Below are positions 1-46,934 of a stretch of 46,934 bases of DNA, piece after piece (positions within the stretch are counted from its first letter, which is position 1; each line of letters starts with the position of its first letter). The DNA lies in IMG/VR virus record IMGVR_UViG_3300002461_000395, positions 1-46,934 of that record; one strand, given 5' to 3'. The position numbers were made by a program, and so were the translations under genes. Below the pieces are notes generated by a model that was not told the origin of the DNA, made no database searches, and saw nothing but the letters and a program-made list of their open reading frames with translations. The stretch is from a virus.

Positions 1-94
1 TGACGCCGCAGACGCCCTGCGCGCATACCTGGTCTCGCGTGGCCTCCCTGCCGACCCGGTCAAACTCGACGACCCGCATCTGGACGCCTTGGCG
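1..94. repeat. Terminal direct repeat, consistent with the assembly overlap of a circular or circularly permuted genome; identical copy at 46841..46934
   Basis: Bases 1..94 (tgacgccgcagacgccctgcgcgcatacc...ggacgccttggcg) match the last 94 bases of the window base for base. Confidence 0.95.
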
Positions 95-109
95 CGAGCG
101 TTGCTCTAG
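1..109 (+). CDS. 3' end of the wrap-around ORF that starts at 46623 (coiled-coil protein downstream of the endolysin)
   Basis: Through the 94-nt overlap, the frame of 46623..46934 continues as gcg cga gcg ttg ctc TAG, with the stop at 107..109. Confidence 0.5.
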   Translation, partial: DAADALRAYLVSRGLPADPVKLDDPHLDALARALL

Positions 110-144
110 GCTAGTGTCCGGCCCTCACCACGCGAGGCGTCCCC

Positions 145-2676
145 ATGAGCATCGACCCCACCCGTTACGTCGAGGTCTCGGCGAACGGTACGCCCAACGA
201 CCCGCAGGCCACGGCTGACCTTGCCGCGGCCGCCCAGGCCGGAGCGGTTGCGGGCGATATCGCCGGGCGCGCTGCCGGCGCGGAGGCCGGTGCGGCATCG
301 GGCACGGAGGTCGCCAGCGCGGCGGGGGCTGCGGCGGGGGCTGCGGCCGGGGAGCTGGCGGGCACGGCGGCCGGTACGGCCAGCGGCGCCACGGCAGGCG
401 CGGTTGCTGGTGCGAGCGCGGGCGGTCCGGCCGGTGCGGCTGCGGCGACGGCGCTTCTCAATGCGCGGAGCATCACCGGGGGCGGCCTGGCGACCGGGGG
501 CGGCACGCTGGCCGCCGATCGCGTCATCACCGTCACGGCGGCGACCCAGGAGGAGGCGGAGGCGGGCGCGGCCACCACCGTGGCCATGACGCCGCGTCGT
601 TGGCTGGACGCCTTCACCTCGCGCACGTCGGCACTGACGCGCACGCTTCTCGGTCTCACGACGACGCTGGCATTCAGCAGCGGCATCGGCGTGCCGTCCT
701 ACCAGAACCGCACCGACGCCGCGGTGTCGTTCGTCCTCGGCACGGTCACGCGGCTGCGCCAGCTCGACATCGACACGCAATACGTCCGCATGTCCCTGAC
801 CGACATCGTGAACCTGGGCGTCCCGGCCGTTTCGTATTTCCGCACCACGGACCGTTACCTGCCGAACGGGTCGATCGACAACACGAACGGCGGGTACTGG
901 ATGGTCGACCCGCGTCAGCACGTCCGCATCGAGGCGCTGGGCGCGGCGGGCAACGGCACGACCAATGACAGCCTCGCGTTGGTCGCGTGGATCATGTTCG
1001 GCTCGCTGACCGGCGCGTACATGACGCTGACGCCCGGAAACACCTATCGGCACGCGACCGAGCTGCTGGCGCCGCGTGAGGTAGGGTCGTTCCCGCTCAC
1101 GCTGGACGGCAACGGCGGCACGTTGCTGATGGAGAAGAACCTCAACATCACCGGCACGCGCACGCCGTTCCTGACGACCACGCTGGCTGCGGACGTCGCG
1201 CGCGGTCAGTCGTTCCTCAAGCTCACGGCGATCACCGGGCCGGGCGGGACGGTCGAGCCGGGCGACCTTCTCGTGGTCCGTAGCCCCGCCATCATGTACG
1301 ACGTCGGCGGCGTGAAAATCGACGCGGACCACACCTACTGGGCCACGGACATCGACCCCGGCCTGAACGTCTATTTCCAAGGCACGGCGCTCGCCGACAT
1401 CACCAAGCAACAGGTCATCGCCAGCGGCCGGACCGGCGACATCGTAGTCGAGGTGTACAAGCTCGTCGCGCCGTTCGTCTTCAAGAACCTGCGCATGGAA
1501 TCGGTCGATCCGACGGGCGTGGGCGCCGGCATCAGCATCCAGGGCCAGGCCATCCGGTTTGAGTTCGCTTCGACGCGCGGCAAAACTCGCGCGCATATCG
1601 GGCACTCATTCACGCCGATCGCGCAGTTCACCGCGCCCATAGCCGACGAATACGGCTATATGGAAGGCGGTCAGTATTACGACAGCACGCCTGAAGACCC
1701 GGGCGGATTTGCGTACGGTTACGCGATCGTTTCGGGGTATACTTGGCTGCGCCAAATCCTCGGCGGCGCGTTCCTGCGCGGTTGGCACGGGACCGACACC
1801 GCGCAGGGCGTGATGCGCGACGAGGTCACGGCGTCCTATTTCGCGCGCAATGCGTTCGGCGTCAGCGGACACGAAGGGACGTGGGAGACGTCCACGCGGC
1901 TATGCGTCTTTGATGGCGGGAACGGCCTGCTGCTGGGCCGAAGCATCTACGCGTACAGCTACGGCGACCGGATCATCAACACGGCCCAGAACGCCGTGAC
2001 CTATACGCCGGCCGTCAACGTCGAGGTACGCCTGCGCGATCTGCACGTCGACTGTTCGGAGAACGACGACCCGGCGTTTTCGCACGTCTATCGAGACGGC
2101 GCGGGCACGGCGGCGCCCGGCGCCCGTTCGGTCGGCTTCCCCCGCGTGTTCGAAGTGGATGGCGGCACGTTCGAGGGCGGCCGCCGGGTCATGGTCGGAT
2201 TCGGCGGTGGAGACGGCGAGCTGATCGTCAACGCGCCGAAACTGGGGCGCGGGGCGTGGATGGAGGCGTTTCCCGGCGCCGTCACGCGCGTCTTCAATCC
2301 GCAGTTCCGGGACAGCAACGCGCCGTACAACCTCGCCATCGCCACCAGCGGTTCGCCGTACATCAAGGTGCGGGGGCTCGATCAGTACGGCACGTTCGGC
2401 GCGGCGGGCCCTCGTGCGATCTACATTTTTGGTTCCGGCACGCCGACGATCGACATTACCCGGTCCGAAACGGATGTTTCGGGCGGCGCGCTCGTTCGTG
2501 TCGATGCGGGTCTGGACCTGCGAAACGTCACGAACAACGTCAACGCGTCCGGCGCGATCCTGCTGGGCGACAGCTCGAACACGGCGACGAACGTGATCGG
2601 CAACCTGTACCAAGGCGCGCTGCAGATCGGCGGGTTCGTCATGACGAATTCGACCGGCAACGGGGTTCTGTCCTGA
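145..2676 (+). CDS. Tailspike / tail fibre with a pectate-lyase-like beta-helix (putative depolymerase)
   Basis: 843-aa ORF. It has an Ala/Gly-rich N-terminal stalk and the tail-fibre-type motif ITVTAATQEEAEAGAATTVAMTPRRW. The segment RIEALGAAGNGTTNDSLALVAW resembles the start of pectate-lyase-superfamily domains. The stop overlaps the portal start (TGATG). Confidence 0.7.
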   Translation: MSIDPTRYVEVSANGTPNDPQATADLAAAAQAGAVAGDIAGRAAGAEAGAASGTEVASAAGAAAGAAAGELAGTAAGTASGATAGAVAGASAGGPAGAAAATALLNARSITGGGLATGGGTLAADRVITVTAATQEEAEAGAATTVAMTPRRWLDAFTSRTSALTRTLLGLTTTLAFSSGIGVPSYQNRTDAAVSFVLGTVTRLRQLDIDTQYVRMSLTDIVNLGVPAVSYFRTTDRYLPNGSIDNTNGGYWMVDPRQHVRIEALGAAGNGTTNDSLALVAWIMFGSLTGAYMTLTPGNTYRHATELLAPREVGSFPLTLDGNGGTLLMEKNLNITGTRTPFLTTTLAADVARGQSFLKLTAITGPGGTVEPGDLLVVRSPAIMYDVGGVKIDADHTYWATDIDPGLNVYFQGTALADITKQQVIASGRTGDIVVEVYKLVAPFVFKNLRMESVDPTGVGAGISIQGQAIRFEFASTRGKTRAHIGHSFTPIAQFTAPIADEYGYMEGGQYYDSTPEDPGGFAYGYAIVSGYTWLRQILGGAFLRGWHGTDTAQGVMRDEVTASYFARNAFGVSGHEGTWETSTRLCVFDGGNGLLLGRSIYAYSYGDRIINTAQNAVTYTPAVNVEVRLRDLHVDCSENDDPAFSHVYRDGAGTAAPGARSVGFPRVFEVDGGTFEGGRRVMVGFGGGDGELIVNAPKLGRGAWMEAFPGAVTRVFNPQFRDSNAPYNLAIATSGSPYIKVRGLDQYGTFGAAGPRAIYIFGSGTPTIDITRSETDVSGGALVRVDAGLDLRNVTNNVNASGAILLGDSSNTATNVIGNLYQGALQIGGFVMTNSTGNGVLS

Positions 2677-4160
2677 TGCGCTGGCCCTGGACTCGTGACG
2701 CTGCGCCGACCCCCGCCCCGCGTGACCCTCTGCCCGCCTCGTCGCCGCGCGCGCACAACCGCGCCGTCATCGACCGGCGCCTGACCGCCCTGCGCGCCTC
2801 GGTCGGGCCTGGCGCGACCGGCATGGACTCGATGTGTTCGTCGGCGCTGACGCCGTGGGGCGCTGCGGCGGGCGAGGCGCCCGAGGCGCAGTTCGCCTGG
2901 TTCGCCGCGCAGGGTTTCCTCGGCTACCAGTTCTCGGCGGTCGTGGCGCAGCATTGGCTGGTCGACAAGGCGTGCAGCGAGCCCGCGCGCGATGCGGTGC
3001 GGCATGGGTTCACGGTCACCGTGGACGGCGTGGACGAGGAGCGCCAGGACGAGGCGCTGCACATGATCCACAAGGCGAACAAGCGCATGGGGCTCAACGC
3101 CGCCATGCAGGAGTTCGTCCAGTTCTCGCGCGTGTTCGGCGTGCGCGTGTGGCTTCCCATCGTCGAGAGCACCGACCCGAAATATTACGAGCTGCCGTTC
3201 AACCCCGACGGCGTCATGCCCGGATCGTATCGCGGCATGACGCAGGTCGATCCGTACTGGGTCACGCCCATTCTGGACGCCGCCGCGTCGAGCAACCCGG
3301 CCAACATGGGATTTTACGAACCGACGTGGTGGCAGATCAACGGCCGGCTCTATCACCGCTCGCACCTCGTCGTGGCCATCCCCTTCCCGGTCGCCGACAT
3401 TCTCAAGCCGTCGTATCGTTACGGCGGGGTTCCGCTGCCCCAACGCATCATGGAGCGGGTGTACGCCGCCGAGCGCACCGCCAACGAAGCGCCGCTGCTG
3501 GCGATGACCAAGCGGCTGCTCACGTGGAAAACCGACCTGGCCGAGAAGCTGCTCGACCAGCCGAAGACCGAGGCGCACCTCCAGGGCCTCACCGAGTGGC
3601 GTGACAACTTCGGCGTCAACATGGTCGACACCGACGACGACGTGACCCAGACCGAGACGTCCCTGGCGGACCTCGACGACGTGATCATGTCGCAGTACGT
3701 CATCGTCGCGGCCATCGCCGGCATGCCGGTCACGAAGCTCATGGGCACGCCGCCGAAGGGCATGAACGCGACCGGCGAGGGCGATGCGGAGAACTACCAG
3801 CAGGCCCTCGAGAGCATCCAGTCCAACGACCTCGACCCCCTGCTTGAGCGCCATCTGCTGCTGCTCGCCCGCTCCGAGATCGAGCCGGCGTTCGGCCTGT
3901 CCGCCGGGTCCGTCGAGATCACGTCGGACTGGAACCCGCTCGACAGCCCGTCCGCCAAGGAATACGCCGAGATCGACAAGATCAAGGCGGAGCGCGACGA
4001 GGTGCTGGCCAACACCGGCGCCATCGACGGCATGGATATCCGGGCGCGCCTGCGCAACGACCGCGGCGGCGACTACACGGACCTGCCGGAGATCACCGAG
4101 GCGGAAGGCGAGGAGGCCGACTTGTTGGCCGAGGCGCAAGAGCCCGATGGCGAAGCGTAA
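2676..4160 (+). CDS. Portal protein (DUF1073-like)
   Basis: The ATG at 2676 overlaps the upstream stop. The product is 494 aa (MRWPWTRD...) with an acidic C-terminus. It sits immediately upstream of the Mu-F-like gene, and the family resemblance is from memory. The 5' extension to 2256 in the ORF track lies inside the fibre gene. Confidence 0.75.
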   Translation: MRWPWTRDAAPTPAPRDPLPASSPRAHNRAVIDRRLTALRASVGPGATGMDSMCSSALTPWGAAAGEAPEAQFAWFAAQGFLGYQFSAVVAQHWLVDKACSEPARDAVRHGFTVTVDGVDEERQDEALHMIHKANKRMGLNAAMQEFVQFSRVFGVRVWLPIVESTDPKYYELPFNPDGVMPGSYRGMTQVDPYWVTPILDAAASSNPANMGFYEPTWWQINGRLYHRSHLVVAIPFPVADILKPSYRYGGVPLPQRIMERVYAAERTANEAPLLAMTKRLLTWKTDLAEKLLDQPKTEAHLQGLTEWRDNFGVNMVDTDDDVTQTETSLADLDDVIMSQYVIVAAIAGMPVTKLMGTPPKGMNATGEGDAENYQQALESIQSNDLDPLLERHLLLLARSEIEPAFGLSAGSVEITSDWNPLDSPSAKEYAEIDKIKAERDEVLANTGAIDGMDIRARLRNDRGGDYTDLPEITEAEGEEADLLAEAQEPDGEA

Positions 4161-5004
4161 AACCCGGCCGCCGCTCACCAAAGCCAAGCAGGCACAGGGG
4201 GCGTCGGTTCACAAGGGCAAGCCCCTGCACTACAGCGCCGCCGTCGAGATGCGGTACTCGGACACGCTGACGCGCATGGTGCGCCAGATGCGCGAGACCA
4301 CCGAGAGCTCGTTCCGCCGGCTGGATAAGCAGTTCGCGACGGACGCGCTGGGTCTGGACGCCCCGTCGTACGCTTCGCAGGCGCGCATCCTGGTCGATGC
4401 GCTGCGCAAGCGGTTCAACGCAGCCTTCGCGCGCCGGTCCCGCCCGGCCGCCGAGCGCATGCAGGCGCAAGTCGATGCGGCCTCGTCGGCGTCGCTGCAC
4501 AGCAGCCTGCGCGAACTGTCGGGCGGCATCTCGCTCTCGACGCGGTCGATCCCCAAGCCGGCGATCGAGATGCTCAAGGCGAGCGTCACCGAGAATGTCG
4601 CGCTGATCCGGTCCATTCCCGAGCAATATTTCCTCGACGTGCAGGGCGCCGTCATGCGCAATATCCAGCGCGGCGACGGAACGGCGGGCGTACTGCGCGA
4701 GATCGAGCGCGTCGGCGGCGTGGCCACGAGGCGCGCCGAGCTGATCGCCCGGGACCAGGTGAGCAAGGCGACCTCGGCGCTCAACGCCGCGCGCATGAAG
4801 GGCCTCGGCGTCCGCAAGTTCGAGTGGATCCACTCGGGCGGCGGCAAGGAACCCCGCAAACTGCACCAACGCATGAGCGGCAACGTCTATTCACTGGACG
4901 ACCCGCCCGTGATAGACGAACGGACTGGCGAGCGCGGCCTGCCCGGTCAGCTCATCAATTGCCGGTGCGTCATGCGCCCGGTTTTGGAGTTTGACGAGGA
5001 ATGA
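4147..5004 (+). CDS. Head morphogenesis / minor head protein (Mu gpF / SPP1 gp7-like)
   Basis: The in-frame ATG at 4147 (MAKRKTRPP...) overlaps the portal 3' end. The C-terminal GQLINCRCVMRPV motif is typical of the Mu-F family. It holds the canonical position after the portal. Confidence 0.75.
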   Translation: MAKRKTRPPLTKAKQAQGASVHKGKPLHYSAAVEMRYSDTLTRMVRQMRETTESSFRRLDKQFATDALGLDAPSYASQARILVDALRKRFNAAFARRSRPAAERMQAQVDAASSASLHSSLRELSGGISLSTRSIPKPAIEMLKASVTENVALIRSIPEQYFLDVQGAVMRNIQRGDGTAGVLREIERVGGVATRRAELIARDQVSKATSALNAARMKGLGVRKFEWIHSGGGKEPRKLHQRMSGNVYSLDDPPVIDERTGERGLPGQLINCRCVMRPVLEFDEE

Positions 5005-5333
5005 CCCCCCTTGTGATGCTGCTGGCGCTCATCGCCGCGCACGCGCTGTGCGATTATCCGCTGCAGGGCGATTTTCTGTCCAAGGCAAAGAACCGCGCCG
5101 CTCCGCTTCCGGGCGTTCCGTGGTGGCAGGCCCTCGGTGCGCACGCGGCGATCCACGGCGGGGCCGTCGGCTTCATCACGGGCGTTTGGTGGCTGGGCGT
5201 CGCTGAGTTCGTGGCGCATTTCGTCATTGACGACCTGAAATGCCGAGGGCGTTTGACGTTCAACGGAGACCAGCTTGCGCATCTGGCCTGCAAGGTCGTG
5301 TGGGTGCTGGTCGTCATGGAGGCAGCACGATGA
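5001..5333 (+). CDS. Small polytopic membrane protein (DUF3307-like)
   Basis: 110 aa with three hydrophobic segments. The [18 protein letters not shown] and HAAIHGG motifs resemble DUF3307. The gene is translationally coupled on both sides (ATGA overlaps). Confidence 0.6.
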
Positions 5334-6445
5334 GCGCGCGCCAATACGACGGCAACGGGTGGTTCGCCGTCCGCAACAACCCGCTCTCCAAGGTCGGCGT
5401 GTTCCCCTATCTCGGCGCGAGCATCGGCGCGGACCAGCCCGACCGCGTGTATCAGGTTTATCGGCCGGCCGAGGAACTCGGCTCGCCGGAGTGCATCGAC
5501 AGTTTCAAGACCGTGCCGATCATCGACGAGCACGAGATGCTCGGCGCGGTCGATCTGGGCCTCACGCCTGTGGAGCGCAAGGGCGTCGGCGGGGTCACGG
5601 GGGATCTGGTCGAGTTCGACGAAGCGACCGGAACGCTGCGCGGAAACCTCAAGATTTTCTCCGAGGCGCTCGCCCGCCAGATCAACGGCGGCAAAAAGGA
5701 ACTCTCCTGCGGGTATCGCTGCGAGTACGATTTTTCGCCCGGCGAGTTCAACGGCGTGAAATATGACGTTGTGCAACGGAAAATGCGTGGTAATCATGTG
5801 GCCGTGGTGAAGGCTGGCCGGATGGGTCCAGACGTTGCCGTTCTCGATCACTCGTTCACGTACGACCACGTGGACACACCGGAGTTTCGCCCCGTGCTGG
5901 ACAAAGAAACGCAGGACGCCATCGACGCCGCCGTGACCAAGGCGACCGAAGGCATCGCAGCCACCGTCACGCAGGCCGTCGCCGACGCCATGCCCGCCGC
6001 GCTGGCGAAGATGAAGGAAGACAAGGAAGAGGCCGAGGACGAAACGCCCGACGAGGTCGCGAAGACCCTGGACGCGGCTGTCGCCAAGGCCGTCACCGCC
6101 GCCCGCGCCGCCGACGCCGCCGAGATCACCGCCCTCAAGGACCAGCTCGCCGCCGTCAAGCCCGCCATGGACGCCGCCGACGCCCGCCTGCAGGCCGAGG
6201 ACAAGGCCACGCTGGTCGGTCGCCTCGCCCCGCACATCGGCTCGTTCGACCACGCCGCCATGGACGCCGACGCCGTCGTGAAATACGGCCTCGACAAGAT
6301 GGGCATCATGGGCGTGAAGCCGGGCACCGAACGCGCCGTGCTGGACGGCTACCTGCGCGCCAAGCCGGTCCCGACGCCGATGACCGGCGACGCCGCCATT
6401 CCGGCCGACAGCCCCGTCGCCGCGTACGCCCACGCCTCGGCTTAA
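5330..6445 (+). CDS. Prohead protease / scaffolding-like protein (DUF2213-like)
   Basis: The ATG at 5330 overlaps the upstream stop. The N-terminus is [27 protein letters not shown], and the C-terminal half is Ala/Asp/Lys-rich and helical (scaffold-like). It lies between the Mu-F-like gene and the capsid genes. Confidence 0.65.
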
Positions 6446-6462
6446 CAGGGACACCCCGCACC

Positions 6463-7029
6463 ATGGCCTTTCAATCCACTGTAGTCGCCCAAATGGGCTT
6501 CGGCGTCGTTGGCGAACTCGCCATCGAAGGGCCGCTCCTCGCTCAACCCGCGCGCATCGTCTCGGGTGACGCGGCCAACAACGTCGTCGGCCGCGCCTTC
6601 ACCGTGACCTCGGGCGGCACCGGATCGTGGGACGGCACCTCGGCCGACGCTGGCGACCCCGCGCCGCTGGTGGCTGCTGCGGGCGGCACCAACCCGTTTG
6701 CCGGCATCCTGGCCAACCCCAAGGTTTATCCGGGCCTCGGCACGCAGGCCGGCGGCACGCTCGCTCCGACCCTGACCCTGCCGAACAACCAGATGGCCGA
6801 GCTGGTCCTCGAGACTGGCGGCATCATCGTGACCCTCGCCGCCGCGGCCAACGTCGGCGACGTGGTGTACTTCGCCAACGCGACGGGCATCCTGGCCACG
6901 ACCGCGCCGGGCGCCGCCGCCCCCGCCAACCACCAAGGCCCGATCGGTCGCGTGGAGCGGTACAGCAACGCCGGAGCCGGTCTCGCCGTCATCTCCGTCT
7001 TCCCGCCGCGCATCCCCGCCGGCGCGTAA
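6463..7029 (+). CDS. Head decoration / cement-like protein
   Basis: 188 aa, Gly/Ala-rich, immediately upstream of the major capsid gene. The family assignment is weak. Confidence 0.5.
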   Translation: MAFQSTVVAQMGFGVVGELAIEGPLLAQPARIVSGDAANNVVGRAFTVTSGGTGSWDGTSADAGDPAPLVAAAGGTNPFAGILANPKVYPGLGTQAGGTLAPTLTLPNNQMAELVLETGGIIVTLAAAANVGDVVYFANATGILATTAPGAAAPANHQGPIGRVERYSNAGAGLAVISVFPPRIPAGA

Positions 7030-7043
7030 AGGATCAACGCATC

Positions 7044-8177
7044 ATGTCCAAAGTCCTTTCCGCCGTTGACGGCGCCCAGTATGTGAAGCGCGGCCCGCTC
7101 ACGCTGGACACGGCCCACGTCAGCGACACCATCGCTGCCGAGCTGGCCATCCTCGGGATCCACTTCGGCGCGAACCACCGCCAGCAGGTCAAGAACCTGA
7201 CGGCCATGGCCATCGCCGCCGGCGCCATGGACGCCGCGCCCGACCTGCAGCCCACCGTCTATGCGGGGAACGTCGGCGCGCCGATCCAGTTCCTGCAGAA
7301 ATGGCTTCCCGGGTTCGTCCGCGCGGTCACCACCGCCCGCAAGATCGACGAACTGGTCGGCCAGATGACGGCCGGCGACTGGGCGGATGAAGAGGTCATC
7401 CAAGGCTCCATGGAGCTGACCGGCCTCGCCGTCCCGTACGGCGATTACACCAACGTGCCGCTCGCCTCGTGGAACTTCGGTTTCGACCGCCGCACCATCG
7501 TGCGGTTCGAGGAAGGCCTGCGCGTCGGTCGTCTCGAAGAGGCCCGGTCCAGCAAGATCGGTATTTCTTCGGGCGCGACGAAGCGTTCGGCCGCCGCTCT
7601 CGCGCTGGACATTCAGCGCAACCGCGTCGGCTTCTACGGCTACAACGCTGCGAACAACCGCACCTATGGCTTCCTGAACGACCCGTCGCTGCCCGCCTAC
7701 GTCGCCGTCACCGGCGCCGCGTGGACCTCGGCGACCTTCCTCGTCATCATCGCCCAGATCCGCACCGCCCTGGCCGCCCTGCGCACCCAGTCCGGCGACA
7801 CGATCGACCCGAACACGACCGCGATCACGCTGGCCGTCGCGTCCAACCGCGTCGACTACATGACCGTGACCACCGACTTCGGCATCTCGGTCCGCGACTG
7901 GCTGACGAAGACCTACCCCAACGTCCGCGTCGTCTCGGCTCCCGAGCTGAACGGTGCGAACGGCGGCGCCAACGTCTTCTATATGTATGCCGATCGCGCC
8001 ACCGACGACAACGGCTCGGACGACGGCGGGCAAACCATGGTCCAGATCGTCCCGAGCCGCTTTATGCTGGTCGGCGTCGAACAGCAGGCCAAGGCGTACG
8101 TCGAGGACTACGCGAATGCCACGGCGGGCGTGCTGGTCAAGCGCCCGTACCTCGTGGTCCGCTACACCGGCATCTAG
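7044..8177 (+). CDS. Major capsid protein (DUF2184-like)
   Basis: In-frame ATG at 7044 (MSKVLSAVDGAQYVKRG...) giving 377 aa. It is followed by a strong hairpin and sits in the position expected for a capsid gene. Confidence 0.75.
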   Translation: MSKVLSAVDGAQYVKRGPLTLDTAHVSDTIAAELAILGIHFGANHRQQVKNLTAMAIAAGAMDAAPDLQPTVYAGNVGAPIQFLQKWLPGFVRAVTTARKIDELVGQMTAGDWADEEVIQGSMELTGLAVPYGDYTNVPLASWNFGFDRRTIVRFEEGLRVGRLEEARSSKIGISSGATKRSAAALALDIQRNRVGFYGYNAANNRTYGFLNDPSLPAYVAVTGAAWTSATFLVIIAQIRTALAALRTQSGDTIDPNTTAITLAVASNRVDYMTVTTDFGISVRDWLTKTYPNVRVVSAPELNGANGGANVFYMYADRATDDNGSDDGGQTMVQIVPSRFMLVGVEQQAKAYVEDYANATAGVLVKRPYLVVRYTGI

Positions 8178-8202
8178 CCACGGCGTGACCGATGCGTTAA
8201 GC

Positions 8203-8236
8203 AAGGGGGCTCTGCTAACGCGGGGCCCCCTTTTTC
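8203..8236 (+). terminator. Rho-independent terminator after the capsid gene
   Basis: AAGGGGGC (8203..8210) pairs with GCCCCCTT (8225..8232) and is followed by a T-run (ccccctttttcgg). Confidence 0.6.
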
Positions 8237-8247
8237 GGAGCAACATC

Positions 8248-8682
8248 ATGGCCAAGGCCAAGTACGACCATTACGTCTATTCCAACATGGCCGCCGGCGT
8301 GACCTACGCCACCTCGCGCGAGGTTCCCGGCCGCGACTTGCCCGAGACTATTCCCGGCATCCACATCGCGGGCGGCGTCGGCGTGGCGGACAAAAAATCG
8401 CTGATCACGCCGCAGGGCGCGGTCATCACGGGGATCAGCTCCGAGGACCTGGCGCGCCTGCGCGAGGACCGCGTGTTCTGCGAGCACGAGAAGAACGGCG
8501 CCCTGCGCGTATCGGACCACAACGAAGACGCCGAGGTGGTCGCGTCGGACCTGCGCGCCCGCGACGAAAGCTCGCCGCTGACGCCGCAGGACTACGAGGC
8601 CGAGGGCAAGGACGCCCCGGTCGTCGGCGCGGACGTGTCGGCCTCGGACGACGGCCCCAAGCGCAACCCCCGCAAGGCGTAA
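8248..8682 (+). CDS. Hypothetical structural-module protein
   Basis: ATG at 8248 after the terminator; 144 aa with an acidic C-terminus. No family recognised. Confidence 0.6.
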   Translation: MAKAKYDHYVYSNMAAGVTYATSREVPGRDLPETIPGIHIAGGVGVADKKSLITPQGAVITGISSEDLARLREDRVFCEHEKNGALRVSDHNEDAEVVASDLRARDESSPLTPQDYEAEGKDAPVVGADVSASDDGPKRNPRKA

Positions 8683-8688
8683 CGCGCC

Positions 8689-9126
8689 ATGGCGCAGCAC
8701 ACGCTCGACATTGCGGCTTTCCGTCTCGCCTTCCCGGCGTTCGCCAGCGAGGTTGCCTACCCCGACCCGACCATTGAACTGCGTTGGGGCGAGGCGACCG
8801 TGTACCTCGGCGATTATGACGGTTGCCTCTTGTCGGGCGTGGGGCTGCAGTCCGCCCTCAACTATCTGACGGCGCATATTCTCGCCTCGTTCGCGCTGAT
8901 CGCGACCGGCCAGATCCCGGGCATCGTCACCGACAGCCGCGTGGACAAGGTCGCCGTGAGCCTGGCGCCTCCGCCGACCCGCGACGGCTGGCAATGGTGG
9001 CTGGCCACGACGCCCTACGGCGTGCAGCTCTGGGCGCTCCTGACCGCGAAGAGCGCGGGCGGCTGGTACGTCGGCGGCTCGCGCGAGCGCGCGGCCTTCC
9101 GGCGCGTCGGCGGTCAGTTCTCGTGA
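8689..9126 (+). CDS. Head-tail connector / adaptor (DUF4054-like)
   Basis: 145 aa with the N-terminus MAQHTLDIAAFRLAFPAFAS, in a connector-module position. Confidence 0.6.
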   Translation: MAQHTLDIAAFRLAFPAFASEVAYPDPTIELRWGEATVYLGDYDGCLLSGVGLQSALNYLTAHILASFALIATGQIPGIVTDSRVDKVAVSLAPPPTRDGWQWWLATTPYGVQLWALLTAKSAGGWYVGGSRERAAFRRVGGQFS

Positions 9127-9151
9127 GCGCCCTGCTTTGGGAGCGACGCCC

Positions 9152-9604
9152 GTGAGCGTCCGGCGCGACCGGACGGGCGGGGACCGGCTCACCGTCGCGC
9201 TGCAGGATATCGACGGGCTGGTCGGAAAAACCGGCTATTTCGAGACCGCTAAATACCCGGACGGCACCCCCGTGGCCTATGTCGCGACGGTCCACGAGTA
9301 CGGTTACGCCAGCGGCGGTATCCCTGCGCGCCCGACCATGCGACCGACCGCCGCCGCCAAGCGCACCGAGTGGGCCGACACGATGCGCTTGGGCGCCAAG
9401 GCGGCGCTCAACGGCCAGATCAGCGGGCGCGACGCGCTCGAGCGGCTCACGCTGCGCGCGGCGGGCGACGTGTCGGCGGCCATCGCCGCGCTGCAAAGCC
9501 CGCCCCTGTCGCCGCGCACGATCGCCGACAAGGGGTTTTCTAAGCCCCTGGTGGCGTCCGGCCAGATGCTTCGCAGCCCCACTGGCGTCGTGGAGAGCAA
9601 ATGA
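9152..9604 (+). CDS. HK97 gp10-like head-tail joining protein
   Basis: The GTG at 9152 has GGGAG 8 nt upstream; an alternative TTG lies at 9137. The VATVHEYGYASGGIPARPTMRP segment resembles HK97 gp10-family proteins. Confidence 0.55.
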   Translation: MSVRRDRTGGDRLTVALQDIDGLVGKTGYFETAKYPDGTPVAYVATVHEYGYASGGIPARPTMRPTAAAKRTEWADTMRLGAKAALNGQISGRDALERLTLRAAGDVSAAIAALQSPPLSPRTIADKGFSKPLVASGQMLRSPTGVVESK

Positions 9605-9978
9605 GCGTCCCCGGCTCCAACCTTCTCGCGCAGGCCCTTTCCGCGCTCGGCCAGCAGGCCGTCGTCTATCGTCGGTGCACTGGCCGCACGACCGACGCGG
9701 CTGGCCGCCAGGTGAGCGCCTACGCCGCCCCGGTGACGGTGTTCGGTTCGTTCCAAGCGGTCAACACCGACCTCCTGACCAGCTACGGGCTGGACATGAA
9801 TAAGCAGTACGCCACGTTTTTCGCGTCGGCGCAGTTCAACGAGCCGAACCGCGACCAGTCGCCCGACGCGTTCGACTACGGCGGCCGGCGCTGGATCGCG
9901 GTCACGAGCGTGGACTGGTACGTGCAGGACGGATGGAATAGCGTCCTGGTCGTGGATAGCGGACCGACCCCGACATGA
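9601..9978 (+). CDS. Neck / head-closure protein (hypothetical)
   Basis: 125 aa with an ATGA overlap to the upstream gene, in the connector module. Confidence 0.55.
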   Translation: MSVPGSNLLAQALSALGQQAVVYRRCTGRTTDAAGRQVSAYAAPVTVFGSFQAVNTDLLTSYGLDMNKQYATFFASAQFNEPNRDQSPDAFDYGGRRWIAVTSVDWYVQDGWNSVLVVDSGPTPT

Positions 9979-10526
9979 ACGACCTCACCCTCTTCGCCGC
10001 GGTGCGCACGGTCCTGCTGGCCGGGCTGGTGGACAACGGGCAAAGCGCCGTCCCGGTCGTCCAGTTCAACCCCGCGACCTTGCAAGGCCGCCCGTCGGGC
10101 CCGGCGCTGCTCTTCCAGAAAATCGGTGACCGTCGGTACGGCTGGACGAAGCGCGAAGACGTGCCGGATCCCGACGTGCCGACGCAGATGATCCACCGCG
10201 AAGTGCAGGACTACGAGAGCACGCTGCAGTTCGAGGCGCTCGGACCTCCGGCGGCATCGGACGGGGCGGCGCTGCCCACGTCCACGGCGTCCGACCTCGT
10301 GAACCTCGCCGCCGCTATTCTGCAAAGCGACAAGGCGATCCAAGCCCTGCGCGTGCTCGGCCTGGCCGTGCTGCGCGTGACGGACGTGCGCAACCCGTTC
10401 ATGCAAAACGACCGCGACCAGTTCGAGGCGGTCCCCTCGTTTGATTTGGTCGTGACACACGAACAGATTATGCTATCAACGACGCCAGCCGCCGTTGTCG
10501 GCGAACTCCGCATGGCGAGGGTCTAG
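9975..10526 (+). CDS. Tail-completion / sheath-terminator candidate (hypothetical)
   Basis: 183 aa, overlapping the upstream stop and directly preceding the sheath gene. Confidence 0.5.
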   Translation: MNDLTLFAAVRTVLLAGLVDNGQSAVPVVQFNPATLQGRPSGPALLFQKIGDRRYGWTKREDVPDPDVPTQMIHREVQDYESTLQFEALGPPAASDGAALPTSTASDLVNLAAAILQSDKAIQALRVLGLAVLRVTDVRNPFMQNDRDQFEAVPSFDLVVTHEQIMLSTTPAAVVGELRMARV

Positions 10527-10528
10527 GT

Positions 10529-12031
10529 ATGAGCATCGACATTACCCGCTACGTCCAGGTCACGAGCGCCGTTGCGGCGACCGGGGGCGTCCCTCAACGT
10601 GAGCTGATCCTGCGCCTCTTCTCGGAAAGCGCACGCGTCCCGACCGACGCGATCATCGAGTTCACGAGCGCCGCCGACGTGGGCGCTTATTTTGGCACCT
10701 CGAGCGTCGAGTACCTGCGCGCCCGGGCCTACTTCGCGTTCGTCAGCAAGTCGCTCTCGACGCCCCGCAAGATCAGCTACGGCCGCCACGCCCGCGTCGC
10801 GTCGCCCGCCCGCATTTACGGCACCTCGCCGGTCGCCTCGCTGACCACGCTGCAAAACATCACCGCCGGCACGCTCTCGCTGACCATCGGCGCGCAGACC
10901 GCCAACCTGACCGGCATCAATTTCTCCTCGGCCGTCTCGCTGGCCAACGTCGCCTCGATCCTGCAGACCGCCATCCAGGGCGCCGCGGGTGCGCAGTTCA
11001 CGAGCGCCACGGTCGCCTATGACGCCACCGCCGGCTCGTTCAACTTCACCGCCACCGCCGCCGAGACCGCGGCGGCCGACATTTCGGTCAATGCCCTCGC
11101 CGCCGGGTCGATCGCGACCGCGATGGGCTGGGCGACCGGCGCAATCTTCTCGCCCGCCACGCCCGTGCAGACGATCACCGAGGCGCTCGACGCCTCCGTG
11201 GCCATCTCCAACAACTTCGGCTCGTTCGCCTTCGTGGTCACGACGCTCACCAACGACGAGGCGATCGAGGCCGCGACGTGGAACGCCGCCAACAACGTGC
11301 TCTTCATGTTCTGCGCGCGCACGTCGGTCGCCAACGCGGTCGCTCTGTCCGCCGCCACCATCGACAAGGCCGGCACCGGCCTCACGCTGGCGCCCCTGTC
11401 GACCGAGTACCCCGAGCAACTGCCGGGCGCCATTCTCGCCGCGACCAACTACGCCCGCGCCAACTCGGTGCAGAACTACATGTACCAGCAGGCCGACCTC
11501 ACGGCCTCGGTGGTCACGAACGCGCTGGCCGACCTCTACGACCCGCTCCGCGTCAACTATTACGGCCAGACGCAGACCGCCGGCACCAACATCTCGTTCT
11601 ACCAACGCGGCGTGCTCATGGGCGGCGCCACCGCCCCCGTGGACATGAACGTCTACGCGAACGAAATTTGGTTCAAGGACGCCGCACAGACCGCCATCCT
11701 GGCGCTGCTGCTCGCCCTGCCGCGCATCCCGGCCAACGCCGACGGACGCGGCCAGATCCTCGCCATCCTGCAGGACCCGATCAATCAGGCCCTCTTCAAC
11801 GGCACGATCAGCGCCGGGAAGACCCTCACCACCGCGCAGCGCCTCTACGTTACCGAGCTGACCGACGACCCGGACGCTTTCCAGCAAGTCCAGTCGATCG
11901 GCTACTGGGTCGACTGCGTGATCGAACCCCGAACCGTCGATGACCGCACCGAGTACGTCGCCGTGTACACCCTCGTGTACGGCAAGGACGACACCGTGCG
12001 GAAAGTCGAAGGCCAGCACATTCTCGTTTAA
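10529..12031 (+). CDS. Tail sheath protein (DUF3383-like)
   Basis: 500 aa and Ala/Thr-rich, followed by a 148-aa tube-like gene, a chaperone and a tape measure. This is the classic contractile-tail gene order. Confidence 0.75.
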
Positions 12032-12045
12032 GGGCACGCAGCACC

Positions 12046-12492
12046 ATGGCCAACGACGTTTCGGGCTTCGGCCTTCGTCTCCGCATCACCGCCTCGCGCA
12101 CCTTCCCGGCGGGCTTCACGGTCACCCGGTTCGCGGACGACGCGGACCCGTTCGACCTGCCGTCCATCCAGATCGCCGACAAGGCGATGGGGCTCAACGG
12201 CGACCTGGTGACCTGGTCCAAGGCGAACCCGATCAACACGACGGTCAACGTCATCCCCGGCAGCGAGGACGACCGTAATCTGGCCGTGCTGCTCGAGGCG
12301 AACCGCGTGGGCCGCGGCAAGTCCGGCGCCCGCGACCAGATTACGATGACGGGCACGTACCCGGACGGCCGCAGCATCACCCTGTCGGCCGGCGTCATCA
12401 CGGACGGCATGCCGGGCAACAGTGTCGCCAGTGCCGGCCGCCTCAAGTCCAAGGCGTATCAGTTCGCCTTCGAGGGCCTGTCGCGCGCCTGA
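12046..12492 (+). CDS. Tail tube protein (DUF3277-like)
   Basis: 148 aa ([37 protein letters not shown]...), located between the sheath and chaperone genes. Confidence 0.75.
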
Positions 12493-12554
12493 CGGCTGGA
12501 CGCTCGCGCCGCTCGGCGTTACGGTGCGGTCAAACCCTGTAGGAACCGCACCCC

Positions 12555-12995
12555 ATGCTCTATCCCAAGGACCTCGAACTCAAGACCGCGGCGGGCGTTA
12601 CAAAGACCTTCGTGCTGACGAAGTTCCCCGCCACGGTCGGCCGCGAGATCGTCGCTAAATACCCCACGGCCAACCTGCCCAAGCTGGGCGACTACGGCGT
12701 GAGCGAGGCCACGATGCTGCGGCTCATGGCGCACGTCGGCGTGCGGCTGGACGGCCGCGACGAGCCGCAGATGCTCAACACCCGCGCCCTCGTGGACAAC
12801 CACGCCGAGGACTGGGAAACCCTGGCGCGCCTTGAGTGGGCCATGCTTGAGTACAATTGCAGTTTTTTCGCGAACGGGCTGAGCTCCGATACCCTCACCG
12901 GGCTCGTGGAGAAAGCCCGGCCGTGGATTTCCCAAATGTTGACGGCTTTATCGGCGCAATCGTCGCCAGCCGCCAAGCCACCCTCCGAGAACTAA
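12555..12995 (+). CDS. Tail assembly chaperone (0-frame product)
   Basis: 146 aa, located between the tube and tape-measure genes. It contains a slippery heptamer and an overlapping -1 frame ORF. Confidence 0.7.
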   Translation: MLYPKDLELKTAAGVTKTFVLTKFPATVGREIVAKYPTANLPKLGDYGVSEATMLRLMAHVGVRLDGRDEPQMLNTRALVDNHAEDWETLARLEWAMLEYNCSFFANGLSSDTLTGLVEKARPWISQMLTALSAQSSPAAKPPSEN

Positions 12996-13096
12996 GCACG
13001 GTCTATACACTCGAGGATGCGTTCGACCTGTTTGAGATCGTCATCACTACCAACGTCAACGAGTACCTGGCCCAAGAGCACGCGAACCGCAAATAA
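12857..13096 (+). CDS. -1 frame extension of the tail assembly chaperone (frameshift product, 12555..12869 joined to 12869..13096)
   Basis: The ORF in the -1 frame is open from the slippery site onward. It ends with a TAA that overlaps the tape-measure ATG (TAATG at 13094..13098). Confidence 0.55.
   Translation: MQFFRERAELRYPHRARGESPAVDFPNVDGFIGAIVASRQATLRELSTVYTLEDAFDLFEIVITTNVNEYLAQEHANRK
12863..12869 (+). promoter_or_regulatory. Candidate -1 programmed frameshift heptamer T_TTT_TTC
   Basis: The 0-frame codons are AGT TTT TTC (S F F). This gives the X_XXY_YYZ pattern exactly where the -1 ORF becomes open. Confidence 0.5.
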
Positions 13097-14868
13097 TGGG
13101 CATCCTCGACACCTTCTATATCCTGTTCGACACCGACGCCAAAAAGGCCGAGCGGGAAATGGCGGACGTGCGTCGGGAAGGCGAGCGCACCGCCGACGCG
13201 ATCAACGACAGCGTCAAGGGCGCCCGGCACCTCGCTCCGGCCATCGACAAGGCGGCCGACAACGCGGGACGGCTGGGGCGGTCCTTCCGGGGCGTCGCGG
13301 GGCTGGTCACGGGGGTGCTGGCGGGCCTGGCGACGGCGAACCTTGCCGGCGGCCTGCTCAATGCGTCCGAGGGCTACAGCCGGTTCGGCAACTCTCTGCG
13401 CGTCGCGGGGCTTGAGGGCGAGCAACTGCTGGCCGTCGAGAACGCCCTGTACGCCTCGTCGCGCCGCAACGGTGTCGAGCTGGAAAGCCTCGGCACCTTG
13501 TACAGCCGCGTCTCGTCCGCCGCCGCCGAACTCGGTGTGAGCGAGGCCCAGGTGCTGCAGGTCACCGACGCGGTCTCGGCCGCCATCCGCGTGCAGGGCG
13601 GCGACGCCTCGCAGGCGCAAGGGGCCATGCTGCAGCTCGGTCAGGCGCTCGGCGCGGGCACGGTCCGGGCCGAAGAGTTCAACTCGATCACCGAGGGCAT
13701 GCTGCCGCTGCTGCAGGCCGCCGCCTTCGCCTCCGACAAATACAGGGGCAGCGTCGCCCGCCTCCGTGCGGACGTGCTGGCCGGCAACGTCACGTCGCGC
13801 CAGTTCTTCGACATGATCCGCGCCGGCACCGACTACCTCAACGACAAGGCGGCCAAGGCGCCGCTCACCGTTGCGCAGTCCATGGTCGCGCTGCGCAACG
13901 CCGTCACCGTGACCGTCGGGCGGCTGGACAAGGTGTGGGGGGTCACGCGCACGATCGGCGCGGCGCTCGGGTGGGTGGCGGAAAACCTCGACACTGCCGC
14001 TGTGGGCTTCGCGGTTTTCGCGGGCGTCATCACCGCCGTGTACCTGCCCGCCATGACCGCTGCGGCCGTCGCTACACTCGCCGCGACCTGGCCGATCCTG
14101 GCCATCATCGCCGCCGCTGCCGCGCTCGGCGTGGCCTTCGCGCTGGCGTACGACGACGTTAAGGCGTTCATGTCCGGTCAGGACAGCCTGATCGGCAATC
14201 TCATGGAGCGTTACGGCTGGTTCCGGGCGACCATTGAGGGTCTCGGCGTGGCTTTCCGCGTCGTGGCGCGCATTGTGCTCTCGGTCGCAGCGGCCGGCGT
14301 GCGCGCCGCGCAGATCCTCGTCTCGGCCTTCCGGGGCTTCTATGCCGTCGCCGCGCCAATCTTTTCGCTCTTCCGCGACGTGGTCGTGGCGGTATGGTCG
14401 GCTATCAGCAGCGCCGTCATGGACCGGATCCGCCCGTGGCTTCCGCTGATCCGCTTCGTGTTCGACGCCATGACCGCGGGCATCCAGGTCGTCGGCTCCG
14501 TTTTCGGCGCGGTCTTCCAAGCTATCGGCGCATGGTGGGATCGCGTGTTCGGCAACATCGTGCGGGGTATCAACGTCGCGGTCAACGCCGCGCGAGGCCT
14601 GCTCGGCATGTCGGTGAGCGACAGCGCCCGGGCGGCGGCGTCCGGCGTCGGTGTTGGCCAGCGCCAACTCGCAGGCGCGGCGGCCTCGCCGTTCGCCACG
14701 CGTCCAGGGTCGGTCAGCAACAACGCCAGCAGCGTGCGCAATACGACGGTCAACATGGGCGGCGTCAACGTCAACGCGTCCGGGCAGGACCCCGACGCCG
14801 TGAGCCGTGCGCTGGGCTCGACGTTCGGCGCGGCGGCCTTCCAGTTCGACGACGGAGTGGCGCGCTAA
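13096..14868 (+). CDS. Tail tape measure protein
   Basis: 590 aa. The segment AQGAMLQLGQALGAGTVRAEEFNSITEGMLPLLQAAA matches the conserved tape-measure N-terminal domain. There is a long hydrophobic/helical central region, and the position after the chaperone fits. Confidence 0.85.
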   Translation: MGILDTFYILFDTDAKKAEREMADVRREGERTADAINDSVKGARHLAPAIDKAADNAGRLGRSFRGVAGLVTGVLAGLATANLAGGLLNASEGYSRFGNSLRVAGLEGEQLLAVENALYASSRRNGVELESLGTLYSRVSSAAAELGVSEAQVLQVTDAVSAAIRVQGGDASQAQGAMLQLGQALGAGTVRAEEFNSITEGMLPLLQAAAFASDKYRGSVARLRADVLAGNVTSRQFFDMIRAGTDYLNDKAAKAPLTVAQSMVALRNAVTVTVGRLDKVWGVTRTIGAALGWVAENLDTAAVGFAVFAGVITAVYLPAMTAAAVATLAATWPILAIIAAAAALGVAFALAYDDVKAFMSGQDSLIGNLMERYGWFRATIEGLGVAFRVVARIVLSVAAAGVRAAQILVSAFRGFYAVAAPIFSLFRDVVVAVWSAISSAVMDRIRPWLPLIRFVFDAMTAGIQVVGSVFGAVFQAIGAWWDRVFGNIVRGINVAVNAARGLLGMSVSDSARAAASGVGVGQRQLAGAAASPFATRPGSVSNNASSVRNTTVNMGGVNVNASGQDPDAVSRALGSTFGAAAFQFDDGVAR

Positions 14869-15464
14869 TGGCCTTGACCGCGACCAGCACCGAAGAGGCG
14901 ACCGCCACCACCGACATCGTGGCCATCCGCCGCGCCGACACGGGCGAGCAAGTCTTCGCCGCCGCACGCCCCATGACGGCCAGCGTGTACGAGGTCGCGA
15001 AGGCCATGGAGCACCCGCTCGAGGACGGGGCGACCATCATCGACCACCTGGTCTTCCAGCCGGTCGAGATTGAAATGCCGCTCATGGTCACGGGCGAAAC
15101 CGCGGCCGACGTGTACGACGAGATCCGCCAGCTATTCCGCGCCGGCATCCTGCTCTCCGTGCAAGCCAAGGCGCGCACGTACGATAGCATGCTGATCGTC
15201 GCCGTGCCTCACGACGAACGGCCCGAGGAGTTCGACGCGCTCACCATCTCGCTGCAACTGCGCGAGGCCGTCTTCGTGGCCAGCACCTACGGCGGCGCGA
15301 CGGTGGTGGCGCCCGCCCCGGCCCGCCCCGGCGCACCGGCTACCCGCGCGCCCGCCGCCCGCGTGGCCACGACCCGGCGCGGGGCCCAGCAGACCACGCC
15401 CGCTCCGCCTGTCGCCGAGAGCCGGAGTTCGATCCTCTTCCGCCAGTTCGGGAGGCCGCAATGA
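14868..15464 (+). CDS. Distal tail / baseplate assembly protein (hypothetical)
   Basis: The ATG at 14868 overlaps the tape-measure stop (TAATG). The product is 198 aa. The longer ORF-track version (14394) lies inside the tape-measure gene. Confidence 0.6.
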   Translation: MALTATSTEEATATTDIVAIRRADTGEQVFAAARPMTASVYEVAKAMEHPLEDGATIIDHLVFQPVEIEMPLMVTGETAADVYDEIRQLFRAGILLSVQAKARTYDSMLIVAVPHDERPEEFDALTISLQLREAVFVASTYGGATVVAPAPARPGAPATRAPAARVATTRRGAQQTTPAPPVAESRSSILFRQFGRPQ

Positions 15465-15757
15465 GGGTCATTCCTCTTGAAGCCGTGCCTAACCAGGCGT
15501 TCACGGTGCGTGTCGACGATCAGGCGTTCGGGCTGCGCATCAAGGAAGCCAACGGCGTCATGGTGGCGGACGTGTCGGTCGGCGGCGTCGAGATCCTCTC
15601 GGCGGTGCGCCTGTGCGCCGGCACGCCGATCATCCCGTACGCGTATCTCGCGGGCGCGGGCAACTTCGTCCTGCTCACCGATGGCGGCGACCTGCCCGCC
15701 TATGCGCAGTTCAGCATCACGCAAACGCTGGTCTATGCCGCGCCGGAGGAAACGTGA
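15461..15757 (+). CDS. Small baseplate-module protein (hypothetical)
   Basis: 98 aa, coupled to its neighbours by overlapping start and stop codons. Confidence 0.55.
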   Translation: MRVIPLEAVPNQAFTVRVDDQAFGLRIKEANGVMVADVSVGGVEILSAVRLCAGTPIIPYAYLAGAGNFVLLTDGGDLPAYAQFSITQTLVYAAPEET

Positions 15758-16599
15758 GCGGCGCGCTTAACCCCCGCTTGCTGCGCGTCGGCATTGAGAT
15801 CAACGGCGAAATTCGCGTCTATGACGAGCGCCTCGATATCCGCGTGTCGGGCACCAAAATGGCGAGCGCGGCGCAGAACGAGTGCGAGGTCACGATCTCG
15901 AACCTGTCGCGCGACGTGCGCAACTACCTGCTCACCGAGACGAGCCCGTTCAACCCGAACCGCAAGCCCAAGCGTATGTACGTGGACGTGGGCCGCGTCT
16001 CGACCGGCCTGCAGCGCATTTTCGTCGGTGAGATCACGCAGTCCTCGCCGTCGCAGCCGCCCGATATCGGCCTCACGCTCAAGGCGCTCACGGGGGCCTA
16101 TTCGCGCGGTCTGATCATCGCCCGCTCCGGCCTCTCGCAAGAGCCCCTCTCGGCCATCGCCGCCCGGGTCGCCGCGGACCTCGGCGTGCGGCTGGACTTC
16201 CAAGCGACGGACAAGTCGATCGGTAACTACGCGTTCAACGGCAACGCCCTGGCGCAGGTCAACGCGCTCGAACTGGCCGGCGGCGTGGACGCCTATCTCG
16301 ACGACACGACCCTCGTAATCAAGAACCGCGACGCCGCCTTGCCCGAGCGGGTCAAGGTGCTCTCGCGCGACAGCGGCATGGTCGGCGTGCCCGAGGCCAC
16401 GGAACGGGGCGTCAAGGTGACGTTCCTGCTGGACAAGGATACCGTGCTCGGCGGACGGCTCGACCTTGAGAGCGGCCTTAACCCGGCGCTCACGGGCAGT
16501 TATACGATCTACACGCTGGGCTTCGAGGCCGCGTCGCGCGAGACGCCGTTCTACTGGACGGCCGAAGCGTCCCGCAACGGATATGTGCCGCCACAATGA
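15754..16599 (+). CDS. Baseplate hub-like protein
   Basis: The GTG at 15754 (GTGA overlap) gives 281 aa. It immediately precedes the central spike gene. Confidence 0.6.
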   Translation: MSGALNPRLLRVGIEINGEIRVYDERLDIRVSGTKMASAAQNECEVTISNLSRDVRNYLLTETSPFNPNRKPKRMYVDVGRVSTGLQRIFVGEITQSSPSQPPDIGLTLKALTGAYSRGLIIARSGLSQEPLSAIAARVAADLGVRLDFQATDKSIGNYAFNGNALAQVNALELAGGVDAYLDDTTLVIKNRDAALPERVKVLSRDSGMVGVPEATERGVKVTFLLDKDTVLGGRLDLESGLNPALTGSYTIYTLGFEAASRETPFYWTAEASRNGYVPPQ

Positions 16600-17351
16600 C
16601 CGACAGCTACGCCCCGCCCAGCGCCAACCCGGCCGACAGCAGCGGCACGATGCAAGGGCTGCTGCGCGTGTTCGGCGAGAAGCTCAAGCAGAACACCGAC
16701 GACATGCTGCCCGCCCGCGTCGTGGCCTACGACCGCGCCACCAACCGCGCCACCGTGCAGCCCCTCGTCCAAATGGTCACGACGACCGGGGAGCGCGTCG
16801 CACGTGCGCAGATCCCGTCTGTGCCGGTTTTCCAGTACGCGGGCGGGGGCTTCGTGATCGCCTTCCCCCTGGCGCCCGGCGATCTCGGGTGGCTTAAGGC
16901 GTCCGACCGCGACATTGGCCTGGTCCTGCAGACGCTCGCCGAGGCCGAGCCCAACACGGCGCGCACGCACTCATTTCAGGACGGCATGTTCTTCCCGGAC
17001 GTGTTGCGCCAGTGGACGCTCGACGGCGAGGACACCGAGCGCCTCGTCATCCAATCGACGGACGGGGCCACGCGCATCGCAGTCGGCGCGGAGATCGTCG
17101 CCGTGACCACGCCCGGGGCCGTCGAGGTGACCGCCGAGACCCTCACCGCAACCGTGACGACAGCGGACGTGACCGCGTCGGGCGGCGCAACCGTGACGAC
17201 GCCCCTGCTGACCGTAGAGGGCAACCTGCTGGTCACCGGCACCATCACCGGGCAGGGTGGCCTTACCGGGGCGGGTGGGCTATCGTTCGAGACGCACAAG
17301 CATGGCGGCGTCGCGGCCGGCGCGGCGACCAGCGGAGGCCCCGTCCCGTGA
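16596..17351 (+). CDS. Baseplate central spike (Gp138-N / gpV-like)
   Basis: The segment ARVVAYDRATNRATVQPLV...IPSVPV resembles the Gp138 N-terminal OB fold. A Thr/Val-rich beta-helical segment follows, and the C-terminal FETHKHGGV motif is typical of gpV/gp45 spikes. Confidence 0.75.
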   Translation: MTDSYAPPSANPADSSGTMQGLLRVFGEKLKQNTDDMLPARVVAYDRATNRATVQPLVQMVTTTGERVARAQIPSVPVFQYAGGGFVIAFPLAPGDLGWLKASDRDIGLVLQTLAEAEPNTARTHSFQDGMFFPDVLRQWTLDGEDTERLVIQSTDGATRIAVGAEIVAVTTPGAVEVTAETLTATVTTADVTASGGATVTTPLLTVEGNLLVTGTITGQGGLTGAGGLSFETHKHGGVAAGAATSGGPVP

Positions 17352-17695
17352 CCCTGTCCTTTGCCGTCACCGCCGACAACGATCTGGTCGTCGCCGCCAA
17401 CGGGTCGCTCGCCTTGCTGCAAGCCGACCCCGCCATCTTGCAGACCTCGATCCACGCCGCCCGCACTCGTCTCGGCGAGTGCGTGCTCGACGCCCCGCGC
17501 GGCATCCCCTTCGGCGCGACGGCGTGGGCCGGCGTTCCGGACGTGCAGCGGTTCGTCGCGGCGTTGCGCACGCAGCTATTGGCCGTTGAGGGGGTCACGG
17601 GTATTGTCTCGCTCACCACGCGCCGCGCCGGGTCCAATCTCCGGTACGTCGCGACCCTGCGCACCGTCAACGGCATCGTGACCCTCAATGGCTGA
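17348..17695 (+). CDS. Baseplate wedge protein (gp25/W- or DUF2634-like)
   Basis: GTG at 17348 (GTGA overlap) gives 115 aa. The pattern is LQTSIHAARTRLGECVLDAPRGIPF. It lies upstream of the baseplate J gene. Confidence 0.6.
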   Translation: MTLSFAVTADNDLVVAANGSLALLQADPAILQTSIHAARTRLGECVLDAPRGIPFGATAWAGVPDVQRFVAALRTQLLAVEGVTGIVSLTTRRAGSNLRYVATLRTVNGIVTLNG

Positions 17696-18884
17696 CTACG
17701 GCTATATCTCCGCGACCGGAACGGTGTTCCCGGACACCGGCGACATCCTCGCCCAAGTGCAGGCCGAGTGGCGCGCCGCGTTCGGGCAAGACCTGATCGT
17801 CACGCCGGACACGCCGCAGGGCGTCATCATCACGTTGCAGACGCTCGCCCGCGACGCCCTGGTGCGCAACAACGCCGCGCTGGCCAACCAGATCAACCCA
17901 AACCTCGCGGGCGGCATTTGGCTGGACGCGATTTGGGCGCTGACCGGCGGTGCGCGCGTCGTGGCCACGCGGTCGATCGTGCGCGAGGTCACGGTGGCCG
18001 GCGTTCCCAGCGCGCTCATCCCGCAAGGTTCGCAGGCTCGGGTCGGCGAGGCGGGCGCCCTGTTCGAGACAACCGGCGCCGTCACGCTCAACTCGCTCGG
18101 CCAAGGCCTTGCGACCTTCCGCTCGGTCGAGTTCGGGCCCATCGGCGCCGCGGCGGACGCCTTGGACACGATCGTAACGCCCGTCCTCGGGTGGGAGACG
18201 GTCAACAACCCCACGCCCGCCGAGCCCGGCACGACCACCGAGAGCGACGAGGCCAGCCGCGCCCGCCGCCGGGTCACGCTGGGCGCGCAAGGCGTCGCAC
18301 TGCCCGACGCGATCCTGGCAGGCGTCTGGAATGTCGCGGACGTGACCTCGGTGGTCTTCCGCGAGAACGTCACCGACGCGCCGCTCGTCATTGAGGACCA
18401 GACGCTCGACCCGCACAGCATTTATGTCTGTGTGGACGGCGGCCTCGACAGCGAGATCGGCGCGGCGCTGCTGGCCAAAAAGTCGCTGGGGGCCGGATGG
18501 AACGGGACCACGACCGTCGCGGTGACCGACGCCGCCTCCGGGCAGGTGTACGACGTGTCATTCCAGCGCCCCGACGCTATCCCCATTTTCGCCGCGGTCG
18601 ACGTGAAGGTGCTCGGACCCGGCGGGGATCCGGCCGCCGAGGTTCGCGCCGCCATTGTCGCCTACGCCAACGGCTTGCAGGAGGGCGAGGCGGGGCTGAC
18701 GATCGGTCAGGACGTGTCGGCGTTCGAGTTCGCCGGCGCCGTGAACCGGGCCGCGCCGGAGCTGTACGTCTCTAACGTCCGCATCGGCTTGGCGCCCGGT
18801 GCGCTGGCCACCACGCCCATCGGCATTACGATCTCGGAGCGGGCGCAGGTGATCGCGGGCAACATCGTCGTCAATGTGACCTGA
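17688..18884 (+). CDS. Baseplate J-like protein
   Basis: 398 aa. The N-terminus MADYGYISATG...ILAQVQAEWRAAFG is typical of the gpJ/gp6 family, and the position fits. Confidence 0.8.
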   Translation: MADYGYISATGTVFPDTGDILAQVQAEWRAAFGQDLIVTPDTPQGVIITLQTLARDALVRNNAALANQINPNLAGGIWLDAIWALTGGARVVATRSIVREVTVAGVPSALIPQGSQARVGEAGALFETTGAVTLNSLGQGLATFRSVEFGPIGAAADALDTIVTPVLGWETVNNPTPAEPGTTTESDEASRARRRVTLGAQGVALPDAILAGVWNVADVTSVVFRENVTDAPLVIEDQTLDPHSIYVCVDGGLDSEIGAALLAKKSLGAGWNGTTTVAVTDAASGQVYDVSFQRPDAIPIFAAVDVKVLGPGGDPAAEVRAAIVAYANGLQEGEAGLTIGQDVSAFEFAGAVNRAAPELYVSNVRIGLAPGALATTPIGITISERAQVIAGNIVVNVT

Positions 18885-19543
18885 TGACCACGATCCAGCC
18901 CTTTGACCCCGGCGCGGACCTCGAGAGCGCCCTGCTGTGGCAGTACGAGGCGGCGACCGGCCTGCGGTCCATCGTCGAGAGCGAGCAAGCATGGTTCGAC
19001 ACCAACCAGACCGCGTTCTGGTCGGACTGGTATCGCGACGTGTTCGACCTGCGCACGGCCAACGACTTCGGCCTCTCGGTCTGGGCGTTTCTCCTCGACC
19101 TGCCGCTGCTGGCCTATGCGCCGGCCACGGGCGATCGTCCGGTGTTCGGCTTCGGCGCGTTCAATCTCAACTTCTTCGAAAGCAACTTCGGACGCGACAA
19201 CGACGCCGCGCTGCAGCTCTCGACCGAGCAACGCCGCCTGGCGCTTCGACTGCGCTACTTCCAGCTCACCACGCGCGGCGCGGTCTCGGAGATCAACACC
19301 TTCCTCGCCTATCTCTTCGGCGACGAGGGCGCGGTGTACGTGCTGGACGGGCTGGACATGACCGCTACGTACGTGTTCACCTTCCCGCCCAACGCCGCGC
19401 TCTTGTTCGTGCTGCAGAACTTCGACCTGTTGCCGCGCCCGGCTGGCGTCCGCATCAATATCCTGATAAATCCGGCTGACCGTTTCGGGTTCGCCCCATA
19501 CTATTTGAACTTCGACAACGGCAACTTCGGTGAGAGCGCATGA
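18884..19543 (+). CDS. Baseplate / tail fibre-attachment protein (DUF2612-like)
   Basis: 219 aa with the segment LLWQYEAATGLRSIVESEQAWFD...FWSDWYRDVFDLRTAN, located between gpJ and the tail fibre. Confidence 0.65.
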   Translation: MTTIQPFDPGADLESALLWQYEAATGLRSIVESEQAWFDTNQTAFWSDWYRDVFDLRTANDFGLSVWAFLLDLPLLAYAPATGDRPVFGFGAFNLNFFESNFGRDNDAALQLSTEQRRLALRLRYFQLTTRGAVSEINTFLAYLFGDEGAVYVLDGLDMTATYVFTFPPNAALLFVLQNFDLLPRPAGVRINILINPADRFGFAPYYLNFDNGNFGESA

Positions 19544-21057
19544 GCACGCAGCACTTTTTCAAAGTCTCGTTTGCGGCGAGTGGCGATATCTCGCCCATCC
19601 CCGACGCGGCCCAGGTCGACGGCTCGATCAGCTACACCGAAGGGTACGGGCTGGACTATGAGCTTGACCCGACCAGCGACCCGGACGCCAAGCGCATCGA
19701 GCGCACGAAGTTTAACGACCTCATGCGGGCGATCACCGAGAACGTCCAGCAGTACCAGTATTTCGGCAATCCCGAGTTCGTGACCACGGCGCAGAACGGC
19801 GGCACGCCGGTCTCGTACGCCAAGGGTGCGCTGGTCAACTACGACACGGGCGGCGGCGTCTTCCAGCTTTACGGCTCGCTCGTCGCCAACAACACCGTGT
19901 TGCCCGGTTCGGACGCGACGAAGTGGCGCGCCATGGATATCTGGTCTGACAGCCTGATCGCCGTGGACGCGGATTACGTCACGCCAGCAAGCAACGCTCT
20001 CGTCACGTCGCCCGGCCGTCTGGCCAAGGCCACGCGCGAGGGGCGTCTGACCTACGCTGCCGCGACCCGGGCGTCCGGCGCGTATTCCCTCGCCCTGCCC
20101 GGGTCGACGTTCGTGCTGGTCACGGGCGGCCTCGTGGACTTCACCGTCCCCGACGCCTCGCCGGCCGGCCCGCTCACCCTCAAGGTCGGCGCGCTGGCCA
20201 CGGTCGCGCTGCAGTCCAACACCGAGACCGACCCGGCCGCAGGCGACCTGCAGCCTGGCCGCGTCTACACGGCCCGCTACAGCGGCGCCAAGTGGCTGAT
20301 CGTCCAGTCGTTGCCGTCGCAGCTCACGCCGCCCCCGGCCCTCCCCGATCGCCTCGCCGCGACTACCGCCAGTGTCGCCGCGGTAACGGACCTCAACACC
20401 GCCCTCTCGAACGGCTGGTATCGCGCCGCGGCCGGCGTGACCAACGGTCCGGCCGCCCTGGCCGCCGTCGCCCTGCAGATCGAGGTGAGCGCGACGGACA
20501 GCAACAACGTCTCGCAGATCGCCCGCGCCCAGACCGGCGTCAGCAGCTCCAACACGGGCACGCAGCAGCGGTTCCGCATCGCCGGGACGTGGGGGCCGTG
20601 GTTCCGCGTTTACTCGGGCGCCGCAGAAATTCAGCTCGTCGCCATTGAGCCGGGCATGGTTGGCTTTACCGCGGCGCCGAACCCGCCGAACGGTTGGCTT
20701 CTGCGTAACGGGCAGGCCATCTCGCGCACCACCTACGCGGCGCTCTTCGCCACCATCGGCACGATGTACGGCGTCGGGGACGGGGTCACGACATTTAACG
20801 TGCCCGACTGCGTGGCCAACGGGGGGTATTTTGATCGTGCAGGCACGCCGGACGGGGTGAACTACGGCGACACGGTCGGCCCCCACCTGCACGCCGTTAG
20901 CCCCCCGCCGCGCAACAGCGAGGGCGGCTCCGGCTATACGGTGACCGGCGGGACGGGGACGGGCGAGCCGCTCTTCACGTACAATACCGACACGCACAAC
21001 CCGAGCGGGGAAACCGCGCCGAAGCACCAGCGTTACCTTCCCATCATCAAATACTAG
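19540..21057 (+). CDS. Tail fibre with a C-terminal phage tail-collar domain
   Basis: 505 aa. The segment GWLLRNGQAISRTTYAALFATIGTMYGVGDGVTTFNVPD is the collar-domain signature. Confidence 0.8.
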   Translation: MSTQHFFKVSFAASGDISPIPDAAQVDGSISYTEGYGLDYELDPTSDPDAKRIERTKFNDLMRAITENVQQYQYFGNPEFVTTAQNGGTPVSYAKGALVNYDTGGGVFQLYGSLVANNTVLPGSDATKWRAMDIWSDSLIAVDADYVTPASNALVTSPGRLAKATREGRLTYAAATRASGAYSLALPGSTFVLVTGGLVDFTVPDASPAGPLTLKVGALATVALQSNTETDPAAGDLQPGRVYTARYSGAKWLIVQSLPSQLTPPPALPDRLAATTASVAAVTDLNTALSNGWYRAAAGVTNGPAALAAVALQIEVSATDSNNVSQIARAQTGVSSSNTGTQQRFRIAGTWGPWFRVYSGAAEIQLVAIEPGMVGFTAAPNPPNGWLLRNGQAISRTTYAALFATIGTMYGVGDGVTTFNVPDCVANGGYFDRAGTPDGVNYGDTVGPHLHAVSPPPRNSEGGSGYTVTGGTGTGEPLFTYNTDTHNPSGETAPKHQRYLPIIKY

Positions 21058-21066
21058 GGGCCCGCC

Positions 21067-21168
21067 ATGCAAGACCTGCCTCCGCCGCCTCCCCCTCCGC
21101 CGCCGCCGCCGCTTCCCCCTCCGCCCCCTCCAAGGACGGAAGAGAGCGACGGCCCCACGCCCCCGTGA
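21067..21168 (+). CDS. Candidate polyproline micro-ORF / leader peptide (MQDLPPPPPPPPPPPLPPPPPPRTEESDGPTPP)
   Basis: Hand-translated ATG 21067 to TGA 21166..21168, giving 33 aa. The stop overlaps the GTG start of the next gene (GTGA). It is too short for the ORF track. Confidence 0.3.
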   Translation: MQDLPPPPPPPPPPPLPPPPPPRTEESDGPTPP

Positions 21169-21617
21169 CCCCGCTAGGGATTTGGTGCGTTACCACGGTC
21201 GTGCTGGCGTTCTTTCGAGCGTCGGCGCGCCCGTTTGCGGCCCTTGTTTTTGTGCACTGGGCGTCAACACAGTTCGTTTGGCGCCTGTTCGGCGACGCGG
21301 TTTATGCGTATCTCGCGCCACGCGACATTGCGCTGGGCGTTATCGGAGCGTGGCTTGCGTGGCGTCGGCCCTCATGGTCGCGCAGCGTGATCGTTCTTTG
21401 TCTCGCCGCAATGTCTCTCGCACACGTTGCGTACTGGACAGCACTTGCGGGGGGCGTGTATGCCGGAGGGGCGTACATGGACACGCTAAACGCCCTGTTC
21501 GGCGTGATTTTAATCTCCTTGGGGGCCTCGGCTGGTGGTTGGCTTGTCGCTAATCTGCGCGCTAGGATGGGTCCCGATCATTCTAGTGTTGCGCCATTGG
21601 GGGCAAAGAGACGATGA
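21165..21617 (+). CDS. Polytopic membrane protein (about 4 TM), lower GC
   Basis: 150 aa with a GTG start and four hydrophobic segments. It is visibly AT-richer than the flanking sequence. Confidence 0.6.
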   Translation: MTPLGIWCVTTVVLAFFRASARPFAALVFVHWASTQFVWRLFGDAVYAYLAPRDIALGVIGAWLAWRRPSWSRSVIVLCLAAMSLAHVAYWTALAGGVYAGGAYMDTLNALFGVILISLGASAGGWLVANLRARMGPDHSSVAPLGAKRR

Positions 21618-21880
21618 CCGACGCCGCGACCATCTCGCTCGGCCTGTTTGTGACCATGATCGTGCAGACCACCGGGATCGCGTTTTGGGCGGGGAGGGTG
21701 ACGCAACGTCTGGTCGCGGTCGAAAAGACCTCTGGCGATAGCGAGAAAGTCACGCGGCTCACCGTCGAGATGGAGCACGCCAACGCTTCGCTTGACCAGC
21801 TCGCGCACCAAATGGAGAGCGTACAGCGGCAGCTCTCCAACATCGCGACGGGGCGCGCCAACGTCTCGGGCACACTTTGA
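21614..21880 (+). CDS. Single-pass membrane / coiled-coil protein
   Basis: 88 aa. An N-terminal TM segment (ISLGLFVTMIVQTTGIAFWAG) is followed by a helical region. There is an ATGA overlap with the upstream gene. Confidence 0.6.
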   Translation: MTDAATISLGLFVTMIVQTTGIAFWAGRVTQRLVAVEKTSGDSEKVTRLTVEMEHANASLDQLAHQMESVQRQLSNIATGRANVSGTL

Positions 21881-22263
21881 CCGACGCACCCGAAACCCTC
21901 GCCGACGCGACTGCGGCCATCACCGGCACCATCACCGGGCCCGGCACGCCGGACGCAGTGCACGCCGTTGCGCGCGAAGACGACCTGTCGCTCTGGATGC
22001 GCAACCTGGCGGGTCCGGCGCTCTGCGGCATCATCGTCCTCGTCATCGTCACCTTGTCCAACCTGCAAACGCTCGTCGGCGTCGCGGCGCTCTGGGGGCA
22101 GATCAGCGAGGTCACGCGGGTGCATTACGTCGGCGGGATCGGCGTGGCCCTCGCCATCATGGTCGGGCTGCTGATCTGGCGCATGGTCGCCGGCAAGCCC
22201 ACGCGCATCGAGGTGAAGGCCGGTCCCGGCTCGTTCGTGCTTGAGGGCGACGGCGAGGCCTGA
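21877..22263 (+). CDS. Two-TM membrane protein
   Basis: 128 aa with a TTG start overlapping the upstream stop, so the start is uncertain. GC3 is high, and there are two clear TM segments. Confidence 0.55.
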   Translation: MTDAPETLADATAAITGTITGPGTPDAVHAVAREDDLSLWMRNLAGPALCGIIVLVIVTLSNLQTLVGVAALWGQISEVTRVHYVGGIGVALAIMVGLLIWRMVAGKPTRIEVKAGPGSFVLEGDGEA

Positions 22264-22364
22264 CCGGGACGCAGCGTGTACAAGGGGCCGCAGTGGCGGC
22301 AAGCCCGCGAACCGTCCTTGGCTTTCTGGATCCCGCGCTTTCCGCATTTCGGGCAGTGGGCCAT
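22125..22364 (-). CDS. Candidate small Zn-ribbon protein (CPKCG...CRHCG)
   Basis: The ATG at 22364 is preceded by AGGAG with a 5-nt spacer. The first 33 aa lie in intergenic DNA and carry CxxC...CxxC. The rest is antisense to 21877..22263 and may be fortuitous. Confidence 0.3.
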   Translation of the reverse strand: MAHCPKCGKRGIQKAKDGSRACRHCGPLYTLRPGQASPSPSSTNEPGPAFTSMRVGLPATMRQISSPTMMARATPIPPT

Positions 22365-22384
22365 GTCGGCTCCTAGGAGGGGTT

Positions 22385-22427
22385 GAGCGTGCGACCCTTC
22401 GCCTTGGGTCCTACGGGTCGCACGCTC
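22385..22427. terminator. 13-bp perfect inverted repeat between convergent operons
   Basis: GAGCGTGCGACCC (22385..22397) pairs with GGGTCGCACGCTC (22415..22427) around a 17-nt loop. There is no U-tract. Confidence 0.45.
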
Positions 22428-22462
22428 GCGCCCTTCTCGCTGCAGGGACCGGGATCCCCTAT

Positions 22463-22484
22463 TGCAGCGCCGAATGGCGCTGCA
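22463..22484. terminator. 9-bp stem / GAAT tetraloop hairpin between convergent operons
   Basis: The sequence is TGCAGCGCC-gaat-GGCGCTGCA. There is no U-tract. Confidence 0.45.
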
Positions 22485-22535
22485 CGCTGGCCGCTCCTCT
22501 AGGACTTAGGGCACGAGGGTACAGCCGGCGGAGAC

Positions 22536-22736
22536 TTACTCGGCGGGAAGCGCGCTCACGTTCGCGAGCGGCAAAGCGGCCAGATCGGGGTTGTCGGCCA
22601 GCAGCTTCGCGGCCAGCTTGTCGCGCGCGGCCCGGGCCTCGGCCGATTTGATGCGAGCGATCGCGTCGGCTTCCTGCGCGGCGATGGTCTTGGCCCCTTC
22701 CGTGTCCACGCGGTCGATCAGCCACTTGATCTGCAC
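22536..22736 (-). CDS. Hypothetical helical protein
   Basis: 66 aa with a GTG start; the last ORF of the leftward operon. Confidence 0.5.
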   Translation of the reverse strand: MQIKWLIDRVDTEGAKTIAAQEADAIARIKSAEARAARDKLAAKLLADNPDLAALPLANVSALPAE

Positions 22737-22806
22737 GGAGCTGTCGAAATCGACCTCAATCCCTGTTGCGATTATTTGGCGAAGCTAGGCTAACGTGACG
22801 GGCGCG

Positions 22807-25071
22807 TCAACCCTTCCGATACCGACGCCCGCGCCATCCGCCCGCCGCGCTGATCGGCCACGGCCCGACCTCGTCGCGCGCCCAAGGCGGCATCGTGGCC
22901 ATGATACGCTCGACCTCTTCAACGCTGCCCGCGCCGGCCGGCACCTCGACCACGATCTCGTCGTACACATGCAGCACGGTCGGATAGCCCGCGGCGCGCA
23001 GGCCGAGGATCCCATAGCGGAGAATATCGTGGGCCGTGGCCTGCACGACATTCTCGGTCAGCCGGCCGCCGTAGGTCTCCATGGGCACCCAGCCCATCGG
23101 CCCGTACTTCGGGTTCGAGTTCCACGTCATATAGACGATGCTCAACTCGTCCGCCCGGCGCGCCGACGGATAGAGGCGGGGCGACCAGTATGTCAGCTCG
23201 CGGCCGGACAGCAGCCGGATGATCAGGGCGTCGCCGCGCATGAAGAACCGCACGCCGCGCCAGTCATAGACCTGCCCGGGGTTCTGGATCGCCGCGATGG
23301 CCATGCCCTCGTAGCCGAACAGTTCCGGCCGGCGGTCGCGGTCCCACGGGAGGCCGCGGTATTGGCCGCCCCACAAGTCCACGATGGCGGGCGACGCGGC
23401 GCGCCAGGCGAGGATCTGCGCCTTGATCACGTCGTCCGGCTCGGTGCTGCCGAACGCCTTGTACGAGCCGATCCAGCCGCCAAAGCCGCAGGCGAGCTCG
23501 GACACCTTGCCGATCGTCTGGCGGTCGGGGTGGTGGTCGCCGTGCTCGGCATAGTACGCGAGGTACTGCTCGAGCGGCGTGCCGGTGATCTTGCTCGCCC
23601 CGACCAGATATATCGGCTTGTTCTCCCGGAATGCGTCGATGCGCCACTGCTCGCCGGCCAGCATGGCGATGACCACGGCCTCGATCGCGCTGTAGTCGCT
23701 GGCGATCAGGTCCATGCCCGGGCCCGCGACGAACAGGCCTCGCAGGCACCCCGAGATCGACAGCAGCGCGTCGCCGAAGAACCATTCGACCAGCGGCAGA
23801 GACTTCGTGGCCATGATCTCAAGGACGTGATCGACCGCCTCGGCTGACCATTTGCCGCGCTTGGCGGTCGCCGCGTCCGTGCCGCACCACGGGCACGCGC
23901 TGTGTCGGGGCGTAAATGGCCGCCGGCACCCCTCCGAGGCGCACCAGGACAGGTTGGGCCCTGCGCGCGGCAGATTGAGCGGCTGCGGCCCCTCGCCCGT
24001 CGGACGCCCCGTCCGCGCGCCGTGGTGGATGATCAGATTAAGCAGGCGGTCGGCGCGGTTCGCCTGGTGCTCCATGGCGTACAGTTTCTTGACGGACGCC
24101 GAGCCGATGAGCTGGCGGATCTCCAACACGCGGCGCGGCGCCCATTGGCCGCCCGGCGGGTGCGGAGGGAGGCGGGCGAGCGTCTCGTCGATCGCCTCCT
24201 CGTCCATCTTGTCCATGTGCACGCCGAACGCGGCAAGCCAACCCTTCGTGGCCTGTAGCTGCGTCGGGTCCAGCCCGCCGGTCAGCGCACGGAACTCGTC
24301 GCCATATACGTCGAGGGCCTGCTCGAGCACGGCCATGCAGTCGCGCAGCGCCGGACGATCCACGGCAATGCCGCGGCGGTTGATCTCTTGGTCGACCATC
24401 CAGAACACGAGCTCGTCGTCGCTCATGGGCGGCGTCGCCGCGCTGGCGGCCTGCTCGGCTTCCACATCGCGGTCGCAGTACCGGCGGTACGCCTCGAACT
24501 GCTCGGGGTCCTCGTGGGGCAGGATGCGGCGGCGCGGGTCTTTTTTCGTCGGGTCTCTCGGCATCGAAAAGACCTTCATCAGCCGCGTGCCCTCTTTGTC
24601 CTTCGCGGACGTACCGAGAACCGCGGCCAGATTGCCCAGCGCGCCGGGAAGGGAGGCCACGCGGGCCTTGGCCGCGCTGCAGCGTAGCTGATAGACGTAC
24701 GGGGCGAGCGACGGCCAGCCATAGAGACGCGTGCACCCGTTCTCCCAGCACAGGAACTCGAACATCAGGTTGTGACATTCCAGCAGGCCGCCCGCCGCAA
24801 GGTGGTCGAACAGGTCTTGCGGGGGCGGGTCGCCAGGGCGCCAGCGCCGCACGCCGCGCCCGTCCTGCAGATCATACGACGCGGTCAGCACCTCGAACGT
24901 TGGATGCTCCGTATAGACCGACGTGCCGACGACGGGCAGGCCCTTAGACCGGGCACCCCGCGGCGCTTCGTGCTTGCCGGTCTCGGGGTTCCAGACGTAC
25001 CCGGCCTCGCTGTAGGTCTCAAAGTCGAGCGCGGGGAGGGTCACGCGGTCGTCAACTCGGTGATCGTCCAA
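22807..25071 (-). CDS. Family A DNA polymerase with a 3'-5' exonuclease domain
   Basis: 754 aa. Recognised motifs are ExoI (LDFETYSE), motif A (DYSAIEAVV), motif B (RQTIGKVSELACGFGG) and motif C (HVYDEIVVEV). Confidence 0.9.
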   Translation of the reverse strand: MDDHRVDDRVTLPALDFETYSEAGYVWNPETGKHEAPRGARSKGLPVVGTSVYTEHPTFEVLTASYDLQDGRGVRRWRPGDPPPQDLFDHLAAGGLLECHNLMFEFLCWENGCTRLYGWPSLAPYVYQLRCSAAKARVASLPGALGNLAAVLGTSAKDKEGTRLMKVFSMPRDPTKKDPRRRILPHEDPEQFEAYRRYCDRDVEAEQAASAATPPMSDDELVFWMVDQEINRRGIAVDRPALRDCMAVLEQALDVYGDEFRALTGGLDPTQLQATKGWLAAFGVHMDKMDEEAIDETLARLPPHPPGGQWAPRRVLEIRQLIGSASVKKLYAMEHQANRADRLLNLIIHHGARTGRPTGEGPQPLNLPRAGPNLSWCASEGCRRPFTPRHSACPWCGTDAATAKRGKWSAEAVDHVLEIMATKSLPLVEWFFGDALLSISGCLRGLFVAGPGMDLIASDYSAIEAVVIAMLAGEQWRIDAFRENKPIYLVGASKITGTPLEQYLAYYAEHGDHHPDRQTIGKVSELACGFGGWIGSYKAFGSTEPDDVIKAQILAWRAASPAIVDLWGGQYRGLPWDRDRRPELFGYEGMAIAAIQNPGQVYDWRGVRFFMRGDALIIRLLSGRELTYWSPRLYPSARRADELSIVYMTWNSNPKYGPMGWVPMETYGGRLTENVVQATAHDILRYGILGLRAAGYPTVLHVYDEIVVEVPAGAGSVEEVERIMATMPPWARDEVGPWPISAAGGWRGRRYRKG

Positions 25072-25229
25072 CCGTGGTCAGTCCGGTCGATAAAAATGAG
25101 CATCCCCGCGCCATAATCGACGTAACGCTCGCCCTTGCGCGTGATGCGCACTCGGCGGGTAATCGCGTCCCACTGGTTTGCCGCGTGCACATAGTGCCAC
25201 CCGAACAGGCGGTTAAGCAGTCTCCACAT
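25041..25229 (-). CDS. Hypothetical protein
   Basis: 62 aa with GAGGGAG upstream of the ATG. It overlaps the polymerase start. Confidence 0.5.
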   Translation of the reverse strand: MWRLLNRLFGWHYVHAANQWDAITRRVRITRKGERYVDYGAGMLIFIDRTDHGWTITELTTA

Positions 25230-25398
25230 GGCGTCTCTCCCTCGTCGCGGTGGTTAGGGCCGGGGCACCCCGTCAAGAGCGCCCCGGATAGTCAGAACGG
25301 GATTTCATCCCATAGGCAGAAACCCTTGAGGGCCTGTCCGCCGGCAAGGCAATTGCAGGCGTATCCCGCCGGAGCGGGACACGTCCGCAACCGCCCCG

Positions 25399-26295
25399 TT
25401 ACTGGGGGACCAACAGCCCGTTGGCGATGAGCATTTCGTCGGTCCAGCCCGCCGCGATATACGCCTCGTACGTGGTGGTCGCGGCGGCGGTGAGCTGGCG
25501 CACCGGAGCGGGTGCAGGCGCAGCAGGGGCGGGTGCAGGCGCGGCAGGGGCCGGAGCCGGTGCGGCAGGGGCCGGAGCCGGTGCGGGTGCGGGTGCGGGC
25601 AGGTGCGGGGCCGGGGCGGTCAGGGGCGTCGCGCCGGCGGGCAGGGCCGCACCGCCACCGAACGCCTCGCTGGCGGACGGGCCGGACTGGGTGATGATCT
25701 CCGGGCCCTCGGCGCGGACGCAGAGCATGTTGAGGTTCGTATAGACCCCGGGGCGCTGGGCGTTGTCGTTGCCCGCGACGCCGCCGCTGACCTGGACGTA
25801 CCATCCGGTCTTGCAGTCCTTCATCTCGACGAACACGCCCGGCGTGGCCTCCCGGAACACGCCCGGAGCGCCGATGCTGGCGCCGCGCGTATAGCGGATG
25901 ACCCAGTGCCCGGCGAACCCTTCGCGCTCGGCCCATCGTTTGCCCGCCGTGTCCACGCCGTCGCCGTCGATCACCTTGTACGAGAAGCTCGGGTGCGAGC
26001 TCGGGCCTTGCGCGCCCTGCGGGAAGAGGTGCGGGAACGCCCGCGCCGCTTCGGTCTTGATCTCACCGAGGTGCTTGCCGATCGGCGAGCCCGTGGCGAT
26101 CTCCTGTTCGATCGTCGTGGCGCCCGGCGACTTGGCGTAGGCCACGCCGACGAAGAACTGCGGGTTGGGCTGGCCGGCGTTCGGGCCGGTCTTGATCGTG
26201 CGGGGCGCGCCGTTCTGGTCCTTCTCGGACGGCTTGTACGCGTCGCCCTGGACGAGACGCCCGATCGGCGAGGTGAAAGGAATGGCGTTGGCCAT
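25399..26295 (-). CDS. Phage ssDNA-binding-like protein (DUF2815-like) with a (PA)n linker
   Basis: 298 aa. It sits between a DUF2800-like nuclease and PolA, which is the usual DUF2800-DUF2815-PolA module. The N-terminus is MANAIPFTSPIGRLVQGDAYKP. Confidence 0.65.
   Translation of the reverse strand: MANAIPFTSPIGRLVQGDAYKPSEKDQNGAPRTIKTGPNAGQPNPQFFVGVAYAKSPGATTIEQEIATGSPIGKHLGEIKTEAARAFPHLFPQGAQGPSSHPSFSYKVIDGDGVDTAGKRWAEREGFAGHWVIRYTRGASIGAPGVFREATPGVFVEMKDCKTGWYVQVSGGVAGNDNAQRPGVYTNLNMLCVRAEGPEIITQSGPSASEAFGGGAALPAGATPLTAPAPHLPAPAPAPAPAPAAPAPAPAAPAPAPAAPAPAPVRQLTAAATTTYEAYIAAGWTDEMLIANGLLVPQ
25504..25612. repeat. Imperfect 21-nt tandem repeat encoding the Pro-Ala linker
   Basis: The units are gggtgcaggcgcagcaggggc (25510..25530), gggtgcaggcgcggcaggggc (25531..25551) and cggagccggtgcggcaggggc (25552..25572), followed by a further degenerate unit. 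Confidence 0.7.
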
Positions 26296-26297
26296 GG

Positions 26298-27503
26298 TTA
26301 GTCCTCCTTGCCCCCGAACACTCGGGCGGCGGTTGAGGCATCGCGAGGCGTGAGCTTCGCGGCGCCGGTAGGTCTCTCTGCGTAAGCGGCGATGACGGCG
26401 GCGTCAAGCCCCAAATCACGCGCCTGGTTCGGGGTGATCGCTTCGGACGGTTTGCGCAACTCGACGCCCATCATGTCGCCGAGCGCGAACACCTCGGCGG
26501 ACGGTTTGGCCCACCGCTCACGGGCTTTGCCGTGCGTGATCGCCCAGCCCGTCTCGACGCCTTTGCGCGTCTCGGCCATGACCGTCGCCTCGACCGCATC
26601 GACGTGGCCCTTGAGCCGCTGCTGTGCGATCTGCAGGTTACGCAGGTGAAGGCCGAGCGCGGCGGGCGGCAGGTCACGGGGCACCGCCTTGCCCGCCATG
26701 TCGACGATGTTGAGCGCGACGGCCTGCGCCGCCGGGCATCCGTGGTTCGCTGCGCAGTACCGGCAATGCGCGCCGGTCTGCGTGAGCGCCTTGGGTGCGG
26801 TCGCCAGCGCGGCCATGCGCGCCAGCACCTCGATCTCGGCCATGATGACGCGGCCCTTCGTGTCCCATCGGCGCACCGGGCCCACGTCGTCATAGTTGCG
26901 GGGCTGCACGATGCGCAGCGACACGTCCAGATCGGCCACGTCCTCGGCGGTCAGCTCGTACGCCTCGAACACGCCGGCCGCATAGGCGATAAGCTGCGCC
27001 GTGCGGGGATCAACATAGCCGTGCCCGTACTTGAAGTCCCAGATGATCACGCGGCCGGCGCGCTTGCCGTTCAACCCGGTGTTCCAGAGTTCTATGAGGA
27101 ACCCGTCCGGCGTGCCCTCACAGAGCCCGTGGATCAGGCCGTGCATCGTGAGCTTCGTCTCGATACGCAGCGTCGGCCGCCCGCGTTCCAGATAGTGCGC
27201 GTCGTACTCCTTGCGCACGTCCTCCACGAAGCACTGCCCCGCCTCGATCATTTCCTCGTCGATCGGGTGGCCGTTGGGCGCCAGCGTGCCGACGGGGTGG
27301 ATGCGGCCCTGCACGGCCTCGGTGACGTAGTAGTGCGCCGCGGTGCCCTCGCGGGCCTTCGGGCTCTCCTCGTCCTCGGAGTACAGCGCCTCAAGCACGT
27401 ACGACCCGGCGCAATTCGACCAGATCGGCGCGGACGAGGGGCGCAAGAGGGGCGCAGGGGGGCCGACCGGGCAAGGGTCGCCGTGTGCGGTGTTGTGGGT
27501 CAT
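26298..27503 (-). CDS. PD-(D/E)XK nuclease (DUF2800 / Cas4-like) with a C-terminal Cys cluster
   Basis: 401 aa with HCRYCAANHGCPA. It sits adjacent to the SSB-like gene. Confidence 0.75.
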   Translation of the reverse strand: MTHNTAHGDPCPVGPPAPLLRPSSAPIWSNCAGSYVLEALYSEDEESPKAREGTAAHYYVTEAVQGRIHPVGTLAPNGHPIDEEMIEAGQCFVEDVRKEYDAHYLERGRPTLRIETKLTMHGLIHGLCEGTPDGFLIELWNTGLNGKRAGRVIIWDFKYGHGYVDPRTAQLIAYAAGVFEAYELTAEDVADLDVSLRIVQPRNYDDVGPVRRWDTKGRVIMAEIEVLARMAALATAPKALTQTGAHCRYCAANHGCPAAQAVALNIVDMAGKAVPRDLPPAALGLHLRNLQIAQQRLKGHVDAVEATVMAETRKGVETGWAITHGKARERWAKPSAEVFALGDMMGVELRKPSEAITPNQARDLGLDAAVIAAYAERPTGAAKLTPRDASTAARVFGGKED

Positions 27504-27985
27504 TGCTCGGGCTCCACAAATTCAACGTCGCAAGCCTCGATATCACCGAAGCCCGTGGTGAGAATGACGTGCGATCGTTGGTTGATCAGGCCGCCGGGTT
27601 CGTACCAGTCCTCGCCGGTCATGTCCTGCCCGCCGCTCGGCGGATAGTAGTCTCCGGTCATGCGGACCCGTTTCGCCAGCACCGTCGTCAGATAATCCGT
27701 CAGGTCGCGGGGCTGGTCCTCGTAGTGGATGCGACGTTCCTTACCGCCCCAACCACGCGCACGGACCGCACCGCGCGCCAAACCATCCACGATCTCTCGC
27801 TTGACCCGAAACGGCACCTCGTGCGCGCCGTCCGTAAAGCCCAGCAAGCGCATCGCCTCCGTGAACTGCGGGTGGTCGTCGAACTCGGCGCGCAGGTCCG
27901 TGAAGACAAGCGGATAGCCGACGCGTTTGATAAATCGGGGTCGCTCGATGCGCACCGTATCCCCGACCCGGATAGCCTTGCCCAT
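27500..27985 (-). CDS. Hypothetical protein
   Basis: 161 aa with an ATGA-type overlap to the downstream gene. No family recognised. Confidence 0.6.
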   Translation of the reverse strand: MGKAIRVGDTVRIERPRFIKRVGYPLVFTDLRAEFDDHPQFTEAMRLLGFTDGAHEVPFRVKREIVDGLARGAVRARGWGGKERRIHYEDQPRDLTDYLTTVLAKRVRMTGDYYPPSGGQDMTGEDWYEPGGLINQRSHVILTTGFGDIEACDVEFVEPEQ

Positions 27986-27987
27986 GG

Positions 27988-28266
27988 TCAGACCTCCCCC
28001 AGTGCGGACAGGTACAGGTCGAGGATCGCGTCCTCTTCCTGCCGCTTGGCCTTATCCTGGCGACGGATGCGGATCACCTTGCGCAGGATTTTCACGTCGT
28101 AGCCCTCGCCCTTGGCCTCGAGGAAGACCTCCTTCATGTCGGCCATGACGGCGGCCTTGTCCTCTTCGAGCCGCTCAATGCGTTCGATCACGGTGCGGAG
28201 CCGACCCTGCGCCGCGCTGGTCAGCACGTCGGGGTCGTTGGGCAGGTAGTGCGGATCGTCCGTCAT
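27988..28266 (-). CDS. gapR: GapR-like nucleoid-associated protein (DUF2312 / UPF0335)
   Basis: 92 aa. The segment AAQGRLRTVIERIERLEEDKAAVMADMKEVFLEAKGEGYDVKILRKVIRIRRQDKAKRQEEDAILDLYLSALGEV is near-collinear with Caulobacter GapR as I recall it. Confidence 0.9.
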   Translation of the reverse strand: MTDDPHYLPNDPDVLTSAAQGRLRTVIERIERLEEDKAAVMADMKEVFLEAKGEGYDVKILRKVIRIRRQDKAKRQEEDAILDLYLSALGEV

Positions 28267-29225
28267 GCCGCCCCCCGCTCGGCGATCATCGCGTCGAGGC
28301 CGGCGCGGAACTGCGGTATGAACGCAGCGTTGGCGGGGGCGACGAGGTCACGCAGGCTCGTGAGGCCCAGTCCGACCGCGATGGCGATCGTGTCGGCCGC
28401 CGTGATGACGCCCTGCGCCTGCGCCGCCGTGGCCACCTTCATCGCCTCGGCGAACTGGTCCGCACCGGAAGGCGTGGGCGCAGGTCCAGTGCTCGCCGCA
28501 GGTGCCGGGGCGGGGGGTGGCGCCGGGATGGCAGACGCAGCGGCGGACGGTGGCGGCGGGGGAGGGGCCGGCGGTGCGGCCGGGGGGAGCGGGGCGCCCG
28601 CCTCGGGCGGCGAGACCAGGCCGTCCGCCACGGCTTCGCGCAGGGTGCGTTTCGCGGGCGTCTCCGGTTCGGGGTACGTCTCGCGCAGCTCGGCCCGCAC
28701 CTTGTGCTCGACGAGCTGGTTGAGGCCACGGCGCTTCATCCAGACGCCATTGGCGCTGCGCTTGTGGTTGCTGCTGTGGATCCGCCCGTCCCACGGGAGG
28801 CCCTCGGCGTCGAGGTCCACGTCAGAAGGGGATGCATTGCTCGTCGCAGTCGAGCCGATGGGCATGATCGGGGACGGGGCGGCCTGCGTACCAGCCGGGG
28901 CCGATGCGGGCGCGGTGGCCGAGGCGACAGGTACGAAAGGGGCGGCACCGCCGAACGCCGCCTCCGGGGTGAGCGGCTCGTCGGGACGGGCTGCGGCCAC
29001 GTCGGCCTCGGCAGGCCAGCGACGCTCGTCGTGCGGCGCGGCTTCGGGGAGCGGGCAGCGCGTCGGGAAGGGCAGCAGCGGCTCGTCGGAGTGCGTCCCG
29101 GTGATATCCAAGGACCCCAAGGCCTCGGTCACCGCGTCGGGGTGCAGCGTCATCAGGAGCGCGGCGAGCGCCCCGGCTTCGAGGGGCCGCAAGTCTGCGG
29201 TGGTGATTTCAATCTTGATAGCCAT
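28263..29225 (-). CDS. Hypothetical Pro/Ala-rich protein with a conserved EGLPWDGRIHSS...W..RRG motif
   Basis: 320 aa. The central motif recurs in many phage early proteins, and it is flanked by low-complexity regions. Confidence 0.65.
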   Translation of the reverse strand: MAIKIEITTADLRPLEAGALAALLMTLHPDAVTEALGSLDITGTHSDEPLLPFPTRCPLPEAAPHDERRWPAEADVAAARPDEPLTPEAAFGGAAPFVPVASATAPASAPAGTQAAPSPIMPIGSTATSNASPSDVDLDAEGLPWDGRIHSSNHKRSANGVWMKRRGLNQLVEHKVRAELRETYPEPETPAKRTLREAVADGLVSPPEAGAPLPPAAPPAPPPPPPSAAASAIPAPPPAPAPAASTGPAPTPSGADQFAEAMKVATAAQAQGVITAADTIAIAVGLGLTSLRDLVAPANAAFIPQFRAGLDAMIAERGAA

Positions 29226-29229
29226 GCCC

Positions 29230-29415
29230 TCAGGCTCCTTTTTTCATACAGGTTTTCAGCGCGCCAAGGCGCTCAACAATCTCGTCGGCCGAATAATGCC
29301 CGGCTTGCACCATCGCCCACAGGAAATGCTCGGGCACACCCTCAAGGGCCGCTACGATCCGTTGCGCCTCGGGAAGACGGAAACGGGTCTGCGAGGCAAA
29401 CTTCTCGGGGGTCAC
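29230..29415 (-). CDS. Hypothetical small protein, first gene of the leftward operon
   Basis: 61 aa. The GTG start is preceded by AGGAGA 9 nt upstream. Confidence 0.5.
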   Translation of the reverse strand: MTPEKFASQTRFRLPEAQRIVAALEGVPEHFLWAMVQAGHYSADEIVERLGALKTCMKKGA

Positions 29416-29485
29416 TCGGTTAATCTCCTGCTTGACAATGCGTCCTCATACCATGCATGACCGGGCCGTCAAGGGAGAACGCAAC

Positions 29486-29725
29486 GTGCTGCACAAACTG
29501 ATCGAACGGGTCGCGGCCCTCAACCCCAACGCCGGCGAGATCGGTGACGGGATGCTGGCCACGCTGGTCGAGGAAGCGGTCATGGCGCAGGACGACCTCG
29601 CCGCCCTCACGGCCCTGCTGGACCGGGACCTGCGGTACGATGGCCCCGACGTGGTCATTCCGTGCACGGCCTCGGGCGACGCTATCGCCACGGTCGCGCG
29701 GGCTCGCCGGGCGCTCGGCCTGTGA
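29486..29725 (+). CDS. Hypothetical small protein, first gene of the rightward early operon
   Basis: The in-frame GTG at 29486 has AGGGAG 8 nt upstream. The ORF track extends to a TTG at 29432. Confidence 0.5.
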   Translation: MLHKLIERVAALNPNAGEIGDGMLATLVEEAVMAQDDLAALTALLDRDLRYDGPDVVIPCTASGDAIATVARARRALGL

Positions 29726-31464
29726 TCCTTCGGCCCTATCAGCAGCAACTTGACTACGACGTGGACCAGGCGTGGCAGCACGGCGCGCGCAACGTGCTCA
29801 TGCGCCTGCCGACCGGCGGCGGCAAGACGGTGCTGCTGGCCACCATGGTGCGCCGCCATCAGGGCGCGTCGTGTGTCATCGCGCACCGCGACAACCTGCT
29901 GCTGCAACTCTCGCTCGCACTGGCCGCCGCGGGCATCCGGCACAACATCATCGCCTCGGCCGTGACGCGGCGGCAGATCATCGCCGCGCATATCCTCAAG
30001 ACCGGCCAGACGTGGTTCGACCCGGGCGCGCGGTGCGCCGTCGCGTCGGTCCGCACGCTCAACTCCGTGAAGGGCCTCGACCACTGGTTCGCGCAGGTCA
30101 CGCTCTGGGTCGTGGACGAAGGGCACCACCTCGTCGTGGACAACGAGTGGCACACCGCCATCTCCAAATTCACGCATCCCGCCTGCCGCGGCCTGCTGCC
30201 GACGGCGACGCCAGCTCGGGCGGACGGCCAGGGCCTCGGGCGCCACGCCGACGGCGTCGCGGATATTATGGTCGAGGGCCCGTCGGAGCGGTGGTTGATC
30301 GACGAGGGGTATCTGACCGACTACCGCATCGTCATGGCCGAAAGCCACCTCACGCGCCTGCTGGAAGCCGAGAAGGTCGGCAAGTCCGGCGACTACTCCC
30401 CGGCGACGCTCAAGCGCACTGCCCACGAGGCGGGCGACAGGTTCATCGGCGACGTGGTCGAGACCTATCTCAAATGGGCGGCCGGCAAGCTGTGGATCAC
30501 GTTCTGCCCGGACGTTGACACCGCGGTGGTCACGGCGACGCGGTACAACGAGGCGGGCGTGCGGGCCGAGGTACTGACGGGGGACACCGAGTACGGCTAT
30601 CGCTTCAACATCCTGCAACGGTTCGAGCGGCGCGAGATCCTGCAACTCGTCGTCGTGGACATTGTGTCGGAAGGCTTCGACCTCCCCGCCATCGAGGGCG
30701 CATCGTCGGCGCGCAAAACGGAAAGCCTGCCGCTATTCCGCCAGCAGTTCGGCCGCACGCTCCGTCCGCTCTGGGCTCCGGGGTTCGACCTCGACACGCG
30801 TCGGGGCCGACTGGACGCCATCGCCGCGAGCTGCAAGCCCCGGGCCATCTGGATCGACCACGTCAACAACGTCGGCAACCCCGCGATCGGCCTGCCCGAC
30901 CGGCCTATGATCTGGACGCTGGACCGCCGAGGGTCACGCAAGGGCGGCGGGGGCGACGGCATCCCGCTCCGGGCGTGCATCGGCCGCCCGCCCGAGGCCC
31001 CCGGCTGTATGCAGCCCTATGAACGGTTCCGCATCCTGTGCCCGTACTGCGGCACGCCGGCCCCGCCGCCCGCGTCGCGCTCGTCGCCCGAGGCCGTGCA
31101 GGGCGACCTCGTCGAGTTGGACGCCGAGACGCTTGCCAGGTTGCGCGGCGCGGTCGAGGCGCGCGACGTGCCGCTCGAGGAGTACCGGGTCCACGCCCTG
31201 CAGACGCAGCCCGCCGTTGCCGTCATGGCCAACGTGAAGCGCCACGCCGCCGCGCAGGACGCACAGGCCGCGCTCCGGGCCGCCATGACGGCGTGGTGCG
31301 GCGCCCGCATCGCCGAGGGCCTGCGCGACCGCGAGGTGCACCGGCTATGGTGGGAAACTTTCGGGGTTGACGTTCTTACCGCAAGAGCCCTAGGTCGTCA
31401 GGAAGCAGACAGCCTGACCGAGAAGGTACGTGACGCCCAAAACGACAAAAATATACGGGCTTAG
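29722..31464 (+). CDS. SF2 DEAD/DEAH-box DNA helicase
   Basis: GTG at 29722 (GTGA overlap). It has Walker A (LPTGGGKT), motif II (VVDEGHH) and a C-terminal Zn ribbon (CPYCG). The last ~28 aa are lower in GC. Confidence 0.85.
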   Translation: MILRPYQQQLDYDVDQAWQHGARNVLMRLPTGGGKTVLLATMVRRHQGASCVIAHRDNLLLQLSLALAAAGIRHNIIASAVTRRQIIAAHILKTGQTWFDPGARCAVASVRTLNSVKGLDHWFAQVTLWVVDEGHHLVVDNEWHTAISKFTHPACRGLLPTATPARADGQGLGRHADGVADIMVEGPSERWLIDEGYLTDYRIVMAESHLTRLLEAEKVGKSGDYSPATLKRTAHEAGDRFIGDVVETYLKWAAGKLWITFCPDVDTAVVTATRYNEAGVRAEVLTGDTEYGYRFNILQRFERREILQLVVVDIVSEGFDLPAIEGASSARKTESLPLFRQQFGRTLRPLWAPGFDLDTRRGRLDAIAASCKPRAIWIDHVNNVGNPAIGLPDRPMIWTLDRRGSRKGGGGDGIPLRACIGRPPEAPGCMQPYERFRILCPYCGTPAPPPASRSSPEAVQGDLVELDAETLARLRGAVEARDVPLEEYRVHALQTQPAVAVMANVKRHAAAQDAQAALRAAMTAWCGARIAEGLRDREVHRLWWETFGVDVLTARALGRQEADSLTEKVRDAQNDKNIRA

Positions 31465-32134
31465 ACGTCCCGGAGAGGACGTTCGCTACGTGGGGAAAAC
31501 TCTAAACTTGATAGGCGACCGCTTGCGAAGTCACCGTAACAGCAAGCAATCTTCGCTCCCGGTGCACCGGTGGTTGAGAAAACACGGAGACGTTGAGGTT
31601 GTTTTGCTAGAAGAGGTCGCTTCCGGTGGAGATTGGAGCGCCCGTGAACGGTATTGGATCCAGGAGTGCGTTAAATCTGGTTGCTGCCTGAACATCGCCA
31701 AAGGCGGGGAAGGCGCGCACTTCGTCACTCGGACGCCAGAACACCTCGCAAAAATCGCAAAGGCGCTAGAGAAATACAAAACGGGGTGGGACGCACCGTG
31801 TCAGACGTGCGGGAGAACAGTAAGAGTAACGCCCAAAAACGGTAAAAAATACTGCTCTTTAAAATGCCACGGGGTTGCTTCTCGCGGGGTTTCCAAACCT
31901 CAAAATAGGACGCCCGAACAGCAAAAACGGGCGATAAACGCCGCCGCTGCGGCTCGGCGAGCCCGAACGCACTGTATTAAGGGCCACGAGCTTTCGGGAG
32001 CCAACCTCCGAATAAACCGTGCCGGAAGTCGTGTTTGCAAAACGTGTCAGCGGGAACATGTCCGCCGTGCCCGGGCGCTCGGGCGCGCCGAGGCCGAGAC
32101 CTTGACGGCGCGCTTGACCGGCTCGTCACAGTGA
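31430..32134 (+). CDS. GIY-YIG homing endonuclease
   Basis: It carries KIYGLRRPGEDVRYVGKT...RLRSH...ERYWI and a Zn ribbon (CQTCG...KKYCSLKC). GC is low. The GTG start overlaps the helicase 3' end. Confidence 0.75.
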   Translation: MTPKTTKIYGLRRPGEDVRYVGKTLNLIGDRLRSHRNSKQSSLPVHRWLRKHGDVEVVLLEEVASGGDWSARERYWIQECVKSGCCLNIAKGGEGAHFVTRTPEHLAKIAKALEKYKTGWDAPCQTCGRTVRVTPKNGKKYCSLKCHGVASRGVSKPQNRTPEQQKRAINAAAAARRARTHCIKGHELSGANLRINRAGSRVCKTCQREHVRRARALGRAEAETLTARLTGSSQ

Positions 32135-32159
32135 GGCATGAGGGGGTATGACGAACGCC

Positions 32160-32714
32160 TCACGAAAGACCCAGATCAATAGGTGCGTACCGCATTCGGT
32201 CGAGCAGGCGGTGGCACGTGGGGCACAGCACCCAAACCTTTTCCGGCCATCGACAGTTTTCGACGCTGCGCCGCGCACCGAACCGTGCGTGCTCCGGACG
32301 GTGCGCGATCTCCACGACGCGCGCCTCTCCGCAAGACTGACACGCGCGCGGCGCATCGGGGTTATTGCGGTAAAATCTGACGTTCTGGCTGTCCGGCAGC
32401 GCCTTTTCGCGAGAGCGCGCACGGTTCGCCGCTTCCGCCAGAGGGCGACGCGCGTGGTGTTCACGAACGGATTTATTGTTCTGCAGTCGCTGACAGGCCG
32501 GCGAGCACAGCCACTTGTTTCTCTGGTGCGGCCCGATAGGGAACTGTGCGCCGCAATACCGACAGTCGTGATGGGTTACGGGGGTCGGGGAGGCGTGCTC
32601 TTTGAACCAACGCGCTTTGCACCGCGTCGAGCAGTACTTGCGGGCCAGGTGCGATCCGACCATTTCGGCGCCGCAAACGACGCAAGGGTGTTGAGTGCTC
32701 ATGCGTCGAGACAT
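32160..32714 (-). CDS. HNH homing endonuclease with N-terminal Zn ribbons
   Basis: It carries CVVCG...RKYCSTRC, CRYCG...CSPAC and the C-terminal CQSCG...EIAH...LCPTCHRLLD. GC is low, and it is oriented opposite to the surrounding operon. Confidence 0.8.
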   Translation of the reverse strand: MSRRMSTQHPCVVCGAEMVGSHLARKYCSTRCKARWFKEHASPTPVTHHDCRYCGAQFPIGPHQRNKWLCSPACQRLQNNKSVREHHARRPLAEAANRARSREKALPDSQNVRFYRNNPDAPRACQSCGEARVVEIAHRPEHARFGARRSVENCRWPEKVWVLCPTCHRLLDRMRYAPIDLGLS

Positions 32715-32740
32715 ACCACTTTTTGCGCGAGATTTACACG

Positions 32741-34495
32741 GTGAAAAAGTGGGCCTACTATAACGAAATTGATCCTTTTGCGGCGGATTGGCTGCGCGAA
32801 CTCATTAAGGCGGGCCAGATCGCGCCGGGGATAGTAGATGACCGAAGCATCGAAGATGTGCACCCCGACGATGTGCGGGATTTCGTCCAGGTGCATTTGT
32901 TTGGGGGGATCGGCGTCTGGTCCCACGCCCTGCGACGTGCTGGGTGGTCTGACGATCGCCCAGTTTGGACAGCATCTTGCCCCTGCCAACCTTTCAGCGC
33001 GGCAGGCAAAGGCGCTGGGTTTGACGACGAGCGGCATCTCTGGCCGGCCCTCTTCCACCTCATCACGCAGTGCCGCCCTGACACAGTCTTTGGCGAACAG
33101 GTTGCAAGCAAGGACGGCCTCGGTTGGTTCGACCTTGTACACGCTGACCTGGAAGGCGCGGGCTACGCCGTCGGGGCGGTCGATACCTGCGCTGCGGGCT
33201 TCGGCGCGCCGCATATCCGACAGCGGCTCTACTGGACAGCCTTGGCCGACACCGACGACGCGCGACTGGAAGGACGGCTCGCGCAACGACAACGTGCCGG
33301 AGAACGCCCTGTTGGGTCGGGCGGTGTGGCAGGCGGGCTGGCCGACGCCGACAGCCATGGAGCCGGGGACGGACCCAGACAAGGTGTGGGCGCGCAAGCA
33401 GCGGCTGACCGAGGCGACGGGGGTGTACCGGGGGAACGACTGTGGCCTTGGGAGCAAGGTGCACTACGCGGGCTGGCCGAGCCCCACGACCCCCTCGGGC
33501 GGCCAGACCTTTCCGGACGGGACGACCACGACGGGTCAGACGCCGGACGGGCGCAAGGTGCAGGTCACGCTGGGTCTGGTAGCGGACGCGGCGGGCTGGC
33601 CGACGCCGCAGGCGCACGACACCTCGGGCCGATCGGAAACGCAGAAGGAACTGCACGGGACGAAGCACGGCTGCGCCTGTCTGGTGCTGGACGCGAAGCA
33701 GGCGGGCTGGCCGACCACCCGAGCGGCGGACGGCGAGAAGAACGTGCGGACCTGCGACGGGGCGATGCGGGAGATCGAGCGCAAGGGCTCGCCGCAGGAC
33801 TTGGCGCAGGCGGCTGCGATCACCGGCCCGGCCCGACTAACGGTCTCTGGCGAGATGCTGATTGGATCCACTGCCGGGATGGAAAGTGGCGGCCAGTTAG
33901 CGCCAGCCCACAGCCGGTGGCTTATGGGGCTACCGAGAGCTTGGGACGTGTGTGCGATGCGCGTGCAGAAGCCGTCGAGGAAGAAATAAATGCCGTCCTC
34001 GAAATACCCGGAAACGGAACGGCCCTGCGAGACCTGTGGGACCACCTTGCTTCGCAGACGGCATCCGAAGGATGGACGCTTGGAAGGGTTCCGGGACTTT
34101 GCGAGGCGCCGTTTTTGCTCGCTTTCCTGCGCCAACTCGCGGAGCAAAGGCGGGGTGTCTCGGAACGCCTATCTCTACCACGCGCGGAAACACCTCAAGA
34201 CGGCCTGCGAAGCGTGCGGACAGACGACGGAATTGCATGCGCACCACGTCAACGAGGACTGGACGGACAATCGCAAGGCCAACATTCAGACGCTGTGCGT
34301 CTTCTGTCATCAGTTCTGGCACGGGCTGCACAGGAGGCTTGGGCTCTCGACCACAAAACCTATGCCGAAACTTACTTCCCGCTTGCAAGCGGCGCGGTCA
34401 ACAGGGTCGGACGACTGCGCGGCTACGGTAACGCCATCGTCGCGCCGCAAGCCCAAGCCTTCATTGAAGCGGTGATGCACCATGACCAGAATTGA
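32741..34495 (+). CDS. DNA cytosine-5 methyltransferase, single open frame but apparently composite / recoded (see findings)
   Basis: In this frame I see [13 protein letters not shown], motif I (LFGGIGVW), motif IV ([12 protein letters not shown]), FGEQV and [11 protein letters not shown] at 32741..33241, and motif X ([21 protein letters not shown]) at 34412..34474. The centre is Arg/Gly-rich with poor GC3. The start may be GTG 32741 or TTG 32723. Confidence 0.7.
33243..33989 (+). CDS. Methyltransferase target-recognition segment in the +1 frame (WPTP repeats plus a motif IX-like segment)
   Basis: The frame of ORF 32838..33989 carries [58 protein letters not shown] and [20 protein letters not shown]. 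Third-position G+C is about 90% by hand count over 33243..33840, and much lower in the long-ORF frame. Confidence 0.6.
33990..34475 (+). CDS. HNH endonuclease nested inside the C5-methyltransferase gene
   Basis: The ATG immediately follows the TAA at 33987. It has a Zn ribbon (CETCG...RRFCSLSC) and the HNH motif [41 protein letters not shown] is lower than the flanks. The 3' tail reads into methyltransferase sequence. Confidence 0.8.
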   Translation: MPSSKYPETERPCETCGTTLLRRRHPKDGRLEGFRDFARRRFCSLSCANSRSKGGVSRNAYLYHARKHLKTACEACGQTTELHAHHVNEDWTDNRKANIQTLCVFCHQFWHGLHRRLGLSTTKPMPKLTSRLQAARSTGSDDCAATVTPSSRRKPKPSLKR

Positions 34496-34745
34496 CACCG
34501 TGACCCTCACCAACGACGGACTGCTCAAGGCGTTCGACTTCGCCCGCCGCGCGCAGGACCGCGCCGACGAGGCGTTCCTCGCCAGGTTCCCGCCGGGCGC
34601 GACGATCTCGTGGGACCGCAAGGGCGCCCAGTTCGGCCAGGTCATCAGGCACGGCGTCACGGGCCGCATCTATGTGCGCAACATTGAGACCGAGGCGGAA
34701 TACTGGGTCACGGTGGGCGACGTGCTGCGGGCGATGCGCCAATGA
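34482..34745 (+). CDS. Hypothetical protein
   Basis: 87 aa. The ATG overlaps the methyltransferase 3' end. Confidence 0.55.
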   Translation: MTRIDTVTLTNDGLLKAFDFARRAQDRADEAFLARFPPGATISWDRKGAQFGQVIRHGVTGRIYVRNIETEAEYWVTVGDVLRAMRQ

Positions 34746-35122
34746 CCGCCGCCAGCGAGGCCCGTGTGCAGTCCGAGGTCCGTCTCGAGGCGGCGCGCTA
34801 CGGCATCCACCTGTGGAGAAATAATGTCGGAGTGCTGCGCGACGCGAACGGCCGGCCGGTCCGCTACGGCCTGGCCAACGACAGCGCGCAGATCAACGCC
34901 GTGCTCAAGTCGTCCGATCTGGTCGGCTGGCGGCCGGTGGTGGTCACGGCGGACATGGTCGGTCAGACCCTCGCCGTGTTCGTCGCGAGAGAGTGCAAGG
35001 CCGAGGGCTGGACGTTCCGGGGGACGGAGCGCGAGATCGCGCAACAGCGTTGGATCGACATGGTCAACCACAACGGCGGAGACGCGGCGTTCGTCTCGGG
35101 CCTCGGGAGTTTCTCCAAATGA
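34742..35122 (+). CDS. VRR-NUC domain nuclease
   Basis: 126 aa. The pattern SDLVGW...VFVARECKAEG...QQRWIDMVNHNGGDAAFV fits the VRR-NUC PD-(D/E)XK fold. Confidence 0.75.
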   Translation: MTAASEARVQSEVRLEAARYGIHLWRNNVGVLRDANGRPVRYGLANDSAQINAVLKSSDLVGWRPVVVTADMVGQTLAVFVARECKAEGWTFRGTEREIAQQRWIDMVNHNGGDAAFVSGLGSFSK

Positions 35123-35451
35123 CTAAACGACCCATTCAAGAGTTCCGCGCCGAGGAGGCCGCCGCCAAGGCCGCCAGGATCGCCGCCGTGCTCGAAGCGG
35201 CCATAGCCGAGGCGCAGGCCGACGGCTACCAGTGGATCAGCCGCGACGCCGTGGCGGCCCGCGCCGGCCTCTCGGCGGGCAGCGTCTCCAACGCTTTCGG
35301 GGGCATGCGCGCCCTCAAACGCCGCGTCATGGTCGAGGCGTGCGCCCGACCTATCCCCAGCATTGTCGCGCAAGGGCTTGCAGACGGGTCGGATATCGCC
35401 CGAAATGCCGCCCCGTCCGTCAAGGAAGCCGCTCTGGCCACGATCCGGTAG
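35119..35451 (+). CDS. Small putative HTH DNA-binding protein (TetR-N-like)
   Basis: ATG at 35119 (ATGA overlap) gives 110 aa. The segment ISRDAVAARAGLSAGSVSNAFGGMRALKRRV looks like a TetR-type HTH. Confidence 0.45.
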   Translation: MTKRPIQEFRAEEAAAKAARIAAVLEAAIAEAQADGYQWISRDAVAARAGLSAGSVSNAFGGMRALKRRVMVEACARPIPSIVAQGLADGSDIARNAAPSVKEAALATIR

Positions 35452-35452
35452 C

Positions 35453-43018: not shown

Positions 43019-43214
43019 CGCATGGCCGGAGGCCCTTGAGGACCGCCTGCGGTTGCTCGTGGCGCAGAATATGAGCGCCGGGGAGATATCCAAGGTGCTG
43101 CGCGTGACCCGCAACGCCGTGATCGGCAAATGCGACCGGCTCGGGCTGGTGCTGGCCGGATCGCGCGTAGCGCCCAGCCCGCCGCGTCGGTTCTCGTGGG
43201 AAGCCCCGGCATGA
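43011..43214 (+). CDS. GcrA-like regulator (GcrA N-terminal DNA-binding domain only)
   Basis: 67 aa with a GTG start. The segment WPEALEDRLRLLVAQNMSAGEISKVLRVTRNAVIGKCDRLGL matches the GcrA N-terminal signature (W.DE....L..LW..G.SASQIA..LG.VTRNAVIGK.HRLGL). Confidence 0.8.
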   Translation: MTDAWPEALEDRLRLLVAQNMSAGEISKVLRVTRNAVIGKCDRLGLVLAGSRVAPSPPRRFSWEAPA

Positions 43215-43522
43215 CCGTGTACGTCTGCCCCATGCCCTACGAGCCGAACCGCTACCACCTGTTCGCCGACGACCCGGACGAGGCGTGGATGGCGGGCATG
43301 GCCGTCGGTGCGACCGAGCGGCCGGACCGTTCGCCGCTGCACTACGACCTGAAATGGCAGCAGGTGCTCGCCGCCCGGGCCCTCGGTGCGCAGGACTGCG
43401 ACCGGGTCGCCCCCTACGAGGCCGCGGCGCGATGGGCGCGCAACACGGGCGCCCTGGCGGCGGCCCGGGAGTGGCGAGCGGGCTTGACGGCCTCGCCAGA
43501 CTGTGCGCCACTGGGCGTCTAG
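43211..43522 (+). CDS. Hypothetical protein
   Basis: ATG at 43211 (ATGA overlap) gives 103 aa. Confidence 0.55.
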   Translation: MTVYVCPMPYEPNRYHLFADDPDEAWMAGMAVGATERPDRSPLHYDLKWQQVLAARALGAQDCDRVAPYEAAARWARNTGALAAAREWRAGLTASPDCAPLGV

Positions 43523-43650
43523 GCGGGGACCTTTCCGCACCGTCCGGCCGGGAGAAGGCGCGCAAAAACGTTTCGGCTGCCCGCCCCGGCGGGTCAATGC
43601 GAGCCCCGCACCAGTTTAGCTCTCGCCAAGTCGATCCATCCCGAGCACGC

Positions 43651-45339
43651 ATGACTGACTTCGACTGGAACGACCCCGCGCACATAGCCGCCGAGTTCTC
43701 GCGCCGTGCCGAGGTGCTGGCGAAGATCCGGGCCGATACGTCCGGCAAGCTGCTCTCGGCGCTCAAAACGCACTACCTGCACAACCCGGCCGACTTCATT
43801 AACGACTTCGGCATGACCTTCGACCCCCGCAACGGGCCGAACGGTCTGCCGTCCGTGCTGCCGTTCAAACTCTTCCCCAAGCAGCGCGAGTTCGTCGAGT
43901 GGGTGGACCGGCTGCGTCGCCAGGGCGCGAAGGGCCTGGCCGACAAGTCGCGCGACATGGGGTTCTCGTGGCTGCTGGTCTCCACGGCCGCGACGTTGTG
44001 CCTGTTCGGCACGCAGATGACGTTCGGCTTCGGCTCGCGCGACGAGGACAGCGTCGACGAGGGCGGAAACCCGGACAGTCTGTTCTGGAAGCTGCGCTTT
44101 TTCGTCGAGAACCTGCCCGAAGAGTTCCGGGGCGACTGGGACCGCAAGAAACACTCGGCGCACATGCGCGTCAGCTTCCCCTCGACGGGGTCGGTCATCA
44201 CGGGCGACGCCGGCAAAAACATCGGGCGCGGCGGACGCTCGCAGGTGTACGTCGTGGACGAGGCGGCGTCGCTCGAGCACCCCCTGCTCGTCGAAGCGGC
44301 CCTGTCCGCGAACACCAACTGCCGGATCGACGTTTCGACGCCGCGCGGCATGGGCAACCCGTTCGCCCAGAAACGGCACGGCGGCAAGTTCCCGGTCTTC
44401 TCGATGCACTGGCGCGAAGACCCGCGCAAAACCAACCCCGTGCCGACCTATCCGATCCTCGACGCCAACGGCGAACCGACCGGCCAGCTTGAGACGTGGT
44501 ACGAAAAGCAGGTGCGCGAGCTCGACCCCGTGACCCTCGCGCAGGAGGTCAATCTCGACTACACGGCCTCGGCGACCGGCGTGCTCATTCCGTCCGAGTG
44601 GGTGCAGGCCGCGGTCGATGCGCACCTGCGGCTCGGCATCGAGGTCACGGGCGCCCGGCGGGGCGCGCTGGACGTGGCCGACGAGGGCGTGGACCACAAC
44701 GCGCTGGCCGAGCGGCGCGGCATCCTGGTGGACGACGTGACGAGCTGGTCCGGCGAGGGGTCGGATATCTTCGCCACCGTGGCCAAGGCGTTCGGCATGT
44801 GCGACGAGGCCGGCATCGACGTGCTGGACTATGACGCCGACGGCCTCGGCGCGGGCGTGCGGGGCGACGCGCGGGTGATCAACGAGAAACGCACCCATCC
44901 CATCAAGGTCGAGCCGTTCCGGGGGTCCGGCGCGGTCTTCAAGCCCGAGGATCCCATCCCGTCCGCCGTGCCGGTGGGCCGGGGCGACCGAAGCGAGCGC
45001 AAGAACGAGCGCCGCAACAAGGACTATTTCAAGAATGCCAAGGCGCAGGCCTGGTGGAACCTGCGCGTACGGTTCATGCGCACGCACCGGGCGCTCGCCA
45101 TGCACGCGGCCGGGGAGAACTGGCGCGAGGCGTACGACGAGGACGACCTGATCTCGCTCAACGGCAAGATGCGGGAGATCGTCAAGCTGACCATGGAGCT
45201 GTCGCAGCCCACCGCGGACCACAGCACCGGCAAGGTCGTCATCGACAAAGCGCCCGCCGGCACCCGCTCGCCCAACCTGGCCGACGCGGTTATGATCGCT
45301 TTCGCCCCCCGCCGCGCCAACTGGTTCGATTTAGTTTGA
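43651..45339 (+). CDS. terL: Terminase large subunit
   Basis: The in-frame ATG at 43651 gives 562 aa. It has a Walker-A-like KSRDMGFSW, a Walker B (QVYVVDEAAS) and a C-terminal nuclease-like region. The position fits. Confidence 0.9.
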   Translation: MTDFDWNDPAHIAAEFSRRAEVLAKIRADTSGKLLSALKTHYLHNPADFINDFGMTFDPRNGPNGLPSVLPFKLFPKQREFVEWVDRLRRQGAKGLADKSRDMGFSWLLVSTAATLCLFGTQMTFGFGSRDEDSVDEGGNPDSLFWKLRFFVENLPEEFRGDWDRKKHSAHMRVSFPSTGSVITGDAGKNIGRGGRSQVYVVDEAASLEHPLLVEAALSANTNCRIDVSTPRGMGNPFAQKRHGGKFPVFSMHWREDPRKTNPVPTYPILDANGEPTGQLETWYEKQVRELDPVTLAQEVNLDYTASATGVLIPSEWVQAAVDAHLRLGIEVTGARRGALDVADEGVDHNALAERRGILVDDVTSWSGEGSDIFATVAKAFGMCDEAGIDVLDYDADGLGAGVRGDARVINEKRTHPIKVEPFRGSGAVFKPEDPIPSAVPVGRGDRSERKNERRNKDYFKNAKAQAWWNLRVRFMRTHRALAMHAAGENWREAYDEDDLISLNGKMREIVKLTMELSQPTADHSTGKVVIDKAPAGTRSPNLADAVMIAFAPRRANWFDLV

Positions 45340-45387
45340 CGGCGGCGTCACGGTCGGTTAGAGCAACGGGACACTGAGGAGGACGAT

Positions 45388-45642
45388 ATGACCGAACGCA
45401 TCACCTGCCCGCTGCCCCCGACTTACCTGCTGCGCGACGTGACGGTGCGCATCGAGCGCGTGCGCCGCGGCGGCCGGTGGCAGATCGTCGGCGTGGACGG
45501 CGTGGACAACGCGTGGCCGCTCGCTTTCGACGGGTTCACGGGCGCGCCCCGGTTCGCCACGAAGGCCGGCGCGCAGGAGTTTCTCGCCAACCACGACGGC
45601 CACGAGGGGGCGCGCCTGATCGCCCGGGCGGTGCGCGCATGA
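45388..45642 (+). CDS. Hypothetical protein
   Basis: 84 aa with GAGGAGGA upstream of the ATG. Confidence 0.6.
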   Translation: MTERITCPLPPTYLLRDVTVRIERVRRGGRWQIVGVDGVDNAWPLAFDGFTGAPRFATKAGAQEFLANHDGHEGARLIARAVRA

Positions 45643-45842
45643 CCTGCCCCACCCCCGACTACTGCGGCGTCAACGGCTGCACGAACAGCGCGTGCCATCC
45701 GTCCCGCCAGCCCCCGACGTGGGCCGCCGTGCCCGCACCAACCCGTCCGCCGTGGGGCCGTCTTGCCCTCGGACTGCTTTGCCTGCTCGCCCCGTACGCG
45801 GCGGTCGCTGCGGTCATGGCCGCCCTGTGGGTGCTCACATGA
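45639..45842 (+). CDS. Small membrane protein (holin candidate)
   Basis: ATG at 45639 (ATGA overlap) gives 67 aa. The N-terminus is Cys-rich and there is one C-terminal TM segment (LALGLLCLLAPYAAVAAVMAALWVL). It lies two genes upstream of the endolysin. Confidence 0.5.
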   Translation: MTCPTPDYCGVNGCTNSACHPSRQPPTWAAVPAPTRPPWGRLALGLLCLLAPYAAVAAVMAALWVLT

Positions 45843-46003
45843 GCGTCCGGCGCATCGCCACGCCCGTCGCAGGCGGCTGGCGCATCGTGGACGAGGTTGA
45901 CGAGTGGGAAGGCGATCACGAATGGTGCCCCCGGTACGAGCTGGTGGACGGCGTGAGCGAGACGATTTACCCAACCGAACAGGAAGCGAGGACCGCTCTA
46001 TGA
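45839..46003 (+). CDS. Hypothetical small acidic protein
   Basis: ATG at 45839 (ATGA overlap) gives 54 aa. Confidence 0.45.
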   Translation: MSVRRIATPVAGGWRIVDEVDEWEGDHEWCPRYELVDGVSETIYPTEQEARTAL

Positions 46004-46626
46004 CCCCCGACCAGATCAAAACCCTGCAACGGGCCATGCTCACCGTGCCCGGCGTGACCCTGCGCAGCGGCGCGGACGGCAAGTGGGGCCCGGAGAGCGC
46101 CGCCGCCCTTGCCCTCGTTGTGGCCAAGGCCGGCGGCCAGCCCATCGCGAGCGCAGCGACCGAGGCGGACCCGACGCCGTCCGACCTGCCACCCGGCTAC
46201 CTGCCCATGCTGGCGCGCATCGAGAGCAACAACCGCCCCTATGTGCGTGCCGTCACGTCCAGCGCGTCGGGCCTCTACCAGTTCATCAAGGCCACGTGGC
46301 AGGGCGAGGGCGGCCAGTGGGGCGACCGGCCTGCGCTGGCGTTCGGCGGGCTGCAGCCTCCCGTGAGCGAGCAACACGCCCGGGCGGCCAGCTTCACCCG
46401 CAAGAACACCAAGGCGCTGACCGCGGCGGGCATCCCGGTCACCCGCGCCACGCTGTACGCCGCGCATTTCTTCGGCGCGGGCACGGCGGTCAAGGTGCTG
46501 CGCGCCCATCGGTCCGAGCGCGCCGACCACCTCGCCGGGGTCGGCCCGACGCAAGCCAACCCGTCGATCCTGGCCGGTAAGACCGTCGGGCAGTTCATGG
46601 AATGGCTTACGAGGAAGACGGCATGA
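46000..46626 (+). CDS. Endolysin: peptidoglycan-binding domain plus a lytic-transglycosylase-like catalytic domain
   Basis: ATG at 46000 gives 208 aa. The N-terminus (IKTLQRAMLTVPGVTLRSGADGKWGPESAAAL) is PG_binding_1-like. The segment MLARIESNNRPYV...SSASGLYQFIKATW is the SLT E-S / GLxQ pattern. Confidence 0.8.
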   Translation: MTPDQIKTLQRAMLTVPGVTLRSGADGKWGPESAAALALVVAKAGGQPIASAATEADPTPSDLPPGYLPMLARIESNNRPYVRAVTSSASGLYQFIKATWQGEGGQWGDRPALAFGGLQPPVSEQHARAASFTRKNTKALTAAGIPVTRATLYAAHFFGAGTAVKVLRAHRSERADHLAGVGPTQANPSILAGKTVGQFMEWLTRKTA

Positions 46627-46934
46627 TTGACGAGCTCTGCGCGCAGCTCGCCGAGAGCGAGGCGGCCCTTGAGGAGGCTAACGAGACGCTCAACGAGCTG
46701 CGCGGCGTCATCGCCGAGGCGTGGTCCGAGATTTGCAGCAACCCGGATCTCAAACAGGGCGAGACGAACGAACTGGCCACAGGGGTGCGGGAAGCCTGCG
46801 ACGCCGCGTACAAGCAGGGGGCCGAGGAGAGCGGGGCGAGTGACGCCGCAGACGCCCTGCGCGCATACCTGGTCTCGCGTGGCCTCCCTGCCGACCCGGT
46901 CAAACTCGACGACCCGCATCTGGACGCCTTGGCG
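46623..46934 (+). CDS. Coiled-coil protein, 5' part of the wrap-around ORF (continues to 109 through the terminal overlap)
   Basis: The ATG at 46623 (ATGA overlap with the endolysin) gives MIDELCAQLAESEAALEEANETLNELRG.... There is no stop before the window ends. The total length is 109 aa once joined. Confidence 0.5.
   Translation, partial: MIDELCAQLAESEAALEEANETLNELRGVIAEAWSEICSNPDLKQGETNELATGVREACDAAYKQGAEESGASDAADALRAYLVSRGLPADPVKLDDPHLDALA
46841..46934. repeat. Second copy of the terminal direct repeat (equals 1..94)
   Basis: Exact 94-nt identity with the start of the window. Unit genome length is therefore 46840 bp. Confidence 0.95.

What the first reader, a model, noticed from the sequence alone, without database searches (positions are those of the whole stretch)
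33840..34495. C5-methyltransferase 3' end: motif IX-like and motif X signatures lie in different frames, separated by an HNH gene
Three signatures lie in this stretch:
- [12 protein letters not shown], a motif IX-like signature, is encoded at 33911..33946 in the WPTP frame, which stops at 33989.
- The HNH ORF starts at the very next nucleotide, in that same frame.
- [21 protein letters not shown], motif X, is encoded at 34412..34474 in the other frame.

The nucleotides that encode [13 protein letters not shown] also read [13 protein letters not shown] in the long-ORF frame. That reading resembles the downstream [13 protein letters not shown] just before motif X. The HNH ORF tail ([15 protein letters not shown]) in turn resembles the WPTP-frame tail ([15 protein letters not shown]).

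GC drops from about 33845 onward. This suggests the cassette arrived together with co-converted flanking methyltransferase sequence. Upstream of the cassette the long-ORF frame also reads [19 protein letters not shown], which I recall as typical of this methyltransferase family. If so, this stretch has recognisable methyltransferase-like signatures in two frames.
Basis: partly seen in the sequence, partly recalled or inferred. Interest (0 to 1): 0.7.

Follow-up and report, generated by a model that had tools for sequence, protein, structure and literature searches.

The report
Hidden HNH inside two-frame phage methyltransferase
A phage DNA cytosine methyltransferase written in two overlapping reading frames has been invaded by a selfish HNH endonuclease gene. 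The insertion brings a spare copy of the shared 3' end, so both frames stay intact. This shows how such hidden endonucleases can be tolerated and translated.

Summary
The first coordinate is off by one base.

**The frame difference is not caused by the insertion.**
- In 65 of 65 uninterrupted homologues (N15 gene 58 and epsilon15 were also read by eye), two frames stay open together:
  - the catalytic frame (alpha: motifs I-VIII, spacer, motif X);
  - a +1 frame (beta: WPTP modules, motif IX-like end).
- Both frames show purifying selection.
- An SD and ATG for beta are embedded in alpha.
- The known precedent is M.EcoHK31I, whose beta chain lies in another frame inside alpha.

**What the window adds is a 465-nt mobile HNH cassette (33911-34375).**
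- It duplicates about 93 nt of the doubly coding 3' end.
- The upstream copy now serves beta only. The resident copy serves alpha only.
- The HNH ATG directly follows beta's stop, behind a GAGG.
- Alpha's frame stays open through all 155 extra codons (P about 0.004 in codon shuffles; 29 of 29 related alleles).
- No intron or intein signature was found.

This closely matches the 'ShiLan domain' hidden HNH described in 2025.

**Verdict:** a new variant that combines two known kinds. Expression and subunit assembly are inferred, not shown.

The parts
32744..34495 (+). alpha ORF (frame A, position mod 3 = 2; GTG 32744, or TTG 32723): catalytic subunit of the C5-methyltransferase. It reads through the whole HNH cassette. 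583 aa.
   Evidence: ORF list. Pfam PF00145 E 2.7e-11 and phrog_363 E 6.5e-79. AF2 residues 1-170 have pLDDT 83-96, and Foldseek's top hits are M.HhaI.
32756..33241 (+). alpha catalytic core: YYNE 32756, motif I LFGGIG 32897-32914, motif IV PCQPFS 32981-32998, motif VI GEQV 33092-33103, motif VIII APHIRQR 33206-33226
   Evidence: Motif coordinates. Profile match to M.HhaI motifs IV-VIII.
33242..33841 (+). alpha spacer: the frame-A reading of the WPTP region (GGLADA...). No amino-acid conservation, but never a stop codon.
   Evidence: AF2 pLDDT 30-45 for residues 172-366. Amino-acid entropy 2.6-3.2 bits. 0 stops against 3.06 expected per gene in 40 homologues.
32838..33989 (+). beta ORF (frame B = alpha +1; ATGs at 32838, 32856, 32871): N-terminal module, five WPTP modules and a motif IX-like C-terminus
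   Evidence: phrog_1008 E 2.5e-35 and phrog_31772 E 8.3e-30. At least 6645 database homologues and 18,844 clusters at 50% identity.
32991..33212 (+). Doubly constrained 5' overlap: beta reads LSARQAK...[10 protein letters not shown]...LRASARR over alpha motifs IV-VIII
   Evidence: Entropy at alpha third codon positions falls from 1.2-1.6 to 0.5-0.9 bits here. AF2 beta residues 76-123 form a helix plus hairpin with pLDDT 82-90. Beta-phased pattern.
33243..33719 (+). Five WPTP-type modules of beta: WPTP 33243, WPTP 33339, WPSP 33474, WPTP 33597, WPTT 33708. These are presumed target-recognition modules.
   Evidence: The number of modules varies between homologues. WPTP columns show B3 > B1 > B2.
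33825..33989 (+). beta C-terminus [25 protein letters not shown]...[12 protein letters not shown] (motif IX-like, 33912-33947) ...KPSRKK, then TAA
   Evidence: Near-invariant columns in the 70-sequence alignment.
33842..33898 (+). alpha hairpin [19 protein letters not shown], encoded by the same DNA as beta [17 protein letters not shown]
   Evidence: strands 374-376 and 382-384. Both frames are constrained in homologues.
33911..34375 (+). Inserted cassette relative to the uninterrupted allele: 465 nt = 155 codons. Boundaries are good to a few nt.
   Evidence: Alignment to the L019 3' end (arithmetic in note 6). 83-98% identity to the unrelated contig L006.
33911..34003 (+). Upstream, cassette-borne, diverged copy of the doubly coding 3' segment. 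It keeps beta's reading; alpha's reading has decayed ([28 protein letters not shown]). It contains the HNH start.
   Evidence: In 29 alleles the codon pattern is B3 1.06 > B1, B2 0.65, and amino-acid entropy is 0.92 for beta against 1.46 for alpha.
33977..33992 (+). Translation junction: GAGG (33977-80) inside beta's last codons, beta stop TAA (33987-89), HNH ATG (33990-92)
   Evidence: Of 29 related alleles, 3 are fused in frame. Of the 26 with a stop, the ATG follows it directly in 17 and lies within 3-6 nt in 8 more. Tails are purine-rich.
33990..34475 (+). HNH homing-endonuclease ORF (161 aa) in beta's register: zinc-finger CETC 34026, CEAC 34206, HHVN 34242, CVFC 34296. Its last ~33 codons are the decayed beta reading of the resident copy.
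   Evidence: phrog_1271 E 3.4e-10. Pfam HNH 17.7 bits, below the 21.4 cut-off. Alignment A3. H3 > H1, H2.
34376..34477 (+). Resident (downstream) copy of the 3' segment. It keeps alpha's reading [33 protein letters not shown] (motif X 34412-34474); beta's reading has decayed.
   Evidence: In 29 alleles A3 1.51 >> A1 0.71, A2 0.66, and amino-acid entropy is 0.98 for alpha against 2.04 for beta. AF2 C-terminal helix 567-582, pLDDT about 93 over residues 571-580.

Best explanation
**What is shown in the sequence**

- The locus 32744-34495 is a phage C5-cytosine methyltransferase written in two overlapping frames.
  - Frame A (alpha) holds motifs I-VIII, a long unconserved spacer, a conserved hairpin and motif X.
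  - Frame B (beta, +1) holds a short N-terminal module, five WPTP modules and a motif IX-like C-terminus.
- In uninterrupted relatives, the last ~90 nt encode beta's motif IX-like end and alpha's motif X region simultaneously.
- A 465-nt HNH homing-endonuclease cassette sits in this doubly coding, highly conserved segment. It is built so that neither frame breaks:
  1. It carries its own diverged copy of the segment. This copy finishes beta (stop at 33987-89).
  2. The HNH ORF follows in beta's register, with ATG right after the stop and GAGG nine nt upstream.
  3. The insert is a multiple of three and has no stop in alpha's frame. Alpha therefore reads through 155 extra codons.
  4. Alpha then reaches the resident copy, which now only has to encode motif X.

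**What is inferred**

- Alpha and beta are made as separate polypeptides. Beta starts from an internal SD/ATG inside alpha.
- They assemble into the active enzyme, as in M.EcoHK31I.
- The HNH is translated by termination-reinitiation after beta.
- The HNH cuts uninvaded alleles in the conserved overlap, and the cassette is copied in with flanking sequence.
For: **Two-frame architecture**
- In 65 of 65 non-redundant uninterrupted homologues (G+C 0.45-0.68), frame B has no stop between codon <=35 (N15: 61) and the last <=25 codons. The third frame has 8-29 stops.
- Three-frame reading of N15 gene 58, epsilon15, Erwinia phage 59, PhiXhv-28 and PHB09 shows the same layout.
- Codon shuffles on 40 genes: 0 stops observed against 1.18 per gene expected (frame B over alpha codons 61 to motif VIII), and against 3.06 per gene expected (frame A over the WPTP region).

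**Double purifying selection**
- Entropy at alpha third codon positions is 1.2-1.6 bits before the overlap.
- It is 0.5-0.9 bits over motifs IV-VIII and 0.2-0.7 bits at the 3' overlap.
- It returns to 1.3-1.6 bits after beta's stop.

**Beta has its own start**
- The Asp codon of alpha IEDV is GAT in 54 of 65 genes, against 44% elsewhere. This creates a frame-B ATG in 34 genes.
- Of those 34, 27 have an SD-like 4-mer upstream.
- The Arg codon upstream is AGG in 20 of 34, against 4 of 277 elsewhere.

**Cassette geometry:**

**Frame A open through the HNH**
- P(0 stops) is 0.004 in the window, and from 0.004 down to below 0.0002 in five other loci.
- It is open in 29 of 29 class-1 alleles. In 76 of 77 HNH loci the ORF spanning the HNH is at least 200 codons.

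**Un-overlapping after duplication**
- The upstream copy evolves as beta only and the downstream copy as alpha only.
- In uninterrupted genes both frames are constrained over the same segment.

**HNH coupled to beta**
- ATG at 0 nt from the stop in 17 of 26 alleles, within 3-6 nt in 8 more, and fused in frame in 3.
- Fusion proteins P0004 and P0056 exist in the database.

**Mobility:**

**Structure:** in the alpha model the catalytic core (residues 1-170) and C-terminal helix are mostly confident and the spacer is disordered.

**Precedents**
- M.EcoHK31I has its beta chain in another frame within alpha (PMC2836561, PMC3404938).
- The ShiLan hidden HNH (PMC11855218).
Against: - There are no expression data of any kind: no RNA, ribosome profiling or proteomics.
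- The window's own beta start has only a weak SD. Its Arg codon is CGA, and there are three candidate ATGs.
- Beta has no detectable sequence or fold similarity to the target-recognition domain or motif IX of any solved methyltransferase. 'Motif IX-like' therefore rests on pattern resemblance.
- The beta model is poor (mean pLDDT 61.9, pTM 0.29).
- The entropy analyses are not corrected for phylogeny.
- The 65 genes were picked by similarity to the window (at least 74% identity over the N-terminus).
- Whether alpha tolerates a 155-residue insert is unknown.
- The source gene caller did not call alpha at all.
Confidence: 0.7

Rival explanations
1. The cassette is a self-splicing element: a group I or II intron carrying an HNH ORF, or an intein. 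Splicing would restore a normal one-frame 3' end.
For: HNH genes are often intron-borne in phages. The insert begins with a diverged copy of the sequence that follows the insertion site. The ShiLan authors considered this feature a possible intron hallmark.
Against: - No Rfam family matches 31000-36000 even at E <= 1.
- The host frame is kept open through the insert far beyond chance. An intron does not need this.
- The HNH is out of frame with the read-through ORF.
- No Hint or intein domain is found in frame A. The residue after the insert is Phe, not Cys, Ser or Thr.
- Removing the insert would still leave motif IX-like and motif X in different frames, as in all uninterrupted homologues.
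Confidence: 0.04
2. One polypeptide is made by programmed ribosomal frameshifting: alpha motifs I-VIII, a +1 shift into the WPTP/motif IX frame, then a shift back for motif X. The long co-open frames would be by-products.
For: - The order I-VIII, target-recognition region, IX, X of canonical single-chain enzymes would be recreated.
- In class-2 HNH alleles (e.g. L139), motif X lies in the WPTP frame. There a single +1 shift would give a complete enzyme.
Against: - No conserved slip site: third-position entropy around the motif VIII/first WPTP junction is 1.0-1.6 bits.
- Frame B is open and synonymously constrained about 85 codons upstream of any useful shift point.
- An SD plus ATG for internal initiation is selected inside alpha.
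- Frame A stays open through 100-300 unconserved codons, which a shifted ribosome would never read.
- M.EcoHK31I works as two polypeptides (PMC2836561).
Confidence: 0.08
3. The methyltransferase was inactivated by the selfish insert. Alpha's open frame through the cassette is a design feature inherited with the cassette. The downstream motif X copy is a not-yet-decayed remnant.
For: - Phage orphan methyltransferases are often dispensable (a point also made for ShiLan).
- The source annotation calls only fragments.
- In three class-2 loci the catalytic ORF has acquired early stops.
Against: - Across 29 diverged alleles the downstream copy shows the classic signature of purifying selection in alpha's frame: A3 1.51 against A1 0.71 and A2 0.66, with amino-acid entropy 0.98 for alpha against 2.04 for the other frame.
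- Alpha is open from motif IX to X in 29 of 29 alleles.
- All catalytic motifs are intact in the window.
Confidence: 0.12
4. Sequencing or assembly error or pseudogenisation: simple indels put parts of a one-frame gene into different frames.
For: The window is a metagenome contig.
Against: - The same frame relations hold in 65 uninterrupted and more than 70 invaded homologues from independent samples and cultured phages.
- An identical contig was assembled independently, and the frame-B protein P0001 is held by NCBI, JGI/IMG and ENA.
Confidence: 0.01

Closest known systems
M.EcoHK31I (and M.EaeI), a natural heterodimeric C5-methyltransferase (Lee, Kam & Shaw 1995, as described in PMC2836561 and PMC3404938)
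   Same: [quoted passage not shown]
- Alpha carries motifs I-VIII and X. Beta carries motif IX.
- Beta can start at several internal Met codons.
- Both chains are needed for activity.
   Different: - Here beta is almost as long as alpha. It begins near motif I and contains all the repeated WPTP modules.
- The corresponding part of alpha is an unconserved, predicted-disordered spacer.
- In M.EcoHK31I the target-recognition domain was assigned to alpha.
- Sequence homology to M.EcoHK31I was not tested. The need for both chains is not shown here.
'ShiLan domain', a hidden out-of-frame HNH endonuclease inside an actinophage DNA methylase gene (Arsenault, Gosselin & Gogarten 2025, PMC11855218)
   Same: - The insert adds no stop codon to the host methylase frame.
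- The HNH with zinc fingers lies in another frame.
- No intron or intein signature is found.
- The first residues of the insert resemble the residues after the insertion site.
- The distribution is disjunct, as expected for homing.
- The in-frame reading is predicted as a helical hairpin or bundle.
   Different: - The host gene here is a proteobacterial-phage two-frame methyltransferase.
- The HNH lies in the register of the second subunit, directly behind its stop and behind an SD. In some relatives it is fused to that subunit. This gives a concrete route to translation, which the ShiLan paper left open (it proposed leaderless initiation).
- The duplicated segment (~31 codons against 11) has a clear role: it separates two overlapping C-termini.
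M.AquI, an alpha/beta split C5-methyltransferase (Karreman & de Waard 1990, as cited in PMC3404938)
   Same: The enzyme is split in the variable region into a subunit with motifs I-VIII and a subunit with motifs IX-X. Class-2 invaded relatives (L139, L144, L167) have exactly this division.
   Different: In the window, motif X stays on the catalytic chain. The overlap of the two genes is nearly complete rather than short.
Free-standing or intron-borne phage HNH homing endonucleases (e.g. T4 mobE, I-HmuI; PMC2790892)
   Same: HNH nuclease with zinc fingers. It targets a highly conserved segment of a phage gene. Flanking sequence is co-converted.
   Different: It is neither intergenic nor intronic. 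It is nested in two overlapping protein-coding frames and constrained to keep one of them open.

Membership tests
C5 DNA methyltransferase (Pfam PF00145) | Catalytic motifs I (FxGxG), IV (PCQ), VI (ENV-like) and VIII (QxRxR) in one chain, with a Rossmann-like fold | tested here: met
   Frame A: PF00145 43.9 bits (cut-off 22), E 2.7e-11. Motifs located. AF2 core mostly pLDDT 83-96. Foldseek M.HhaI E 1.7e-5, prob 1.00.
C5 DNA methyltransferase (Pfam PF00145) | Target-recognition domain, motif IX and motif X collinear with motifs I-VIII in the same chain | tested here: not met
   The Pfam match covers only profile positions 66-164. The motif IX-like peptide is in the +1 frame in the window and in 65 of 65 homologues.
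M.EcoHK31I-type alpha/beta methyltransferase | Beta ORF lies inside the alpha gene in a different reading frame | tested here: met
M.EcoHK31I-type alpha/beta methyltransferase | Alpha has motifs I-VIII and X; beta has motif IX | tested here: inconclusive
   The alpha part is met. Beta's [11 protein letters not shown] resembles motif IX in pattern only. No Pfam, NCBIfam, PDB-sequence or Foldseek match was found.
M.EcoHK31I-type alpha/beta methyltransferase | Beta is initiated internally and translated separately | tested here: inconclusive
   Selected SD (AGG Arg codon in 20 of 34 against 4 of 277) and ATG (GAT in 54 of 65) in homologues. The signal is weak in the window itself. No expression data.
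M.EcoHK31I-type alpha/beta methyltransferase | Both polypeptides are required for methylation; sequence homology to M.EcoHK31I | not testable with these tools
   This needs biochemistry. The M.EcoHK31I sequence could not be fetched.
Hidden out-of-frame HNH insertion (ShiLan type) | The insert in a methylase gene adds no in-frame stop; the HNH is in another frame | tested here: met
   465 nt = 155 codons. 0 stops, P = 0.004. HNH in the +1 frame.
Hidden out-of-frame HNH insertion (ShiLan type) | No self-splicing signature (intron or intein) | tested here: met
   Rfam gave 0 hits at E <= 1. No Hint domain. Splicing itself was not assayed.
Hidden out-of-frame HNH insertion (ShiLan type) | The start of the insert resembles the sequence after the insertion site | tested here: met
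   About 93 nt are duplicated, shown through a third sequence.
Hidden out-of-frame HNH insertion (ShiLan type) | Disjunct, homing-like distribution | tested here: met
   The cassette is 83-98% identical in an unrelated contig. Close relatives L014 and L019-21 lack it.
HNH endonuclease | HNH beta-beta-alpha-metal motif with flanking CxxC pairs | tested here: met
   CETC, CEAC, HHVN, N98, CVFCH. phrog_1271 E 3.4e-10. Pfam HNH scores only 17.7 bits, below its 21.4 cut-off.
Group I intron with homing endonuclease | Conserved intron core (P3-P9) detectable by a covariance model; host frame need not be open | tested here: not met
   (no hit). (frame kept open).
Programmed ribosomal frameshift gene | Conserved slippery site at the frame junction | tested here: not met
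   No conserved nucleotides at the junction: third-position entropy 1.0-1.6 bits at codons 152-164.

The most novel reading that the evidence does not exclude
- The whole N15 gp58 / epsilon15-type phage C5-methyltransferase superfamily is an obligate two-subunit enzyme. It comprises at least 18,000 clusters of beta at 50% identity.
- The enzyme is encoded by two nearly co-extensive overlapping frames.
- Beta carries all the modular, possibly multispecific, target-recognition units. A third of alpha is a mere spacer kept free of stops.
- Hidden HNH elements use the doubly constrained 3' overlap as their homing site and carry a spare copy of it.
- In one host class they even transplant motif X from the catalytic chain to the recognition chain.
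- The cassette itself may be doubly coding. Its alpha-frame reading is predicted as a confident helical bundle.
Probability: 0.5. Interest if true: 0.8.

Novelty: new variant of a known kind. Interest (0 to 1): 0.66.

Why it matters
1. **A natural experiment on overlapping genes.** Duplication by a selfish element separated two overlapping C-termini. Each copy then kept only one reading. This is unusually direct comparative evidence that both frames encode functional protein.

2. **A route to translation for hidden endonucleases.** The 2025 ShiLan paper left open how these genes are translated. Here the HNH sits in the register of a translated overlapping gene, right behind its stop and an SD, or is fused to it.

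3. **Systematic mis-annotation of a very large family.** This phage and prophage family includes N15 gene 58 and the epsilon15 cytosine methylase. Usually only one of the two frames is called, and the frame-B protein has no Pfam family. Predictions of specificity, anti-restriction function and gene content for these phages are therefore incomplete.

4. **Relevance to tool design.** The modular WPTP chain, separate from the catalytic chain, bears on split-methyltransferase tools. M.EcoHK31I has already been used for that purpose.

Tried and rejected
- **Rfam scan** of 31000-36000 at E <= 1: nothing.
- **megablast of the locus against phages:** only short patches. The window has no close cultured relative.
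- **Direct DNA alignment of the two copies:** only a 31-nt, probably spurious, match. The duplication had to be shown through a third, uninterrupted sequence. A first manual register was off, and the insert length was corrected from 468 to 465 nt (note 6).
- **Foldseek of the beta model against PDB:** no hit with E <= 0.001. The model is too poor.
- **Beta profile against PDB sequences:** only a designed repeat protein at E 0.31.
- **Pfam and NCBIfam on beta:** nothing.
- **Literature searches** for frameshifting or dual coding in phage methyltransferases, and for 'WPTP': nothing relevant.
- **The M.EcoHK31I paper (PMC306636) and the supplements of PMC2836561** are not held. Homology to the known two-frame enzyme is therefore untested.
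- **Third-position entropy within the HNH ORF** (H3 1.14) was inspected for an extra constraint from alpha's frame. It is suggestive but not decisive.
- **Alignment of the read-through-frame peptides** of different cassettes shows shared positions. These cannot be separated from constraints imposed by the HNH frame.
Full report
**1. The observation**

One coordinate is off by a base: [12 protein letters not shown] is at 33912-33947.

- Frame B (position mod 3 = 0) is an ORF from 32838 to a TAA at 33987-89.
- The next triplet is the ATG of a 161-codon HNH ORF (33990-34475) in the same register.
- Frame A (mod 3 = 2) is open for 590 codons (32723-34495) and encodes [21 protein letters not shown] at 34412-74.
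- G+C drops from about 0.72 to about 0.60 between 33850 and 34500.
- The window is a complete 46,934-nt contig of an activated-carbon metagenome (LNFM01). Its public gene calls include a 210-aa frame-B fragment and the HNH, but not frame A.

**2. The frame difference is native to the family**

Frame A begins as a C5-methyltransferase (PF00145; motifs I, IV, VI, VIII). Its middle then reads as low-complexity sequence (GGLADA...). Frame B over the same DNA reads five WPTP modules.

I translated annotated methyltransferase genes of several phages in three frames:
- Xanthomonas phage PhiXhv-28
- Bordetella phage PHB09
- Salmonella phage epsilon15
- Escherichia phage N15 (gene 58)
- Erwinia phage 59

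In all five, at G+C 0.51-0.63, both frames are open to nearly the same 3' end. The third frame is full of stops. The same DNA reads ...[21 protein letters not shown]... in frame A and ...QLNPxHSRWLMGxPxxWxxC... in frame B. PhiXhv-28 even has both frames annotated as 'DNA methyltransferase'.

Further support:
- Among 65 non-redundant uninterrupted homologues from IMG/VR, frame B has no stop between codon <=35 (N15: 61) and the last <=25 codons of frame A. The third frame has 8-29 stops.
- Codon shuffles on 40 genes give 1.18 expected stops per gene (frame B over alpha codons 61 to motif VIII) and 3.06 per gene (frame A over the WPTP region). Zero were observed.
- PHROGs files the two readings under different 'DNA methyltransferase' families: phrog_363 against phrog_1008 and phrog_31772.
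- The frame-B protein has at least 6645 homologues in the 90% clusters, none with a Pfam domain. It matches 18,844 clusters at 50% identity.

**3. Both frames are under selection**

Entropy at frame A's third codon positions changes along the gene:

| Region | Third-position entropy (bits) |
|---|---|
| First ~72 codons | 1.2-1.6 |
| Codons 76-156 (motifs IV-VIII) | 0.5-0.9 |
| 3' overlap | 0.2-0.7 |
| After frame B's stop | 1.3-1.6 |

Over codons 76-156, frame B reads LSARQAKE...GSTLYxLTWK...LRASxRRTS. Amino-acid conservation of frame A is no higher there than at motif I.

- In the middle, the pattern is that of frame B, and frame A has no amino-acid conservation.
- AlphaFold2 agrees for frame A. 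Residues 1-170 are mostly confident (10-residue block means 83-96 except for three short dips to 48-72), and Foldseek finds M.HhaI. Residues 172-366 have pLDDT 30-45. The C-terminal motif X helix is confident, with mean pLDDT 93 over residues 571-580.
- In the otherwise poor frame-B model, the N-terminal helix plus hairpin ([10 protein letters not shown]) reaches pLDDT 82-90.

**4. Beta has its own start**

- The Asp codon in frame A's conserved DERSIEDV is GAT in 54 of 65 genes, against 44% elsewhere. This creates a frame-B ATG in 34 genes.
- Of those 34, 27 have an SD-like 4-mer and 20 a 5-mer core 4-16 nt upstream.
- The Arg codon there is the rare AGG in 20 of 34, against 4 of 277 Arg codons elsewhere.
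- No nucleotide conservation marks a slip site at the motif VIII/WPTP junction.

This favours two polypeptides, which I call alpha (frame A) and beta (frame B), over frameshifting.

A tested precedent exists in M.EcoHK31I. [quoted passage not shown] Several internal Met starts are usable (PMC2836561, PMC3404938). I could not obtain its sequence, so homology is untested.

**5. What the HNH cassette did**

I aligned the window to the 3' end of the uninterrupted relative L019:
- 33804-34003 matches tail positions 44-240.
- 34376-34477 matches tail positions 148-249.

From this:
- The window carries an extra 465 nt (155 codons, 33911-34375).
- The first ~93 nt of the insert are a diverged second copy of the doubly coding segment.
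- The upstream copy keeps beta's reading (...[25 protein letters not shown]). Alpha's reading is lost there ([21 protein letters not shown]...).
- The resident downstream copy keeps alpha's reading ([22 protein letters not shown]...). Beta's reading is lost there ([18 protein letters not shown]...) and now forms the tail of the HNH ORF.

In 29 non-redundant related alleles this is systematic:

| Segment | Codon-position entropy | Amino-acid entropy |
|---|---|---|
| Upstream copy | B3 1.06 > B1, B2 0.65 | beta 0.92, alpha 1.46 |
| Downstream copy | A3 1.51 >> A1 0.71, A2 0.66 | alpha 0.98, beta 2.04 |
| Same segments, uninterrupted genes | A3 0.57, B3 0.47 | 0.45-0.61 in both frames |

The duplication un-overlapped the two C-termini.

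**6. Alpha's frame is kept open through the HNH gene**

- In the window, codon shuffles of the HNH ORF give 4.5 expected stops in frame A and P(0) = 0.004.
- Five other loci with HNH identity down to 28-34% give P from 0.004 to below 0.0002.
- Of 77 loci with this HNH family, 76 have an ORF of at least 200 codons (mostly 400-830) in the -1 frame running through the HNH.
- All 29 strictly defined class-1 alleles are open from motif IX-like to motif X.
- Dozens of database proteins of 490-620 aa are such read-through alpha chains. One is annotated 'DNA cytosine methyltransferase [Pseudomonas fulva]'.
- No Rfam intron model matches and no intein domain is present.

**7. How the HNH is probably translated**

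- The HNH ATG follows beta's stop directly (TAAATG). A GAGG lies nine nt upstream, inside beta's Lys/Arg-rich last codons.
- Among the 29 related alleles, 3 have beta and HNH fused in frame.
- Among the 26 with a stop, the ATG follows it directly in 17 and lies within 3-6 nt in 8 more.
- Proteins P0004 and P0056 are such fusions.

The HNH thus rides on beta's translation, which also argues that beta is translated to its end.

**8. Mobility**

- Contig L006 is unrelated outside the gene.
- It is 67-78% identical over 32800-33100 of the gene, reaching 95% in the next 100 nt, around motif VI.
- It is 83-98% identical over 33700-34400.
- Close relatives L014 and L019-21 lack the insert.

It also fits the G+C drop.

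**9. Wider context found on the way**

- In all HNH loci the WPTP frame is the catalytic frame +1.
- About 16 loci have a Dcm-like (GGFPCQDIS) host. There the insert has a different phase:
  - the WPTP/motif IX chain reads through the HNH and acquires motif X;
  - the catalytic ORF stops at the insert, or in three loci right after motif VIII.
  - This is an M.AquI-like division, and it is expected only if the chains assemble in trans.
- Staphylococcus phage CUB-EPI_14 gp45 (G+C 0.33) is an ordinary one-frame methyltransferase with the same kind of hidden +1 HNH.
- Komagataeibacter phages phiKX1 and phiKX2 have the window's arrangement and are cultured.

**10. Comparison with the literature and verdict**

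The out-of-frame HNH that leaves the methylase frame open was described in 2025 for actinophages as the 'ShiLan domain' (PMC11855218). Shared features are the absence of intron or intein features, a short repeat of the downstream sequence at the start of the insert, and a helical in-frame reading. Its translation was left unexplained.

The two-frame alpha/beta methyltransferase has been known since 1995 from M.EcoHK31I.

The window combines the two kinds. It adds:
- the placement of the HNH in beta's register;
- the functional reading of the duplication;
- the scale of the two-frame family.

I found no paper that describes any of these three.

Everything about expression, assembly and homing is inferred from sequence. 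Confidence in the anatomy is high. Confidence in the two-subunit mechanism is about 0.7.

Noticed in passing
window 31430..32134 (+) and 32160..32714 (-): Two more putative homing-endonuclease genes lie immediately upstream of the methyltransferase. One is a GIY-YIG protein (Pfam E 1.1e-5). The other is a Cys-rich ORF on the minus strand with an HNH-like ...AHRPEH...LCPTCH pattern and no family hit. The locus is a cluster of three selfish nucleases.
   Followed up: partly
L139 1341..2958 (also L131-L153, L167): In a Dcm-like (GGFPCQDIS/FVENS) host class, the HNH insert has a different phase. The WPTP/motif IX chain reads through the HNH and ends with RVDRLKAIGNGQVP (motif X). The catalytic ORF stops at the insert, or in L144, L146 and L167 right after motif VIII. 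Motif X has in effect been transplanted from one subunit to the other.
   Followed up: partly
L103 423..1002: There is a second hidden nuclease inside the catalytic domain. A 579-nt (193-codon) insert lies between motif VI and motif VIII and keeps alpha's frame open. In the +1 frame it encodes an Endo VII/HNH-like ORF (CKKC...CKNC...LRVVCHAANSAMG). That ORF is fused in frame to beta's GSTLYRFKW.
   Followed up: partly
window 33990..34375 read in frame A (alpha residues ~401-540): The alpha-frame reading of the HNH gene is predicted as helices with pLDDT 81-91. It shares positions with the read-through peptides of distant cassettes, including a Staphylococcus phage (...VLRxLxxxxxxQ...LLxxL...). 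The cassette may itself encode two folded products. Alternatively, the pattern may be imposed by the HNH frame.
   Followed up: partly
L177 842..2647 (Staphylococcus phage CUB-EPI_14 gp45, ON325435.2): This is an ordinary single-frame C5-methyltransferase at G+C 0.33. It carries a hidden HNH in the +1 frame just before motif IX, and the host frame is open through it. It is annotated as one 601-aa methyltransferase.
   Followed up: partly
L176 (Komagataeibacter phage phiKX1, LC644975.1 about 12200-13900; also phiKX2): A cultured phage has the same alpha / beta / HNH arrangement as the window, with HNH 46% identical. The record annotates only 'hypothetical protein' fragments. It is a ready experimental system.
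   Followed up: partly
P0004 (612 aa), P0056 (491 aa); L108, L109, L123: In some relatives, beta and the HNH are one ORF with no stop between them. The ORF continues into the old beta tail (...CAVTAMQSMPKRPKRSSK).
   Followed up: partly
L095 (same sequence as the window), gene calls: The public gene calls for this contig contain a 210-aa frame-B fragment, the HNH and an ORF on the opposite strand, but no alpha ORF. In PhiXhv-28, by contrast, both frames are annotated as methyltransferase. Annotation of this family is inconsistent.
   Followed up: yes
homologues, alpha codons 27-34 (DERSIEDV); window 32838-32873: A rare AGG Arg codon and a GAT Asp codon inside alpha build an AGGAG...ATG initiation site for beta in many homologues. 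The window lacks the AGG and instead has three closely spaced frame-B ATGs (32838, 32856, 32871).
   Followed up: yes
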